Below, one piece after another: positions 1 to 32,000 of a DNA stretch of 32,000 bases. The number at the start of each line of letters is the position of its first letter. Position 1 is the stretch's first letter. The notes under the pieces are model-generated. The model ran no database searches, was not told the origin of the DNA, and saw only the letters and a list, made by a program, of their open reading frames with translations. Location of the stretch: the NCBI GenBank assembly GCA_964577555.1, contig CAZNZM010000010.1, forward strand, positions 1 through 32,000. The letters are read 5' to 3'. Position numbers and translations under genes: made by a program. This stretch comes from an uncultured archaeon (GTDB lineage: Archaea > Iainarchaeota > Iainarchaeia > Iainarchaeales > Iainarchaeaceae).

Positions 1-577
<577 letters not shown>

Positions 578-862
578 TTAATTGTTTATTTTTTTTATCA
601 AGGATGTTGCTATTTTTTTCGCGTTTTCCTTTTTGTTGGTTGATTTTACTATTATTTTTCCGCTTTTAAAAATAGATACGTCTTTCCCGCCGAATTTCAA
701 CATCAAGAGATATGGCGTTTCTATTTCGATAAAAACCTCTTTTTCCCTTAATTTTTTTGCAAGTAATTCAAGGTTCAAAGAGTATTCCCTTTTTGGCACG
801 AATTCATATGCTGTTCTGGAATTGCATGGTTGCCCTATAAAATTGTCAAATTCTATTTTCAT
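578..862 (-). CDS. hypothetical small protein (94 aa)
   Basis: Intact ORF with an AT-rich promoter-like region upstream (863-940). No catalytic motif recognised. The segment VSIFKSGKIIVKST loosely recalls a TBP-like strand-turn-strand, but that is not enough for a call. Confidence 0.45.
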   Translation of the reverse strand: MKIEFDNFIGQPCNSRTAYEFVPKREYSLNLELLAKKLREKEVFIEIETPYLLMLKFGGKDVSIFKSGKIIVKSTNKKENAKKIATSLIKKINN

Positions 863-940
863 TATTCAGCAAATACCTGAATTAATATTTAAGCATTACT
901 CCTGCATTTTTGTGTTATGTTATCTTTGGCTGAATGTGTT

Positions 941-1915
941 TTACTCTTTGAATTCTATTTCATCTATAAACCCATCGCCATTTATGTCTAATCCTTCCAC
1001 TACTTTCGCATTTGTTTTTTTGTCAAAATTGTTTGGTTTTGAACATTGATTGGTTTTTTTTGTCAAAGCTATTATGCCTGCAATTGTTCCTGAATTTCTT
1101 TTTCCAGCTATTAAAATTATGTGTTTGTTTTTGAAATATGGGTGCGGTATTTTTTCAATTACTCCTATTGAATCGTCGTTATATTCTTTACCTGAAATTT
1201 TCGATTTTATGACCCAATTTCCGCCAGACGGAATGAATTTTATTGGCAGAAAGACGTTTACCTGTTCTGCTAGCTTGTTTGTAAGTGGTCCGCCTATTAT
1301 TAAGAGATTTGAGTTTTCATCTTTAAGATCCTTAACCATAGTATCCAAGAAAACAAGAGGCGTTTCATAGCCTAAAAAGTTTGCTCCGATGAATGAAGTG
1401 ATTTCCGCTGAAAGATGTCCGTCCCTGGCTCTTGCTTTGAATTTTCCATGAGGATCTGGAGATCCTACAACTATTTTGCCTGAAAAAATGTTCTTTTTTG
1501 AAAATTCAGAAAGAAACTCCAATTTAACAACTTTTTTTCCACTGCCTTTTAATTGTGTTGATAAAGTTTTAGTTGAATCAAAATTTGCAACGATTGCAAA
1601 AGCATTTGAAATAGTTGAATAGTATTTTGCAAGCGCTCCGTTTCTTTCTTCAGTCCTTTCCAAATCTATCAAACCAGAAATTTTCATTTGTTTTATGTAG
1701 TAATATACTTTTTGCTCGCTTAAACCAAGTTCCTTTGAAAGTTCAGCCGGAAAACTTGGTTTTTCAGCCAATTTTTCAAATACTTGCCAACATTGCCTTG
1801 AAAGCAACGGTCTTAATTTTTCAGGATTGTTCAAAATATTTATTGGTATTTCGTTTTCCTCTTTGTCAGAAAAAATAAGTTTCCCTTCCAAAATTATCAC
1901 CTTTAAAATTTTCAT
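941..1915 (-). CDS. winged-helix (ArsR/MarR-like) transcriptional regulator with a large C-terminal domain ending in an EF-hand-like Ca-binding loop
   Basis: N-terminal wHTH signature PAELSKELGLSEQKVYYYIKQMKISGLIDLER. The C-terminus DINGDGFIDEIE fits the 12-residue EF-hand loop consensus. The track ORF starts at 1951, but ATG 1915 (MKILKV) is more likely because 1916-1951 is TATA-like promoter sequence shared with divergent glmS. Confidence 0.6.
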   Translation of the reverse strand: MKILKVIILEGKLIFSDKEENEIPINILNNPEKLRPLLSRQCWQVFEKLAEKPSFPAELSKELGLSEQKVYYYIKQMKISGLIDLERTEERNGALAKYYSTISNAFAIVANFDSTKTLSTQLKGSGKKVVKLEFLSEFSKKNIFSGKIVVGSPDPHGKFKARARDGHLSAEITSFIGANFLGYETPLVFLDTMVKDLKDENSNLLIIGGPLTNKLAEQVNVFLPIKFIPSGGNWVIKSKISGKEYNDDSIGVIEKIPHPYFKNKHIILIAGKRNSGTIAGIIALTKKTNQCSKPNNFDKKTNAKVVEGLDINGDGFIDEIEFKE

Positions 1916-1985
1916 ACTAGTATTAAAAATTTTATAATAATATATTGACATTGTTTTTTAACTTTTATCTTTTTAATTAAGTGTC

Positions 1986-3749
1986 ATGTGTGGTATATCA
2001 GGCGTTATAGGGAAAAATGCTGTTGAAAAAGCTTTTTTAGGGCTCAAATCGCTTGAATACAGGGGTTATGATTCTTGGGGAATTGTTTTTCCTGAAAATG
2101 GTGGTTTTCAGGTTGAAAAGCACGTTGGCAAAATAGGAGTTGCTTTGCTGAACAATCATAATTCTAACGCTGAAGTTTGTTTGGGGCACACAAGATGGGC
2201 TACTCATGGCGGTGTTACCAAGGAAAATGCGCATCCACATATATCAAACAATGGGCAAGTTGCAATAGTTCATAATGGAATTGTCGAAAATTTTTCCGAA
2301 TTGAAAAAAAAACTTTTAGAAAACGGATTTAAATTTTATTCTCAAACCGATTCGGAGGTAATAGCAAATTTGATAGAATATAATCTTTCTTTTAACTTGA
2401 ACTTTCATAATGCTTTTAGGAAAGCCTTGCTTGAAACCCAAGGGAATTATGCTGTTGCGGCAATTCATTTAGGCGAGAACAAGATTTATTGTGCAAGAAA
2501 CGGATCTCCATTGGTTGTTGGTATTTCCGATGAAAATATTTTTTTGGGTTCTGATGCGACTTCTTTTATTTCTCATACCAAAAAGGCTGTTTTTCTTGAA
2601 GATGGTTCTATGGCGGTTTTGTCTGGATCGCTTGAGGTTTTTGATTTGTTTTCAGGAAAAAAATCAAGTTATTGTATTAAGGAGTTGCAATGGAGTTTTG
2701 AGCAGGCAAAAAAAGGAAATTTTGAACATTTTATGTTGAAGGAAATATTTGAACAGTCTGATACGATAAAAAGAGCTGTTGAGCAGTCTGAAAAAAACCT
2801 TGCCAAAATTTCAGAATTCGCAAAAAAAGCAAAAAATATTTTTCTTTTGGGTTGCGGTTCTTCTTATCATGCATGTATTGCGGGGACCTATTTTTTTAAT
2901 TCCGTTTCAAATGTTGATGCCAGAGCAATGTTGGCTTCCGAGTTTCCTCAATTTTCAGCTTCTGTAAGCGATGGCTCTTTGGTTTTTGCAGTGAGCCAAA
3001 GCGGGGAAACGGCTGATTTAATAGAAGCTGTTAAAGCGGCAAAGGCTCATGGTGCAAAAGTTGTTTCAATTGTGAATGTCATGGATTCTACTCTTATGCG
3101 TATTTCTGATTGTACTTTGTTGATGAATGCAGGTCCTGAAATATGCGTTTTATCAACAAAAAGCTATACTTCACAATTGGCTATCTTGCTTTTACTTGCT
3201 TATTCATTTGCAGGAAAAATCCAGGAAGGAAAAAACTTGCTGTTGTCTTCGGTTGATAACATTGCACCTTTAGTTTCTCAGTATAATTATTTGATGAAGG
3301 ATTTTGTTGTGAAGAATAAGATTTATTCAGTTAATAATATTTTTGTGATAGGGCGAGGGCTTGCTTATTCGTCTGCTTTGGAAGCCGCACTTAAAATAAA
3401 AGAAGTAAGTTATATTCATGCAGAGGGTTTTGCAGGAGGAGAATTGAAGCATGGTACAATAGCTCTTATTGAAAATGGGACTATTGCAATTGTTATTTGC
3501 ACCCCAGAAACAAGGTCTTTGACTTTGAGCAATGCAATTGAAATGAAAAGCAGAGGGGCTTTTATTGTAGGTGTCGATTCTGTGCCAAGTGATTATTTTG
3601 ATTTTTGGATAAAAGTGCCTGATTGTGGAAATGCGAATACGATATCATTAATTATTCCAATGCAGGTAATGTCATATTGGCTTGCGATTTTGCGCGGGCT
3701 TGATCCTGACAAGCCAAGAAATCTTGCAAAGAGTGTAACGGTGAAATGA
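1986..3749 (+). CDS. glmS: glutamine--fructose-6-phosphate aminotransferase (isomerizing)
   Basis: N-terminal MCGI nucleophile Cys, GHTRWATHG, two SIS domains (GCGSSYHA, SQSGETAD), and a C-terminal AKSVTVK tail typical of GlmS. Confidence 0.95.
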   Translation: MCGISGVIGKNAVEKAFLGLKSLEYRGYDSWGIVFPENGGFQVEKHVGKIGVALLNNHNSNAEVCLGHTRWATHGGVTKENAHPHISNNGQVAIVHNGIVENFSELKKKLLENGFKFYSQTDSEVIANLIEYNLSFNLNFHNAFRKALLETQGNYAVAAIHLGENKIYCARNGSPLVVGISDENIFLGSDATSFISHTKKAVFLEDGSMAVLSGSLEVFDLFSGKKSSYCIKELQWSFEQAKKGNFEHFMLKEIFEQSDTIKRAVEQSEKNLAKISEFAKKAKNIFLLGCGSSYHACIAGTYFFNSVSNVDARAMLASEFPQFSASVSDGSLVFAVSQSGETADLIEAVKAAKAHGAKVVSIVNVMDSTLMRISDCTLLMNAGPEICVLSTKSYTSQLAILLLLAYSFAGKIQEGKNLLLSSVDNIAPLVSQYNYLMKDFVVKNKIYSVNNIFVIGRGLAYSSALEAALKIKEVSYIHAEGFAGGELKHGTIALIENGTIAIVICTPETRSLTLSNAIEMKSRGAFIVGVDSVPSDYFDFWIKVPDCGNANTISLIIPMQVMSYWLAILRGLDPDKPRNLAKSVTVK

Positions 3750-3750
3750 A

Positions 3751-5094
3751 ATGAGAAGGCTTTTCGGCACAGATGGAATAAGGGGTAAAGCAAACGAATA
3801 TCCAATGACTCCGGAGCTTATGCTTTCTCTTGGAAAAGCTATTGCGTTGTATTTTTCCAAAAAAAACAATCCGCCTAAAATAGTCATTGGCAAGGATACT
3901 AGGGTTTCAGGTTATATGATTGAAACTGCAATAACTTCAGGCATGGTTTCAATGGGTGCAACTGTTTTGCTTATTGGTCCAATGCCGACTCCGGCAATTT
4001 CACACCTTACAAGGTCTTTCAATGCCGATGCGGGAATAATGATTTCTGCTTCGCACAATCCTGCTGAAGACAATGGAATAAAAATATTTGATTCCAAAGG
4101 CTATAAGCTTTCAGATGACGAGGAGCACGAAATAGAAGATATTATTTTTTCGGAAAAAATTGTTGGGAAAGAAAGCAGTAATATTGGCAAGGCTTATAGG
4201 GTTGATGATGCAAAGGGCAGATACATAGAATTTGCGAAATCTTCCATAAAGGATTTTTCTCTTTCCGGCATAAAAATAGTTGTTGATTGTGCTAATGGCG
4301 CGGCTTATTCCGTGGCTCCTAAAATATTTTCAGAGCTTGGTGCTTCGGTAATTGCAATAAATAACCAGCCTAATGGTTATAACATAAATTTGAATTGTGG
4401 AGCCACGAATATTGAAAAATTGTCAAAGATTGTTGTAACAGAAAAAGCAGATATTGGTATAGCTCTTGACGGGGATGCGGACAGGGTTGTTGTAGTGGAT
4501 TCCCATGGAAAGGAAATTAATGGGGATAATTTGATAGCAAGGCTTGCAATTGAACTCAAATCCAAGGGAAAGCTGTCAAAAGACACTGTTGTTACAACCG
4601 TGATGAGCAATTCGTCGTTTGAGAATTTTCTGAATAAAAATGGTATTTCTGTCGTGAGGACAAAAGTAGGGGACAGGTATGTTATTGATGAAATGAGGAA
4701 AGGCGGGTTCAATTTTGGTGGAGAACAATCTGGGCATATAATATTTGGCGATTATTCAACTACTGGCGATGGAATAATAACTTCATTGCAACTTTTAAGG
4801 TTGATGAAATCTTCAGGCAAAAGTGTTTCTTCTTTATTGCAAATTTTCAAGCATTATCCACAGGTTTTGCATAATGTTGAAGTAAAAGAAAAAAAGCCGA
4901 TTGAACAATTGGAAAAGACTTCTAAAATATTATCTGTTGTGGAAAAAGCTCTTAAAGACAAGGGAAGGGTGTTAATCAGATACAGCGGGACTGAAAATAT
5001 ATGCAGAATAATGGTTGAGGGAAAAAACCTTAGGCAAGTAAAGCTTTTTGCAGCACGAATTGCAAAGGCTGTGAAAGAGGAGATAGGCAAATGA
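3751..5094 (+). CDS. glmM: phosphoglucosamine mutase
   Basis: FGTDGIRG N-terminus, active-site SASHNPAEDNGIK, metal-site DGDADR, GEQSGH sugar-binding loop. Starts 1 nt after the glmS stop. Confidence 0.93.
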   Translation: MRRLFGTDGIRGKANEYPMTPELMLSLGKAIALYFSKKNNPPKIVIGKDTRVSGYMIETAITSGMVSMGATVLLIGPMPTPAISHLTRSFNADAGIMISASHNPAEDNGIKIFDSKGYKLSDDEEHEIEDIIFSEKIVGKESSNIGKAYRVDDAKGRYIEFAKSSIKDFSLSGIKIVVDCANGAAYSVAPKIFSELGASVIAINNQPNGYNINLNCGATNIEKLSKIVVTEKADIGIALDGDADRVVVVDSHGKEINGDNLIARLAIELKSKGKLSKDTVVTTVMSNSSFENFLNKNGISVVRTKVGDRYVIDEMRKGGFNFGGEQSGHIIFGDYSTTGDGIITSLQLLRLMKSSGKSVSSLLQIFKHYPQVLHNVEVKEKKPIEQLEKTSKILSVVEKALKDKGRVLIRYSGTENICRIMVEGKNLRQVKLFAARIAKAVKEEIGK

Positions 5095-5693
5095 ATGAGG
5101 AAATAGAAAGCTTGATCAAGGAAACAGAGGATTTGATTTCCAAAGGAAAGGTTTTTGAATATTGGAAAATTGTTGAAAAAGGCGAAATTATTATGCAAAA
5201 ATTGGAAACTGCCAATTTTGGGACAATAGAGCAAGGTGTTTTGGTGATTGGCAAACTTTATTTGGGTAAAGGCGCCATAATAAAGTCAGGTACAAGGATT
5301 GAAGGCAATGTTTATATAGGTGAAGAATGCACTGTCGGACCTAATGCGTTTTTGCGCAATGGCACAATACTAGCGCCAAGAGTCCATGTGGGAACTTCCG
5401 AAATAAAAAATTCAATAATACTTTCTGGCACCAAAATACCGCATTATTCTTATGTTGGGGACAGCGTAATAGGCAGAAATTGCAATTTGGGCGCAGGTAC
5501 AAAAATAGCCAATTTGAGGCATGATGGTAATACAATTAAAGTTGAAATTGATTGGGAAGTAATGGATTCAGGCAGAAAAAAACTTGGCGCGCTTGTTTTT
5601 GACAATGTAAAAACAGGTGTGAATTCTGCAATCAATTGTGGTGCTGTCTTGATGCCTAATTCAATTGTTTTGCCGTGTGAATTCAAAAAATGA
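5091..5693 (+). CDS. left-handed beta-helix (hexapeptide repeat) acetyltransferase, GlmU C-terminal-domain-like
   Basis: Repeated [LIV]G-x4 hexapeptides (IGEECTVGPNAFL, VGDSVIGRNCNLGAGTKI, VKTGVNSAINCGAVL). ATGA start/stop overlap with glmM. At 200 aa it has no nucleotidyltransferase domain. Confidence 0.75.
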   Translation: MNEEIESLIKETEDLISKGKVFEYWKIVEKGEIIMQKLETANFGTIEQGVLVIGKLYLGKGAIIKSGTRIEGNVYIGEECTVGPNAFLRNGTILAPRVHVGTSEIKNSIILSGTKIPHYSYVGDSVIGRNCNLGAGTKIANLRHDGNTIKVEIDWEVMDSGRKKLGALVFDNVKTGVNSAINCGAVLMPNSIVLPCEFKK

Positions 5694-5707
5694 TTTTTTT
5701 TGGTTTT

Positions 5708-8700
5708 TTAGATTATTTTTCCAGTTACTGCATCAACTTGGACAATTCTTTTTTTGTCGTTAAGGGTTAAAGAAATGTTCCAAATTGGCCAATAAAGTAC
5801 TTCTATTCTTTTTACTATGGTGTTTGGCCAAAGTTTTTTGAATGATTCAACAGCCTCGTCTTTTGAAACTTTTTCCTTTTCAACGTTTATGGCTTCCATT
5901 TTTGTGAATGGCAAGGCTGAAATTGATGAAAGTAATTCGTGCCTTTCATCTGGCGGCAAATCAATATAATTTGAAACACTATACAAAGATTTTTCATTTT
6001 CGTTTTTTTTGATTATCAATTTTTTTTCTAAAAGCCTGTTTATTGTTCTTAAAGCTTTGGCTTCATCAATATTTGCTGCAGCCATTATTTCCTGGACAAC
6101 CATGTTTTTTCCTCGCAGAAGTTTTATTACTTCAATTTCTTCTTGTGACAATATGCTCATGGCTCTTAAGCCTCTTGATTCTATGAATTGTCCATTTTTG
6201 AAGTGCAAGAATTCGCCAGACTTTGAATTTATATAACATTCTTTGGCTATGAGTTCTCTCCTGCTTGTAATGGCATCGTAAATTATTTTCCATATTGGCG
6301 AATATTTCATTATAATTCCTTCTATTGATTCCGATTTTCCAAATATTCCGAAAATGGCTTTTTTTCTTATACTGTCAGCCAGCTTTAAAGCTGTTTTTTC
6401 ATCAATTCTTTGTGGAAGAGTCAAAATTTCAACAGTTGGCTCCACAATAGAGCTAATCTCTTTTTTCAATTCTTCGAATTTTTTTTCTTTTTCAAAAGGT
6501 TCTTTGGATAATTTTTTGAGTTCCAATTCATCTTCCTTAAATGCTTCCAGTGTTTCATCTTTTGACTCTGCAATTGGATTTTTAGCAAACTTTTCAAGTC
6601 CTGCAATTTCTATCTTGTCAGAACTAACCATAAAGCCAGCTTCAACCAGTTTTTTCAACAATTTATCCATGTCGACTTTTGCTTTGTATTTGGAGTTCAA
6701 TGTTTCTATTGCAAGTTTTGCTTTATCCATGTCAAGCGATTTTTCCTCTTTGATGTTTTTCACCAGCATTTCGAATGCAATTTTATCAACCTGGCTTACA
6801 TCAATTTGCTCAGCCATTCCGGTGGTTTCAGCATCTCTGCCCTCGTGTTGAGATTTTCTTGGCCTAATAGCCATGACAAAAGCCCTGCTTGTTTCTTCTC
6901 GCCTGTCGCCTGTCAAAGCCACGCCAACAGGCAAAGTTTTAATGAAATTCGGGGCTCTGTATTTTCTTGGAATTATCGTAGGAGTTCTTTTGAAAACAGC
7001 TTTTATGTCATCGTCAAATATCAATTTATGAGTAATTATTATGTCTAATTGACTTAGAACTTTTGTATTTATTGCGGAAGGCTGTTGCGTTGCAAAGACA
7101 ACCGAAAGTCCGGGCCTTCTTCCTTGTTTTACATACTCAATGAGCCCTTGAGTAGCCGCGGTTATTTCATTTCCGCTTGGTATAAGGGTATGTGCTTCAT
7201 CTATGAATAGCCAAGTCGGGGGGATTTCAAGCTCCAAGAGTTCATTCATGCTTAAAGACTTGAATTTGTTGGCTGCTTCTTTTCTTGTTGATATTTTTCT
7301 TGCAGCAAGCAGTCTTCTTGAAAGTATTCCAATAACAAGAGCAGTTACGTTGTCTTCCAAGAATGAAGTATCCAATATTGTTAATTGTCCTTCTCTGGAT
7401 AGTTCTCCAAGTGCCGTGCCCTTTTCGTGGAAAATACCCCAACTCTTTGCAGCTTCAAATCTGCTTACAATTGCTCTTATTGAATCAGGTTTGTATCCTT
7501 TGTCCTTGCTATTAAGTTCGGAATCTGTTTCAAGGCACTCAATAAGGTCATCCAAAGAATAATTAGCACCTTTTGGCTGGACTTTTACATTTCCTTCTAT
7601 TTTTTTGTATCCTTTTTCCACTTTTTTCAAAACCTTGTCAAGCAAAAGCCCAGAAACCGAAAACCTATCAACTCCAAAAGTCAAAGCCCAATCTTCGCTT
7701 GTAAGCAATGAAGGCTTTATTGAAAATCCAGCGTCATAAGTTGATTTTGGCACTTGCCCTTTCATTCCTTCAGGTATAAAAACTTTGACATTGTTCAAAC
7801 CTTTGGCATCCAAACCCCATTCTTTAAGCTTTTCAATCTCTTTTTGGTCTTTATTTGGAAACCTCATAGACCAAAAAACACCGATTGGATCAACTACTAT
7901 AATACCTACATTTTTGTTTTTTTCCGCTAGCTCTTCAGCTATTACACCCAAAACGTATGATTTTCCAGAACCCCTTGCGCCGCAAACAAATACCACGTGT
8001 GGATTAAGAGAGTCAAGATAAACATCCCAATCTTCAAATTCTTTTTCTTTCACTTTCCCAACATGCAACCCGCCTTCAAATTTATAATTTGCAAAAACAC
8101 TGGCTTTTCTGCCAATAAAAACCGCTTTTTTTTCGTTGTCTGAAAGAAAAGAAAGTTTTGTCTCTTCCTGCAAAACTTCTTCAGGTTGTACGTTAGTCGC
8201 GGATTTGTCAGCTTTTTCCAAAATCACTTTTTTTATTTCTTCCTTGCTGGGCGCAACGTATTTTTTTTCCTCGCGAGAATAATGGTCTACATCAAAATCA
8301 AATTCTTCATCATCCCAATCTTCAGGGCTTTTTTCATCTTCGTTTTCATCAAAATCTGGATAATCCTCTTCATCAGCAATTTCATCGTCATTGTCTTCGA
8401 TTGTTTCATCTTCTCTAGGCGTTGTTTTGTTTTTTTCTTCTTGCATTTGATTTTTTTTGTGTTGATTGTTTTGTTTCGTTTCGTTTTCTTTTGTTGTTTT
8501 TTCGCTTTTCTTGTCTTTGCTAGGTTCTGCTAATTCTTTTTCAACAATTGTTTTGTAATTGTCTTTTTCCTCTTCTTCTTGTGCTTGGTTTTGTTGATTT
8601 ATTGTTTGGTTGTTTTCTTCTTGTGTTTGCTTTTGTTCTTCTGTTTTGTTTTTTTCCGCAGCATGTTCAACTTTTTTTGTATTGTTTGATTCGCTCTTTT

Positions 8701-8995
8701 GTTTTTTTTTCTTTTTTTCTTCAACCCATTCTTCCGCACCATATTCCTCCAAATATTCTTCCTCTTCTTCGCTGTCTGAAAAATCCATCCATTCGCTTTT
8801 CATTGTTTTTTCAGCTTCTTTTTCTTCATAGTCTTCTGGCATTATCTCCTTTTCATTATTGTCAATAGCTTGGCGCAAAGATTCAACTTTTGATTGCTTT
8901 TCGTTGTCTTTTAGCATTTCCTCAAAAATATCAACGGTGTTTTTATCGTCCTTTTCAGGTTTGTTTTTATGGTTTTTTTCATATTCTTCGTTCAT
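5708..8995 (-). CDS. HerA/FtsK-superfamily (DUF87-type) P-loop ATPase with a long acidic low-complexity N-terminus and a wHTH-containing C-terminal extension
   Basis: Walker A VCGARGSGKSYVLG, Walker B WLFIDEAHTLIP, and the VVFATQQPS motif typical of HerA-like ATPases. The first ~300 aa are E/D/K/N/Q-rich. A C-terminal wHTH-like segment reads EIEVIKLLRGKNMVVQEIMAAANIDEAKALRTINRLLEKKLI. The track ORF extends to 9046; ATG 8995 (MNEEYEK) is preferred because the upstream 50 nt look like promoter. Confidence 0.8.
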   Translation of the reverse strand: MNEEYEKNHKNKPEKDDKNTVDIFEEMLKDNEKQSKVESLRQAIDNNEKEIMPEDYEEKEAEKTMKSEWMDFSDSEEEEEYLEEYGAEEWVEEKKKKKQKSESNNTKKVEHAAEKNKTEEQKQTQEENNQTINQQNQAQEEEEKDNYKTIVEKELAEPSKDKKSEKTTKENETKQNNQHKKNQMQEEKNKTTPREDETIEDNDDEIADEEDYPDFDENEDEKSPEDWDDEEFDFDVDHYSREEKKYVAPSKEEIKKVILEKADKSATNVQPEEVLQEETKLSFLSDNEKKAVFIGRKASVFANYKFEGGLHVGKVKEKEFEDWDVYLDSLNPHVVFVCGARGSGKSYVLGVIAEELAEKNKNVGIIVVDPIGVFWSMRFPNKDQKEIEKLKEWGLDAKGLNNVKVFIPEGMKGQVPKSTYDAGFSIKPSLLTSEDWALTFGVDRFSVSGLLLDKVLKKVEKGYKKIEGNVKVQPKGANYSLDDLIECLETDSELNSKDKGYKPDSIRAIVSRFEAAKSWGIFHEKGTALGELSREGQLTILDTSFLEDNVTALVIGILSRRLLAARKISTRKEAANKFKSLSMNELLELEIPPTWLFIDEAHTLIPSGNEITAATQGLIEYVKQGRRPGLSVVFATQQPSAINTKVLSQLDIIITHKLIFDDDIKAVFKRTPTIIPRKYRAPNFIKTLPVGVALTGDRREETSRAFVMAIRPRKSQHEGRDAETTGMAEQIDVSQVDKIAFEMLVKNIKEEKSLDMDKAKLAIETLNSKYKAKVDMDKLLKKLVEAGFMVSSDKIEIAGLEKFAKNPIAESKDETLEAFKEDELELKKLSKEPFEKEKKFEELKKEISSIVEPTVEILTLPQRIDEKTALKLADSIRKKAIFGIFGKSESIEGIIMKYSPIWKIIYDAITSRRELIAKECYINSKSGEFLHFKNGQFIESRGLRAMSILSQEEIEVIKLLRGKNMVVQEIMAAANIDEAKALRTINRLLEKKLIIKKNENEKSLYSVSNYIDLPPDERHELLSSISALPFTKMEAINVEKEKVSKDEAVESFKKLWPNTIVKRIEVLYWPIWNISLTLNDKKRIVQVDAVTGKII

Positions 8996-9128
8996 ATTAA
9001 AACCAAATAAATAATATGCATGGATAATAAAATTATTCCTATGCAAAACATCTAAAGAACCATTGTTTTTTTGTATTCTGCTTTTTCAACACAAACATTA
9101 ATTAATAAATCGCATATTTTTTTTCTTC

Positions 9129-10319
9129 ATGGATTTTTCAAAATCCTCTGCTATTGAATTGCATTATAATTTAAAAGGCAAGCTTTCTGTCCAATCAAAA
9201 ATAAAAATAAAATCCAAAGACGAGCTTTCACTTGTCTATACTCCAGGGGTTGCCGAGCCGTGCATTGAAATAGCCAAGGACAAAAAAAAGGTTTTTGATT
9301 ATACTATAAAAAGCAACACTGTTGCAGTGGTTACGGATGGAACCGCGGTTCTTGGATTAGGAGACATAGGGCCTGAAGCCTCTATTCCTGTAATGGAAGG
9401 AAAAGCCATGCTTTTCAAGGAATTTGCAGGAATAGATTCTTTTCCAATTGCTTTGGCAACAAAGGATGTGAATGAAATAGTTTCAATCATAAAAGCAATT
9501 TCACCTATTTTTGGAGGCATAAACCTTGAAGATATTTCAGCGCCAAGGTGTTTTGAAATTGAAAAAAAATTGCAAGACATAGGGATTCCAGTAATGCATG
9601 ATGACCAGCATGGGACTGCAGTAGTTGTCCAAGCGGCTCTTTCAAATGCGCTTAAAGTGGTGAAAAAAGACCCTTCTTCAGTAAAAGTTGTTGTAAGTGG
9701 TGCCGGAGCCGCTGGCACAGCAATATGCAAGCAATTGACATGTTCCGGATTTGATACTGCTCTTTGTTCCAGAGTAAAAGAAGTTTTGGTTGTTGACAGC
9801 AATGGTATAATAAACAAAAACAGGCAGGATTTACCAAGCCACAAAAAAATGTTGGCTGAAATAACTAATCATAATGTTAAAGTAGGAAACCTTGAAGATG
9901 CATTGGTTGATGCTGATGTATTTATAGGTGTAAGCAAAGCCGGGTTGCTTACAAAAGACATGGTCAAATCAATGGCAAAAGACCCAATAATTTTTGCAAT
10001 GGCTAATCCAATACCTGAAATAATGCCAAAAGATGCTATTTCTGCAGGAGCAGCCATTGTAGGAACAGGCAGAAGCGACTTTCCAAATCAAATAAACAAT
10101 GTTCTTGGATTTCCAGGAATTTTCAGAGGCGCGCTTGATGCAAAAGCCACAAAAATCACTCCGTCAATGCTGATGGCTGCATCTATTGCTCTTGCATCTT
10201 CAATTCCAAAACCCTCAAAAGAAAATATTTTGCCAAGTCCTTTGGATAAGTCCATAGTCCCAAAAATCGCGGAAGCAGTAAAAAAACAAGCTATTGAAGA
10301 AAAGGTGACAAGAATCTAA
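9129..10319 (+). CDS. NAD(P)-dependent malic enzyme (short form)
   Basis: LSLVYTPGVAEPC, FGGINLEDISAPRCFEIE, HDDQHGTAVV and the GAGAAG dinucleotide-binding motif. Confidence 0.9.
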   Translation: MDFSKSSAIELHYNLKGKLSVQSKIKIKSKDELSLVYTPGVAEPCIEIAKDKKKVFDYTIKSNTVAVVTDGTAVLGLGDIGPEASIPVMEGKAMLFKEFAGIDSFPIALATKDVNEIVSIIKAISPIFGGINLEDISAPRCFEIEKKLQDIGIPVMHDDQHGTAVVVQAALSNALKVVKKDPSSVKVVVSGAGAAGTAICKQLTCSGFDTALCSRVKEVLVVDSNGIINKNRQDLPSHKKMLAEITNHNVKVGNLEDALVDADVFIGVSKAGLLTKDMVKSMAKDPIIFAMANPIPEIMPKDAISAGAAIVGTGRSDFPNQINNVLGFPGIFRGALDAKATKITPSMLMAASIALASSIPKPSKENILPSPLDKSIVPKIAEAVKKQAIEEKVTRI

Positions 10320-10367
10320 TTATAAATACTCTAAAATTGATTTCTATTAATAGTTTTAAAATTTTTA

Positions 10368-10441
10368 TGGACTGAGCGGGACTTGCACCCGCCGCCTTCC
10401 GGATGCGAACCGGACGCTCTAGCTGTCTGAGCTATCAGCCC
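10368..10441 (-). tRNA. tRNA-Ala (anticodon CGC), no encoded CCA
   Basis: Hand fold: acceptor GGGCUGA/UCAGUCC with the G3:U70 Ala identity pair, D stem GCUC/GAGC, anticodon stem UCCGG/CCGGA with loop UUCGCAU, T stem GCGGG/CCCGC. D loop AGACAGCUA and T loop UGCAAGU are non-canonical. Confidence 0.8.
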
Positions 10442-10531
10442 TTAAAAAAACTTTTCAAAATCATTTGGCTTGAGAAACTTATAAATAATTAGTTGTTTTT
10501 ATAAAAAAAATCGCTTTTAAAAAACTCTTAT

Positions 10532-10765
10532 TCAAGGGGAACTTTCAATTATTCTTTTTCCCCTCAAATAAACTCCTATTGCAGTTATTATCGAACCAAA
10601 ACTTGTCATGTATAATAAAGTTCCGTTTGTAGAATAACCCGCCAAATGTTGTCTAATTCCTTCAATGAATGCTGATAACCCAAAACCAGCTAGTATTACA
10701 ACCAATAAATATATTGAAACGCTTTTGATTACTTGTGTTTTTATGACTTCAAATTCTTTGCTCAT
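10532..10765 (-). CDS. hypothetical small membrane protein (two predicted TM helices)
   Basis: 77-aa ORF with two hydrophobic stretches (VSIYLLVVILAGFGLSAFI, LLYMTSFGSIITAIGVYL). No homology recognised. Confidence 0.4.
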   Translation of the reverse strand: MSKEFEVIKTQVIKSVSIYLLVVILAGFGLSAFIEGIRQHLAGYSTNGTLLYMTSFGSIITAIGVYLRGKRIIESSP

Positions 10766-10841
10766 GTTTCAATTTAATGTTTTATTAATATTTAAATCTT
10801 TGCAAATTCGTAATGCGAGTTTCTGCGTTTTTTTTGTGGTC

Positions 10842-12641
10842 TTATTCCCATTCTATTGTTGCAGGAGGTTTGTGTGTTACATCTAGCATTATGGCGCCAA
10901 CCCCATTTATTTTCATGATTTTTGCAGCTATTTTTTTCAAAGTTTTTTCAGGCAAAGGATAGAACTTTGCAGTCATGGCTTCTTTTGAGCTAACAGGCCT
11001 TAAAACTATTCCTTCACCTTTGCCATTTAAAACAACAGGCAGAAGCACAACCGGAAACTGCCAAATATCATTTGCAATACCAGCTTTTTCTATTTCATCC
11101 ATTGCAATAAAATCTGCGTTTTGTAGCTTTTTTACTCTCTTGTTTGAAAGATACGACTTGCAAAGTTTTATTGATTTTATTTTGCTTGGTGCAACCAAAA
11201 ACACAACTCTGTTAACAAAATTGAACGAATTTGTTATTATGGTTGAAACTTCTTCTATTATAGAATAATTCAATGGGCCTGATATTAAAACTGCATTTCT
11301 ATAAGTCCGGTTGTCTCCTTGCACTCCAACAGCTTTAACCGGCAATAATTTTGCCCAATAACCATAAGCTTCAATTTTTTTGTTTATGTTTTCTTCAGCT
11401 TTAATGTCAATTTTTTCATTTCCGCTGCTGCAAAGAATTCTTACAGCCAAACCAGGCCCTGGAAATGGCTGTCTATTAATCAGCTTGTCAGGCAAACCCA
11501 ATAATTTTCCTATTTTGCGAACTTCGTCTTTATAAAGTTGATTTAAAGGCTCAATTACTTTGCCTTCATTTATTAGTTTCATTATGATTGGAGCCCTGTT
11601 GTGGTGTGTTTTTATTTTATTGGAATTTTTTGTTCCGCCGGTTTCTATTGTGTCAGGATAAATTGTTCCTTGGCCTAACAACCAATATTTTTCGTCCAAA
11701 TTTATTTTTTTCATTTCTTTAATTGTAATATCTACAAAAAGTTTTCCTATTATTTTTCTTTTTTTTTCAGGATCATAAACTTTCTTTAATGCTGAAAGAA
11801 AAATTTTTCCGGCATCAATAACATGAATTTTTTTAATGCCCAATTTTTCAACTTCTTTTTTTACTATTTTGCTTTCGTTTTTTCTCATAAAGCCGGTGTC
11901 AACGTGCATTGCAAACAAATTTTCCGGGCCTAATGATCTTGCAAGCAATGCAAGAGTGACTGTTGAATCAACCCCGCCACTCAAAAGAAGAAAAACTTTT
12001 TTGTTTTTAGCCGTTTTTCGTATTTCAATTATTTTTTCTTCCAAATAATTTTCCATTGTCCATGTTGGCTTGCAATTGCATATTTTATAAACAAAATTTG
12101 AAAGTATTTTAATTCCGTTTTCTGTATGGGTTACTTCTGGATGGAATTGCAATCCATAAATTTTTTTTGATTCGTTGGCAATAGCGGCAAATTCGCAATC
12201 CATTGTTGATGCAATCCCTGTAAAACCGTTCGGGAGAATTGTTACTTTGTCTCCATGGCTCATCCAAACAGTGAAATTGGAAGGCAAATCCTCAAAAAGC
12301 AAGTTATTTCTTGTTGACAATTTTGTCATGCCATACTCTTTTATATTTCCCTGCTCAACTTTTCCGCCAAGTTCGTGGCTTATTAATTGTTGTCCGTAAC
12401 ACAAACCTAAAATAGGTATCCCCAATTCAAATAATTCCTTGTTGAATTTTGGAGCTTCTTTGTCGTAAACGCTTGCAGGACCGCCGCTGAGAATTATTCC
12501 AGAGGCTTTTTTTAATTTTTCAGTTGCCGCGGTTGGAAGCAGTATTTCAGAGTAAACATTGAGTTCTCTTATTCTTCTTGCAAGCAAATGCGTGTATTGG
12601 CTTCCAAAATCAAGCACAATAATTTTTTCTTTGATTTCCAT
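10842..12641 (-). CDS. guaA: GMP synthase (glutamine-hydrolysing), fused GATase + ATP-pyrophosphatase, long form
   Basis: GATase LGLCYGQQ catalytic Cys region and HPEV, PP-loop SGGVDS, C-terminal KPPATIEWE. Start taken at MEIKEKIIVLDFGSQY (12641) rather than the track start 12698. Confidence 0.92.
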   Translation of the reverse strand: MEIKEKIIVLDFGSQYTHLLARRIRELNVYSEILLPTAATEKLKKASGIILSGGPASVYDKEAPKFNKELFELGIPILGLCYGQQLISHELGGKVEQGNIKEYGMTKLSTRNNLLFEDLPSNFTVWMSHGDKVTILPNGFTGIASTMDCEFAAIANESKKIYGLQFHPEVTHTENGIKILSNFVYKICNCKPTWTMENYLEEKIIEIRKTAKNKKVFLLLSGGVDSTVTLALLARSLGPENLFAMHVDTGFMRKNESKIVKKEVEKLGIKKIHVIDAGKIFLSALKKVYDPEKKRKIIGKLFVDITIKEMKKINLDEKYWLLGQGTIYPDTIETGGTKNSNKIKTHHNRAPIIMKLINEGKVIEPLNQLYKDEVRKIGKLLGLPDKLINRQPFPGPGLAVRILCSSGNEKIDIKAEENINKKIEAYGYWAKLLPVKAVGVQGDNRTYRNAVLISGPLNYSIIEEVSTIITNSFNFVNRVVFLVAPSKIKSIKLCKSYLSNKRVKKLQNADFIAMDEIEKAGIANDIWQFPVVLLPVVLNGKGEGIVLRPVSSKEAMTAKFYPLPEKTLKKIAAKIMKINGVGAIMLDVTHKPPATIEWE

Positions 12642-12720
12642 AAAATCAATTTGTGTTGTAATCAATAAATAACTTTTTATTTGCAATATGATTGGCAATT
12701 TTTAGTTGTAGCTGTCTCTA

Positions 12721-14313
12721 TTATAAATCAAACGGCACTATGCCTTGTTTGACGTATTTCTCTACAATTTCTTGGGTACAATCAGTGTCAGTATTGTACC
12801 AAGAATTAGGATCAAGTTTATATGTGCAAACTCTTGGATCGCATTTTTTGTCATCGTTAATGCAGGTGAGTGCTACTTTGACATTTTGTTGGCATTCTTT
12901 GACGAATAACGAATGTTGAATTGATAAGCAATACTTGTCATCTTTCATTGCCACTGCATAGCGGTTATAGCATTGTTCAGTGCCACTATATTTCAATGAT
13001 CTCATTTCTTTTCTTTGAACTTTGTCGCAAACTTCTGGGACTTTTGCGTCAAGCGCGATTTTTGCATAACAATCCACGTATGCTGAATCTCTTTGGATTT
13101 TTTCGCATTTTCTTGAATCTTTGGTATCAAATGCAATATCGCTAATGCATTTTTCAAACAGTGATTGGTTTGTCCTGCTTATGCCGATGCACAAATCTTC
13201 GTTCTTGATTTTTTTGGATGTTTCGAATATGCATTTATCTTTAAGATCTGTGTTTCCATCTATTTTTAAGCATCTTTCAATTGAATTGAAATCGGAAGCA
13301 TATGCGTAATAACATTCGTTTCTTATTTTTAATTCATTTATTAATGGACAAGTTGATTCGCCATACAAGTTGGTTGCAATATATTTTATACACGAATTTT
13401 TTAATTCATATTTCAAGTTATAACACGCTTTTACGTCTCCTCTTTTGGAAGCATACCATGCGCTGCAATAATCAAATGCATTTTCGTCTTTTACTATGCT
13501 GCAAGAAAAATTTGTGTCTGGAACATTTGATGCGTTTTTGAAGCACTCTGCACTCAAAGCTTTGTCAACAAAGTGGTTACATTTTTCCCCATTATTTGCC
13601 ATGTTTATTTGTTTTAGGCAATCGTCTCTTGCATTTACTCCGACTATTTTATAAGTATCGCTGACTTTAAGGCAAATATCTGGGTCGTTTGTACTTGCCG
13701 CAATTCCTTTATAACATTGGTCTCTGGTTTTAGGCTCAAAAATATTTTTACAAGTATCAAATGTGCCTATTCCGTTGTAGCAATCATCTTTTTTGGCTAC
13801 ATCTTCTATATATTTACAAATTTTGTTGTTTTTAAGTGACTTTCCCACTGAATTATAACAATCGTCTTTGAGATATGTGTCTATGATTTTTATGCAGACG
13901 TTGTAATCAGCCATTGCAACTCCTGCCTCAAAAAAGCATCTTGACTTGAATTCTTCCGACACCAAAGTGCATGGAAATTCGGATTTGTTGGAAGTTGCGG
14001 TGTTAATAAGGCAAATTTCAGCATCAAGAGGCGGGCCAGCATTGCATTTTTCTATGCTACGAACAACTTCTACAGGCACGCCAGGGTATTTATCCAAATT
14101 TATGTCGATTATTTGCTGTTTTGCATCTTTGTTTTCGTCTTCTTTGGGTTTATTAAAATCTATTTGCTTGTTAGTGTCAATATTTTTATTTTGGTCAATT
14201 TCTTTATTTTTATCCAAATTTGGCGGGTTGTCATGTTGTTTGGTTTTTAAACAGCCAAATAATACAATAGATACGCAAAGTATTGCACAAAAAATCAATA
14301 TTTTTTTCTTCAT
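12721..14313 (-). CDS. secreted Cys-rich repeat lipoprotein (hypothetical)
   Basis: Signal peptide with lipobox-like LFGC, then an N/K/D-rich linker. About a dozen degenerate ~30-35 aa repeats follow, each with paired Cys (KDDCY, KKDDCY, TRDQCY, ARDDCL, IRNECY, AYVDCY, TEQCY). Confidence 0.7.
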   Translation of the reverse strand: MKKKILIFCAILCVSIVLFGCLKTKQHDNPPNLDKNKEIDQNKNIDTNKQIDFNKPKEDENKDAKQQIIDINLDKYPGVPVEVVRSIEKCNAGPPLDAEICLINTATSNKSEFPCTLVSEEFKSRCFFEAGVAMADYNVCIKIIDTYLKDDCYNSVGKSLKNNKICKYIEDVAKKDDCYNGIGTFDTCKNIFEPKTRDQCYKGIAASTNDPDICLKVSDTYKIVGVNARDDCLKQINMANNGEKCNHFVDKALSAECFKNASNVPDTNFSCSIVKDENAFDYCSAWYASKRGDVKACYNLKYELKNSCIKYIATNLYGESTCPLINELKIRNECYYAYASDFNSIERCLKIDGNTDLKDKCIFETSKKIKNEDLCIGISRTNQSLFEKCISDIAFDTKDSRKCEKIQRDSAYVDCYAKIALDAKVPEVCDKVQRKEMRSLKYSGTEQCYNRYAVAMKDDKYCLSIQHSLFVKECQQNVKVALTCINDDKKCDPRVCTYKLDPNSWYNTDTDCTQEIVEKYVKQGIVPFDL

Positions 14314-14399
14314 AACACTTTTACAAATAAGATTTGTTTTATATTTAAATATTCTTGTATTGGCTGATTTGTAGAACTTTTTTTTAGTTTATAAATAAT

Positions 14400-14665
14400 C
14401 TCCTTTTTAATAATTATTTTTTTTAAGCCTTGTTTTTTTTTGTTTTAGTTGTTTTTTTGCGAGCCGTTTTTTGTCATTTTTTTGAATTCTTTTTTTTAAT
14501 TATTTTTTTTGCAAGTCATTTTTTTTCAGTTGTTTTTTTTGTGAGCCGATTTTTTTAAACAATTTTTGTTTGATGTTTTATTTTTTTTGCGAACCAATTT
14601 TTTTGTTGATTGGGTTTTTTTATTTTTAAAATGTATAAATTATTTTTTGTGATTTTGTTTTTTTA
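14400..14665 (+). repeat. T-tract / GC-island repeat array, locus B
   Basis: GCGAGCCG 14459-14466, GTCA 14473-14476, GAATTC 14484-14489, GCAAGTCA 14511-14518, GTGAGCCG 14541-14548, GCGAACCA 14589-14596, each separated by T6-T8 runs. Lies between the stop of pan (14678) and the start of the lipoprotein gene (14313). Confidence 0.85.
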
Positions 14666-14677
14666 GACGTTGTTTTT

Positions 14678-15856
14678 TTATGCAAACATTCTTTGCTCCG
14701 GTTTTTCTTCCTGCTTTTTTGAAAGTTTTTTTATCGCCTCATCAAACTCTTTCATACTAACAGAATTTTTATTTTTCCGCAAAGCGAACATTCCTGCTTC
14801 CGTGCATATTGCTTTAATGTCTGCCCCAGTATGTCCTTCTGTTATTTCAGCTAGTTTTCTTAAATCAACGTTTTTTTCAATGTTCATTTTTTTTGTGTAT
14901 ATTTCAAATATTTTTATCCTTGCTTCAAATTGGGGTGGCGATATTTCAATAATTCTGTCAAAACGCCCCGGCCTGAGCAATGCTGGGTCAATCATGTCTA
15001 TTCTGTTTGTTGCGCCTATGATTTTTACTCCTTTGATTTTTTCAAATCCGTCCATTTCAGCCAATAATTGCATTAATGTTCTCTGCACTTCCCTGTCCCC
15101 GTTTGCTGTCATGTATCTGTGCGATGCAACAGAATCAATTTCATCAATAAAGATTATTGACGGCTTTTTTTCTTTTGCAAGGCTGAATAGATCCCTGACA
15201 AGCCTTGAACCTTCTCCTATGTATTTTCTTACCAAATCTGAACCTGAAAGCGAAATGAATACTGAATTGGTTTTGTTGGCGACTGCCTTTGCAAGCATGG
15301 TTTTTCCAGTGCCAGGAATTCCATACAACAATACTCCGTTTGGTGGTTCTATGCCAAGTTTCTCAAATTTTTCCGGTTTTGTCAATGGAAGTATAACAGC
15401 TTCTTCCAATTCCTGTATCTCCTTTTCAAGTCCGCCAATTTGTTCAAATGTAGTATCAGGTTTTTCAATTATTTCCATTGCATTTACCCGCCAATCCCTG
15501 CTTTCAGGAAAAACTTGGGTTATACTCAATGTTCTTTGATTCATAGCCACTCTTTTGCCGGGTTCAAGCAAAGGCGCAAGTTCTGAGAGTGCTTTGACTA
15601 AAAAATCCATTCCATTGCTGTTTCTGACAATTACGTATCCGTTTTGCAATACTTCAACTATTGTCCCGACAATAAGTGGCGGGGATTTCAGTTCGTTCAA
15701 TTCCCTTCTTGCCCTTTCAAGATCCAATTGCAATTGTGATATTCTTGCATTTGTAACTTGTCGTTCAATGTGTAAATTTCTTAATTCTTCTTCCAAACTA
15801 AAAGCGTAATCGTATTGTTTTATTTCTGGTCTTTTTGTTTCATTTGTGTTAGCCAT
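14678..15856 (-). CDS. pan: proteasome-activating nucleotidase (AAA+ ATPase)
   Basis: N-terminal coiled coil, OB region, Walker A GIPGTGKT, Walker B IIFIDEID, the second region of homology, and a C-terminal hydrophobic-aromatic-X tail (MFA). Confidence 0.92.
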   Translation of the reverse strand: MANTNETKRPEIKQYDYAFSLEEELRNLHIERQVTNARISQLQLDLERARRELNELKSPPLIVGTIVEVLQNGYVIVRNSNGMDFLVKALSELAPLLEPGKRVAMNQRTLSITQVFPESRDWRVNAMEIIEKPDTTFEQIGGLEKEIQELEEAVILPLTKPEKFEKLGIEPPNGVLLYGIPGTGKTMLAKAVANKTNSVFISLSGSDLVRKYIGEGSRLVRDLFSLAKEKKPSIIFIDEIDSVASHRYMTANGDREVQRTLMQLLAEMDGFEKIKGVKIIGATNRIDMIDPALLRPGRFDRIIEISPPQFEARIKIFEIYTKKMNIEKNVDLRKLAEITEGHTGADIKAICTEAGMFALRKNKNSVSMKEFDEAIKKLSKKQEEKPEQRMFA

Positions 15857-15995
15857 GAGGACACTTCTTTTGTGTTTTCAATCTGAACAAGTTTAAATTA
15901 TGAATTTAATATTAATAACTAACGGTTTGCATTGGTTTTTAAATGAAACTCTAACCAGTCTTTTAAGCAATAAATGTTTGGCGCGTGATGTTTTA

Positions 15996-17408
15996 ATGAC
16001 GGATTTTTTCGCTTTGCTTTTTGTTTTTCTAATAATTTCTGTGGTTGTTACTTTTGCAATAAAGAAGTTAACTTTGCAAGAAACTTACTATGTAGCTTCT
16101 CTGATTAGAACAACCAAGCCAATAAAGTTTTTTTCAAGAATGGCTAGACATACAAGGTTTTTGGATTTTATTTCAACTGCAGGCCTGATACTTGGCTTTG
16201 GAACTTTTGCGATAGATTATCTTTATGGGTCAAAGCTGAGAGGTTGGAAAAGGTATTTTCTCAATTTGGCTGGCTTTTTAGTGCTTTCAGGGTTGATGTT
16301 TTTAATAGATTTTTTTGGCGGAAATATTTTTTCAAAAAATGCCATGATGGGAAATGCATATCCTTTATTCATAGCTTCGTTTGGTTTGCTTGGTTTTGCA
16401 GGATTCACCCTTTTTGCACTTTTAATGCAAGCAATTGACATAATAATAAAATATTTTGCAGGTTCAAGAGCGTGTCCGGGTGTTGCTCCTTTGATTCCCG
16501 GAGTTGAAGTTCCAAACGTGCCAATCACGCCGCCGCTTCATGCCTGGATTTCTTTGATAATAATATTAATAGTGCATGAAGCAATGCATGGCATTGTAGG
16601 AAGCAGACATGGTTTCAGAATAAAATCCACTGGTGTAATACTTTTTGGCTTTCTTCCGATAGGTGCTTTTGTAGAACCTGATGAAAAGGAGCTTGAAAAA
16701 GCCGAGCCAAAAAAATTGTTGCCTTTCTTGGCTGCAGGACCTGCTGCCAATCTAACACTGATGGTTATTGTCGGTTTTTTGGTCTTAGGGCTTGTTTTAA
16801 TTTCAAATCCGCTTACTGATTATTTGTATCCTGGCGTGGCAGAAAAGCTTTCCAACGGGGTAAAAGTCGTAAAAGTCAATGATTCCGTGAATTTTTGTGG
16901 TTCGACATATCCTGCGACAGCAAAAGGTTTTTTGTTTGAAGGGGACATCATAAAAAAAATTGATGATGTTGAAATAAAGAGCATTCATTCAATGTTGTCC
17001 GCATTGCAAAAAAACAAGTTTGAAGAAAAAAAATTTGAAGTTGACAGAAATGGTGTTGTTGAAACTTTCAAAATAACTCCAAATTCTTTAGGACAATTTG
17101 GATTCATGGCAGAGGCAATAAAACCAAAAGACGCTCAATTGCCAGCTGGTTTTTCAACCTATGTTTTTTTGTTTTCGTTTATAGTGGAATTTCTTTATTG
17201 GTTGTTCATTTTGAATTTGCTTGTAGCTGCAATAAACTTTTTGCCAATGAATCCTTTTGACGGAGGCAGAATAGCAGGCGTGATATTTTCACACTATGCC
17301 ACTTTTTTAAGCAAGGATGAAAATGAAAGAAAAAAGAAAGTGCAAAAATATTTGGTTTATATAATATTCTCAATTCTTTTGATTAACGCGTTGCCATTGT
17401 TTTTCTGA
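15996..17408 (+). CDS. site-2 protease family (M50) membrane metalloprotease with PDZ domain
   Basis: HEAMHG (HExxH) in a TM helix, PDZ-like GDIIKKIDDVEIKS, and NFLPMNPFDGGR (NxxPxxxxDG). The track ORF starts at 15900, but 15857-15995 is needed as a divergent promoter with pan, so ATG 15996 (MTDFFALL) is preferred. Confidence 0.85.
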   Translation: MTDFFALLFVFLIISVVVTFAIKKLTLQETYYVASLIRTTKPIKFFSRMARHTRFLDFISTAGLILGFGTFAIDYLYGSKLRGWKRYFLNLAGFLVLSGLMFLIDFFGGNIFSKNAMMGNAYPLFIASFGLLGFAGFTLFALLMQAIDIIIKYFAGSRACPGVAPLIPGVEVPNVPITPPLHAWISLIIILIVHEAMHGIVGSRHGFRIKSTGVILFGFLPIGAFVEPDEKELEKAEPKKLLPFLAAGPAANLTLMVIVGFLVLGLVLISNPLTDYLYPGVAEKLSNGVKVVKVNDSVNFCGSTYPATAKGFLFEGDIIKKIDDVEIKSIHSMLSALQKNKFEEKKFEVDRNGVVETFKITPNSLGQFGFMAEAIKPKDAQLPAGFSTYVFLFSFIVEFLYWLFILNLLVAAINFLPMNPFDGGRIAGVIFSHYATFLSKDENERKKKVQKYLVYIIFSILLINALPLFF

Positions 17409-17539
17409 CGCTGTTAAATACAATTTTTTTTGGACAAGACATTTTTTTTTATGATTTATGCTTTATCATTTATTTTAAATTAAAAAAATTTATTTTCAAC
17501 AGATTTGAAGTCTACATGTTTTTTTTAAATAAAAATTAG

Positions 17540-17559
17540 TGGCGGCTTTTGAGCCGCCA
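17540..17559. terminator. GC-rich hairpin between convergent S2P and ftsZ genes (candidate bidirectional terminator)
   Basis: TGGCGGCT-TTTG-AGCCGCCA forms a perfect 8-bp stem with a 4-nt loop. It is flanked by A/T runs on both sides (AAAAATTAG upstream, AAAAATATTTTTT downstream). Confidence 0.5.
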
Positions 17560-17570
17560 AAAAATATTTT

Positions 17571-18632
17571 TTACAAGTAATCCAAGTCAACGTCTCTTTT
17601 TGATGCTTTTGATTTAGCGTCTTTGCTACTCTTTATGTATGGACTGTGTACTCCTGTAAAGATGCAAATTACTTCAATTTTGTTTTCAAATGTTGAATCA
17701 ACTCTTGCACCCCAAATTACTGTTGCTCTTGGATCTATTCTTTCAGTAAGCAATTCCCCTATTTGGTTTGCTTCTCCAAGCGTCAACTCGGCTCCGCCAG
17801 TAATGTGTATTAAAGCACCTGTTGCACCGCCAATGTCAACGTCAAGCAAAGTGTTATTGAGTGCATCGTCCACAACTTCATTTACCCTGTCCACGCCTTT
17901 GCTTTCACCAACAGCTATAACTGAAAGACCTTTATTGCTCATGATTGATCTTACATCAGCGTAGTCAAGGTTTATGAGTGATGGTTGTGTTATTGTTTCG
18001 GTGATTCCTCTTACTGTTCTTGCGATTACTTCGTCTGCTACTTTGAATGCGTCTTGTATTGGCAGGTTTGGTACTAATTGGACAAGTCTGTTGTTGTCAA
18101 TTACAATGACCGTGTCAGTGACTTGCTTTAGCGCTTCAAGTCCTTCTTCAGCTTTGATCATTCTTGCCCTTTCGAGAGCAAATGGATAAGTGACCATTGC
18201 AATAACAATTGCTCCTTGCTCTTTTGCAATTTGAGCCACAATAGGAGCAGCGCCAGTTCCTGTTCCGCCACCCATTCCTGAAGAAATAAAAAGCATGTCA
18301 ACTCCTTCAAGGACTTCTTCCAATGCAGCCCTGCTTACTTCAGCAGCCTTTGCACCTATCTCAGGATATCCGCCAGCGCCAAGGCCTCTTGTAACAGATT
18401 TTCCTATCAGTATTTTGGTTATCTCGTCGTTTATGATTGCCAAGTGTTGTTTATCAGTGTTAATGGCTACAAGTTGCGCTCCTGAAATTCCCATGCTTGC
18501 CAGCCTGTTAACTGCATTACACCCGGCTCCGCCTGCACCAATGACCATTATTTTTGGTGTGCCAAATTCCTCCAATTTATCTTCTTTTTTTTCCGACGCC
18601 GTTGAAATGGCGCTCTCTACAACTGATTTCAT
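17571..18632 (-). CDS. ftsZ: cell division GTPase FtsZ
   Basis: GAGGAGCNAVNRL, the tubulin signature GMGGGTGTGAAP, NTD and the T7 loop region. Strong SD GGAGGAGAGGTGA upstream of the ATG. Confidence 0.95.
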   Translation of the reverse strand: MKSVVESAISTASEKKEDKLEEFGTPKIMVIGAGGAGCNAVNRLASMGISGAQLVAINTDKQHLAIINDEITKILIGKSVTRGLGAGGYPEIGAKAAEVSRAALEEVLEGVDMLFISSGMGGGTGTGAAPIVAQIAKEQGAIVIAMVTYPFALERARMIKAEEGLEALKQVTDTVIVIDNNRLVQLVPNLPIQDAFKVADEVIARTVRGITETITQPSLINLDYADVRSIMSNKGLSVIAVGESKGVDRVNEVVDDALNNTLLDVDIGGATGALIHITGGAELTLGEANQIGELLTERIDPRATVIWGARVDSTFENKIEVICIFTGVHSPYIKSSKDAKSKASKRDVDLDYL

Positions 18633-19037
18633 GTGTGGTTCACCTCTCCTCCAAAAGTTTTGTACAATTTTGATTTTTGATAAATGAATCTTTTTTGCTT
18701 TTGAATAAAAAAGCTTAGATTCTTGTATAAATGTTGCTGAACTCCTTTATATGCGTTTTGTTTTTGATATAAGGCACTATTAACGTTATTTTACTTCACT
18801 AAACAAAAAACACACAAAAATTTTATGTATATTATTAATTTTTTGATTAATTCATTAACTCTATACTGATAAAAGCATTAACTCATCTTTGTTTTTAAAA
18901 AAAAGTGTTAAAAAGGCTTATTTTTCTTAATAGGTTGCTTTTTTTTGGTTTTTTGTTAAGTATTTTTTCGTTTTTTGGCTAAGTTTTAGTTCAATTTTTA
19001 TTCTAAATTTGTAAAATTTAAACGCCGAATTTAAATA

Positions 19038-19048
19038 TTTATAAGTTT
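19038..19048 (+). promoter_or_regulatory. TATA-box-like element upstream of SRP RNA
   Basis: TTTATAAGTTT is centred ~20-24 nt upstream of the predicted SRP RNA 5' end. The same 11-mer occurs upstream of tRNA-Ala on the minus strand (about 10476-10486). Confidence 0.45.
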
Positions 19049-19061
19049 AAATTTAGTATTT

Positions 19062-19334
19062 GTGGGCTAGTTCGGAGAGGTAGCGGCTCTCTGTTGCCGG
19101 CAACCCGCTTCAGCCGGGAACGAAGCCACTGAAGAGGCATTAACCATATATTGATGCCTTGCCAGTACTGTGAACTTCTGCTCTTAAAGACTGGCTGTTT
19201 GGGCCAACCCCGCTAGGCCTGGAAGGGAGCAACGGTAACTCATTCAGTCGGTGCTTTAAGGTAAACGGAAGCGAGGAGAGGTTAAGGGTAAACGTCTTTA
19301 TGTGGTTGCTGTCCATTTGGTGGCGCGCCCACAC
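19062..19334 (+). ncRNA. signal recognition particle RNA (archaeal 7S-type)
   Basis: Helix-8 signature CCCCGCUAGGCCUGGAAGGGAGCAACGGUA (compare the conserved AGGCCCGGAAGGGAGCAACGG). The 5' GUGGGC pairs with the 3' GCCCAC to close the molecule. GC content is much higher than the surroundings. ORFs 19140..19367 and 19300..19539 overlap it and are spurious. Confidence 0.88.
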
Positions 19335-19380
19335 TCTTGCAAAAATTATAAAAAAAATACATTTCATTTATACATTTCAT

Positions 19381-20110
19381 TTTTTTTTACTTGGTTTTTT
19401 TTGTAAGTTTTTTTTGTCTTGTTTTTTCGAGCCGTTTTTTGTCATTTTTTTGAATTCTTTTTTTTTTAATTATTTTTTTTTGCAAGTCATTTTTTTTTCA
19501 GTTGTTTTTTTTTGTGAATTTTTTTTTATTTTGTTTTAATTGTTTTGTTTTTGTTTTGGCTGGTTGTTTTTTTTTGTTTCTTTTTTTTGAGTTGTTTTTT
19601 TTAGATGTTTTTTTTTCGAGCCGTTTTTTGTCATTTTTTTGAATTCTTTTTTTTGCGAGCCAATTTTTTTTGTTTTGTTAGTCAAGTTTTGTTTTTTTTA
19701 CGAGTCTTTTTTTGATAATTTTTTTTATTTTTTGATACTTGTTTTTTTTGGTGAGCCACTTTTTTGCCATTTTTCTTTTTTTTGAATTCTTTTTTTTGCG
19801 AGCCAATTTTTTTTGTGAATTTGTTTTTTTTTATTTTGTTTTAATTATTTTTTTGTTTTTTTGAGGTTTGTTTTTTTGTCGGCTATTTTTTTTATTTTTT
19901 TTGCTTATTTTCAAGTCAATTTATTTTTTTTAATTGTTTTTTTTGGCAAGCCATTTTTCGTTTTTTTGCTTGGCCAAGTTTTTTTGTCTTGTTTTTGCGA
20001 GACAATTTTTTTTGTCATTTTTTTTGAATTTTATTTATTTTTTTATGATTTGAATTTTATTTTTTTCTTCGGTATTGTTTTTTTATTTTTCCAGACAATT
20101 TGCGTGATTT
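19381..20110 (+). repeat. T-tract / GC-island repeat array, locus C (largest motif density, internally duplicated)
   Basis: GAGCC[AG] at 19429, 19618, 19657, 19753, 19800. GAATTC at 19452, 19641, 19784. GCAAGTCA 19482, GCAAGCCA 19946, GCGAGACA 19997. Lies between the SRP RNA 3' end and the 3' end of minus-strand CDS 20057..20518, which it overlaps. Confidence 0.88.
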
Positions 20111-20518
20111 ATTTTGCTTTTTTATGACATTTTTTTCTTTTCTTTTTTTGCTTGTTTTTTTGCCTTTATTTTTTTCACTCTTTCCAACAACCCTGTTTTT
20201 CGGTTTTTTCCACGCTTCAAGCGCAGCATCAATTTTTTTTCTTTGTTCGTTTCTTCTTTTTTCTCTTTCATCAAGCTTTGCGATCAACGAATTATATTTT
20301 CTGTGAACTTCTTCGCTGTGTTTTAATGCATTTTTTAAAGAAAGCTCCAAATGCCTTTCTTCCCTCTCTTTATGCAAACCATGAAAAACCCTGTGTAAAA
20401 AACCCAAAGCAACAGAATTATCCGCTTTTGTCTTTCTATATTTGGCTCTTTCTGAATGATGTTTGCTTAAACTTAAATATTTCCTAAATTTAATATAATG
20501 CTTTTCGTGTTTTTCCAT
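20057..20518 (-). CDS. hypothetical basic coiled-coil protein with Lys-rich C-terminal tail
   Basis: 153-aa ORF. The N-terminal two thirds have normal composition with H/K/R/E-rich helices. The last ~50 aa (KKPKNRVVGKSEKNKGKKTSKKRKEKNVIKKQNKSRKLSGKIKKQYRRKK) are encoded by the edge of repeat array C. Confidence 0.5.
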   Translation of the reverse strand: MEKHEKHYIKFRKYLSLSKHHSERAKYRKTKADNSVALGFLHRVFHGLHKEREERHLELSLKNALKHSEEVHRKYNSLIAKLDEREKRRNEQRKKIDAALEAWKKPKNRVVGKSEKNKGKKTSKKRKEKNVIKKQNKSRKLSGKIKKQYRRKK

Positions 20519-20547
20519 ATGTGTATAAGCAATACATTTAGTGTTAT

Positions 20548-21558
20548 TTAATTCTTTTCAACTTTGTTTTTAAGGCTTTTTTGCACAGCTTCAATTATAA
20601 ATTTTATGATGGCGGCATAAACCCCTGCAATATTTGCGGCAATAACATTAAAGTAAATTGCAAGAGTGGTTGCCACGCCAAAAGCAACCAGAACAGAATA
20701 AAAATTAGTTATAAGCTCTATTTCTTTTGACGATTTTTTAATAGTGTCATAATTTATTTTTTGTCTGATTTCATTATTGCTTTTACTCAATTCTTCCGCA
20801 ATTTTTTTCTTTGTTTCAGGATTGTCAATTGAAGAGGCAGTGGCATCAATCATTGCAACGAAAGCCTTTACATCAGGATCATTTTTTTGTCTTAGATTAT
20901 TGAACTGTTCTGTATTCATTATTCCAACCATCAACATTCTCTGTATGTTTAACGCTTGATCAGCTCCCGCTAAAGCCAAGTCTTTTGAGCCAAGCATGTT
21001 CGAAGCTGTTTTTTCAACAAGCCCGTCAAATAATTCTTTTGTATATTTTTCATTGTTAGGAAAACCAATCAATGTTAATATTAGAAAAATCCCTATTGTA
21101 AATACTAAAAATCCTTTTTTTGCTGATTCGGTTCCAGTTCTAAAACCAATTAAGTTTTTTATTTCGGATTTTCTAAAATAACTATAACCACCAGTAATTG
21201 CAATTGCGGGGATGATCAGAAAGGACAAAAAAACGGATTTTAATTCAATTCCAAACAATAATAAGTAAACCAGCCAACCAATAAATGCCCCTAAACAGGC
21301 GCCTACAAGCACGTCTATTTTGTCTTGGCTGTGGCTTAATCCTGAAACAAGTCCAAACGTGATTGGCATGAAGAAAGTAAATGCAATTATCCAAGGAGAT
21401 AAAACTGTTTCAGGCAGTTTTTCCAAAGACTTGAAGCTCAACCAGTCTATTTCCATTACCCCTGAAAAACTCAAAAAAATAGACCATATTATAATTGAAA
21501 ATGAAATTGCTCCAGTAAAGATTAATATTTTTTTAATATCAGCCATGATTTCACTCAA
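20548..21558 (-). CDS. hypothetical polytopic membrane protein
   Basis: 336 aa with ~6 N-terminal TM helices, a soluble helical segment, and C-terminal TM helices. No motif recognised. Confidence 0.55.
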   Translation of the reverse strand: MSEIMADIKKILIFTGAISFSIIIWSIFLSFSGVMEIDWLSFKSLEKLPETVLSPWIIAFTFFMPITFGLVSGLSHSQDKIDVLVGACLGAFIGWLVYLLLFGIELKSVFLSFLIIPAIAITGGYSYFRKSEIKNLIGFRTGTESAKKGFLVFTIGIFLILTLIGFPNNEKYTKELFDGLVEKTASNMLGSKDLALAGADQALNIQRMLMVGIMNTEQFNNLRQKNDPDVKAFVAMIDATASSIDNPETKKKIAEELSKSNNEIRQKINYDTIKKSSKEIELITNFYSVLVAFGVATTLAIYFNVIAANIAGVYAAIIKFIIEAVQKSLKNKVEKN

Positions 21559-21677
21559 AACAATGTCTGATATTTTATTTAAATTTTTTACCTTTAAATT
21601 AGGATTCTGGAACCAAGCTTTTTAGAGAGTTTTATAAATCTATGGAAAACCATATTATTAATCATATTTTGATTTGA

Positions 21678-21750
21678 GCCGAGGTAGCTCAGCAGGTGGA
21701 GCGTCCGGCTGTTAACCGGAAGGTCGGTGGTTCAAATCCACCCTTCGGCG
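21678..21750 (+). tRNA. tRNA-Asn (anticodon GUU), no encoded CCA
   Basis: Hand fold: acceptor GCCGAGG/CUUCGGC, D stem GCUC/GAGC with a GG-containing loop, anticodon stem UCCGG/CCGGA with loop CUGUUAA, T arm GGUGG-UUCAAAU-CCACC. A T6 run follows immediately. Confidence 0.9.
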
Positions 21751-22506
21751 CTTTTTTATTTGTTTCTGAATCCAATTTTTTTGTCTTTTGGCTTGGTTAT
21801 TCTTGGAGCCTGTTTATTTTATTTTTTTTTTGATTTTTTTGTTTTTTTTGTTTTTTTTGTCAAGTTGTTTTTTTTTATTTTTTTTATTTTGGTTTTGTTT
21901 TTTTTGTGAGCCATTTTTTTTGTGGTTTTTTTTGGTTTTTTTTGTGGGATGATTTTTTTTGTCATTATTTTTTTTTGTTTTTTTTGTGAGCCAATTTTGT
22001 TTTTTTTTGTTTTTTTTGTCAAGTTGTTTTTTTTTAGACTTTTTTTTTATTTTTTTTTAATTATTTTTTTTAAATTGATTTTGTTTTTTTTTGTTTTATT
22101 TTATCATTTTTTTTGAATTATTTTTTTTCTTGGTTTTTTTGTTTTTTTTGGTATTGCTAGCCATTTTTTTGTCATTATTTTTTGTGAGCCATTTTTTGTT
22201 ATTTTTTTTGTGATTTTATTTTTTTTATTTAAATTGTTTTGTCTTTTTTTGTGGCTTGTTTTTTTGATTTTTGTTTTTTTTGGCGAGCCGTTTTTTTTGT
22301 GGGGCAATTTTTTTTGTTATTTTTTTTGTGGACTTGTTTTATTTTTTTGTTTTTGTTGGCTTGTTTTTTTGGAGAATTTTTTTGGCAAGCCGTTTCGGAC
22401 TTATTTTTTTTGCTTTGTTTTTTGCTTGTATTTTTTTCAGCATTTTTTTGAATTTGTTTGTTTTTCATTTTTTTGTTTGGCCTTTTTTTATGGTTATTTT
22501 TTAATT
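21751..22506 (+). repeat. T-tract / GC-island repeat array, locus D
   Basis: GAGCC[AG] at 21908, 21988, 22186, 22285. GCTAGCCA 22156, GCAAGCCG 22385. GTCAAGTTGTTTTTTTTT occurs twice (21858, 22018). GTCATTATTTTTT occurs twice (21961, 22171). Spans from the tRNA-Asn 3' end to the stop codon of minus-strand CDS 22507..23337. Confidence 0.88.
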
Positions 22507-23337
22507 TTATAAGGTGTCAGAATGCAGTTTTTGTTCTTTGGCTGGCTGCTTATCTGCTTGATGACTTTTGTGTTCTTTTATTTTTTTAAGAGTCTCATAA
22601 TATGCGCCTATAACGTCTTTGAGTTCCATTCTTCTTTTCAAGCCCAGCCTATGAACTTCTTGAAAATACACTGTTACGAGTCTTATTGCAACTTCTTCAT
22701 CGCTTAGGTTCATCCAGTTTTCCTCCATCATTTTTTTACTAATCATACTTTCTAATTTGTTTTTTTCATTATTTTCTGCTTCGTTTGTTTGTTCAGTTTT
22801 TTTTGTTTCAGGTTCACTAATAATTTCTTCCGTGTCTTTTTCTTCTATTTTGATTGGGATTTTTTTTATTATTGTTCTGGTTTTTACTACTGGGACTTTT
22901 TTTACGATTGTTTTCGTTTTTATAACTGGGACTTTTTTTATTATTGTTCTCACGATTGTTTTTGGTTTAGCTTTCACTTTTTTTATGATTGGCTTGCCTT
23001 TTTTGTATGAAGTCCACAATCTTACTGCTTGTTTGAATGTTTTGCCAGCAATTAATTGCCTTTTCATGAATAAGTTGTACTCTGAAAGTTGCTTCTTTGA
23101 TTTTTTCTTTGAAAGCTTTTCCAGATTTTCTTTTAATTTTTCCATTTCTTTTTTAAGAGAAGCCGTTTTTGCAGTAACAGACTTGACTTTTTTTTCAGCC
23201 TTCTTTTTGACAGCAAAAATTGATTTTTTAAGAGCTTTTGCCTTTTTGCTTTCAGATTTAAGGGTTTTTTTAAGTTTTTTTAATTCTTTTCTGACTTTTT
23301 TTCCAGGGTTTTTTGATTTAGAAACCATTGTTTTCAC
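22507..23337 (-). CDS. Lys-rich hypothetical protein (candidate nucleoid/chromatin-associated)
   Basis: 276 aa. K-rich coiled-coil N-terminus, the segment LSEYNLFMKRQLIAGKTFKQAVRLWTSYKK resembling the first helices of HMG-box/YABBY domains, three 12-aa tandem repeats (TIIKKVPVIKTK / TIVKKVPVVKTR / TIIKKIPIKIEE), an acidic linker and a globular C-terminus. TATA-like TTTAAATA ~25-32 nt upstream. Confidence 0.6.
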   Translation of the reverse strand: MKTMVSKSKNPGKKVRKELKKLKKTLKSESKKAKALKKSIFAVKKKAEKKVKSVTAKTASLKKEMEKLKENLEKLSKKKSKKQLSEYNLFMKRQLIAGKTFKQAVRLWTSYKKGKPIIKKVKAKPKTIVRTIIKKVPVIKTKTIVKKVPVVKTRTIIKKIPIKIEEKDTEEIISEPETKKTEQTNEAENNEKNKLESMISKKMMEENWMNLSDEEVAIRLVTVYFQEVHRLGLKRRMELKDVIGAYYETLKKIKEHKSHQADKQPAKEQKLHSDTL

Positions 23338-23406
23338 TTAATAACTATTGTTGGTTAAAGTATTTAAATGTGTTGTAAACCTTGTATTTTTATTTTTTCT
23401 TATTTT

Positions 23407-23712
23407 TTAGACCAAACCTTTGAACATTTTGAAGAATTTTTGTTTGGTGACTTTTAATTCTTTTTGTCCTTTATTGGTTAAGCTGTAAATAATCATTTTG
23501 CCTTGCATAGTCTCCTTTATAAGCCCAGCTTCATAAAGGCTTTTCAATGCAGGGTATATTGTGCCAGGGCTTGGAAGTGAGCCTTTTCTTTCAGCAAGTT
23601 CTTTTGCAATTTTTTGCCCATGCATTGGTTTTTTGGAAACAATATAAAGAATCAAAAAAGACAACAAGCCTCTCATGTCACAACAACAATTATTTTTATC
23701 TTTGCATTTCAT
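23407..23712 (-). CDS. PadR-family winged-helix transcriptional regulator
   Basis: MRGLLSFLILYIVSKKPMHGQKIAKELAERKGSLPSPGTIYPALKSLYEAGLI matches the PadR wHTH pattern. Cys-rich N-terminal tag (NNCCCD). Confidence 0.85.
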   Translation of the reverse strand: MKCKDKNNCCCDMRGLLSFLILYIVSKKPMHGQKIAKELAERKGSLPSPGTIYPALKSLYEAGLIKETMQGKMIIYSLTNKGQKELKVTKQKFFKMFKGLV

Positions 23713-23764
23713 AAAATTATATTGGTTATACGATAATATTTTAATAAATTTACATAATTTTAAT

Positions 23765-23778
23765 ATCGTATATACGAT
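23765..23778. promoter_or_regulatory. perfect 14-bp palindrome, candidate PadR operator in the divergent promoter region
   Basis: ATCGTATATACGAT is its own reverse complement and lies 25-38 nt upstream of the nitroreductase ATG (23803). A related half-site ATACGATA is at 23728-23735, nearer the padR start. Confidence 0.5.
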
Positions 23779-23802
23779 TTATTTTTTTGATTGGTGATTC
23801 TC

Positions 23803-24414
23803 ATGGATTTTAAAGAAATAGTGCTGAAAAGATACGCAACAAAAAGTTTTGATGGAAGAATAATTCCTGAAGAAAAATTCAAGGAGTTGGAAGAAATCAT
23901 AAGATATTCGGCTTCTTCATATAACCTTCAACCTTGGAAATTTGTTATTGTCAAGGATAAAGAAACAAAGGAAAAACTTTTGCCTTTTGCCTGGAATCAG
24001 CCGCAAATAACAACTTGCTCCCACTTAATCGTTATGTGTGCAGATACTGATCTTGAAAGCAAGGTAAAAAAACTTGAAGAAAAACTTGTTGAATCCGGAG
24101 TTCCAAAAGAAAAAATAGACAGCCTTATAGAAATGATCTCAGGTTTTGTAAAAAGCATGTCTAAATCACAAAGGTTGGTTTGGGCTCAAAAACAAGTTTA
24201 TATAGCGTTATCAAATGCAATTAATGGTGCAAAAGAGCTTGGCTTTGATTCGTGTCCAATGGAAGGTTTTATTCCCAAGGATTTTGCCAAGATACTTAAA
24301 TTGCCAAAGCACATAGTCCCAACTGTTGTTGTGCCAGTTGGTTATGCAAACGATACGCCAAGGCCGAAAACAAGATTTTCCAGAGACGAAGTTTTTCAAG
24401 ATTACAAATCTTAG
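23803..24414 (+). CDS. NfsB-like oxygen-insensitive NAD(P)H nitroreductase family protein
   Basis: LKRYATKSFD and SASSYNLQPWKFVIV match the nitroreductase-family N-terminal motifs, and the length (~200 aa) is typical. ATG 23803 is preferred over the track's TTG at 23791. Confidence 0.85.
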   Translation: MDFKEIVLKRYATKSFDGRIIPEEKFKELEEIIRYSASSYNLQPWKFVIVKDKETKEKLLPFAWNQPQITTCSHLIVMCADTDLESKVKKLEEKLVESGVPKEKIDSLIEMISGFVKSMSKSQRLVWAQKQVYIALSNAINGAKELGFDSCPMEGFIPKDFAKILKLPKHIVPTVVVPVGYANDTPRPKTRFSRDEVFQDYKS

Positions 24415-24505
24415 TTTTTTTAAATAGGTATTCAACCAGTTTGTTGATAATTTTTAAACGTTCAAAATATTAATTTTCAAAATCAAATAATATTTTGGGG
24501 GTTTT

Positions 24506-25012
24506 TTGGATAGAGATATAGATATAATTTACAATTTATATCGCTGCCTTATACCTGAATTTACCAAGAGTCATGCTTTAATTTATCGCTTGCTTTGGCG
24601 GATTGAACCTTTAAGCGGTGATAAAATTTCAAAGGAAACAGGCATTTGCAGGGCAAAAACTTTTGCAATTCTCAAGCAATTAGTGATTCTCGGTTTGGTG
24701 AAAAAAACAAGTTTCAAGCCGATTGGTTACTTTGCAAGAGACCCTGTAGGTGCCTATTCTTCTTTGCTAAAAAAAGTCTTGCCTAAACTTGAAGCAGGAA
24801 AAACAAAGATCAAAGAACTTGTACAGAATTCTTCCAGCCTTAGCGGAGAAGTTTATTTAATAAAACTTGATGGCGGGCAACAAACAATAATAAGTAAAGA
24901 AACCCGTGAATCTATCACTGATAGAAAAGCTTTGGAAGAAATCAGGGCTGCTATTGATAGAAAAATATTTGGCTCAAACCCGCGCGAAAAGAAATGGGTT
25001 ATTTACAGGTAA
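24506..25012 (+). CDS. winged-helix (TrmB/MarR-like) transcriptional regulator, hypothetical
   Basis: wHTH-like HALIYRLLWRIEPLSGDKISKETGICRAKTFAILKQLVILGLVKK. Apparent TTG start preceded by a GGGGG SD-like run. Convergent with the VirB4-like gene. Confidence 0.55.
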   Translation: MDRDIDIIYNLYRCLIPEFTKSHALIYRLLWRIEPLSGDKISKETGICRAKTFAILKQLVILGLVKKTSFKPIGYFARDPVGAYSSLLKKVLPKLEAGKTKIKELVQNSSSLSGEVYLIKLDGGQQTIISKETRESITDRKALEEIRAAIDRKIFGSNPREKKWVIYR

Positions 25013-25181
25013 TCTTGATTTTTTTTGTTTAGCCGAGTTTTTTTGAATCATTTTTGTTTCTTCCGCGTGTTTTTTTTACATGTTTTTGTGATTGTTTTTT
25101 TGTAAGTTGTTTTCTTATTTTGTAATTTGCGAGCCAAGTTTTTTGGACACTTATTTTTTTATTAGTTATAATAATTTTTTT
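25013..25181 (+). repeat. T-tract / GC-island repeat array, locus E (short, degenerate)
   Basis: T6-T8 runs with GCGAGCCA at 25129-25136. Fills the gap between convergent CDS 24506..25012 and the stop of the VirB4-like gene (25182). Confidence 0.65.
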
Positions 25182-26882
25182 TCAGCTTGGCTTCGTATTT
25201 ACTAAGTTAAGTTCTTTTTCCGAGGCTATTACATTTAATGGAATATGGTCATTCATTGCGATGAGTATTCCTTCTCCTGGTTGGGCATTGAGCAGAATGT
25301 TTTGTTCCGAAGGATTGAGCATAAATTTTTCAGCTATTTGGTCAATTGCCCCGGCTTCTTGGCGTCCGAAAAATTTCCACGCGGTGTTTGAGATTATTGT
25401 ATTTCCTGCATTTGTTGATAAAAGGTCTTGCGCTTCTTGTGTTATAATAATTATTCCCATATTGAATTTTCTTGAAGTTTTTACTAGTTCAAAAATGCGA
25501 TTTGCATGTTCCGCATATTTTAGCAAAGACCATGCTTCGTCAACAACAAGAATTTTTTTTCCTTTTTCAGAGCGCATTTTTCCATGGATATACTCCATAA
25601 TGAGAAACATTATTGCTGGTTTAAGCGCTTCGGGCATTTCAGATATGTTAAAACAGACTATTTTTTTATCAGAGAATTGTGCAGTGTGTTTGTCCATAAA
25701 AGAAAAAGAGCCATTGACAAAAATATTAAGCCTGCTTTCAAGTATTGAAAACGTACGTTTTTCATATTTTGCGGCTTTCTTCAATTCTTTTGATATTTCA
25801 AAAAATAGATCGCTTATTAAAGGCGGTTGTCTTTTCCAACTTTCAGGGTTATTGTGAAAAATTCCTTTGTCACTATAAATTTTTTGTATGGCTTTGTCGA
25901 GAATTGATTTTTGTTCTTCGTTCAAATTTCCTAAAAGTATTCCGAAAAAATCTATTAATGAAAGAACCTTTTCGCCAAAGTCGATTCCGGCCATATCAAA
26001 AGGATTTATTGCCTTTCCGCTTTTTGCACTTATTTCAACTACTTCCCCACCATATTTTGAAGTCAGTGCAGAGTATTCGCCTTGCGGATCAATTATTATT
26101 ACTTTGATTCCGATAAATTGGCTTCTTAATATTAAAAGCTTTGCCAATACGCTTTTTCCCCCTCCTGAAGTTCCAAGAATAAGTCCATTATAATTGGCTA
26201 AACTGAATGGGTTTATTATTATGGGAATTTTATTAATCGAGTTTGAGCCGAATAAAATGCCTTCCTCGTCAATATTCAAAAAAGAAGTCGTAAAAGGAAA
26301 GCAGGCAGCCAATGCTGAAGAAGTTATATTTCTGTTGATTTTTAGCAAATCTTTTTGTATTGGAAGGCACGATTTTACAGCTTCATACATTCTCATAAAC
26401 GGTATTTTTGGCACTATCATTATTGAATTCATTTCAGCGCATACTTTTTTTGATGCTATTTCAAGCGATTCCTTGTCATTCGCACGACAATTTACATATA
26501 ATGACATGTTGAACAGTTTTTCCTCGCCTTTTTGCAGCATTTCCAAAACATTCATTGTATCTGCACGCTGTATTCTAAGAGAAGGGTTTACAATTCCTTT
26601 TATTTCAGCAGCGGCAAGATCCGATTCTTGTTTCACAAGTTCTGCATTCAGGCTTGTAAGAACCGAATCAATTTCCATTGGCGCACAATGAATGCTTATG
26701 TCGAAATTGCCTTCACTTGAAACTATTGTATCAAGCCAGCCTTCTTTTATTTCTCTCGGATAACCTACTGCCATGACCGGTCTGTTAAATTCATTTCCTA
26801 AAACCATCCAACCAGGTTCGTTTTTTAGATATGAATGTGTAAAAAGACTTTTTATGTTCTCCATATAAATCACTGATTGCAT
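25182..26882 (-). CDS. VirB4/TrbE-family type IV secretion ATPase (middle and C-terminal ATPase portion)
   Basis: Walker A GTSGGGKSVLAK, Walker B ILVVDEAWSLL, IIITQEAQDL, and the upstream AVGYPREIKEGWL block typical of VirB4 middle domains. There is no SD before ATG 26882. Confidence 0.85.
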   Translation of the reverse strand: MQSVIYMENIKSLFTHSYLKNEPGWMVLGNEFNRPVMAVGYPREIKEGWLDTIVSSEGNFDISIHCAPMEIDSVLTSLNAELVKQESDLAAAEIKGIVNPSLRIQRADTMNVLEMLQKGEEKLFNMSLYVNCRANDKESLEIASKKVCAEMNSIMIVPKIPFMRMYEAVKSCLPIQKDLLKINRNITSSALAACFPFTTSFLNIDEEGILFGSNSINKIPIIINPFSLANYNGLILGTSGGGKSVLAKLLILRSQFIGIKVIIIDPQGEYSALTSKYGGEVVEISAKSGKAINPFDMAGIDFGEKVLSLIDFFGILLGNLNEEQKSILDKAIQKIYSDKGIFHNNPESWKRQPPLISDLFFEISKELKKAAKYEKRTFSILESRLNIFVNGSFSFMDKHTAQFSDKKIVCFNISEMPEALKPAIMFLIMEYIHGKMRSEKGKKILVVDEAWSLLKYAEHANRIFELVKTSRKFNMGIIIITQEAQDLLSTNAGNTIISNTAWKFFGRQEAGAIDQIAEKFMLNPSEQNILLNAQPGEGILIAMNDHIPLNVIASEKELNLVNTKPS

Positions 26883-26890
26883 CCAATTTT

Positions 26891-27733
26891 TTATGATTTT
26901 AAAGATGAGGAAAGAAAAGTAATTTTTCTCGGCTTTTCGAATTTTGAATTTAAATTGTTTCCGGCAATTGCAAGAAAAAGTTTGGCAATTTCGTTTTCGT
27001 CAAGTCTTTTGGCACTTAAACCGCCTTTTTTGAGTTTTGTGATGCAAAGAGAACTTCTTGCTTCCAGCAAACTTTCATCAAGGCTATTCTCCGTTGGATT
27101 GTCTTCTCCAACCACTATGAAAAAACGCCTATTTCTGACTGAATTTTTCCTATTGTAATTTTCGATAAAATTTCTAAATTCAAAAAAATAATCTGAGATT
27201 TTCTTATTTCCTTGCAAAGATGCGCATTTTGATGTTTTTTCAAGGTATTCAAAAAGCGATAATTCAGTTGTTCTGACAAATATTTGTATTGGAAAGTCAA
27301 GGGAGTTAAGAAAGTCTCTATAAGCAACTATCACTGATTCTTGTTGCTTTTGTGAAAGTATTTTGAAATTTATTGGAAAAACTTCTATAATTGCTTTTTT
27401 TGAACCATCATCCAAAATTAATTTGTTGTCTTCTATTTTTTTTATTCCCGTAAATTTTTCAGATTCTTTGTCAAAAAAACCTGATTCTTTTTTTGATAAA
27501 ACAAATGACAGGAAATTAATGGAGTGTCTTGAAAAATCCAAAAACGCAAATCCGAATCCAGCAAAAGCAAGCAATATGAGCGCAGTTATTTTGATTTCAA
27601 TGCTTAAATTTGTTTTAAGGAAAAAAATCAAGCCTATTAAAATAAAAATGCCTAACCAAAAGCATTGTCTTGCTGAAAGATTGAATATTATTTTTTCTTC
27701 ATATTTTAGGTTTTTTGGTATTTCATAAGGCAT
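26891..27733 (-). CDS. VirB3(PrgI/TcpE)-like membrane protein fused to a VirB4 N-terminal-like domain
   Basis: N-terminus MPYEIPKNLKYEEKIIFNLSARQCFWLGIFILIGLIFF matches the PrgI-family pattern (x-Y-x-I-P-K-x-x-x-Y-E-E-K-I-x-F-x-L-S-x-R-Q plus 2 TM). The remainder (AIIEVFPINFKILSQKQQESVIVAYRDFLNSLDFPIQIFV) resembles the N-terminal domain of Gram-positive-type VirB4. GAGGT SD upstream. Confidence 0.6.
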   Translation of the reverse strand: MPYEIPKNLKYEEKIIFNLSARQCFWLGIFILIGLIFFLKTNLSIEIKITALILLAFAGFGFAFLDFSRHSINFLSFVLSKKESGFFDKESEKFTGIKKIEDNKLILDDGSKKAIIEVFPINFKILSQKQQESVIVAYRDFLNSLDFPIQIFVRTTELSLFEYLEKTSKCASLQGNKKISDYFFEFRNFIENYNRKNSVRNRRFFIVVGEDNPTENSLDESLLEARSSLCITKLKKGGLSAKRLDENEIAKLFLAIAGNNLNSKFEKPRKITFLSSSLKS

Positions 27734-27742
27734 GTTTTAACC

Positions 27743-28759
27743 TCAAAATGTCTGCTTTTTTTGGATGTTTTGTCCAGCAAATTGCTTTGCAAAGCTTCCG
27801 TTGAATATTGGAGCAATAACCAAATTGCTTGCAATTTGAATTACCGGTCTGAAAAACGCAAATGCCATTGCCGCAACATTAAATACTCCTATTGTGAAAA
27901 ACGCAAATGCTGGCAAGTATTGTGATGCAGGTGTGTTTCCTAAACCTATAACCACGCCTGTTGCCGCAACGATTATTATTGAATCAAAAAATTGCAACAA
28001 AATGGCTACGCCCAATATTCCAAAAATGGCTTTTCCAAATTGTTTGAGCGGTGGTGTAAAATAACTGAAAATCCCTATTGGAAGTATTGCTGTTCCAACA
28101 AGCAAAATTATTTGCCTGAAAAAAAGTGTGAATCCTGCAAAACCCGCCGCAAAAATTAGAAATATTATTAATAAAGGGTTGCTGTTTTGCATTACTGGAA
28201 AAATAAGTTTTTCAGGATGATTTCCAAGAACATGAGATGCAGCCAAGGTTCCTATTTCTATTAATATTTTGTATAAATCAAATGATGCAGAAATAATAAT
28301 CATTGATATTATCACTCCTTTGATTAATTCTTTGGCTTCTGCTCTTTTGGCATGGTTTTCAAATGCAATTATAAAAAATAATCCTGCGACAGACAAATTC
28401 ATCAAGTAAAACAAGGAAATTAATGCTATTACCGAACTCCAAATGTTTCGCATTGGTTCAATGTCAGGCGGGGAAGCAAGCAACAAATAAAAAAGTTGAG
28501 TAAGAGGGGAACCAAATTCATTTAAAGAATTTTCAAAATAATTTTTGAACAAATCAAAGCCTTGTTGCGGGAGTTTTCCGGTAAAATCCTTGATTTGGTT
28601 GGTTGCACCGCTTATTGCATTTATAACTCCACTTATATCAATATTTATTAAGGGATTTACGATAATTGGGGTTTCATTTTTTGCAGAAAATGCTGATTGG
28701 GAGTTGAAGAGCAGGCATAAGAAAACAATTGGAAGAAAGAACCAAAAAAATTTATCCAT
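27743..28759 (-). CDS. VirB6/TrbL/CedA-like polytopic membrane protein
   Basis: N-terminal signal peptide (…NSQSAFSA) followed by ~6-7 TM helices. Sits between the pilin-like gene and the VirB3/VirB4 genes. GGGAGGG SD upstream. Called from topology and synteny only. Confidence 0.55.
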   Translation of the reverse strand: MDKFFWFFLPIVFLCLLFNSQSAFSAKNETPIIVNPLINIDISGVINAISGATNQIKDFTGKLPQQGFDLFKNYFENSLNEFGSPLTQLFYLLLASPPDIEPMRNIWSSVIALISLFYLMNLSVAGLFFIIAFENHAKRAEAKELIKGVIISMIIISASFDLYKILIEIGTLAASHVLGNHPEKLIFPVMQNSNPLLIIFLIFAAGFAGFTLFFRQIILLVGTAILPIGIFSYFTPPLKQFGKAIFGILGVAILLQFFDSIIIVAATGVVIGLGNTPASQYLPAFAFFTIGVFNVAAMAFAFFRPVIQIASNLVIAPIFNGSFAKQFAGQNIQKKQTF

Positions 28760-28777
28760 AGCCTGCCCTCCCGGGTT

Positions 28778-29077
28778 TCATGGGGATGTAAGATAATTTA
28801 CAACAAGTGGAGCCACCCAAACCAGTACAAGCCCTACAATAGCGTATGACACCATTGATTTTGCATTTTCCCTTGTTTGAATGTTATTGCCAGAAAACAT
28901 GTACATTGCTCCGGCGGCTGTTATCGCTATTACTCCAAGAACCGAAATTATTGCTTTCATCAAATCATAGATTTTTGTTATCGGCTCTTTGATTTTTTCC
29001 ATATCACTTGTTGTTTCAGCTAAGCAAAAACCTGAAAGCAATATAGTTGCAATAAGAATTGTTGTAATAGTTTTCAT
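28778..29077 (-). CDS. VirB2/TrbC/CedA1-like pilin candidate
   Basis: 99 aa with a signal peptide (MKTITTILIATILLSGFCLA|ETT), then two hydrophobic helices separated by a short polar loop (SGNNIQTRENAKS). This is the canonical VirB2 topology. Strong SD GGAGGTG 5 nt upstream of the ATG, and it is the first gene of the operon. Confidence 0.6.
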   Translation of the reverse strand: MKTITTILIATILLSGFCLAETTSDMEKIKEPITKIYDLMKAIISVLGVIAITAAGAMYMFSGNNIQTRENAKSMVSYAIVGLVLVWVAPLVVNYLTSP

Positions 29078-29244
29078 ACAACACCTCCGAAGTTTGTTTA
29101 ATTCATCTTCCTTTTGTGTTGTATAAATACTTTTGGTTTTGCAAGTATAGATTTTTTGGAATTTGAATGAGTAATTTTAACTCGGCAAATCGGATTTTTG
29201 AAATTTATGTGTTTAGAATTATTGTATAAATCGTGCTGTTTTTT

Positions 29245-29595
29245 TTATCCTATCATTTTTCCATGAAATAAACCTTGTTGTTCGTCATTTTTAATTTTTG
29301 GGTTTTTTTGTTCGATTTTTTCTTTCAATTTTTGCACAATTTTTTTTCCTTTGGATTCGTTGATTATTGCAACGATTTCGTGTTTTGGTACAGGGGCGCC
29401 GCCGACTGCAACAGGCGAGTAGTCAACCGAAACATAATCGTTTTCCTTGATGTCTTTTGCTATCATTGGATTTACTTTGAATATTATCAGGTTGTCGTCC
29501 CACATTTCTACAAGCGCTTGGCTTGTTTGTTCTGCAAATTTTGAACCTTTTTCTTCCGGGTTAAGTATGTGAATAACTTTTCCTATGTGATACAT
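29245..29595 (-). CDS. hypothetical protein (116 aa)
   Basis: Intact ORF with a GAGGTG SD and non-repetitive composition. No motif recognised. Lies upstream of, and on the same strand as, the T4SS-like operon. Confidence 0.5.
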   Translation of the reverse strand: MYHIGKVIHILNPEEKGSKFAEQTSQALVEMWDDNLIIFKVNPMIAKDIKENDYVSVDYSPVAVGGAPVPKHEIVAIINESKGKKIVQKLKEKIEQKNPKIKNDEQQGLFHGKMIG

Positions 29596-29704
29596 TATAA
29601 CACCTCTTTAACAAAATTGATGGCTTAAGGTTATAAATAGTTTCAAAGAAAATTTTGGTTTTTAATTTTATTGTGCTTTGACAATTGGTGTGGCTTTTAT
29701 TATT

Positions 29705-30418
29705 TTATTTTAAAAGTATTGATGCTATAAAAGCAAGGCTGAAAAGTATTGGCTGATGTAACAAGTAAATCAGCATTGAATTTCTGCCGAGTTTTTGCAA
29801 TAATTTTGGGATTATTCCATTTGGTTTTTCAATTTCAAACGCAAGTTTGTTGTTTTTGTAAAAAAAGTGCCAAAGAAAAGAGCCTAAAAGCATTACTCCT
29901 GTCCATGGAAAAACTGGAAAAAAATCAAATGTTGGCTTTGGCTTGGAAAAACCCAGCCAAACAAGCCAGTCAATGTTTATTTGTTTTAAATCAAAAACAA
30001 ACGGCAAAGCGATTGTAATAATAGCTCCTGCAAGACTTGTTGTTTTGTTGCCGACAAATGGAATTGAAAGAATTGTTGAAACAGCTATCAAGTGTATTAT
30101 TCCAAAATAAATAAAGTTTTCAGGGAATAGTGCAAACGTAACACCCGATATAAGCAAGGCTATACAAGAAAGTTTTAAGCTTTTTTTTGCAAAACTCGCG
30201 AAAATGTTTGTATTATTTTTTTGTACTTTCATTGCAAGCGTTGCGCCAGAAATAATTAGAAAAAGGCTTGCGGTTGCTATTTGGAAAGCCCCAAAAAACC
30301 CAGTGTAAAGGTTTTCGTTTATAAACCCAAAAAAGTTTAAGTCCCAAAAGGCATGGAATGTAATCATCATTATAATGGCGATTCCTCGCAAAAAATCTAT
30401 TTCCCAAAGCCTTTTCAT
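29705..30418 (-). CDS. DUF1624 / heparan-alpha-glucosaminide N-acetyltransferase-like membrane acyltransferase
   Basis: N-terminal RLWEIDFLRGIAIIMMITFHAFWDL is the characteristic DUF1624 opening, followed by multiple TM helices. Confidence 0.7.
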   Translation of the reverse strand: MKRLWEIDFLRGIAIIMMITFHAFWDLNFFGFINENLYTGFFGAFQIATASLFLIISGATLAMKVQKNNTNIFASFAKKSLKLSCIALLISGVTFALFPENFIYFGIIHLIAVSTILSIPFVGNKTTSLAGAIITIALPFVFDLKQINIDWLVWLGFSKPKPTFDFFPVFPWTGVMLLGSFLWHFFYKNNKLAFEIEKPNGIIPKLLQKLGRNSMLIYLLHQPILFSLAFIASILLK

Positions 30419-30511
30419 TCAAAAGATCTTCTTTGAAAAACCTTTTATGTTGTTTTTTCAAAATGTTTTGGTTTTATAAACACTTTTTTATGTTAATACA
30501 TCCAAGTTATT

Positions 30512-31762
30512 ATGAATCTTAAAGGAATAAAACTTGATTCTGATATTGTAAAAGCCATAAAAGAAATCGGTTTTTCTGAATTTACTTTGATTCAAGAAAA
30601 AAGCATTCCTTTGATATTGGAAGGAAAAGATATTATCGGGCAGTCAAGTACTGGTTCTGGCAAAACCGCTGCTTTTGGCTTGCCAATTGTTGAAAATGTA
30701 AAGCATGGACAAGGCGTTCAAGCTCTTATTCTTACGCCAACTCGCGAGCTTTGTGTGCAAGTTGCAAATGCTATTTCGGTTTTTGCCAAGTATCGTAAAT
30801 TAAAAGTAATGGCTGTTTTTGGCGGAGTTTCGATTAATCCACAAAAAGAAGGTTTGAAATCTGCTGAAATTGTTGTTGGCACTCCTGGCAGAATACTTGA
30901 CCATTTGAATTCCAGGTCATTAAAACTTGACAAAGTACGTTTTTTTGTTTTGGATGAAACCGACAGAATGTGCGACATGGGTTTTTTTGACGATGTTAAA
31001 AAAATAATTGATCAAGTTCCAAAGTCCAGGCAAATAATGCTTTTTAGTGCCACAATAACAAAGGATATTCAAAAAATTGTTTCTTTGTATATGCGCAATC
31101 CTGTTACAATACGTGGAGACCAGTTTGTTGATCCTGCTTTGCTTGAACAAGTTTATTATGATGTTGCCTCAAATGAAAAATTTGCTGTGTTGGTTCATCT
31201 TTTAAAAAATAATTCTGCTGGTCTTTCAATGGTTTTTTGTGGAACAAGGAGAATGGCTGATGTTGTGGCTAGAAATCTTAGAAAAAATGGTTTGAATGCC
31301 ATGCCAATACATGGAGGTTTGACGCAAAACAAGAGGCTTCATGCAATTCATTCTTTGAAAAACAAGCACATTGATATATTAGTAGCCACTGATGTGGCGG
31401 CTAGGGGGCTTGATATTGGAGGAGTAAATTTTGTTTATAACTATGATGTGCCAAAAACTTATGAAGAATACATTCATCGAATAGGAAGAACAGCGCGCGC
31501 TGGAAAAAATGGGCTTGCAATAACTCTTCTTTCACCGTTTGACCACATCAATTTTAGGAATATTTTGCGCAATTCTTCGCTTAATATAAAAAATTTGCCT
31601 ACTCCTGCCGTTGAGCCAATTAAACTTAAAACTAACAATAATTGGCATGGAAAGTCAAGCCATTCATATCACGGTTTTCATTCAAGTGACAGGCATCATA
31701 ATAATCAACGCCGACACTTGAGGCGAGGCTCTCATTCAAAGAAATATTCAAGGCAACATTAG
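30512..31762 (+). CDS. DEAD-box ATP-dependent RNA helicase with basic/His-rich C-terminal tail
   Basis: Q motif FTLIQEKSIP, motif I GQSSTGSGKTAAF, Ia PTRELC, II VLDETDRM (DETD variant), III SAT, VI HRIGRTARAG. Tail HSYHGFHSSDRHHNNQRRHLRRGSHSKK. Confidence 0.92.
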   Translation: MNLKGIKLDSDIVKAIKEIGFSEFTLIQEKSIPLILEGKDIIGQSSTGSGKTAAFGLPIVENVKHGQGVQALILTPTRELCVQVANAISVFAKYRKLKVMAVFGGVSINPQKEGLKSAEIVVGTPGRILDHLNSRSLKLDKVRFFVLDETDRMCDMGFFDDVKKIIDQVPKSRQIMLFSATITKDIQKIVSLYMRNPVTIRGDQFVDPALLEQVYYDVASNEKFAVLVHLLKNNSAGLSMVFCGTRRMADVVARNLRKNGLNAMPIHGGLTQNKRLHAIHSLKNKHIDILVATDVAARGLDIGGVNFVYNYDVPKTYEEYIHRIGRTARAGKNGLAITLLSPFDHINFRNILRNSSLNIKNLPTPAVEPIKLKTNNNWHGKSSHSYHGFHSSDRHHNNQRRHLRRGSHSKKYSRQH

Positions 31763-31792
31763 GCAAATAAAAAATAAATTTTGGCTTGCAAA

Positions 31793-32000
31793 TTAACTGC
31801 ATCCGCTTGTGGCGCCGCAATCTTCGCATACTGTGCAAGCACCATTTCTTTTAACGCGCATTGAACCGCAACTCGCACAAGAGTCTCCAGTATAACCCTT
31901 GTTGCGCGCCAATTTTGTCTTTATTTCTTCTTCTTTGCCCATCTTGTCCAATTCTTCCATTGTTTTTGGCGTTTCTTTTTTGGCTTCAAGTTCTGGCGGA
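31793..32000 (-). CDS. C-terminal fragment of a probable class II (B12-dependent) ribonucleotide reductase; the gene continues beyond the window
   Basis: Hand translation of the minus strand gives …KLARNKGYTGDSCASCGSMRVKRNGACTVCEDCGATSGCS*. This CxxC…CxxC…GCS zinc-ribbon tail is characteristic of NrdJ-type RNRs. It is not in the ORF track because it has no start in the window. Confidence 0.55.
   Translation of the reverse strand, partial: PPELEAKKETPKTMEELDKMGKEEEIKTKLARNKGYTGDSCASCGSMRVKRNGACTVCEDCGATSGCS

Follow-up and report, generated by a model that had tools for sequence, protein, structure and literature searches.

A block of seven short islands separated by T runs, found at two loci 5 kb apart in the window (the whole 32,000-nt stretch of DNA analysed here), is in our judgement quite probably a young paralogous copy between two members of a non-coding, strand-polar family of oligo-T arrays. 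The islands would then be identical because the copy is recent and not because each of them is selected, and the lengths of the T runs would have slipped later. The block is an ordinary event within an unusual repeat family, in which one-stranded, terminator-like satellite DNA makes up ~4% of a reduced DPANN genome.

The genome, 0.98 Mb in size with 34% G+C, is in 15 contigs, and the window is its contig C10. FtsZ of the window is 94-95% identical to that of MAGs labelled Candidatus Iainarchaeum (DPANN lineage), and archaeal genes for a PAN-like AAA ATPase, FtsZ, GMP synthase, GlmS, a HerA-like helicase and an M50 peptidase represent its housekeeping functions. Four oligo-T arrays, all with T on the plus strand, are present in the window. 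The arrays, the copies of the block and the genes next to them are positioned as follows.

1-619, plus strand: array A, at the contig start, holding a T43 run
12721-14313, minus strand: gene for a 530-aa protein without Pfam match, its start codon 147 nt from block copy B
14340-14679, plus strand: array B, filling the spacer between two minus-strand genes, from the PAN ATPase stop to where the 530-aa gene starts
14460-14544, plus strand: block copy B, 85 nt, CGAGCCG-T6-GTCA-T7-GAATTC-T8-AATTA-T8-GCAAGTCA-T8-CAGTTG-T8-GTGA
14678-15856, minus strand: gene for the proteasome-activating AAA ATPase (PAN-like), its stop codon abutting array B
19060-19334, plus strand: archaeal SRP (7S) RNA gene (RF01857, 130.9 bits)
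19380-20175, plus strand: array C, from the SRP RNA 3' end to the stop of the minus-strand ORF 20057-20518
19428-19517, plus strand: block copy C, 90 nt, islands as in copy B, T runs of 6, 7, 10, 9, 9 and 9
19617-19646, plus strand: partial third copy within locus C, CGAGCCG-T6-GTCA-T7-GAATTC, i.e. the first three islands of the block with T6 and T7 unchanged
21822-22502, plus strand: array D, from tRNA-Asn to the stop of the minus-strand ORF 22507-23337

The first T9 run of array C lies 46 nt past the end of the SRP RNA, and block copy C begins 94 nt past this end, in a convergent spacer. At its other side, the last ~120 nt of array C overlap the Lys-rich 3' end of ORF 20057-20518; array-style sequence at 20057-20230 encodes the Lys-rich C-terminal tail of this minus-strand ORF, and in same-genus genomes a gene for a Lys-rich protein directly abuts the SRP RNA. 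The T43 homopolymer of array A occupies positions 12-54, right where the contig begins, and probably arose as an effect of the assembly end. That arrays always adjoin the stop codon of a minus-strand gene is true in the window; as a general rule this was discarded, since it fails genome-wide.

The initial annotation had reported that the blocks at loci B and C align end to end with all islands identical, and that four T runs are of unequal length (8 versus 10 once, 8 versus 9 three times). Both observations were reproduced exactly. The seven islands occur in one order and agree in 43 of 43 island bases, and the T runs of copies B and C measure 6/6, 7/7, 8/10, 8/9, 8/9 and 8/9 nt, so that four of the six differ and the longest exact string common to both copies is 38 nt. 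In the whole genome, the adjacent island pairs GAATTC to AATTA, AATTA to GCAAGTCA, GCAAGTCA to CAGTTG and CAGTTG to GTGA were found at loci B and C only, and a fifth pair, GTCA to GAATTC, is likewise confined to these two loci, including the partial copy. Array A carries a diverged relative of the first three islands, CGAGCCA-T8-GTCA-T5-C-T12-GAATTC. The similarity between the copies ends sharply on both sides, on the left within a T run and on the right after the common GTGA. Beyond GTGA, copy B runs on into the common island GTGAGCCGA. The right flank of copy C (GTGAA-T9-ATTTTGTTTTAATTG) is part of a different module, GTGAATTTG-T9-ATTTTGTTTTAATTA, which is duplicated within array C; the right edge of the block is therefore a module junction at GTGA.

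The genome was searched with an array detector requiring at least five runs of T6 or longer with gaps of at most 22 nt. This gave 126 array loci spanning 38,255 bp, or 3.9% of the 0.98-Mb Candidatus Iainarchaeum-like genome, four of them in the window. Their architecture consists of T7-9 runs and islands of 1-15 nt arranged head to tail, non-coding and strand-polar. Among the 2,642 array runs of at least 5 T, the length distribution has its mode at 8 and drops sharply above 9; runs of 7-9 nt account for 73% of them, and for about 82% of the array runs of 6-12 nt. The start-to-start period is broad, mostly 13-17 nt. There are about 1300 island variants, ~65% of islands begin with G, and the recurring words include GTCA, GAATTC/GAATTA, GYGAGCCR and GTCAAGTTG. 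No description of such arrays was found in the literature searched.

Several common explanations for a repeated intergenic sequence were rejected. Array-specific ORFs were not found in the window arrays, and changes in run length would shift reading frames, which speaks against a coding function. A structured RNA is not supported either: no Rfam family was found in the arrays, and the block folds more weakly than shuffled sequences on both strands (minimum free energy, z +1.3 to +1.85). A mobile element of the REP/BIME or MITE-like kind was dismissed given that there are no inverted repeats and no target-site duplications and that the edges lie inside array sequence. A-tract bending as a specific reading does not fit the period of 13-17 nt, which compares with about 10.5 nt for bending.

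Arrays exchange multi-island segments, and they do so preferentially between neighbouring loci. Exact blocks of at least three islands common to arrays numbered 71 genome-wide. Repeated five-island strings of at least 29 nt were observed 33 times, versus 0 in 200 shuffles in which islands were dealt randomly among all arrays, and therefore the match between copies B and C is not due to chance. Ranked on homopolymer-compressed sequence, this pair came about 26th among array-array matches and is thus typical and not unique. Distances of no more than 15 kb separate 24% of the 17 strongest locus pairs, compared with 2.7% expected, an enrichment of about nine times; loci B and C, at a distance of 5 kb, are within this range.

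T-run length changes much faster than island bases. Where matching segments have no island mismatch, unequal lengths were counted for 59 of 127 T runs (46%), so that identical islands together with four of six changed runs are what is expected of a young copy. In the 207 matches of at least 80 bits, the fraction of runs that differ is 0.54, versus 0.085 mismatches per island nt; for comparison, 78% of randomly paired array runs are of unequal length. Differences in length were seen in 1 of 24 runs of 5 nt and in 26-39% of runs of 6-10 nt, and were mostly of 1 nt. The block at loci B and C can thus be read as an internal clock, in that T-run length changes at least 10-fold faster than bases in this Candidatus Iainarchaeum-like genome. 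The largest common array segment links G000:C1:76575-77323 with G000:C7:48-459 and comprises 19 identical islands in succession, with a length difference in just 1 of the 18 T runs. One of its copies sits at a contig start, and the segment is either a very recent duplication or one locus assembled twice.

Non-reciprocal transfer would have made the copy, either by ectopic gene conversion or by template switching in replication or repair. The switch points would lie in low-complexity microhomology, on the left within a T run and on the right after the common GTGA, and mosaic junctions at such microhomology would point to non-reciprocal copying. The four run-length differences (+2, +1, +1 and +1) would have come after copying by replication slippage, with run lengths wandering inside a stationary range of 7-9 nt. 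One of the possibilities raised by the initial annotation, a recent copying or gene-conversion event across the 5 kb between the loci together with slippage of homopolymers, is supported by the abrupt edges, the private island pairs, the enrichment of neighbours and the fast change of T runs. All four differences go in one direction, copy C being longer (two-sided p = 1/8, not significant), and this one-way direction is not predicted by slippage. As far as can be judged from sequence, the arrays are most likely satellite-like DNA that was seeded from archaeal oligo-T terminator tracts and spread by copying and slippage.

Such behaviour resembles that of micro- and minisatellite tandem arrays, which evolve by slippage, unequal exchange or gene conversion and concerted evolution. 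Both are made of short units placed head to tail, show homopolymer indels far outpacing substitutions and share segments between arrays, more so between neighbours; fast lineage-specific turnover and a stationary, focal-length-like distribution of run lengths are further common traits. Unlike micro- and minisatellites, the oligo-T arrays do not repeat one monomer, the many island variants being set between near-constant T7-9 runs, and they are strictly one-stranded over whole contigs and take up 3.9% of a 1-Mb archaeal genome. The mosaic intergenic repeats of bacteria (REP/BIME, BOX) are similar in being modular, word-built and present in intergenic regions at many loci. They differ from the oligo-T arrays, which are without a palindromic or hairpin unit, strictly strand-polar and built on a homopolymer backbone.

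Identical islands between drifting T runs could also indicate that the islands are the selected information, for example ordered protein-binding words (GYGAGCC, GTCA, GAATTC). The words are strongly oriented: GAGCC occurs 211 times in arrays in T orientation and GGCTC 0 times, while outside arrays the two are unbiased (472 versus 494). Moreover, the sub-block GYGAGCCR-T-GYCA-T-GAATTC recurs in the window at 134-178, 241-273, 14459-14489, 19428-19456, 19617-19646 and 19751-19787. However, an orientation bias of words within arrays follows automatically if arrays grow by self-copying. Four of five adjacent island pairs of the block are restricted to loci B and C, and identity stops abruptly at the block edges. 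In other common segments, island divergence forms a continuum from 0 to >10%.

The comparison of orthologous loci in sister genomes, which the initial annotation had proposed as a check, further weakens selection on the islands. In the two same-genus genomes G001 and G002, whose PAN is 71-72% identical, the spacers 3' of PAN and of the SRP RNA are both short and array-free. The arrays at loci B and C are recent, lineage-specific expansions. G001 and G002 contain a few small arrays that are alike in architecture and use a different island vocabulary. The GYGAGCC-in-T-run motif was found in 0 of 40 related genomes, an exact-pattern scan of a genome-contig collection for the motif returned no match, and a metagenome-contig scan returned chance single matches only, without arrays. 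Purifying selection on the islands, as suggested in the initial annotation, is not needed given the spread of island divergence and the array-free orthologous spacers, and we consider it very unlikely.

The other suggestion had been that T-run length is a tunable parameter, setting helical phasing or the spacing of islands, or switching a neighbouring gene by phase variation. Run lengths are indeed tightly distributed, with 7-9 nt dominant, and hypermutable, and their mean differs modestly between arrays (F 2.48 versus a shuffle maximum of 1.51). Against this, copy B occupies the stretch 147-231 nt upstream of the start codon of the minus-strand 530-aa gene, the nearest one, and is outside any plausible core promoter, and copy C is found in a promoterless convergent spacer; these unrelated gene contexts argue against tuning of spacing or phase. 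The period of 13-17 nt shows no 10.5-nt phasing. An upper limit of ~9 applies equally to runs inside genes and in ordinary spacers, and the run-length distribution is identical in all genome compartments (means 7.56, 7.56 and 7.57; mode 8). Tunable run length therefore fits poorly with one genome-wide distribution and is most improbable. The run lengths fit a spacing code less well than they fit a mutational focal length or U7-9 being preferred in general, and the peak of the distribution could stem from selection for U7-9 instead of such a focal length. In bacterial contingency loci (Neisseria, Haemophilus, Campylobacter), homopolymer tracts lie inside the reading frame or between the promoter elements of a specific gene. 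The oligo-T runs share with such phase-variable tracts a homopolymer length that is hypermutable by slippage; unlike them, they are found in bulk in non-coding arrays, which have no set relation to a gene.

The arrays are hard to assemble. An artefact was also considered, in which the assembler threaded one sequence twice or the run-length differences are homopolymer errors. Of the 30 contig ends, 12 fall within an array or next to one, as do 8 of the 11 scaffold gaps, and the T43 run is located at a contig start; arrays in general should thus be treated with caution. Loci B and C, however, lie in the interior of the contig, contain no gaps and have unique genes and unique array sequence on their flanks, and with no more than 38 exact bases in common the two copies follow distinct k-mer paths. 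In addition, the open reading frames of 688 of the 841 called genes contain 2138 A/T runs that are 7 nt or longer. As these long runs keep their frames open, the homopolymer error rate of the assembly must be far below the 30-50% of runs that differ between copies. This indirect evidence favours real run-length differences between the copies, and an artefact is highly unlikely.

Archaeal termination is driven by U-tracts of 4-7 U, especially by two or more of them, and several tracts raise termination efficacy via aCPSF1 (PMC8716108). The genome encodes aCPSF1, and on sequence grounds each T7-9 run would act as a strong archaeal U-tract terminator signal for T-sense transcription (U-tract plus aCPSF1/FttA). 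Downstream of the SRP RNA (array C) and of tRNA-Asn (array D), T6-T10 runs provide the at least 4-7 sense-strand T of such a signal. The arrays are thus similar to archaeal oligo-T/U-tract terminators working with aCPSF1 (FttA; PMC8716108) in having several sense-strand T runs of this length in a row and, for arrays C and D, in starting just behind T-sense SRP RNA and tRNA genes. They differ in tract number, which is ten to fifty within 100-850 bp for an array and one to three for a terminator, and in placement, which does not track T-sense gene ends. Array B lies between two minus-strand genes. Genome-wide, an array is present at 17% of T-strand gene ends (57 of 337 spacers) and likewise at 17% of A-strand gene ends (72 of 416). 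Arrays are present in 29% of convergent spacers versus 9-12% elsewhere (2.5-3 times), with 11% for divergent spacers. The equal placement at T- and A-strand gene ends, together with the arrays in divergent spacers, looks like tolerance rather than need, and one-way termination may be a by-product of satellite-like spread.

Alternatively, the arrays, including the block, might be functional polar elements, serving as redundant one-way transcription barriers or being oriented with respect to replication or segregation, and copying between loci would then spread a useful element. The strong T-sense U-tract signal predicted for every run, the presence of aCPSF1 and the enrichment in convergent spacers are in line with this idea. 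So are a polarity that is uniform per contig even where fourfold sites show no T-over-A bias (613 T versus 2 A runs) and a main polarity flip that adjoins the best Xer-type recombinase gene of the genome. On the other hand, gene ends of both strands are adjoined equally, divergent spacers also carry arrays, the orthologous spacers of congeners lack them and their sequence turns over fast; furthermore, copying that requires homology keeps the orientation of the recipient without any selection. Taken together, a function as polar elements is possible and rather unlikely.

A T5+ tract was observed within 120 nt downstream of 81-100% of genes on the T-array strand, versus 24-47% of genes on the opposite strand. 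Opposite-strand genes without such a tract run into A-rich sequence, for example downstream of 14678 (PAN), 20057 and 22507. Judged by these tracts, half the genes seem to lack a canonical U-tract terminator, and array polarity bears on how genes on the A-rich strand, which are half of all genes, end transcription.

The polarity of the arrays was compared with strand composition bias at fourfold sites, with skews given relative to the T-array strand. Three parts of the genome were distinguished.

C2, C3, C4 and C1 above 149 kb (~440 kb): strongly biased, fourfold AT skew -0.43 to -0.74 in either gene direction, GC skew +0.17 to +0.26
C1 below 149 kb and C5-C8 (~400 kb): unbiased, fourfold AT skew ~0, GC skew -0.10 to -0.17
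Window contig C10: intermediate, fourfold AT skew -0.11, GC skew +0.02

Per gene, the fourfold AT skew is trimodal, with peaks near -0.65, -0.1 and +0.65, and patchy along contigs, and the fourfold GC skew has opposite signs in the biased and unbiased compartments (+0.2 versus -0.15). About 40% of the genome shows no T-over-A bias at fourfold sites. Arrays of this unbiased part are just as polar, with the 613 T runs and 2 A runs given above, match those of the biased part in run-length distribution, island composition and GAGCC orientation, and exchange segments with them. Base composition or local mutation bias therefore cannot wholly explain the polarity. Homology-dependent copying preserves orientation once it is set and does not account for the initial orientation in unbiased regions. 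Perfect polarity and identical grammar in these regions hint at an influence on the arrays that goes beyond neutral drift. That array polarity persists without strand composition bias is a new point and reopens the question of what sets it. The arrays might be polar chromosomal elements instead of passive by-products of strand T bias, with an orientation that is set and kept independently of base composition, for instance through a tie to fork direction, to chromosome segregation or dif, or to one-way transcription insulation across the genome. We regard this as unlikely; if true, the block at loci B and C would be an example of how such elements propagate.

Polarity is uniform in nearly all contigs, the exceptions being one main flip on C1 and a single opposite-sense array on C12. 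The main flip, from A-type to T-type, lies at ~148-150 kb of C1 (G000:C1:147406-150423, locus L128) and coincides, within ~2.4 kb, with a switch from unbiased to extremely T-biased codon third positions. The stretch contains the gene for a 292-aa Xer-type tyrosine recombinase (Phage_integrase 161.7 bits plus a SAM-like N domain), the best of the genome. The junction spacer on C1 yielded no convincing dif-like inverted repeat. Two Orc1/Cdc6 homologues are encoded at G000:C1:~60960-61265 and G000:C4:~16076-16246, neither at a skew or polarity switch, and their positions (~61 kb on C1, ~16 kb on C4) do not support a replication origin at the polarity flip. A KOPS/Chi-like orientation test on the unclosed genome gave one main flip beside the Xer-type gene and no flip at the two Orc1/Cdc6 genes. 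The arrays at 147406-147957 and at the contig end (170918-171274) of C1 have a 10-island block in common, which is inverted, so that its copies bracket the 22-kb C1 segment after the flip. This segment is possibly a real inversion, a terminus/dif region or a mis-oriented piece of the assembly.

Follow-up and report, generated by a model that had tools for sequence, protein, structure and literature searches.

Strand-polar T-run arrays at gene 3' ends of an uncultured archaeon: a tentative case for a satellite of terminator-type runs

What are the long, one-stranded arrays of T-runs which occupy intergenic spacers in this archaeal genome, and is a function needed to explain them? The window, i.e. 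the whole stretch of 32,000 nucleotides that was analysed, has five such tracts on the + strand, as an earlier note, made from the letters alone, had pointed out. Their combined length is 2,455 bp, 7.7% of the window. FtsZ and further proteins assign the window to a DPANN archaeon of Diapherotrites/Iainarchaeota type; an exact look-up returned no record of its FtsZ. Tract A (1..577) is truncated by the window start and contains a T43 run at 13-55. Tract B (14400..14677) is located between the stop of the PAN gene (14678, minus strand) and the conserved promoter region of the minus-strand gene 12721..14313. The type locus, tract C (19381..20056), has 45 T5+ runs and 67% T; tract D (21752..22506) has 50 T5+ runs, 69% T and no A4+ run. 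Tract E (25013..25181) is 169 bp long. Locus C had originally been delimited as 19381-20110. This was correct up to 20056; the T-rich composition carries on to ~20110, yet positions 20057-20110 already belong to ORF 20057..20518 on the minus strand, namely to its Lys-rich 3' end. The weak sixth cluster which had been suspected near 18900-18990 was found as a mini-cluster of T-runs at 18935..18984 on the + strand, upstream of the SRP RNA promoter.

The strand bias is pronounced. Inside the five tracts the + strand has 160 T5+ runs, and A5+ runs are entirely absent. Window-wide, the + strand exceeds the minus strand by 309 to 73 in T6+ runs and by 114 to 9 in T8+ runs. An A-rich mirror array was absent across the window, as the earlier note had stated. 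T makes up ~60-69% of the tracts, with G at 12-15%, A at 10-17% and C at 6-9%. The runs are quantised in length, at 7-9 with a mode of 8: 118 of them are T7-9 where composition predicts 31, and T10+ runs are too few (4, with 12 predicted). The T-run starts are spaced by 13-17 bp with a median of 15 bp, and TRF reported higher-order periods of 93-159 bp inside the arrays.

The T-runs are separated by islands of 1-9 nt. The sharpest of these is G-Y-GAGCC-R with 12 copies in the tracts and none on their opposite strand. G-Y-GAGCC was found only twice in the remaining 29 kb, both strands counted. The shorter GAGCC[AG] had been listed with 16 copies in a single orientation. Within the tracts this is accurate; it does not extend to the window as a whole, where 29 copies are on the + strand (16 of them in tracts) and 13 on the minus strand, all of the latter outside tracts. 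Similarly, GCAAG[CT]CA did not qualify as a one-strand island (window-wide 4 on + vs 6 on minus). The composite pattern GAGCCR-T6+-GTCA-T6 has three matches against 0.00 expected in shuffles. Many islands are transition variants of T-run/GCGAGCCA/T-run, such as GCAAGCCA, GCAAGTCA, GTGAGCCA and GCGAACCA; judging by these letters they may be decayed copies of the GCGAGCCA motif. The long exact repeats were recovered, a 30-mer at 14460, 19428 and 19617 and a 32-mer at 19641 and 19784, as were the GAATTC sites at the positions previously reported. Tracts B and C have a common module on the + strand (14460..14550 equals 19428-19522) in which 40/40 island bases are identical and T-run lengths alone differ.

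We examined whether the arrays belong to a known class of element. A CRISPR array is rejected: the units are irregular, 6-30 nt in length, and neither TRF nor a repeat finder detected a fixed period. No inverted repeats were found within the tracts or bounding them, which excludes a MITE or IS-derived element. For a REP/BIME-type palindromic repeat hairpins would be needed; the tracts have none, and the fold z-score of 0.13 marks the minus-sense tract RNA as unstructured. An archaeal replication origin does not fit either, as inverted ORB boxes are absent and five loci are present in 32 kb; orc1/cdc6 was not recognised among the window ORFs in a partial annotation (Pfam scans of 10 proteins plus the context of homologues in a sister lineage). 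Phased bent A-tract DNA is at odds with a spectral power of 3.8 at 10.5 bp compared to 23-27 at 13.25-14 bp. The tracts matched no Rfam RNA family even at E<=1, the window matches being confined to tRNA and SRP RNA. Thus, period, inverted-repeat and Rfam tests agree with the earlier opinion that these are not CRISPR, MITE or ORB boxes and that a fixed period and terminal inverted repeats are lacking.

All five tracts adjoin the stop of a minus-strand gene: ORF 578..862 (stop at 578) next to tract A, the PAN gene (14678) next to B, the gene of a 153-aa protein with a Lys-rich tail (20057..20518; 20057) next to C, the gene of a 276-aa Lys-rich protein (22507..23337; 22507) next to D and a VirB4/TraG-like ATPase gene (25182..26882; 25182) next to E. 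Three of the spacers are convergent, one is tandem and one, that of tract A, is at the window edge. None of the seven divergent, i.e. promoter, spacers within the window contains a tract. A + strand transcription unit is located directly upstream of tracts C, D and E, not of tract B. Tract C is preceded at a distance of 47 nt by the archaeal SRP RNA gene (19060..19334, +; RF01857, 130.9 bits). Tract D directly follows the gene of tRNA-Asn(GTT) (21678..21751, +; Rfam/ARAGORN), and tract E adjoins the 3' end of a TrmB-family regulator gene (24506..25012, +). T7-9 runs are also present right after ordinary gene stops at 5694, 17424 and 24415, and no T-run terminator was found at the tRNA-Ala gene (10368-10441, minus strand). 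In the minus sense, tracts A, D and E have no U4+ stretch at all. Near tract C the sole minus-sense terminator-like run is A5-TTAT-A8 at 19341..19357 (T8-ATAA-T5 when read on the minus strand), situated between the SRP RNA gene and the tract.

How stable are the arrays in evolution? A 50-kb JGI contig of a sister lineage, L033, is syntenic with the window in mirrored order. FtsZ is 98% identical, the proteins in general 94-98%; nucleotide identity is ~85% and four-fold sites are 61-67% identical, from which a neutral divergence of ~0.47 substitutions per site was estimated by hand. Arrays are present in L033 at orthologous sites, and the same four loci have thus retained them over this distance. 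Their lengths differ: 676 bp in the window vs 620 bp in L033 for C, 755 vs 460 for D and 169 vs 933 for E; tract B is much shorter in L033. The sequences of orthologous arrays are unalignable, whereas the adjoining SRP RNA is ~96% and the genes are 85-88% identical. Kept between both lineages are only the gene-proximal first T-run or runs after tRNA-Asn, where it is a T6 terminator, and after TrmB; the minus-sense run at 19341..19357 is kept as well.

The vocabulary of the arrays is retained nevertheless. Island 6-mers which occur at least three times in both genomes number 21 compared to 0.24 expected after island shuffling, and G-Y-GAGCC-R flanked by T6-9 has at least 10 copies in L033. Within L033, tracts D and E share modules with 24 island nt; orthologous arrays share 12 at most. 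Long modules are thus shared by paralogous tracts within each genome and, therefore, the arrays evolve in concert. As in concertedly evolving satellites, paralogues are more alike than orthologues and length turns over rapidly. Judged by sequence comparison, concerted evolution with quick changes in run length is typical of a satellite; slippage and duplication would spread it, together with gene conversion or template switching. At a much shorter distance, two short-read contigs from other samples, L054 and L055, are ~99% identical to L033 with the arrays included. They differ from it mainly in homopolymer length, and both terminate at arrays.

More distant relatives lack the arrays. None were present in L034 (FtsZ 94% identical), L035, L050, L052 and L053, nor at the loci of Lys-rich-protein homologues in L056 and L058. 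Therefore, the arrays are confined to a narrow clade. The array-free relatives still have long, compositionally skewed spacers, e.g. 161-764 bp in L034. Searches for GAGCCR-T6+-GTCA-T6 and T6-GYGAGCCR-T6 in genome, metagenome and viral contig collections returned single chance matches in unrelated bacteria and viruses, none with T-run arrays. Either the lineage is missing from the GTDB representatives or its arrays are unmatched by the scan patterns. The searchable literature contained nothing relevant on T-rich or homopolymer intergenic arrays in DPANN/Diapherotrites.

The common orientation of the arrays calls for a look at strand asymmetry in general. At four-fold sites the AT skew in the sense direction is -0.20 in + genes and +0.09 in minus genes, so the + strand has T>A at neutral sites whichever way a gene points. 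It is also slightly G-rich at these sites. At the mirrored locus in L033 the sign of the four-fold skew is mirrored, and L052 has a very strong strand-wide GT skew. By analogy with other prokaryotes the strand-wide asymmetry is probably associated with replication, a link drawn from one 32-kb segment. With a skew of ~-0.15 at neutral sites compared to -0.7 in the tracts, mutation bias falls far short of making the arrays by itself. The earlier note had stressed the same orientation in spite of genes on both strands. The single orientation is a fact; the argument built on it is weaker, because every right-hand neighbour is on the minus strand and the orientation matches the strand-wide T>A bias. 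As all right-hand neighbours are minus-strand genes, 'follows the replichore' and 'follows the upstream gene' are inseparable in this segment.

In our tentative reading, to which we assign a probability of roughly 0.4, the arrays would be a self-homogenising satellite specific to this lineage, made of terminator-type oligo-dT runs which act as polar one-way stops, with the bulk possibly surplus. Five T's are the minimal archaeal terminator, a hairpin is not needed, and natural consecutive oligo-dT terminators occur (PMC2253867). Additional U-tracts increase termination efficiency, and aCPSF1 binds RNAs with at least two U4 tracts (PMC8716108). In the tracts 160 runs have the five or more T's on the non-template strand which define an intrinsic terminator. 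An RNA polymerase moving in the + direction would meet a U-tract within ~15 nt and then ~45 more. SRP RNA, tRNA-Asn, TrmB-operon and spurious antisense transcripts would be kept out of the minus-strand genes. A polymerase moving in the minus direction would meet no U-tract (no U4 in A, D and E), and the arrays would be polar one-way stops. Stacked one-way terminators had been the first option of the earlier note. They are the best fit to the sequence, considering the T7-9 class, its restriction to one strand and the three tracts after + units; however, only gene-proximal runs are kept and the bulk looks surplus.

Such arrays may have begun as ordinary 3' spacers. Slippage and tandem duplication would have lengthened them, as would exchange between loci through T-run-mediated template switching or gene conversion, and strand-biased mutation would have favoured the direction of this growth. 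Growth of this kind would account for the shared modules, the turnover in length and the common orientation. Selection would be needed only on the first runs beside each + strand gene, and the bulk of an array would be tolerated surplus. Most of the array may indeed be tolerated surplus because the gene-proximal runs alone are kept and because tRNA-Ala is without a T-run terminator; RNA genes here thus do not generally demand huge terminators.

Several points count against the terminator model. The ~45 runs per array are far beyond what termination needs, and tract B has no upstream + strand gene. Further, the model gives no account of the ~12 copies of G-Y-GAGCC-R which persist in both lineages, nor of the termination of the five minus-strand units. 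The latter may have A-rich unstructured 3' extensions of 170-750 nt or may read into the next genes.

The alternative which survives best dispenses with function. The arrays would be a non-functional or selfish satellite: strand-biased mutation would have pushed long, unconstrained spacers to a T/G-rich extreme, slippage, tandem duplication and gene conversion would have enlarged them and made them alike, and any effect on termination would be incidental. We regard this as possible, if somewhat doubtful. The complete sequence turnover and the 5-fold change in length between sister lineages speak for it, as do the concerted evolution and the strains which differ mainly in run length. Array-free relatives already have the long skewed spacers from which it would start, in L034 by length and in L052 by strong GT skew. 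In addition, the base order on the + strand, T>>G>A>C, is the one to be expected if a single strand underwent deamination (C->T and A->G). It is less at ease with the quantised runs, where 118 T7-9 runs compare to 31 expected, and with the C-containing, oriented G-Y-GAGCC-R island that persists in both lineages. Retention at the same four loci over the hand-estimated ~0.47 substitutions per site, in a small genome, and promoter spacers which are free of arrays also argue against it.

A bolder proposal sees the arrays as a selected, strand-polar genome element new to Archaea. They would be either templated A-rich, poly(A)-like tails which set the fate or termination of minus-strand mRNAs or replication-oriented G-Y-GAGCC-R/T8 sites which flip at the origin, with dedicated copying of modules between loci either way. 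This appears unlikely.

Encoded A-rich 3' extensions would arise if minus-strand transcription runs through the arrays. It would give the five upstream genes long, unstructured, A-rich 3' UTRs with C>G, which would act on mRNA decay, on termination by loaded aCPSF1/FttA or on rescue of read-through ribosomes. The geometry is inviting, as 5/5 arrays begin no more than 12 nt from a minus-strand stop codon, sense U4+ stretches are zero in tracts A, D and E, and the conserved sense T8 terminator is placed at the far end of tract C only. The minus-sense RNA is unstructured, and in L034 the orthologue of the gene next to tract C is already followed by an A-rich stretch of 160 nt. On the other hand, the corresponding arrays of L033 have T5-T6 runs in the sense direction 77-84 nt past the stop, and a long extension is therefore not a conserved feature. 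Neither sequence nor length is conserved, and transcripts passing through D and E would continue antisense to tRNA-Asn and TrmB. We know of no archaeal precedent. Such extensions, the third option of the earlier note, are in our view quite unlikely.

A further alternative is a polar element linked to replication. The T-rich strand would be the lagging-strand template and the arrays, with orientations that switch at origin and terminus, would be primase initiation zones, fork-related polar sites or the product of either. Archaeal primases reportedly prefer T-rich templates. In agreement with the proposal, every array points the way of the T>A, G>C bias at four-fold sites, and G-Y-GAGCC-R is strictly oriented. 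Nevertheless, one chromosomal segment is its basis, the direction of neighbouring genes explains array orientation equally well, and the motif is clustered in arrays and not dispersed like KOPS or Chi. No replication gene or origin feature is located nearby. Overall, this reading is improbable.

Could the arrays serve as a protein scaffold or a chromatin boundary? Rigid dA:dT runs would exclude histones, or GAGCC islands with A-tracts would bind a nucleoid protein such as the Lys-rich neighbours. A conserved, oriented island between runs of fixed length would suit this, two arrays do adjoin genes of Lys-rich proteins, and the relative L052 has a histone gene. However, island spacing is irregular and helical phasing is absent: T-runs start every 13-17 bp and there is no power at 10-11 bp. 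The protein encoded by 22507..23337 belongs to a family of 35 members restricted to Diapherotrites, which is also present in relatives without tracts. It has no Pfam or PDB-sequence match. Its AlphaFold model is all-helical with a mean pLDDT of 71, and Foldseek found nothing significant in the PDB. A likeness of its SEYNLFM motif to HMG/YABBY domains was unsupported by any tool. Because the family occurs where arrays are absent and lacks a recognisable DNA-binding domain or fold, the idea of an A-tract scaffold for the Lys-rich proteins, the second option of the earlier note, is without support. Overall, a scaffold or boundary has a slim chance of being correct.

The arrays would hardly be degenerate or frameshift-prone Lys-rich coding sequence of the minus strand, either C-terminal tails or small K-rich proteins. 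The minus strand does translate K-rich in all frames, JGI has called ORFs of 29-76 aa inside the L033 arrays, and the tail of ORF 20057..20518 merges gradually with tract C. Yet stops are present in all three frames and start-to-start distances are uniform modulo 3 (103/87/87), consistent with the earlier remark that coding conservation is not frame-consistent. Concatenated tract-frame peptides, which are low-complexity queries, had no match among 5.8 billion proteins, and the arrays are unalignable between lineages with proteins that are 94-98% identical. This reading has next to no chance.

An assembly or sequencing artefact, to which the T43 run at the opening of the window and the breaks of short-read contigs at arrays might point, is practically excluded, since at least four assemblies from different samples have arrays at the same loci and three of them agree to ~99% including array sequence. 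Near-identical arrays in independent sister-strain assemblies therefore establish that the arrays are real, a question that the earlier note had raised.

Why do the arrays matter? In DPANN archaea, whose genomes are reduced, the cost of devoting 7.7% of this 32-kb segment to arrays of a single simple motif needs explaining. As polar terminators, if that is what they are, the arrays would be more extreme than any other natural case of redundant one-directional insulation in Archaea, and a ready part for synthetic biology in archaea. Should the A-rich strand be transcribed, a domain without canonical polyadenylation would have a templated poly(A)-like tail. If orientation tracks replication, the arrays would mark replichores in uncultured archaea. 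At a practical level, they fragment short-read assemblies of this lineage and create spurious calls of small Lys-rich or Phe-rich ORFs.

The arrays fit no described repeat family. Closest are the consecutive oligo-dT terminators of archaea and satellites that evolve in concert. With the former, known from hpyA1 of Pyrococcus furiosus and, as aCPSF1-assisted multi-U-tracts, from Methanococcus maripaludis, they have in common five or more T's on the non-template strand at the 3' ends of units, strength which increases with the number of tracts and no need for a hairpin (PMC2253867, PMC8716108). Known cases comprise 1-4 tracts within tens of nt whereas the arrays have 9-50 runs over 170-755 bp. 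They also differ by being one-stranded even in convergent spacers, by their conserved GC island and by homogenisation between loci. With concerted satellite or minisatellite DNA the arrays share a vocabulary without fixed sequence, higher-order periods, rapid change in length and a similarity which is larger among paralogues than among orthologues. Unlike such DNA, they reside in an archaeal genome of the ~1-Mb class, dispersed at gene 3' ends, strand-polar and built from homopolymers.

Bacterial REP/BIME and ERIC sequences are likewise short, lineage-specific motifs clustered in 3' intergenic spacers. They are, however, hairpin-forming imperfect palindromes in both orientations, and the arrays are without inverted repeats. 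In yeast mitochondrial DNA, A+T-rich spacers carry repeated, apparently mobile G+C clusters which are palindromic and 30-50 bp long. The arrays are similarly long and AT-rich with short GC islands; the islands are 4-9 nt, non-palindromic and set between T-runs of fixed length. Finally, the poly(dA:dT) tracts of eukaryotes such as yeast and Plasmodium are strand-oriented, occur singly or in small numbers, mostly in promoters, and have been proposed to exclude chromatin. They, too, are strand-oriented intergenic homopolymers, but the arrays described here avoid promoter spacers.

Array loci C, D and E (19381-20056, 21752-22506 and 25013-25181) coincide with the sites at which the gene order of the window breaks from that of L034, a more distant relative (FtsZ 94%) that carries no arrays. 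From 25182 to 29077 the minus strand of the window encodes a cluster of a VirB4/TraG-like ATPase, a PrgI/TraC-like protein and membrane proteins. Because this cluster is missing in L034 between the same neighbours, it may be an integrated element.

The arrays also left their mark on assembly and annotation. Arrays D and E are the exact end points of sister-strain short-read contigs from other samples (L054, 1-110 and 2689-2715; L055, 1756-1901), and the start of the window falls inside a T43 homopolymer (13-55). Assemblies are fragmented by the arrays. Gene callers placed Lys-rich ORFs of 29-76 aa inside them. Among the islands separating the T-runs, the sole palindromic one seen was a perfect 10-bp palindrome, CTTGGCCAAG, in tract C (19969-19978).

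Beside tract D lies the minus-strand gene of a 276-aa Lys-rich protein (22507-23337), which contains a 36-nt tandem repeat in three copies (22855-22962). Its family has 35 members, restricted to Diapherotrites/Iainarchaeota, with a conserved C-terminal helical domain and an invariant motif, LSEYNLFMRRQL..GKTF.QAV.LW, that is present twice in some members. Searches of Pfam and PDB and a fold comparison with this protein gave no match. A 94-aa minus-strand ORF (578-862) matched a single TBP repeat (PF00352) with 21.6 bits, below the cutoff of 22.9.

In contrast to the array-flanked genes, the ORF that separates guaA from tRNA-Ala (10532-10765, minus strand; 77 aa, hydrophobic) is followed at its 3' end by ordinary sense T6-T8 terminators. 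Downstream of the minus-strand tRNA-Ala(CGC) (10320-10441 inspected), no T5+ run was found up to the convergent malic-enzyme gene. The T-rich, low-complexity plus strand at 8400-8720 appeared weakly array-like to repeat finders but is coding: it lies within the N-terminal Glu/Lys-rich region of a 1112-aa HerA-like protein (5708..9046, minus strand).

Arrays were equally absent from the whole 21-kb locus of L052 (ENA ERZ4756920), another distant relative. Its spacers are GT-rich, and five T6-7 runs lie downstream of its histone gene. Here the skew at four-fold sites is very strong and strand-wide, affecting genes of both strands (AT -0.27/-0.29, GC +0.42/+0.17). The spacers of L034, at 160-760 bp (e.g. 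5679-5839 and 8256-9019), are unusually long for a DPANN genome and make up about 27% of the contig. Dispersed A5-7 runs and islands resembling GCCAAGC occur in these spacers, which may represent precursors of the arrays.

Follow-up and report, generated by a model that had tools for sequence, protein, structure and literature searches.

The long arrays of T-runs found between the genes of this archaeal genome are best explained as satellites of one-way terminators locked to one DNA strand, which transcripts from the opposite, A-rich strand would run through as A-rich extensions; we give this reading a probability of about 0.5. The firmest part of the finding is the asymmetry in terminators between the two strands, and this asymmetry is a consequence of strand bias. 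The bias has almost cleared T-runs from the A-rich strand, and so about three quarters of the genes encoded there (A-strand genes, as opposed to the T-strand genes of the T-rich strand) lack any downstream T-run of at least 5.

The window is a stretch of 32 kb, the first of contig C10, in a genome (G000) of 0.98 Mb that is assembled in 15 contigs and is 95.5% complete. It contains five T-rich intergenic regions (arrays A to E), each with 60-69% T and together holding 162 T-runs of at least 5 in 2,587 nt. The arrays and the genes next to them are as follows, T-runs being counted from a length of 5.

1..577, plus strand: array A, 38 T-runs; truncated by the contig start, its right end being the stop of ORF 578..862
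578..862, minus strand: ORF of 94 aa with a weak TBP-repeat match; stop TAA abuts array A
14314..14677, plus strand: array B, 20 T-runs; lies between two tandem minus-strand genes
14678..15856, minus strand: pan, proteasome-activating AAA ATPase (AAA domain, 2.5e-45, and OB domain); stop TAA inside a T-run
19060..19334, plus strand: SRP RNA, immediately upstream of array C
19335..20056, plus strand: array C, 722 nt, 45 T-runs; spacer 3' of the SRP RNA
20057..20518, minus strand: ORF of 153 aa; stop TAA abuts array C
21752..22506, plus strand: array D, 755 nt, 50 T-runs, 69% T
22507..23337, minus strand: gene for a Lys-rich protein with homologues in relatives (5e-47); stop TAA abuts array D
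24506..25012, plus strand: gene for a TrmB-like wHTH regulator; T8 run 8 nt 3' of the stop
25013..25181, plus strand: array E, a 169-nt spacer between convergent genes, 9 T-runs, 60% T
25182..26882, minus strand: gene for a TraG/VirB4-type P-loop ATPase (5e-21); stop TGA (25182-25184) touches the final T-run of array E

The right edge of all five arrays coincides with the stop codon of a minus-strand ORF, the final T-run touching or overlapping the stop triplet: the plus strand reads TTA at 578-580, 14678-14680, 20057-20059 and 22507-22509, and TCA at 25182-25184 for the VirB4-like ORF, these being the reverse complements of the minus-strand stops. In the RNA 3' of the five minus-strand genes, U-runs of at least 5 are absent for 169 to 755 nt, and none was found downstream of the VirB4-like gene. 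When the complete intergenic regions were scanned for plus-strand A-runs of at least 5, arrays A, B, D and E returned zero, and array C only an A5 (19341-19345) and an A8 (19350-19357), located 699 nt from the minus-strand stop. The initial annotation, which had reported no such run in B, D or E and had placed that of C next to the SRP RNA, was exact on this point. The A5 and A8 adjoin the 3' end of the SRP RNA, where the minus strand reads T8/T5, and these minus-strand runs would shield the SRP RNA gene from antisense read-through.

The individual arrays differ in their surroundings. Array B has no plus-strand gene directly upstream, and about 65 nt beside the gene 12721..14313 are kept free and carry a TATA-like box. 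Array D extends from the first base after tRNA-Asn to the stop of the gene 22507..23337. Array E, in which a GCGAGCC core occurs once, at about 25130, and plus-strand A-runs of at least 4 are absent, has the make-up of a canonical multi-terminator, and is predicted to act as such for the TrmB-like gene. Regarding two of the abutting ORFs, the similarity of 578..862 is limited to a single TBP repeat and does not reach the Pfam cut-off (E = 1.9e-4), the ORF having half of the normal two-repeat TBP length, and 20057..20518 has homologues in two genomes of the same genus (4e-15), together with a weak match in one genome of the same family. Moreover, the contig begins within a T-run some 45 nt long (window 1-55), and contig ends are touched by 11 arrays; the assembly seems to break at arrays, the number and length of which are probably underestimated.

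Array polarity was found to be uniform along each contig, with 48 T-rich and 0 A-rich arrays on C2, 41 and 0 on C3, and 0 and 53 on C4. On these three contigs, the orientation of a gene has no influence on the T/G versus A/C strand bias: whichever way the genes point, 45-57% of their third codon positions are T (or A) on one and the same DNA strand; the genes themselves are split evenly by strand (239 versus 242), and runs of six or more T occur on C2 about once per 122 nt. Altogether, these results show that the strand of an array is set by the chromosome-scale T/G versus A/C bias and not by the neighbouring gene. Since polarity is a property of the whole contig, the finding of five arrays on the same strand of the window carries no information on the genes beside them, as on this contig the plus strand would be the T-rich one of any array. 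A single sharp switch of polarity was detected, on C1 at about 149-150 kb. Within C1 ~147,200-150,500, an abrupt reversal affects TA skew as well as array polarity: an array of A-runs, 0.8 kb long, occupies 147.2-148.0 kb, and T-run arrays start from 150 kb; no Orc1/Cdc6 gene was found near this region, which could correspond to a replication origin, a terminus or a rearrangement. As the Orc1/Cdc6 genes lie away from the switch (C1 ~61 kb and C4 ~16-17 kb), and ribosomal protein L2 and rpoB are located on the A-rich strand, the leading strand is not assignable.

We then focused our attention on the composition of the arrays. Using a strict definition that is blind to genes (five or more T6 runs separated by no more than 30 nt, with a T content of 60% or higher), about 135 arrays covering 42.8 kb were identified genome-wide, while 155 intergenic regions contain at least four T6 runs; overall, arrays represent 4-6% of the 0.98-Mb genome. 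The T-rich strand of the strict arrays is composed of 66% T, 14% G, 12.5% A and 7% C. In these 135 arrays, the length of the T-runs peaks at 7-8 (764 T7 versus 268 in shuffled sequences, and 963 T8 versus 172) and runs above 10 are nearly absent, those of at least 11 being observed 10 times against more than 130 expected. This peak and the cut-off at 10, when compared to the shuffles, rule out composition alone as the explanation for the arrays. Their units consist of T7-9 runs separated by short G-led spacers (G is the next base after the run in 67% of cases), and the spacing from run start to run start has a broad mode near 16 nt (13-17 nt); with such spacing, and with no period of 10-11 nt, A-tract phasing and DNA curvature could also be ruled out. 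The T strand of the arrays carries 159 copies of a GYGAGCC core, and none was found in reverse. In addition, TRF detected internal duplications with repeat units of 14-159 nt at 64-100% match, and the arrays can be classed as tandem or satellite repeats, their copies being arranged head to tail and varying between relatives. Spread by a retro-element was considered and rejected, no reverse transcriptase domain having been found. A metagenome scan for the core unit, seeking another strain, returned only isolated chance matches on unrelated contigs, and our literature search found no description of such arrays in archaea.

To evaluate the terminators available to each strand, T-runs downstream of genes were counted on the strongly skewed contigs of this genome and of its sister species (G002), giving the following values:

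G000, T-strand genes: T-run of at least 5 in the downstream spacer in 88%, within 30 nt of the stop in 71%
G000, A-strand genes: in the downstream spacer in 26%, within 30 nt of the stop in 7%
G002, T-strand genes: in the downstream spacer in 82%, within 30 nt of the stop in 69%
G002, A-strand genes: in the downstream spacer in 28%, within 30 nt of the stop in 10%

An A-run of at least 6 instead follows 76% of the A-strand genes of G000, and 81% of A-strand genes end in TAA, running straight into the A-run, compared to 28% of T-strand genes, which mostly use TGA. The T-runs also extend past the stops into the 3' ends of A-strand genes, generating Lys-rich C-termini (e.g., at 578-600 and 14678-14732). 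The suggestion that the minus-strand genes abutting the arrays have no oligo-U terminator of their own was therefore borne out, and generalises to the strongly skewed contigs, with the 7% given above. Within the window, the upstream plus-strand features (the TrmB-like gene, tRNA-Asn and the SRP RNA) are all followed by T-runs, and the abutting minus-strand genes have no own-strand T-run of at least 5 downstream, except at a distance of 699 nt in the case of array C. For pan, the 360 nt downstream contain no T5 and 17 A6 runs, and PAN orthologues in relatives carry a T5-7 within 35 nt of the stop in 7 of 17 near-full-length cases (L002, L004, L006, L007, L009, L011 and L012). Hairpin terminators for the minus-strand genes were ruled out as well: 150-nt RNA folds 3' of the five genes reach -4 to -17 kcal/mol and in four of them are no better than shuffles, with z-scores of 0.5 to -1.3 that indicate unstructured RNA in the A direction, and no hairpin followed by a U-run was found in the 150 nt downstream of any of the five. 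A literature search likewise found no description of strand-specific terminator loss in archaea.

The position of the arrays relative to genes was then analyzed across the whole genome, taking as genes our own calls of longest non-overlapping ORFs instead of the output of a trained gene finder; ORFs coding for poly-Phe or poly-Lys were discarded, and tRNAs were included. Drawing the T-rich strand from left to right, 124 arrays could be classified, of which 47 lie in convergent (-> <-) spacers, 44 in tandem (<- <-) spacers, 17 in tandem (-> ->) spacers and 16 in divergent (<- ->) spacers. The right-hand gene is on the opposite strand, with its 3' end facing the array, in 91 of 124 cases (73%; binomial p = 1.9e-7 versus an expectation of about 50%, which is the share of spacers with an opposite-strand right-hand gene), and the other 33 arrays face the 5' end of a T-strand gene. 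The left-hand gene, on the other hand, is on the T strand in 64 of 124 cases (52%, p = 0.79), which is no preference. Thus, the initial annotation, according to which every array abuts the stop codon of a minus-strand gene, was correct for the window (5/5), but its "every" does not extend to the genome, and the genome-wide statistics that it had proposed reveal a preference for the 3' ends of A-strand genes only, with none behind T-strand genes. Likewise, the proportion rises only to 76% (61/80, p = 2.7e-6) when both flanking genes are of at least 150 aa, and the sister species shows no preference (18/38). At a genome rate of 0.73, five out of five in one window has a probability of about 0.2, and such placement is unremarkable.

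The preference for A-strand 3' ends was observed for arrays of every size class (64-80%) and on the majority of contigs. Moreover, it is not due to the arrays bearing the GYGAGCC core only, as it was found in 57 of 83 arrays with the core and in 34 of 41 without it. As spurious ORFs are likelier on the stop-poor T strand, gene-calling errors should weaken the bias and not create it. The exceptions are real, too: six of ten right-hand T-strand genes tested against Pfam had strong matches (PEP synthase/PPDK, NadA, ABC ATPase, GH130, FtsZ and riboflavin kinase). Arrays lie flush with A-strand stops (median gap of -2 to 8 nt), begin 13-17 nt from T-strand stops, and leave 45-80 nt free where the 5' end of a gene faces them. 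These observations show that arrays fill the intergenic space up to the stops and spare some 45-80 nt of promoter room. Among spacers of at least 60 nt, arrays are present in 60% of the convergent, in 41% and 29% of the tandem, and in 30% of the divergent ones. Terminators of upstream genes on the same strand cannot be the whole explanation, given that a T-strand gene lies upstream in 52% only and that (<- <-) spacers hold 44 arrays against 17 in (-> ->) spacers. Overall, the placement of arrays behind A-strand genes is a strong preference and not a rule.

Comparison with the sister species, for which 608 kb were analyzed in the same way, helped to separate the bias from the arrays. In G002, TA skew reaches up to +/-0.39 and GC skew is likewise extreme (contigs C2, C8, C14 and C16), but its arrays are small and lack the positional preference seen here (18/38; Fisher p = 0.005 versus G000), with 10 (<- <-) against 10 (-> ->) arrays in the tandem classes. 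The strand bias is, therefore, at least genus-wide, and large arrays are not. A genus-wide need for longer 3' spacers behind A-strand genes was discarded, the spacers of G002 showing no difference in length between the two strands. In agreement with a restricted distribution, triplets of T7 number 1,355 here, compared to 114 and 80 in two genomes of the same genus and at most 73 in others; the GYGAGCC-T-run unit has 47 matches here and 0 in the 30 relatives searched; and arrays are absent from the PAN orthologous site in 17 relatives. Taken together, the comparison with G002 and the relatives indicates that large, position-biased arrays are a recent feature of this lineage. Moreover, as G002 has the same deficit of terminators and neither large arrays nor a positional bias, arrays are not required to cope with missing terminators.

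Judged by sequence, the arrays present a stack of canonical archaeal oligo-U terminators in the T direction, the activity of which we infer, and offer none in the A direction. The initial annotation had pointed out that plus-strand polymerases would face dozens of oligo-T signals before entering the minus-strand genes in antisense, and as far as the letters go this is true. Polymerases leaving A-strand genes, in turn, would enter the array and generate A-rich, unstructured 3' extensions, with inefficient stopping at weak U-containing sites, with the help of FttA/aCPSF1; in tandem pairs, a stop could take place at a U4-5 tract in the TATA/5' region of the next gene, and transcription would otherwise read through. 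The array may thereby represent a spacer for poorly terminated A-strand polymerases and, at the same time, a one-way barrier keeping T-direction transcription from antisense entry into the A-strand gene. In A-strand tandem spacers, 47 of 97 own-strand runs of at least four T fall within the 60 nt preceding the next start codon, a zone that represents about 22% of spacer length and carries TATA-like boxes of the TTTTTAAA type. With such clustering, the first usable U-tract is often beyond the array, which would fit transcripts that cross the whole of it.

The genome encodes a full-length FttA/aCPSF1 orthologue (TIGR03675, C1:78217-80097, 843 bits versus a cut-off of 580), as well as an exosome RNase PH gene pair. 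U-rich RNA is the preferred target of FttA, both for binding and for cleavage (PMC11616081). The more U4 tracts a unit of M. maripaludis has, the more efficient is its termination, units with none still reaching about 30%, and consecutive termination sites have been reported to be common in archaea (PMC8716108). Considering the U-preference of FttA and the M. maripaludis data, inefficient termination distributed over a long spacer is plausible. Nevertheless, the preference of FttA also counts against this reading of the arrays as one-way terminators: RNA from the A direction of an array, with about 66% A and 12% U, lacks the U-richness that FttA requires (PMC11616081) and would be a poor substrate. 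Both known archaeal routes, intrinsic and FttA-dependent, favour U-rich RNA, and neither accounts for the termination of A-strand genes. It also counts against the same reading that the sister species shares the deficit of terminators without large arrays, that neither a spacer nor a barrier would have a role for the 27% of arrays located before a T-strand gene or in a divergent spacer, and that dozens of T8 runs far exceed what termination in the T direction would need.

Alternatively, the arrays may have no function at all and be a neutral satellite, generated by slippage and segmental duplication under T-biased mutation and persisting where harmless, a possibility that we regard as credible although rather unlikely. 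The positional preference could in that case reflect survival, arrays being rarer in (-> ->) spacers because they would cut T-strand operons there, or growth, expansion being faster where read-through in the A direction makes R-loop-prone, purine-rich RNA on a pyrimidine-rich template, as with GAA.TTC repeats. In agreement with this, arrays are young and lineage-specific, as judged from the counts of T7 triplets (1,355 versus 114, 80 and at most 73) and of the GYGAGCC-T-run unit (47 versus 0 in 30 relatives), contain the internal duplications of 14-159-nt units, occupy all four spacer classes with a frequency (given above) that grows with the number of 3' ends per spacer, and are dispensable in their large form to the sister species. 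However, neither composition nor free slippage would produce a distribution of run lengths with so sharp a peak at 7-8 and an upper limit of 10, and 4-6% of a 0.98-Mb genome is a large load. As to survival, most (<- <-) arrays spare 45-80 nt of promoter room, which points to unit boundaries and not to operon interiors, and G002 should feel the same operon constraint, yet shows 10 (<- <-) against 10 (-> ->) arrays.

The RNA-DNA hybrid of the transcription elongation complex is 8 bp long, matching the optimum of the run lengths, and it is conceivable that each 8-bp rA:dT hybrid gives a low-probability pause, slip or release, so that dozens of them sum to efficient termination of A-strand genes and make up for the lack of oligo-T signals, which the bias does not permit on the A-rich strand. 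Such cumulative weak terminators would predict both the preference for A-strand 3' ends and the start of the arrays at the stop codon, and would account for a copy number that is superfluous in the T direction. To our knowledge, however, no archaeal, bacterial or eukaryotic polymerase terminates at oligo-A in the RNA; studies of archaeal termination (PMC8716108, PMC11616081, PMC13675443) describe U/T-rich signals only, 27% of the arrays are not behind A-strand genes, and G002 lacks such arrays despite the same deficit; we consider this mode of action very doubtful. In a broader form, a compensatory invention would end half of the genes by a U-independent route, in A-rich unstructured zones that begin at the stop codon, through serial 8-bp rA:dT hybrids or a factor for A-rich RNA, and the A-rich tails may mark RNA for the exosome; this, too, we consider improbable. 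Archaeal primases work well on poly-dT templates, and the T-runs might, finally, act in replication on one template strand, as primase start zones or as fork buffers before head-on genes. The strict contig-wide polarity with one sharp switch, the T6+ runs about every 122 nt on C2 and the poly-dT activity of the primases could be seen in this light, but mutational strand bias explains the polarity equally, the Orc1/Cdc6 genes (C1 ~61 kb, C4 ~16-17 kb) are off the switch, L2 and rpoB are on the A-rich strand, and arrays are clustered with uneven spacing. We therefore hold a role in replication to be very remote.

All archaeal termination routes described so far, either intrinsic or FttA/aCPSF1-assisted, depend on U-rich RNA, and here are two related species in which about three quarters of the genes encoded on one strand have no U-tract downstream; in G000, moreover, hundreds of T8 units lie directly behind A-strand genes, on the wrong strand for stopping them. 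These genomes represent a natural test case for whether an archaeal RNA polymerase can be stopped in the absence of U-tracts, for the level of read-through and of antisense transcription that a minimal genome can bear, and for how extreme mutational strand bias reshapes regulatory signals besides codons.

Among known systems, the arrays invite comparison with archaeal intrinsic oligo-T terminators (Santangelo and Reeve 2006, as cited in PMC13675443; Term-seq of M. maripaludis, PMC8716108, citing Dar et al. 2016). As in these, non-template runs of T5-9 start within about 10-20 nt of the ends of T-strand genes, tRNA and SRP RNA, and several tracts follow in a row, more tracts having been reported to give higher efficiency. 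Unlike these terminators, with their 1-4 tracts, arrays have 10-50 tracts in a stretch of 170-880 nt and a GYGAGCC core in the same orientation, have no upstream gene on the same strand in half of the cases, and are enriched behind opposite-strand genes, which they do not terminate. FttA/aCPSF1 termination (PMC11616081, PMC7515710, PMC8716108) is the only known factor route for genes without intrinsic signals, and its orthologue is encoded here; its signal is, however, U-rich RNA (U at -23, U-rich from -30 to -36), from which the array RNA of the A direction (~66% A, 12% U) differs. Bidirectional bacterial intrinsic terminators, to the extent that Ju et al. 2019 is described in PMC13675443, resemble array E and its counterparts in being a single intergenic element between convergent genes, but the arrays contain no hairpin with an A-run on one side and a U-run on the other and are strictly one-directional. 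Lastly, the asymmetry associated with replication, with its separate codon usage, in Borrelia-type chromosomes and in the H/L strands of vertebrate mitochondria shares with the present genome a T/G versus A/C bias that is independent of orientation over at least 100 kb and determines the strand on which T-runs can occur; a difference, of which our searches found no earlier description, is that the bias seen here is strong enough to strip oligo-T terminators, a class of regulatory signal, from the genes of one strand.

Follow-up and report, generated by a model that had tools for sequence, protein, structure and literature searches.

The stretch of DNA that we analysed (the window, 32 kb of a 38.8 kb source contig, of which ~6.8 kb lies outside) carries four co-directional open reading frames that, judged by profile, fold and neighbourhood comparisons, are a minimal yet complete type IV secretion system (T4SS) of monoderm type, similar to MPF-FATA. 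We lean, with reserve, towards reading this copy as a functional, chromosomally fixed module derived from the T4SS of DPANN mobile elements, probably forming a pilus and a channel and serving contact-dependent DNA transfer. The genes have exactly the coordinates that an earlier note on this DNA gave them (Table 1), and their spacers of 18, 9 and 8 nt suggest a single transcript. A TATA-like TATTTATAC lies ~45-52 nt 5' of the pilin ATG and a Shine-Dalgarno-like GGAGGTG 5 nt 5' of it; we infer a putative promoter before the pilin gene.

Table 1 Features discussed in the text. Coordinates are positions in the window.
Feature	Coordinates	Strand	Size or basis
tRNA-Asn(GTT)	21678..21751	+	ARAGORN and Rfam
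TrmB-family winged-helix regulator (probable)	24506..25012	+	168 aa; Pfam TrmB E=2.5e-6
VirB4 ATPase body	25182..26882	-	566 aa
PrgI/VirB3-like two-TM anchor and VirB4 N-domain	26891..27733	-	280 aa
VirB6/TrbL-like polytopic membrane protein	27743..28759	-	338 aa
VirB2/TrbC-type T4SS pilin	28778..29077	-	99 aa
Non-coding region upstream of pilin gene	29078..29244	-	read from sequence

Components of the module

The four component identities proposed in the earlier note, including that of the unusual PrgI and VirB4 N-domain protein, were borne out by profiles, colinearity, fold and orthologue annotation. The 99-aa protein has a signal peptide in residues 1-20 (ending in FCLA, before ET) followed by two hydrophobic helices. 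It matches Pfam T4SS_pilin with 49.0 bits (E=6.6e-13, cutoff 26.6) and TrbC/VirB2 with 40.5 bits (E=3.2e-10, cutoff 27.9), and weakly the NCBIfam Mycoplasma-ICE pilin-like family Mbov_0395 (23 bits, below the cutoff of 40); neither the protein nor its family profile matched the sequences of solved pilins. Orthologues are found at 62 of the 85 related loci that were fetched for neighbourhood comparison. These matches identify it as a VirB2-type pilin, predicted to be Sec-exported.

The 566-aa protein comprises the middle and C-terminal ATPase domains of VirB4 (Pfam P-loop_TraG, 5.3e-21, with AAA_10 and DUF87) and contains Walker A GTSGGGKS, Walker B ILVVDEAW and the motif IIITQE. Its best-scoring NCBIfam model is conju_CD1110 (283 bits, model positions 204-751), followed by Mbov_0397 (263), TraC-F (151) and VirB4_CagE (120 bits). 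The best solved relative is Thermoanaerobacter VirB4 (4ag5, E=1.2e-27), and the nearest plasmid homologues are CD1110-family VirB4 proteins of Firmicutes and Actinobacteria at 27-31% identity. The comparisons establish, at the level of homology, a VirB4 motor of the conjugative MPF-FATA type, the affinity that had been proposed for it.

Residues 5-88 of the 280-aa protein match Pfam PrgI (46.8 bits, E=4.4e-12, cutoff 27), and the remainder is a VirB4 N-terminal (TraC-like/TrsD-like) domain. The protein covers positions 27-164 of the CD1110 VirB4 model, is colinear with residues 1-230 of a 980-aa fused PrgI-VirB4 relative, P0116 (34% identity, E=7e-34), and has orthologues with precomputed PF12666 and PF26593 TraC-like annotation. 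These alignments identify it as a VirB3/PrgI anchor with a VirB4 N-domain, which jointly with the 566-aa protein makes up one full-length VirB3-VirB4. The split is real and old: the two-gene form is also present in a 95%-identical strain and at 41 loci, and at others the 280-aa protein is joined to VirB4.

The 338-aa protein has an N-terminal signal or TM helix, a short extracellular part and about five long TM helices. It had no direct Pfam or NCBIfam match; PF19590 TrbL_3 is precomputed on its orthologues at three related loci (L002-L004) and on some database homologues. Orthologues occur at 67 of the 85 loci, and the family counts 894 cluster representatives at E<=1e-3. The only high-probability natural matches that Foldseek returned for the AlphaFold model (pLDDT 74.4) were to TrwI/VirB6 of R388 (7o3v_J, prob 1.00, TM 0.42/0.52), at a weak E-value (E=0.1). 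Residues 105-156 align with the pilin profile (hhalign 95.5%, E=1.6e-8). Because of the orthologue annotation, the predicted fold and this pilin-like hairpin, we regard the protein as a VirB6-like putative membrane platform, at scores that are weak.

Setting of the window copy and its relatives

The window also encodes an archaeal SRP RNA, FtsZ, PAN and an S-layer protein, and its nearest named relatives are Iainarchaeum/Diapherotrites MAGs. As far as sequence goes, this confirms an Iainarchaeia-like DPANN archaeon as host and the chromosomal-looking setting described earlier; the organism is probably host-dependent in lifestyle. Across its 32 kb the window revealed no integrase, relaxase, VirD4-type coupling protein or replication gene, in agreement with the earlier note, which saw none of these within 5 kb of the module; an integrase, a coupling protein or a relaxase could be encoded in the remaining genome.

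The same module occurs at ~270 loci in species-representative DPANN genomes (Iainarchaeum, Woesearchaeota, Pacearchaeota, Nanoarchaeota), in two copies in several of them, and its distribution is patchy, not universal. The four genes stay together and in the same order across dozens of loci, within a conserved core of ~8-10 kb in the relatives, and no relaxase or coupling protein was found at any module locus. A recombinase lies within 10 kb of the module at 29 of the 85 fetched loci (18 of the 45 having at least 9 kb of upstream sequence), and at four of these a tyrosine integrase begins 82-89 nt past tRNA-Asp or tRNA-Cys. The module is often the immediate neighbour of a tRNA-integrase junction. 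Cargo in the relatives comprises N6/N4 methylase, GmrSD, AbiEii-like, HATPase_c_3, type I restriction systems and Fic. The recombinase neighbours, the tRNA-integrase junctions and the defence cargo argue that the module family is primarily a mobile-element one; its typical home, as gene content shows, is small integrase-bearing, tRNA-targeting elements with methylase or restriction cargo, and the window copy is by the same comparison an integrase-less derivative.

The VirB4 of most relatives ends in a ~190-aa extension with wHTH and PD-(D/E)xK folds that the window VirB4 does not have. It aligns with residues 1-560 of a 759-aa relative (P0018), and no leftover of the extension was found downstream. 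In the relatives the nuclease-fold domain (model pLDDT 86) has invariant E, H, D and ExE residues and matches VC1899, BamHI, OkrAI, MspJI, ERCC1 and VRR_NUC. Its loss could equally mean that the window system is past handling DNA. Like the mobile-element nature of the relatives, the missing domain is visible only through the relatives themselves.

The synteny comparison that the earlier note had proposed showed that the chromosomal position, as read from flanking genes, is common to two divergent genomes. L021 has both flanks in common with the window (DEAD helicase on one side; TrmB, tRNA-Asn, c48, FtsZ, M50 and PAN on the opposite side), and L023 has one (RNR, HGSNAT, DEAD). FtsZ is 83% identical between genomes sharing the site, compared to 54% for VirB4. 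In 99 of 100 bootstraps of a neighbour-joining VirB4 tree, L021 clustered with integrase-bearing elements and the window fell outside that group. This grouping lends no support to simple vertical inheritance at the common locus; its cause could be a long-branch effect in the window/L001 pair, or else a tRNA-Asn hot spot at which insertion or replacement has recurred.

The TrmB gene is convergent with VirB4, and TrmB homologues closely follow VirB4, usually in the opposite orientation, at 19 related loci, among them the integrase-bearing L004 and L018 and the syntenic L001 and L021. The protein is probably associated with the module and may be its regulator. In L021 and L001 the same tRNA-Asn adjoins TrmB and the module, and in both, as in the window, its 3' end points toward the module; it is possibly an old integration site at an island border. 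A search found no second copy of the tRNA 3' end, and hence no att repeat that could be recognised.

Purifying selection on the module is strong. In the comparison with the 95%-identical strain, dN/dS is 0.089 for the pilin, 0.088 for the VirB6-like protein, 0.111 for the PrgI protein and 0.054 for VirB4, at a dS of ~0.6 that is the same as in flanking housekeeping genes, and neither strain has a broken frame among the four. Base composition equals that of the flanks, with no GC anomaly.

Alternative readings

The strongest alternative, which we nevertheless consider unlikely, is that the pilus and channel are used not for gene transfer but for attaching to a host cell, or for taking up or delivering something other than DNA. 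The same gene set is chromosomal in Patescibacteria, where relaxase is rare (PMC12102498), and a probably host-dependent DPANN archaeon, the strong selection and the loss of a nuclease-fold domain that could process DNA would all suit such an apparatus. However, patchiness, two copies, integrases, methylases and restriction cargo are more what one expects of a mobile element than of a core symbiosis organelle; moreover, the window has no linked gene of effector-like or adhesin type and lacks the c4 surface protein known from the Woese/Pace clade.

It is quite improbable that the locus is a still-mobile ICE or genomic island whose integrase, possibly along with further transfer genes, lies beyond the window or acts in trans. 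The relatives borne on integrase elements, the tRNA-Asn at the island border, the fact that the L021 VirB4 is closer to copies with an integrase than to that of the window, and the contig sequence beyond the window are consistent with it. Against this, no recombinase was found within 25 kb on one side or in the ~8 kb further on the other side that syntenic L001 supplies, the tRNA 3' end is not repeated, the flanks are kept in genomes as divergent as FtsZ indicates, and composition and dS are those of the flanks. Where relatives have their integrase, 3-4 kb upstream of the pilin, the window has HGSNAT, DEAD helicase and RNR.

A decaying, non-functional relic of an integrated element is disfavoured and very doubtful: relatives have an integrase, a C-terminal domain on VirB4 and a downstream DUF4145 gene, all of which the window copy lacks, but the frames are intact across a dS of ~0.6, dN/dS (0.05-0.11) is as low as in housekeeping neighbours and the Walker motifs are intact. 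That the ATPase is of HerA/FtsK type beside unrelated small membrane proteins, as the DUF87/HerA central-domain match, a weak PDB HerA match (4e-6) and the name 'DUF87 domain-containing protein' given to homologues in the sources might imply, is refuted by VirB4-specific scores of 120-283 bits against 15 for HerA_antiphage, in line with the earlier note, by pilin and PrgI matches above Pfam gathering thresholds, by colinearity with P0116 and by the conserved gene order.

Known systems and proposed mechanism

Among MPF-FATA systems, our comparators were Tn916/CD1110-type VirB4, pCF10 PrgI/PrgJ/PrgH, pGO1 TrsC/TrsD/TrsE and Mycoplasma ICE Mbov_0395/0397. The window module resembles them in its best VirB4 scores (CD1110 and Mbov_0397) and top solved relative, in its PrgI-type VirB3 and in having no outer-membrane components; in pGO1, TrsD is likewise a separate VirB4 N-domain protein (PMC12102498). 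It differs in having no relaxase, VirD4/TcpA coupling protein, VirB8-like protein or cell-wall hydrolase, in its clear VirB2/TrbC pilin, which classical MPF-FATA systems do not have, in the fusion of PrgI to the N-domain, in its archaeal host and in the low VirB4 identity to bacterial proteins.

The Patescibacteria/CPR systems share the gene set (VirB4, TrsD-like, PrgI, VirB6, VirB2 pilins), the usual absence of relaxase, ultrasmall and host-dependent hosts and an MPF-FATA derivation. In Saccharibacteria, T4SS genes are reportedly essential to epibiotic growth. The chromosomal T4SS is essential for epibiotic growth in Southlakia, and VirB4 is near-universal and chromosomal in Patescibacteria (2,417 of 3,035 assemblies) (PMC12102498); in contrast, the DPANN family has a patchy distribution and often comes with an integrase. 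VirB3-VirB4 fusions, common in the DPANN family, were not reported in that study (PMC12102498).

Ced of Sulfolobales and Ted of Thermoproteales are DNA-import systems (PMC9905601). Like them, the window module is chromosomal, has no relaxase and combines a VirB2-like pilin, a VirB6-like channel and a VirB4-like ATPase; the predicted cleavable signal peptide recalls TedC, and the pilin-like segment within the VirB6-like protein recalls what was reported for CedA/CedA1 (PMC9905601). However, no VirB3/PrgI component is described for Ced or Ted, and HerA, Rad50 and ParA, which accompany Ted loci, are missing here. The likeness to Ced/Ted pointed out in the earlier note does not go beyond gene logic, and kinship was not supported: the ATPase scores 57 bits against CedB (cutoff 700), which excludes membership of that family while CD1110 gives 283, and 44 against CedD (cutoff 600), and no solved pilin matched.

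Archaeal ICEs and Sulfolobus conjugative plasmids have T4SS modules with VirB4, VirB6 and VirB3 (PMC6563490), and the DPANN family shares with them tyrosine integrases, restriction-modification cargo and no recognisable relaxase. Those elements pair VirB4 with VirD4 and have a median of 64 kb (PMC6563490), whereas the far shorter DPANN cores have VirB4 only, often nuclease-fold-fused, and the window copy has no integrase. Nanohaloarchaeal VirB4/TraG-like ATPases linked to SPEAREs, for which a role in host interaction was proposed, are also VirB4-like ATPases of DPANN archaea by description; SPEAREs, unlike the window module, are giant surface proteins with Ig repeats and an ATPase domain, accompanied by a VirB4 next to them, and a pilin/VirB6/PrgI operon was not described (PMC10266531).

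For the preferred reading, a fixed and functional mobile-element derivative, a mechanism can be sketched from the roles of VirB2, VirB3, VirB4 and VirB6 in studied systems. VirB4 hexamers would dock on VirB3 and VirB6 and extract pilin from the membrane, and the extracted pilin would polymerise into a conjugative-type pilus or a channel crossing the S-layer. The apparatus may then carry out contact-dependent, cell-to-cell DNA transfer, with substrate and direction both putative. The chromosome would have kept it, as Crenarchaeota have kept Ced and Ted, for a use other than moving its own element.

Components of the module

The four ORFs that the earlier note had assigned to a minimal type IV secretion (T4SS) operon were reproduced exactly in the sequence, on the minus strand and with gaps of 18, 9 and 8 nt (please see the table for coordinates). 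The DNA of the window is archaeal; an archaeal SRP RNA, two tRNAs, FtsZ and the proteasome ATPase PAN serve as markers, and an S-layer-like protein and GlmS/GlmM/GlmU are also encoded. The GC content of the module (32-35%) is the same as that of its flanks.

Coordinates of features in the window and in related loci
DNA	Positions	Strand	Feature
Window	5708-9046	-	HerA-like ATPase, 1112 aa
Window	12721-14313	-	Secreted cysteine-rich repeat protein, 530 aa
Window	19060-19334		Archaeal SRP RNA
Window	19350-20200, 21750-22500, 25013-25180		T-rich tandem repeats
Window	21678-21751	+	tRNA-Asn(GTT)
Window	24506-25012	+	TrmB-family regulator
Window	25182-26882	-	VirB4, 566 aa
Window	26891-27733	-	PrgI/VirB3-VirB4 N-domain protein, 280 aa
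Window	27743-28759	-	VirB6-like protein, 338 aa
Window	28778-29077	-	Pilin, 99 aa
Window	29245-29595	-	ORF, 116 aa
Window	31793-32000	-	Class II-like ribonucleotide reductase (RNR), C-terminus
L001	1577-5056		RNR counterpart
L001	11700-12600		T-rich tandem repeats
L002	11680-12280		VirB4 extension (P0018 residues 560-759)
L005	7738-9114		Secreted protein, ~444 aa
L023	2-3454		RNR counterpart
L061	2269-3609		Integrase next to tRNA
L064	2876-4210		Secreted protein, ~444 aa
L071	518-1829		Integrase next to tRNA
L074	4100-5419		Integrase next to tRNA
L077	1573-2879		Integrase next to tRNA

The 566-aa protein had been described as a VirB4 ATPase with Walker A and B motifs, and it was found above the Pfam cutoffs for P-loop_TraG (PF19044, 75 bits, cutoff 25.8) and AAA_10 (PF12846, 66 bits, cutoff 27.5), with a further match to DUF87 and with the motifs GTSGGGKS (Walker A) and VVDEAW (Walker B). 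Its best solved relative is the Thermoanaerobacter VirB4 4ag5 (E=1.2e-27), with HerA and TrwK far behind. Among NCBIfam models the highest scores were those of the CD1110 family (Tn916-like, Firmicutes; 283 bits) and of Mbov_0397 from a Mycoplasma ICE (263 bits); F-type TraC (151), VirB4_CagE (120) and TrbE (54) followed. Megaplasmids of Firmicutes and Actinobacteria carry the nearest plasmid homologues, CD1110-family VirB4 proteins that are 27-31% identical. Model scores and plasmid homologues together support an MPF-FATA-like conjugative VirB4, the affinity proposed earlier, and the scores rule out the opposing case of a non-T4SS FtsK/HerA ATPase (HerA 15 bits versus 283 for CD1110). Membership in the Ced family was likewise rejected (CedB 57.4 bits versus a cutoff of 700, CedD 44.5 versus 600). 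Public databases name the homologues 'DUF87 domain-containing', 'hypothetical' or 'TraC'.

The 280-aa protein matches PrgI (PF12666, the VirB3 analogue) over residues 5-88 with 46.8 bits (cutoff 27) and is colinear with residues 1-230 of P0116, a fused 980-aa PrgI-VirB4 relative (34% identity, E=7e-34), which bears out its description as a PrgI/VirB3-like protein fused to a VirB4 N-domain. Most homologues of the 566-aa protein have lengths of about 745 aa and some of about 980 aa, the latter being single chains of PrgI, TraC-like N-domain and ATPase. The 280-aa protein aligns with positions 27-164 of the CD1110 VirB4 model (E=0.0022), the 566-aa protein with 204-751 and fused P0116 with 25-728. 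With its 283 bits the 566-aa protein, whose N-domain is encoded by the neighbouring 280-aa gene, stays below the conju_CD1110 cutoff of 325 bits; P0116 exceeds it with 331 bits. The two window genes are one VirB3-VirB4, split. Since the ORFs lie in different frames and the split recurs in L001, the strain with 95% identity (JGI 3300010938), and in 41 fetched loci, it is an old, real arrangement and not an error, and in-frame read-through as its origin was ruled out. TrsD of pGO1 and proteins of Patescibacteria provide a precedent for a free-standing VirB4 N-domain (PMC12102498).

The claim of a VirB2-like pilin was borne out by both Pfam pilin families, each matched by the 99-aa protein above its gathering cutoff (T4SS_pilin PF18895, 49.0 bits, cutoff 26.6; TrbC/VirB2 PF04956, 40.5 bits, cutoff 27.9). 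The proposed signal peptide and two helices were seen in the sequence and in an alignment of 20 orthologues, as a hydrophobic leader ending in the A-x-A-like FCLA and two conserved hydrophobic stretches. Searches of PDB chains, solved pilins included, with the pilin and its profile gave nothing at E<=10 except chance matches.

The 338-aa protein of the window matched no Pfam or NCBIfam model, nor did its L002 orthologue when rescanned; PF19590 (TrbL_3) is precomputed on the orthologues of L002-L004 and on about 14 of 99 database homologues. Its AlphaFold model is all-helical and polytopic (pLDDT 74), and the only high-probability natural matches in a Foldseek search against PDB were TrwI/VirB6 chains of R388 (probability 0.93-1.00, TM 0.31-0.52, weak E of 0.1-0.2). 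The pilin family profile aligns with residues 105-156 (hhalign, 95.5%, E=1.6e-8). The protein holds a pilin-like helical hairpin, a relationship like that reported for CedA/CedA1 and VirB6/VirB2 (PMC9905601). The gene lies between pilin and VirB3/VirB4 in 67 loci. Taken together, the orthologue family, the TrwI resemblance, the pilin-profile alignment and the gene position make VirB6 a probable, not proven, identity. The likeness to Ced/Ted systems drawn in the earlier note is one of gene logic: the pilin-within-VirB6 relationship is the same, but CedB and CedD scores are far below cutoff and neither the pilin nor the 338-aa protein matched a Ced model at E<=0.01. When the VirB6-like protein by itself served as query, a word-indexed search for homologues returned the near-identical strain only, and PDB sequence and profile searches with this and the 280-aa protein gave nothing meaningful.

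Relatives in DPANN genomes

A first scan of genome contigs with a single protein as query gave no matches; an alignment-based pattern scan, in which each GTDB species was represented by one genome, yielded 270 loci that encode relatives. The best 80 of the 270 belong to metagenome-assembled genomes labelled Iainarchaeum, Woesearchaeota, Pacearchaeota or Nanoarchaeota, and seven assemblies give two loci each among these 80. A scan of viral contigs found no relative. ORFs were called and clustered across 85 fetched loci. The conserved order is pilin, a protein of about 444 aa (Woesearchaeota/Pacearchaeota clade only), VirB6-like protein, VirB3 with VirB4 N-domain (separate or fused) and VirB4. 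The ~444-aa protein, seen in L005, L064 and 33 other loci, is secreted and Asn/Tyr/Ser-rich with a C-terminal TM helix, and it may serve as an adhesin or at the tip of the pilus; some database proteins of 650-700 aa seem to have it fused to a VirB6-like domain.

One of the ORF clusters, a tyrosine recombinase (precomputed PF00589), lies upstream on the same strand. A profile search detected a recombinase in 29 of the 85 loci; among the 45 with at least 9 kb of upstream flank, 18 have one. At four loci (L061, L071, L074, L077) the integrase starts 82-89 nt past the 3' end of a tRNA (tRNA-Asp in three, tRNA-Cys in one) and the T4SS module follows 3-4 kb beyond. Such a junction is classical for a site-specific integrated element. 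An attR repeat was not found within the 20 kb fetched for these four loci, nor were att repeats in L001-L004, and the searches yielded no element boundaries at any locus. The cargo between integrase and module or downstream includes N6/N4 DNA methylase, GmrSD, AbiEii-like ATPase, HATPase_c_3 proteins, type I restriction systems, C5 methylase and Fic. Closely related modules have differing flanks (e.g. L003, L017, L041 and L016). On the basis of the recombinases, the tRNA junctions, the methylase and restriction cargo and the varying flanks, we regard a transfer module carried by small integrated mobile elements as the best description of the DPANN family. The gene clusters of these 85 loci revealed no relaxase, coupling protein or replication gene.

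Several loci have an unusual arrangement. Two modules lie within about 20 kb or back to back in L054 and L078 (both on the 697-kb contig JAHWHZ010000001.1), L083 and L070, which suggests accretion of several elements. L019 (CAYJWI010000030.1) is rearranged, with a short 565-aa VirB4 lacking the C-terminal domain and convergent with VirB3N (the PrgI/VirB3-VirB4 N-domain gene), VirB6 and pilin genes; its assembly also holds a second, canonical copy (L014). Four loci (L009, L013/L014 and L027) encode a VirB11/PilT/ArlI-like secretion ATPase of about 352 aa (Walker A GSGKTS) on the same strand, about 8 kb upstream of VirB4; such an ATPase is absent from the window. Module-bearing contigs were also binned as Peregrinibacteria, Bdellovibrionales, Methanosarcinales or Sphaerochaetaceae (L013, L046, L080, L081; protein P0015), and these are either mis-binned DPANN contigs or cases of transfer to other lineages. 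In a published analysis 37 Patescibacteria VirB4 proteins group with archaeal homologues (PMC12102498).

The relatives of about 745 aa align to the window VirB4 over their own first 560 residues and then have some 190 further residues. This extension is present in most DPANN VirB4 homologues (e.g. P0018, the 759-aa relative of L002), has the invariant residues E..H, D and E-x-E, and matched no sequence family in Pfam, PHROG or PDB. Its structural model, a confident one (pLDDT 86), shows a small unit resembling a winged helix and, after it, an alpha/beta domain, for which the best structural matches were VC1899 (probability 0.95), BamHI, OkrAI, MspJI, ERCC1, VRR_NUC and McrC, with weak E values of 0.007-0.4. 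The model and these matches point to a predicted winged helix plus PD-(D/E)xK restriction-endonuclease fold, and we infer that this domain may stand in for the relaxase or coupling function. The VirB4 proteins of the window and L001 are without the extension. A tblastn search found no remnant of it downstream of the window VirB4, where the spacer is an A/T-rich low-complexity repeat.

Chromosomal setting of the window copy

As the earlier note had reported for the surroundings of the module, Pfam and NCBIfam searches found no relaxase, VirD4-type coupling protein or integrase across the 32 kb. In the divergent genome L021 (VirB4 54% and FtsZ 83% identical) the module lies between the same DEAD-box helicase and TrmB, tRNA-Asn, c48 membrane protein, FtsZ, M50 protease and PAN, so that both flanks are in common; L023, a second divergent genome, has the flank of RNR, HGSNAT and DEAD helicase in common on one side. 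The order RNR, HGSNAT, DEAD helicase adjoining the pilin gene is conserved, and the extra flank of L001 holds RNR, thioredoxin and housekeeping genes, without a recombinase. A metagenome scan for empty sites with the neighbouring DEAD helicase gave only a match of 26% identity. In 19 loci a TrmB-family regulator gene, convergent with VirB4, accompanies the module, to which it probably belongs.

Between the window and L001 the four module genes have dN/dS of 0.054-0.111 at dS of about 0.6, and neighbouring housekeeping genes have dN/dS of 0.018-0.116 at dS of 0.45-0.59. The low dN/dS and the flank-like dS indicate that the module genes are under purifying selection and have diverged along with the chromosome. 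Judged from these comparisons, the window module looks fixed and functional.

In the window, as in L001 and L021, the tRNA-Asn has its 3' end towards the module. The window module reads toward this tRNA, which is the reverse of the tRNA-integrase-module order of the Woesearchaeota/Pacearchaeota elements. A neighbour-joining tree built on the VirB4 core gives the pair of window and L001 a long branch; in 99 of 100 bootstraps the L021 VirB4 joins integrase-bearing copies in a group that leaves out the window. This placement is either a long-branch artefact or reflects module replacement or re-insertion at the same tRNA-Asn-adjacent site.

Other features of the window were also recorded. In the 1112-aa protein a highly acidic low-complexity N-terminus of about 300 aa precedes a HerA/DUF87 ATPase core, and the C-terminus is a TrmB/Sta1-like winged helix; the protein contains neither a TM segment nor a VirD4/TraG match, and lies about 16 kb away from the T4SS module. 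The 530-aa protein has a lipobox-like LFGC behind its leader and no Pfam or NCBIfam match. The 116-aa ORF shares the strand of the pilin gene and lies 167 nt upstream of it; it is 94% conserved, found in L001 only and without a family match, and is probably not a component of the module. The T-rich (other strand A-rich) degenerate tandem repeats have periods of about 13-16, 27, 42 and 57 nt and result in spurious lysine-rich or phenylalanine-rich ORFs; VirB4 and TrmB are separated by such a repeat, whose length is about 170 nt in the window and about 930 nt in the strain with 95% identity. The RNR of L023 holds an intein-like insertion.

Mechanism, function and significance

By sequence comparison, the predicted Sec-type pilin, VirB6-like platform, membrane-anchored VirB3-VirB4N and VirB4 motor form a tight, conserved and selected unit. 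Based on established T4SS biology and on the R388 structure, which has a VirB6 similar to our model, VirB4 hexamers would attach via VirB3 and the N-domain to the VirB6 platform, and the docked VirB4 would draw pilin subunits out of the membrane for polymerisation into a VirB2-type pilus or conduit. In a cell bounded by one membrane and an S-layer, further envelope components would be unnecessary. Since integrases and DNA-modification cargo accompany the family, its original function was most likely DNA transfer from cell to cell, which would be relaxase-free. Other archaeal conjugative elements are likewise relaxase-free (PMC6563490).

For the window copy, we lean towards an apparatus that the chromosome has retained and that would serve contact-dependent exchange or uptake of DNA. 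A broader proposal, which we put forward tentatively, is an undescribed DPANN family of conjugative-type elements that are ultra-compact, their conserved core of about 8-10 kb comprising tRNA-targeting integrase, orphan methylase, pilin, VirB6 and VirB3-VirB4, and in which the winged-helix and PD-(D/E)xK nuclease of VirB4 would replace relaxase and coupling protein. The window lineage would then have domesticated the apparatus, shedding integrase and nuclease, for chromosomal DNA exchange or for acquisition from its host. The main alternative, a host-interaction role that does not involve DNA, as in Saccharibacteria, seems to us unlikely. That the window copy is a still-mobile island is more doubtful still, as no integrase or recombinase was found in the 32 kb window, L001, L021 or L023, no second copy of the 3' end of the tRNA-Asn that borders the island (at least 17 nt, up to 3 mismatches) and could be an att-like repeat was found in the window or L021, and no long direct repeat was convincing.

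Archaeal T4SS modules, Ced/Ted and Patescibacteria T4SS are already known kinds. In the literature searched we found no description of the DPANN module (pilin, VirB6 and split or fused VirB3-VirB4, with nuclease-tipped VirB4 and tRNA-integrase context), which is no proof of absence; the sole discussion of DPANN VirB4 found there concerns nanohaloarchaeal SPEARE loci.

DPANN archaea are thought to be dependent on host-cell contact, and the locus bears on how they swap DNA or material with hosts, as well as on how archaeal conjugation runs without a relaxase. With its relatives it provides a defined four-gene apparatus open to expression and imaging. The family also forms a natural series, from integrase-borne copies with nuclease-tipped VirB4, through fused versus split VirB3-VirB4, to the fixed, nuclease-less window copy, which could help to tell the parts needed for self-transfer from those for a host-retained function. 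The stripped-down T4SS of Patescibacteria has here an archaeal counterpart, whose mobile-element origin is clearer.
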